22,962 nt of DNA from a virus. Lineage: Duplodnaviria; Heunggongvirae; Uroviricota; Caudoviricetes. This document shows, in pieces, positions 1 through 22,962 of the stretch (position 1 is its first letter; the number at the start of each line of letters is the position of its first letter). The notes under the pieces are model-generated. The model was not told the origin of the DNA. It worked only from the letters and a program-made list of their open reading frames with translations, and ran no database searches. The stretch lies in IMG/VR virus record IMGVR_UViG_2645727945_000010; one strand, given 5' to 3'. Both the position numbers and the translations under genes were made by a program.

Positions 1-3000
1 GAAGTCACCTCTGACCTGAGTCGCCTCCAGCATGCCCTTAATCGTACAGTTTTCATTTACCGTGACGTTGTTGAGCGTCCCGGCGTTCGCATTCACACTG
101 CCACTGATATCCGCATTTTTAGCGGTCAGCTTTCCGTCTGATGTCAGGGAAAATACCGGTGGATTTCCACCGCTGGTAATGGTGGGGGCCGTCAGGCGCT
201 TCAGGAACACGTCGTTCATGAACAGCTGATTCCCCTGCGCCACAAATAACGGCGTGCTGTTGCCGCTCTCCGGATTTATCATCGCGATACGGTCAGCCAG
301 CAGCAGTATGTTGCTCAGTGGCTGGCCATCAGTATCCTCAATCCCTGCACCAATCCCGGCCACATAGGGAATGCCGTCTTTCGTTTTTTGAACCTTCAGC
401 ATGTACAGCGCAGCCAGGTCATCATTTGTGTCCTTCTGCACGCGCTGTATCTGCTGTATGGTGGCGCTCTGGTTCTCCAGTGTTTTACTGACCGTCTGTG
501 TGATTTCATTGCGGGTTTCGGTGATGGTGGTCTTCATCTCCGCCATCTCATCCGCAAGCTGGCTGTTGTCTATCAGCTCCCATAGCCCCTGAGCCAGATG
601 CAGTTTTCCTATTTTTTCCCGGAAAAATTCCAGATACCCTTCACCATCATTGCTGGGCTGCCCGCTGACTTCCACAAACGCAGATTTCCCCACCAGGTTG
701 ACGCTGCGCACGTAAAACCAGAAATCCTTCCCGGGCTTAATGTGCGGGCCGGATACACTCCACTGACTGCCGGTCCCCAGATAACGGGCAGATTTTTCCA
801 CCTGTGCCGTGTTCGTGATGCGTTTTTCGGAGAACCAGAATTCAAACTGTACCGTCGGGTCATACACCGCCAGCACCGGTACCGCCGTTATCTGAAAATA
901 CCCCGGCGTCAGTTCAATGGTGGCGGGTTTTGCTGGCGCGTTAATCCGGAAGGTGGTGGTGGTCGGTTCGCCCTGCTGGCCATAACTGTTAATTGCCCTG
1001 ACTGTCAGGGTGTATTCCCCGAGCGGCAGACCACTGAAACGATGCTCTGTATCCGCAGTGATGGCGGTGGTCACCAGACGGCTGTCTTCTCCGCTTCCGC
1101 TGGTCAGGCGCAGACTGAAGCGCACACCCTTCACCACCCGCGGCGCGTCCCATTTCGCCTGTGCCAGATACTGACCGTCAGCCGCGCTCACCTCCACCGT
1201 CAGGTGCTGCACTGCCGGTGGAATAACGCTGTTCAGGGAACCTGACTGCGGCTCAAAGCTGGCCCCGTTATCCACAATGGCTTCTTTTTCCGGTACGTGC
1301 TGCACCGCCGTGATGGCAAAGGTGCCCTCCGTGTTTTCCCGGATGGAGACACAGCGGAACAGGCGACGACGCAGTGACGGCAGGGAGAGTCCCCATACAC
1401 CGTATGTCTCCACACCATCAGGCAGGGTGCTGACCTGTATCCGGTCCGGCGCGGGGTGTGCAGTGATGTCCACACTCACCGGCTTACCGCTGCCGTTAAT
1501 CAGGTTCACCGTGGCGGCACCGGTCTCCGGCAGGGTCACCTCACGGTCCAGTGTCAGGGTGCGGCTGGCGGCATCGATGGACAGGACACGTCCGCCGGTC
1601 ATGGTCCCGGCATAGTCGTTATCACAGATTTCAATAATGTCACCGGGTGTGTGACGCAGCCCCTGTGACCCGAGCGTGAAATCCACCGTCTGCGTTTCCA
1701 GCAGTCCGGTCTTTATCACCCACAGCCCGGCACGGTGGGCCTGACCGCGACTGGTGCAGCCGAACGCATCCATCTTCAGCAGGTTGCGCCCGTAGCGCAG
1801 TATGGCTTCCGGGTCTTCCACCAGTTCCGTGGAGGTCTGCCAGCCGTTCTGCGGGTCGGTGTAATTCACCTCCACCGCCGTGTGGCGGTCCTTCAGGGCG
1901 CTGAAGCTGTAGCGAAACCCCACGCCGTTATCATCCACCACCACATCGCTGTTGGTGTACGGCCACACCACATCCGACGGGCGGTCCTGAACGAACGTCA
2001 GCGTCTGGCCGTTCCATACCGGCATACAGCGCATCGCCGAGCAGAAATCACTGAGCACATCCCATGCCTTACGCTGTTGTGACAGGTACGCATTAAAGGT
2101 CATCCGCGGCTCGGTCCCCCCGAAACCATCCGGCACCGTCTGGTCGCAGTACTGCCCGATGGCATACAGCGCCCACTTGTCAACATCCGCCGCCCCCAGA
2201 CGTTTTCCCATGCCGTAGCGCGGGTGAGTCAGCATGTCCCACAGGCACCAGGCCGGGTTGTTGCTGTATGCCGGTTTCAGGCTGCCGTCCCAGATGCCGC
2301 TGTAAGTGCGTTTTTCCGGGTCATAGTTTGACGGTACCTGGATGATGCGACCGCGGATATGGTAGTTCACCGTCATCTGCTGACCGCCAAACTGCTCCGC
2401 ATCCACCTGCAGCCCCACAATCGCCGTGTTCGGGTAGCACTGTTTCACATCGATGATTTCGGTGTATGACGACCAGAGCGTCTTATTCTGCAGCTGGTCC
2501 GAGGTGCTGTCCGCTGTCTCCCGGACCATCCGGATGTTAAAGGGCCGCTCAGGCAGATTATCCAGAATCACCGACGCCAGAAACTGCGAGGTGGTCTTGC
2601 CGTTAATGGTGACATCCTTTTCCGTCACCCAGTTACCGTTGCGCTGCAACTGAATCAGCAGCCGGACAGAAGAGGGATTACGGTCGCCCTTTGAGGTGGT
2701 CTCCAACAGTGACTGCACCCCGAAGGTGACCCGCAGGCGGTCAATGTTCGCGGATGTAATGGTGCGCGTTACCGGCTTTGCCTTCGTCACTTCCACGCCC
2801 AGTCCGGTTTCAGCTCCGGAGGACTCAAAGCCTTCCGGTGGTGTCTGCTCCTGCTCCCCGGCGCGCCAGACCGCGGTCACACCGTGTATCACAGGATTGC
2901 CGTCCGTGTCCGTCAGCGGGGTTTTGTTCACCAGGATACTCTGCAGCCCCTTCACCGGGCCTTCTATCGGTCCCTCACCAATCGCATCAATCACACTCAT

Positions 3001-3069
3001 CATCTGCGTGGATTTGAGATTATCCTTCGCCTCTCGAGGCGTGTGCGCCCTGCCGCCACCTTTGCCCAT
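1..3069 (-). CDS. J: Host specificity / tail tip protein J, 3' end truncated by window edge (about 1023 codons present)
   Basis: Hand translation of the minus strand from ATG at 3069..3067 gives [38 protein letters not shown]... with no stop down to position 1. It resembles lambda gpJ along its length (e.g. [30 protein letters not shown]). RBS GAGAGG upstream. Absent from the ORF track because no stop codon lies in the window. Confidence 0.88.
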
Positions 3070-3085
3070 AATGTTCCTCTCAATT

Positions 3086-3202
3086 GGTATTATTAATCGC
3101 AGTGATAGGATATTGCACAGCTATTGCGCGATATCATCAGAACGCTGTTTGTTACCCTGTAACCAGCAAGCTCAGTCTGTTAACGGAATTAATGAGGGTT
3201 TT
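3086..3202 (+). promoter_or_regulatory. AT-rich upstream region of sodC, candidate promoter (no confident -35/-10 assignment)
   Basis: 133-bp gap between the divergent J start (3069) and sodC start (3203). AT-rich relative to flanking phage genes. RBS GAGGG at 3194..3198. Confidence 0.25.
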
Positions 3203-3730
3203 ATGAAATGTAAAATCATTGCTGCCATTGCCATGCTGACAGCAGCATCATGCGGATACGCAGCAGAACAGGAAGTCCCAATGAACCTTGTCAGTGCTGA
3301 CGGAAAAGAAGTCAGCATTGGAAAAATAACCATTCAGGAGACCCCCTACGGTCTGCTGTTCACACCAGCCCTTCACTCTCTGTCTGAAGGCATTCATGGT
3401 TTTCATGTGCACGAAAAAGGAAATTGCGCCCCGGCACTGAAAGACGGAAAACCGGTCGCAGCATTATCGGCTGGCGGTCACTTTGACCCGAAAAACACCG
3501 GCAAACATCTTGGCCCCTGGTCTCCGGATGGACACCTGGGCGACCTCCCTGCGCTGTTCGTGACGCATGACGGAAAAGCGAACTACCCGGTCCTGGCCCC
3601 GAGACTGAACTCATTAAAAGAGATTAAAGGGCGTTCTCTCATGCTTCATGCTGGCGGTGATAACCATCATGACCATCCGGAGCCCCTGGGCGGTGGTGGT
3701 GCGAGAATGGCCTGCGGCATCATTCAATAA
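3203..3730 (+). CDS. sodC: Periplasmic Cu,Zn superoxide dismutase (prophage cargo gene)
   Basis: ATG at 3203 with GAGGG RBS. 175-aa product [23 protein letters not shown]... has an N-terminal signal peptide and conserved Cu/Zn-SOD motifs ([61 protein letters not shown]). Resembles Salmonella SodCI / E. coli prophage SodC from memory. Confidence 0.93.
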
Positions 3731-3736
3731 TCAGTC

Positions 3737-3765
3737 AGGTAAGGGGCGGGCCCCTTACCTTTATT
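3737..3765 (+). terminator. Intrinsic terminator downstream of sodC
   Basis: Perfect 10-bp stem AGGTAAGGGG (3737-3746) / CCCCTTACCT (3751-3760), 4-nt loop, followed by TTATT. Confidence 0.6.
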
Positions 3766-3878
3766 CCTCAGGACGATAAATCCTTTCTCCCTGAAAAGAA
3801 CGGCACATCCTCCCTCTCTGAGTTAATGTTTTTGTCGTGACATAAGAATAATTCCTTACACTCAATCTTCGTAACGCT

Positions 3879-3915
3879 CCCGCAGTTCCTGTCCGTGAGC
3901 ACTGCGGGATTTTTT
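3879..3915 (+). terminator. Second plus-strand intrinsic terminator, 3' of sodC and abutting the I stop codon
   Basis: 8-bp stem CCCGCAGT (3879-3886) / ACTGCGGG (3901-3908), 14-nt loop, then A-TTTTTT (3910-3915). No T-tract in the minus-strand orientation. Confidence 0.5.
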
Positions 3916-3920
3916 CGCTT

Positions 3921-4601
3921 TTATGCCTGCCGCCCGATAACCACGACCTTTCCGCCCCCGCCTTCATCACGGGTACTGATGTCCTGGGATATACGGCGGG
4001 AGCCAACCAGCATTTCCCCGTAAGGCACCGGCATCGGGTTACCCTGGGCAATCATGTTGTCCAGTGACGAAAAATACGTGTTCTGTCTGCCGTTATCCGT
4101 GCTTTTGTACTCCGGTACTTTAGCCTTCGGGGCCAGCATCTGAGCCACACCACCCAGAATCATGCTGGCCCCCAGAGAAAACAGCATCGTGGTGGCAGAA
4201 AAACCACCGGCTGCCAGGGCTGAACCCCATAACGCCATTGATGCCCCGGCCGTGAAGAACGACCCCACGATGGCTGCCGCCCCCAGCACAATCTGCAGTC
4301 CGCCCTTTCCGGCTCCGGCCAGTCGCGGCACAATGTGGATGACCGTTCCCTCACCCAGCTGTTCGTGAAGACGGGCATACACCGCCTCCGGTGCCGTGTC
4401 ATCACCGGCAATACGTATCTGGTACCAGCCTTCGTTCATCTGACGGCGAAAGCCCGGCATCTGCATCGACAGGGCGCGAATGGCTTCCGCTGCCGTGTTC
4501 ACGTACAGGCTGAGGCGGCGGCCAAATCGTTGCAAATCCCCGTGAAGGCAGATGCGTGCCAGTGGCGGTGACGCCAGACAGAATGCGTTCGTCGTTGCCA
4601 T
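3921..4601 (-). CDS. I: Tail assembly protein I (lambda gpI-like)
   Basis: 226-aa product MATTNAFCLASPPLARICLHGDLQRFGRR... resembles lambda gpI along its length (QNTYFSSLDNMIAQGN, GGGGKVVVIGR C-terminus). Overlaps K 3' end as in lambda. Confidence 0.88.
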   Translation of the reverse strand: MATTNAFCLASPPLARICLHGDLQRFGRRLSLYVNTAAEAIRALSMQMPGFRRQMNEGWYQIRIAGDDTAPEAVYARLHEQLGEGTVIHIVPRLAGAGKGGLQIVLGAAAIVGSFFTAGASMALWGSALAAGGFSATTMLFSLGASMILGGVAQMLAPKAKVPEYKSTDNGRQNTYFSSLDNMIAQGNPMPVPYGEMLVGSRRISQDISTRDEGGGGKVVVIGRQA

Positions 4602-5242
4602 TTTTCGGAATACCTCTCCCGTTTACTCAGTTGTTCAGGCAGATGGTGAAGCAGCTCACCGTTGCCGCAGTATATGGCGGCATGATTGGCCACCGATGCG
4701 CCAAAGCAGCACAGCAGAATATCGCCCGCCTGTGCAGAGGACAGGGGCACCCGGTAAAAGCCCGTTCCCTCCATATTGTCCAGGTACAGGTTCTGGCCGT
4801 TGCGCCACCAGTCATCCTCACGTTCAAAATCCGGCATATCAATTCCCGCCAGATGGTAGGCATCCCGGAACAGCGTGTAACAGTCCGTCACCCCGTGCTC
4901 AAAGCGCCGTCCTGTCAGATGTGGCACACAGCGGAATTTATGAATGTCCCCCCGGCAGACCAGCCACCAGGACAGTGCACTTTTTATCTGCAGCCGCCGG
5001 TCGGCCTCGCTCAGCCAGGGCAGACCACCGGGATGACTGTGGACCAGTGCCACAATCTCCCCCTGCATCTCTGCCCGCAGCCAGTCTTCCGGTGCAATAC
5101 GAAAATACGCCTCCGGCTCTGCAGAGATATTCACACAAGGGATATACCGCTCCCCCTCCGGCGTTCTCACCACGAAGCCGCACGACTCCGCAGGCACACA
5201 CCGCCGGGCATGCGCCAGAATCGCTGATTCAGTCTGTGTCAT
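4499..5242 (-). CDS. K: Tail assembly protein K (MPN/JAMM plus NlpC/P60 domains, lambda gpK-like)
   Basis: Start placed at the internal ATG (5242) giving MTQTESAILAHARRC... as in lambda K. HSHPGG JAMM motif and a C-terminal NlpC/P60-like region. The ORF-track start at 5503 is an upstream extension overlapping L. Confidence 0.88.
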   Translation of the reverse strand: MTQTESAILAHARRCVPAESCGFVVRTPEGERYIPCVNISAEPEAYFRIAPEDWLRAEMQGEIVALVHSHPGGLPWLSEADRRLQIKSALSWWLVCRGDIHKFRCVPHLTGRRFEHGVTDCYTLFRDAYHLAGIDMPDFEREDDWWRNGQNLYLDNMEGTGFYRVPLSSAQAGDILLCCFGASVANHAAIYCGNGELLHHLPEQLSKRERYSEKWQRRTHSVWRHRHWHASAFTGICNDLAAASACT

Positions 5243-5252
5243 AAACCGGGAT

Positions 5253-5951
5253 TTACTGCGAAAGTTTGTTAATGGAAAGGAAACCGCCAAAATTGCCGAC
5301 ATTCCTGCGCAGTTCACACCCGCGCATGCACTTGCTGCATCTGTCCTTACGGATATCCGTGGTGGGTTTATCGAACTCATCCGCCACAGCCCCGCCCGTG
5401 TAACCACACTCATCAGAGCGGTAGGTCCACATACAGGTGTTCGCCAGCATGATGCGACCGGGAAACAGCGCCCCGTCCGTCTCGGTCGGTGTGGCCAGCA
5501 CAAACGAGGCCGTCATGGCCGTCAGCTCTGATAACTGCTCCACCACCCAGCGGTCGCTCAGCTCCTGCTCCGGGTCCGCTTCCGGATTGCCCGCCACAAA
5601 ATTCACCGCATCCAGAAAACGGGCATACACCCGGCGGCGGACCACCGTGGCCCCCACCAGGCTCTGCAAATCCTCCGCCATTCCGGTGACCAGACCAAAC
5701 AGATTGGACACCGTCAGCGACGGGCGGGCACTGCTGCCCTTCCCGCTCATCTCAAAACCGCTGCCGTCAATCGGGTATGCCTGATATTGCCGCCCCTGCC
5801 AGGTGACCGGCTCCCCTTTTTCATTCAGCTCATTACAGAAAAAATACCGCTCACCACCCTGTACCGTCAGGTCGATTTCCCAGAGTACCACCCGCGGTGA
5901 CTGCTCTGACTTAACCGACTCGTTCAGGCTTTCTTCGTGAATATCCTGCAT
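5253..5951 (-). CDS. L: Minor tail protein L (lambda gpL-like)
   Basis: Start set at ATG 5951..5949 (MQDIHEESLNE...), which overlaps the M stop as TGATG. Resembles lambda gpL (VVLWEIDLT, GERYFFCNE, GEPVTWQGRQYQ, NVGNFGGFLSINKLSQ). Confidence 0.9.
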   Translation of the reverse strand: MQDIHEESLNESVKSEQSPRVVLWEIDLTVQGGERYFFCNELNEKGEPVTWQGRQYQAYPIDGSGFEMSGKGSSARPSLTVSNLFGLVTGMAEDLQSLVGATVVRRRVYARFLDAVNFVAGNPEADPEQELSDRWVVEQLSELTAMTASFVLATPTETDGALFPGRIMLANTCMWTYRSDECGYTGGAVADEFDKPTTDIRKDRCSKCMRGCELRRNVGNFGGFLSINKLSQ

Positions 5952-6292
5952 CAGTTCACCACCTGCTCTATCGTGCAACTGAAATCACTGTACCGGGCAT
6001 TATCCGTGACACTCCACTCACGGCACACAACCCTCACCGTCCGGTTATGTTTCGGCGGTCGCCACAAAAAGGCACGGTAACCACCATGCCACGATAAAAA
6101 CTCTTCCAGCCAGCGCCGGGTTGACTCATCCGTCACCCGGAACACCGCCTGAAACGTCTTCAGTTGAGGATTCAGTCCTGTGGGGCGACGCTGTTCATAA
6201 CCGTCACCAAACCGCACCCTCACCACCGACGGCTTCTCACTCACCTGCATCCCTTCACGCGGGACCAGATGCAGCGTTTTTATCTCAGCCAC
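5951..6292 (-). CDS. M: Minor tail protein M (lambda gpM-like)
   Basis: 113-aa product with VRFGDGY, FLWRPP and a TIEQVVN C-terminus like lambda gpM. 8-nt overlap with H upstream. Confidence 0.9.
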   Translation of the reverse strand: MAEIKTLHLVPREGMQVSEKPSVVRVRFGDGYEQRRPTGLNPQLKTFQAVFRVTDESTRRWLEEFLSWHGGYRAFLWRPPKHNRTVRVVCREWSVTDNARYSDFSCTIEQVVN

Positions 6293-9200
6293 TCAGCATT
6301 CCTCCGTCACGTCGCATGGACAGCATCACCGCCTGCACCCGCTGGTCAATCAGCTGCACAAGACTGCCTGCCGCCTCCGGCCCTATCTGGCCATTAGTCC
6401 CGTCATTCTGAATGGCGATGTGGTAGACCGGGGAATACACCAGACCCGCACTACCGTTCATACTACCCACGGCGCGTACGCCCAGCGAGCCATCCGCCGC
6501 CCGGGTCAGGGGCATAATGGCTTCAGGTCCGGCTTCCCCCATCAGCCCGGCCCCTTTTGCAAAGGCAAAGTACGTGGGCGTGTCCACAATGCTGTTGCTG
6601 TACGCGCTCAGGTTTGCCGAGGTATACACGCCGCCTTTTGCATTGACCACCGCACCGCCCAGCCAGTCACCAATGCTGCCAAGAAATCCTCCCGCACCGG
6701 ACATACCGTTTGCCGCCGTCTTGATCCCGTTGACAATCGCGGCATTCATAAGGACTTTTGAGATTTCCTGCAGTACGGATGAGGCCCAGTTGCGCCATTC
6801 CACTTTGTTTCCGTTCAGCATCTCCGTGATGTTATTCACCAGTCCTGAAATCCCCTCAGTCGCCAGCTGTGCTGCCTGAGAGGCGTAATCGGACGCATTA
6901 TCCACCCAGTTACTGAGCCCCTCCTGCAAGCCTTTCTGCCAGTCCGCACGCTGCGCATCCGATTCGGCATAAAAAGTTTCCTGGTCTTTAAGGCGTTCAC
7001 TCAGATACTGCGCGTTCTGTGCCAGAGCCTGTCTGTAAAAATCCTCACTGATATCCCCGGTCTGATACTGAGACTGAAGGTCCGCATCCTTCTGGCGGAA
7101 GCTGTCGCGGATCTGCTGCAACTCCCGCATGCGTTCCCTGGCTCGTTCCCCCTGCCCGTACCCCAGCAGTTCAGATTCATTTGATGCACGCGCAGCCACA
7201 TTATCATTCTTCAGGGTCTCTTCCCGGTACCGCAACTGCTCCCGGATTTTTTGCTGGTCAATCAGGGCCGCATTGCGCAGCAGTTCCTGCTTCTGTATCT
7301 CCGTCAGGGTTTTCAGCTCACCCAGCGCTGTCTGGTACTTCAGCTTCGCCAGCTCCGTATTCTGACCGGCCAGTGCCAGTTGCTCTTTCTGCTGCTTCAG
7401 CAGCCGGGAAAAACTGTCTTCCGCTTTTTCCGTCTCTGATTTTCCACCCCGGGATTTAGGTTTATTCGCCTCGTTATTGCGCCAGGCTTCCAGGGCATTA
7501 CTGATATAACGCTGTCTCGCCTCCTGATACGGATCCCCCACAAAACCGAGGTCATCCGCCGCATACCCCAGCCGGACACGCTCTTTTTCTTCCCCTTTCA
7601 GTCTGGACAGGGCCAGCTCACGCTCTGTTTTTGTCAGGGCACTCTGCTGTTTATCATCCAGAGTGGCCTGTGGCAGCCGTAACGGCACATTCACCAGTCC
7701 CTGCCGCTGCTGAAGCAGTTCATTACCCAGCCCCAGCAGACGGTTGAATTCCGTATGCTGACCGTTCATAACCAGCATGGACTGGTACGCCTTATTCTGC
7801 TCTGCCGCCTGCTGACGAATTAACGCCACACGACGGTCTTCCAGCCCGGCAAGCACATCCTGAATGGACTGCGCTTTTTCCTGCATCTGTGCCAGACGGG
7901 ACTGCTCAACGGCAAGCTGCTCTGTTGCCTGAGCAAGCCCTTCCGTTACGGTCTTCACCGAGGTCAGATGGTTTATCATGAATCCGTCACCGGTCGTCCA
8001 GCCCGGGTTCGCCAGCACATACTGATACCCGGCGATTTTTTCCTGCAGGGATTTCACCCGGCTGGCCTGCTCATCAATCAGCCGGTTTTGCTCTGTCAGC
8101 GCCTCCCGTGTTCGTCCTTCATTATCTGAGGCTTCAGGCAAAGACATTGACGGCGTTTTATGCGCGATTTCATCTATCGTCAGTGCATACTGGCGCGCAG
8201 ACTCCCTGGCCTGCTCCTGATTCTGGTACAGCGTGTACCATGCTGCAGCCCCCAGCATCACCAGTCCGGGTACGCCACCAACCAGCCCCAGCGCACCGCT
8301 CATCAGACGTGAGCCCACCGCCGTTGTACTGTTCAGCGCATTCTGGGCGGCGCTTCTGGCAGCAATATTTCTGTTCAGGCGTTCCTGTGTGGCCGCCAGA
8401 CGGGCCTCTGCAGCAATCTGCATCTCCGTCCCGCGGGCTGCCGCCACGGCCTGCTGAGCACGGTACACGGCTGCCCTTGCCCGCGCCGTGGCAATCTGCG
8501 TTCCCCTGAACTGTGCTTCCGCCAGTGCAACTTCATTACGTGCAGCCGTCACAAGTCCTGCCGTGGCAGACATCGCTCCGGAGGCCATATTGCCAAAGTA
8601 GCGTGCAACCCCGACAGCAACCAGCACACCTGCTGCCGCGGCCACATTATCAATATTGCCGGCAACACCGTTCAGCGCACCGGAGAGCGTTTTCGTCACC
8701 CCGCTGGCCTCATTCGCACCGCCCACCCAGGCCATAAAGGCGTTTTCCACCTTCGTGATACTACTGGAAACCGTTTCCGGCATGGCGGCATATTCATCAC
8801 GCAATGTCCCCAGCTGGCTGATTAACGCAGGAACGACTTTATCCGCCGTCAGTTTGCCGTCGTCCGCCATCGCCTTAAGGTCTTTACGGGCCACGCCCAT
8901 ACCCGCAGCCAGTGCACGAATGATCCGGTCTCCGCTTTCATTGACCGAATTAAATTCCTCACCGCGCAACACACCCTGTGCCAGCGCCTGGCTGAACTGG
9001 GTGATCACCGAACCCGCCTCAGCCGTACTGGCACCGGAGATTTTCAGCCCCGTGGAAATGGCCTCCGTCACCTTCAGCACATCATCAGCACTGTAACCAT
9101 ATTCACGCATCGAGGCAGCCGAACGGGCAAACAGGGCCGCATTATCCGAAAAAGCGGTACCTGTCCGCTGACTGATATCCATCAGCACTTTCTGTGATGA

Positions 9201-9527
9201 CGAAAATTCATCGGATGACTGTGATGCCTGTTTCAGACGGGCATTTACGGAACTCCACTCATCCGCCAGTGAAATCAGGTGTCCGGTGGCAAAGGCACCG
9301 GCAAATGCGCCAGCCACTCCGACAGCAGAACCGCGAATTTCCGTCAACTGGCTGTTCAGTTCTGCCAGGGCGCGTCGCTGCTCCCGGGCTGCCGCAGCGG
9401 CCTGACGCCCGCCATTCTGCAGGGTCCGGTAATATTCACTGCCCATGCGGGAAGCACGCTGGATCTCCGACTGGAATGACTGTGAATTTGCCGAAATTTT
9501 GATAATCAGTTCACGTAACGTCGCCAT
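6285..9527 (-). CDS. H: Tail tape measure protein (lambda gpH-like), 1080 aa
   Basis: Long Ala/Gln-rich coiled-coil protein between G/T and M. C-terminus (IQNDGTNGQIGPEAAGS...RRDGGMLSG) resembles lambda gpH. Confidence 0.9.
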   Translation of the reverse strand: MATLRELIIKISANSQSFQSEIQRASRMGSEYYRTLQNGGRQAAAAAREQRRALAELNSQLTEIRGSAVGVAGAFAGAFATGHLISLADEWSSVNARLKQASQSSDEFSSSQKVLMDISQRTGTAFSDNAALFARSAASMREYGYSADDVLKVTEAISTGLKISGASTAEAGSVITQFSQALAQGVLRGEEFNSVNESGDRIIRALAAGMGVARKDLKAMADDGKLTADKVVPALISQLGTLRDEYAAMPETVSSSITKVENAFMAWVGGANEASGVTKTLSGALNGVAGNIDNVAAAAGVLVAVGVARYFGNMASGAMSATAGLVTAARNEVALAEAQFRGTQIATARARAAVYRAQQAVAAARGTEMQIAAEARLAATQERLNRNIAARSAAQNALNSTTAVGSRLMSGALGLVGGVPGLVMLGAAAWYTLYQNQEQARESARQYALTIDEIAHKTPSMSLPEASDNEGRTREALTEQNRLIDEQASRVKSLQEKIAGYQYVLANPGWTTGDGFMINHLTSVKTVTEGLAQATEQLAVEQSRLAQMQEKAQSIQDVLAGLEDRRVALIRQQAAEQNKAYQSMLVMNGQHTEFNRLLGLGNELLQQRQGLVNVPLRLPQATLDDKQQSALTKTERELALSRLKGEEKERVRLGYAADDLGFVGDPYQEARQRYISNALEAWRNNEANKPKSRGGKSETEKAEDSFSRLLKQQKEQLALAGQNTELAKLKYQTALGELKTLTEIQKQELLRNAALIDQQKIREQLRYREETLKNDNVAARASNESELLGYGQGERARERMRELQQIRDSFRQKDADLQSQYQTGDISEDFYRQALAQNAQYLSERLKDQETFYAESDAQRADWQKGLQEGLSNWVDNASDYASQAAQLATEGISGLVNNITEMLNGNKVEWRNWASSVLQEISKVLMNAAIVNGIKTAANGMSGAGGFLGSIGDWLGGAVVNAKGGVYTSANLSAYSNSIVDTPTYFAFAKGAGLMGEAGPEAIMPLTRAADGSLGVRAVGSMNGSAGLVYSPVYHIAIQNDGTNGQIGPEAAGSLVQLIDQRVQAVMLSMRRDGGMLSG

Positions 9528-9543
9528 TCACCTTTCTCCGGGC

Positions 9544-9566
9544 GTAAAAAAACCGCCTCAGCGGTT
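9544..9566 (-). terminator. Hairpin plus U-tract element between T and H on the sense (minus) strand
   Basis: Minus-strand reading AACCGC-UGAG-GCGGUU followed by 7 U (plus-strand A7 at 9544-9550, stem 9551-9556 / 9561-9566). Nearly identical to the element at 17095..17119. Confidence 0.45.
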
Positions 9567-9574
9567 CTCATCAT

Positions 9575-9889
9575 TCATGACTGTGCTGCAAAGCTCAGCG
9601 CGTCTTCCAGCGCCGCAAACGGATCCACCTCCGGCTTATCCTCATCCTCGCCCCAGCAGAGCATGGCGTCCTTCAGTGCAACATTCATCCCCTGTGCCCC
9701 GAAAACCGCTTTCACGATCTGTGCATTACGGATATCCCCGCGCTCATCACCCAGCGGGGACACCCTGTCAAACTCCATCCACATCATCGCCTCGCTCGCA
9801 CTCAGGCTGTGCCGCAGTTCGGATAAGGTGCGCCCCAGACGGAGCGCAAGTCGCATCAGAAAGCGAATTTCCGGGCGGGCTACTTTTTT
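9575..9889 (-). CDS. T: T segment of tail assembly chaperone GT, expressed as a -1 frameshift extension of G
   Basis: ORF MRLALRLGRTLSEL... is in the -1 frame relative to G and is open upstream through the slippery site. Reading from the slip gives ...KK-VARPEIRFLMRLALRLG.... No independent RBS. Confidence 0.7.
   Translation of the reverse strand, partial: KKVARPEIRFLMRLALRLGRTLSELRHSLSASEAMMWMEFDRVSPLGDERGDIRNAQIVKAVFGAQGMNVALKDAMLCWGEDEDKPEVDPFAALEDALSFAAQS

Positions 9890-22962: not shown

Follow-up and report, generated by a model that had tools for sequence, protein, structure and literature searches.

The locus analysed here raises the question of why a gene of opposite orientation stands between two tail genes of a lambdoid prophage, and how much of the DNA around that gene arrived with it. 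The gene lies within a stretch of 22,962 nucleotides of caudoviral DNA (IMG/VR record IMGVR_UViG_2645727945_000010), and this whole stretch is referred to as the window. An earlier note, made from the letters of the sequence, had described the gene as sodC, a periplasmic Cu,Zn superoxide dismutase gene, carried antisense between tail genes I and J on an 850-bp insertion with its own AT-rich upstream region and terminators. The follow-up analysis identifies the gene as the published sodC-F of Escherichia coli O157:H7, and it is very probable that sodC-F is a lysogenic-conversion cassette, or moron, that sits in the I-J spacer of a lambdoid prophage and points against the late operon. The right-hand part of the gap is assigned to an older small-RNA gene of the phage backbone.

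Identification of the superoxide dismutase

The coding sequence occupies exactly the interval in which the earlier note had placed it, 3203-3730 on the plus strand, with the ATG at 3203, the stop codon at 3728-3730, and 175 encoded amino acids. The product matched Pfam Sod_Cu (PF00080) with an E value of 3.9e-32 and 111.9 bits (cutoff 28.9) over positions 3-133 of the 133 profile positions, and it scored 218.4 bits against the NCBIfam SodC equivalog NF007628 (cutoff 165). Among PDB entries, the product was closest to bacterial Cu,Zn superoxide dismutases (about 1e-62), Salmonella SodCI (1eqw) being one of them; 1eso, the E. coli monomer, ranked lower, with 194 bits. The protein searches bear out the family assignment of the earlier note.

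The metal ligands were located in an alignment of the product with SodCI, SodCIII, the EDL933 copy, and human SOD1. The copper ligands are H68, H70, H93, and H149, and the zinc ligands are H93, H102, H111, and D114; all of these columns are invariant in this alignment, the human sequence included. The set of ligands, whose loss the earlier note had named as a reason to abandon its reading, is intact. R168 and C171 are invariant with R143 and C146 of human SOD1, which are the catalytic arginine and the C-terminal disulfide cysteine. C75 is kept across the four bacterial sequences. Because a bacterial loop insertion shifts its column relative to human C57, the disulfide pairing of C75 is a prediction. 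At the level of sequence, it is confirmed that the window at 3203-3730 encodes a SodC-family Cu,Zn superoxide dismutase with all of its metal ligands.

A candidate export signal was read at 3203-3262 (plus strand), with a possible signal peptidase I (SpI) cut after residue 20. An AASC lipobox was also read in the leader, and its cysteine, Cys17, is encoded at 3251-3253 (plus strand). The leader of SodC-F has been analysed and tested experimentally; an SpI cut between residues 20 and 21 and an AASC lipobox were described, and both fit the leader in the window (PMC2569942).

Identity with sodC-F of E. coli O157:H7

The 871 bp from the J start to the I stop, with sodC between them, match prophage Sp10 of E. 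coli O157:H7 Sakai without a single difference (100% identity), and the protein is 100% identical to the Sp10 product ECs_1989. The I-J gap differs from the Sakai Sp4 copy (ECs_1120) by 1 nt, which falls within sodC and causes L112P. The EDL933 copy of sodC that was compared also differs from that of the window by 1 nt, at the same L112P position. The window gene is the published sodC-F1/F2 of E. coli O157:H7, which was already described and experimentally characterised (D'Orazio 2008, PMC2569942). D'Orazio et al. 2008 placed the sodC-F genes of EDL933 in CP-933R and CP-933V (PMC2569942). The window gene agrees with SodC-F1 and SodC-F2 in position, orientation, leader peptide, and flanks, and its cassette shows no difference from that of Sp10. 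The surroundings, however, are mosaic relative to the Sp10 prophage, with a tape-measure gene of 3243 bp in the window versus 3081 bp in Sp10.

The published data describe the behaviour of the gene in the lysogen. Epitope-tagged SodC-F, expressed at its native prophage loci, was detected in cultures in exponential phase, in stationary phase, and under anaerobic conditions, and its expression did not depend on RpoS (PMC2569942). A lacZ fusion to the 299 bp 5' of the sodC-F start codon was reported as RpoS-independent, with data not shown (PMC2569942). SodC-F was relatively enriched in bacteria within Caco-2 cells, and sodC-F mutants were more sensitive to H2O2 (PMC2569942). Expression in lysogens, on which the earlier note had made its proposal depend, is in this way documented for the identical O157:H7 gene at its native prophage locus.

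SodC-F1 is a dimer with Cu and Zn and an activity of 19380 U/mg, and its stability exceeds that of chromosomal SodC (PMC2569942). The chromosomal enzyme of E. coli shares the fold and chemistry (PDB match 1eso), but it is monomeric, RpoS-dependent, made only in aerobic stationary phase, fully soluble, and both less active and less stable than SodC-F (PMC2569942). SodC-F is split between the soluble periplasm and the membrane (PMC2569942). The description of a periplasmic enzyme in the earlier note is correct for the soluble fraction, but a purely soluble enzyme is contradicted by the membrane-associated fraction and the AASC lipobox (PMC2569942).

The window as a whole is a mosaic lambdoid prophage segment that runs from the lysis genes to J, and 92-96% of it is covered at about 95% identity by records of Stx1a- and Stx2a-converting phages. 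In the neighbourhood of sodC, several non-O157 strains, one of them a giant-panda isolate, match it exactly, but their tape-measure gene is a different one, of 2580 bp versus 3243 bp in the window. In the portal region (12510-14932, minus strand), two overlapping open reading frames were seen, 12510-13571 and 13568-14932; in Sakai Sp10, which has the same gene order, two 'portal protein' genes are annotated, ECs_1974 and ECs_1975.

Locus layout and limits of the cassette

Gene I lies at 3921-4601 on the minus strand (Pfam Lambda_tail_I, E = 1.7e-16), and its product is called a tail assembly protein in the annotation of identical loci. Its start is annotated inconsistently in identical loci, with a length of 681 bp in LC567829, where it overlaps K by 103 nt, versus 582 bp in RefSeq. 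The N-terminal part of the tail tip and host-specificity gene J occupies 1-3069 on the minus strand as an uninterrupted frame of 1023 codons, which is annotated as gpJ in identical loci; its start codon is at 3067-3069, and its 3' part is cut off by the left end of the window. Since I lies at 3921-4601 and J starts at 3069, the I-J gap measures 851 bp. Within this gap, sodC converges with I, diverges from J, and runs against the late operon on the other strand. The antisense placement between I and J stands as the earlier note had it, and the gene is absent from otherwise homologous phages.

The limits of the cassette were determined from alignments with PhiR5_1, E2348/69 PP6, and Sakai Sp15, and five sodC-less loci were compared with five sodC-bearing loci. 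Homology stops at 3070, just past the J start codon, and resumes at about 3822; the cassette is therefore about 752 bp long. The full cassette, defined as DNA absent from sodC-less relatives, spans 3070-3821, with a right end near GAGTTAA that is fuzzy over about 3793-3826. In the sodC-less relatives PhiR5_1, E2348/69 PP6, and Sakai Sp11, Sp14, and Sp15, the I-J spacer is 240 bp, and comparison with them indicates that the cassette replaces about 141 bp of this spacer. In lambda itself, the I-J gap is about 60 bp. The 850 bp given in the earlier note are correct as the length of the gap, but the inserted DNA is shorter and is a replacement of older spacer DNA.

Two properties of a moron were found at this locus. 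The gene is present or absent at a gene boundary, as seen in sodC-bearing versus sodC-less homologous phages, and its base composition is unlike that of the flanking phage genes, with 52.8% GC in sodC, 59.9% in I, and 58.3% in J.

A GC-rich hairpin, CAGGCACC...GGTGCCTG, was observed in the sodC-less spacer (about 1700-1735 of the compared locus L001), with equivalents in the compared loci L007 and L008. Read on the strand of the tail genes, it precedes TTGTTTTTGTG, some 45 nt ahead of the J ATG, and forms a terminator-like site in the sense direction. This hairpin is absent from the window, where it was removed by the sodC cassette.

Distribution and Salmonella relatives

Of 5426 complete E. 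coli genomes, 541 (about 10%) carry sodC at 99% identity or more, at 717 places. The 1.2-kb I-sodC-J stretch was covered to at least 80% in 545 of the 5426. The agreement between 541 genomes with the gene and 545 with the whole stretch indicates that sodC appears nearly always in the I-J slot. Among 149 matching phage records, two cover at least 80% of the 1.2-kb I-sodC-J query; both are Stx2a-converting phages, and both carry sodC. The other phage records, among the matches listed, hold the I and J flanks only, which amount to 38% of the query. A divergent sodC (92%) in strain RM13322 was dropped: J is frameshifted there, sodC is unannotated, and the sequence looks like an assembly error.

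SodCIII of Salmonella phage Fels-1 belongs to the same family with the same ligands and occupies the same I-J slot in the same antisense orientation. It differs in having 60% amino acid identity, a sodC-I spacer of 53 bp, and no sRNA remnant. Salmonella phage Gifsy-2 encodes SodCI (59% identity), which is also prophage-borne, antisense, and inside the tail operon, but its slot is a different one, between a lom-like gene and L. Gifsy-2 SodCI is PhoPQ-regulated, whereas no PhoP box was found in the window at 3040-3215. A role in animal infection has, to our knowledge, been shown for Salmonella sodCI and not for E. coli sodC-F. The expression patterns of Gifsy-2 SodCI and SodC-F have been described as similar (PMC2569942). 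When the non-coding flanks of the window gene were aligned with those of Fels-1 and Gifsy-2, no credible homology was found. The data give no support for descent of the cassettes from one ancestor outside the coding region.

Upstream spacer and promoter search

The divergent spacer between J and sodC (3070-3202, plus strand) is AT-rich, as the earlier note had recognised, with 39.8% GC versus 56.3% for the window, and all of it is absent from sodC-less relatives. It contains the sodC Shine-Dalgarno sequence GAGGG (3194-3198, plus strand) and the J Shine-Dalgarno sequence, which is supplied by the cassette (3075-3081, minus strand). A sigma-70 scan of 2900-4100 at a threshold of 9/12 gave no promoter, including the region 5' of sodC. 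A relaxed scan 5' of sodC gave only 8/12 and extended -10 candidates. These are the candidate extended -10 element TGnTATTAT (3085-3093, plus strand) and the candidate promoter TTGGTA-16-TAGGAT (3084-3111, plus strand, with TAGGAT at 3106-3111). Because no site reaches 9/12 and only these 8/12 and extended -10 candidates were found, the position of the sodC promoter is putative. Since sodC lies on the opposite strand, co-transcription with the late genes is excluded.

Boxes for PhoP, FNR, CRP, Fur, OxyR-like, and SoxS/MarA regulators were searched in 3040-3215, and the best candidates still had 3 mismatches; no regulator is proposed. A perfect small palindrome, GTTAC-CCT-GTAAC (3151-3163, plus strand), was observed in the 5' region of sodC; it is the sole inverted repeat of at least 5 nt found in the spacer and matched no known regulator motif.

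Terminators and late transcription

Two sites with a hairpin plus a T-run were found 3' of sodC on the plus strand, at 3737-3760 and 3892-3908. In the region, 6 terminator-like sites were observed versus 0.9 expected from shuffles. The first of the two is the intrinsic terminator of sodC (3737-3769, plus strand), with a GC-rich stem of 10 bp and a loop of 4 nt, followed by TTATTCCTC. Its folding energy is -17.9 kcal/mol (z = -2.5), and its U-tract is interrupted (UUAUUCCUC). On the minus strand, the same hairpin is followed by GACTGA without a T-run, and both hairpins 3' of sodC have a T-run on the plus strand only. The earlier note had credited sodC with terminators of its own in the plural; this is right for 3737-3769, but the structure at 3879-3915 belongs to the backbone sRNA gene described below.

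The earlier note had further proposed that the terminators are orientation-specific and that late transcription can for this reason still read from I into J. The orientation is as described, but it is not needed for the read-through. Late transcription in lambdoid phages is Q-antiterminated, and Q-modified RNA polymerase ignores terminators, so Q antitermination would suffice. The cassette is unlikely to impair J, since the same cassette is found in the genome records of two Stx2a-converting phages. A weak terminator-like hairpin was also observed inside sodC on the strand of the late transcript (3446-3427, minus strand), with 6 pairs, a loop of 8 nt, and the tail CAATTTCCTT. The late transcript would be expected to pass this site by Q antitermination.

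The small-RNA remnant next to gene I

The backbone DNA between the cassette and gene I holds the body and terminator of a putative member of the PasB/EcOnc22-24 sRNA family (3833-3916, plus strand), with the terminator stem at 3879-3908 and the T-run at 3910-3915. The segment 3822-3920 is present in sodC-less PhiR5_1 and, in more diverged form, in E2348/69 PP6 and Sakai Sp11, Sp14, and Sp15. The copy at 3833-3916 is 95% identical to that of PhiR5_1 (83-nt body), 61% identical to PasB, and 63% identical to the Sakai Sp15 copy.

PasB of enteropathogenic E. coli E2348/69 is an 83-nt, Hfq-stabilised, Northern-confirmed RNA encoded at NC_011601.1 1466343-1466261, and these coordinates fall between I and J. 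Read as its reverse complement, the PasB probe agrees with the PhiR5_1 copy at 20 of 23 bases and with the window copy at 18 of 23. EcOnc22, EcOnc23, and EcOnc24 of EHEC Sakai are about 85 nt long and are destabilised without Hfq, and EcOnc22 is Northern-validated. Their Hfq-CRAC peaks lie between I and J in Sp15, Sp14, and Sp11, respectively. When carried over to NC_002695.2, the peak coordinates, given on NC_002695.1, fall about 129 nt away from the sRNA body, toward J. We attribute this shift to a difference of 128 bp in length, which we take to exist between the two versions of NC_002695. The reverse complement of the EcOnc22 Northern probe matches the I-J gap copy of Sakai Sp15, and because of this match the identity of EcOnc22 with the Sp15 copy is settled despite the coordinate shift.

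A sigma-70-like promoter, TTCACA-N-(T/A)ATAAT, stands 5' of the sRNA body in all five sodC-less loci. It is absent from the window and from all five sodC-bearing loci, where TCCTCC occupies the -10 position. From this comparison of loci, it is concluded that the sRNA promoter in the window is replaced by the sodC cassette while the body and terminator survive, and that the hairpin at 3879-3915 ends the backbone sRNA gene and is no part of the cassette.

The remnant occupies the side of the gap nearest I and runs antisense to the tail genes, with its intrinsic terminator beside the I stop; the stop codon is 5 nt from the T-run. With PasB and EcOnc22-24, the window copy shares this position, the terminator (CUGCGGGAUUUUUU), and short internal blocks, but it is 61-63% identical to them and lacks the TTCACA-N-TATAAT promoter. 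No Rfam match was obtained in the window at the gathering threshold, nor in the PhiR5_1 locus at E<=1. RNAalifold, applied to four sRNA variants, gave invariant terminator pairs only and no covariation. The Hfq-CRAC table of Sakai lists no peak for Sp4 or Sp10, where the gap bears sodC; a distance-to-CDS filter applied by its authors could have removed one. The missing Sp4 and Sp10 peaks are weak evidence that the sRNA remnant is silent.

PasB (1501-1583 of the compared locus L007, minus strand) and EcOnc22/23/24 (about 2132-2213 of L008, plus strand; L009 and L010) were observed at the same position of the I-J spacer, with a shared promoter layout and terminator and about 70% identity. The two are not equated in the sources consulted on PasB and EcOnc, and the PasB source table records EHEC homologues for PasA and PasD alone. 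A text search of the papers on PasB and EcOnc22-24 and of the Tree supplements found no mention of sodC, and a link between sodC-F and the sRNA is absent from the published sources checked.

Alternative explanations

With its promoter replaced by the cassette, the sRNA might be made only by read-through from sodC. The two would then form one transcription unit, in which read-through of the UUAUUCCUC terminator yields a 3'-UTR-derived sRNA under sodC control. The arrangement suits this idea: the sRNA is co-oriented with sodC, it begins 72 nt 3' of the sodC terminator, a relaxed promoter scan between sodC and the sRNA body gave no promoter-like site, and the first terminator has an interrupted U-tract. 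An intact stem is kept in the sRNA terminator, and the body shows 95% identity to a copy that does have a promoter. Conservation of the body carries no information here, however, since the cassette is close to clonal throughout. At -17.9 kcal/mol, the first hairpin is strong, and the Hfq-CRAC peaks, subject to the filter mentioned above, occur in the Sp11, Sp14, and Sp15 gaps and not in those of Sp4 and Sp10. A joint transcription unit is considered unlikely, roughly a one-in-five matter in our judgement.

A second alternative takes the whole 851-bp gap as one insert, with both hairpins serving as tandem terminators of sodC. Both do lie 3' of sodC on the plus strand, and both have T-runs, but the segment 3822-3920, second hairpin included, is 95% identical in PhiR5_1, which has no sodC, and in sodC-less loci it forms a Northern-validated, Hfq-dependent sRNA with its own promoter. 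As sodC-less loci hold this segment, the single insert with tandem terminators is refuted, and very little credence is left to it.

That sodC is a silent or decaying passenger without a role in the lysogen is barely credible: no consensus promoter was found, but the reading frame and all catalytic residues are intact, the gene is conserved at 99% or more in 541 genomes, and expression and a mutant phenotype have been published for the identical gene (PMC2569942).

Proposed mechanism and significance

The reading of sodC-F as a lysogenic-conversion cassette is preferred, and the following course of events is proposed for it. In the repressed prophage, sodC would be expressed from the AT-rich spacer shared with J, independently of late transcription and of RpoS. 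The SodC-F precursor would be exported through its N-terminal signal; most of it would be released by signal peptidase I, and a fraction would stay lipid-anchored at Cys17. The enzyme would then remove superoxide in the cell envelope. The strong plus-strand terminator is predicted to halt sodC transcription before it enters I in the antisense direction. During lytic growth, the Q-antiterminated late transcript would cross the cassette from I into J, for which the cassette would provide the ribosome-binding site. In the history of the locus, the cassette probably took the place of the promoter-proximal portion of an older spacer, one that encodes an Hfq-dependent sRNA.

As regards the gene itself, the finding adds little, in that a characterised accessory antioxidant gene of EHEC prophages was found again. 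The locus illustrates the moron principle, with an autonomous and oppositely oriented cargo gene inside a tail operon. Beyond the literature checked, the only addition is an anatomical one, namely that an Hfq-dependent sRNA gene, the normal occupant of the I-J spacer, lost its promoter to the cassette. This displacement joins two prophage features that were described separately, sodC-F and PasB/EcOnc22-24. In sodC-bearing prophages, the sRNA may accordingly be silenced or rewired. If read-through from sodC does occur, the sRNA would be a 3'-UTR-derived riboregulator that is co-controlled with an oxidative-stress cargo.
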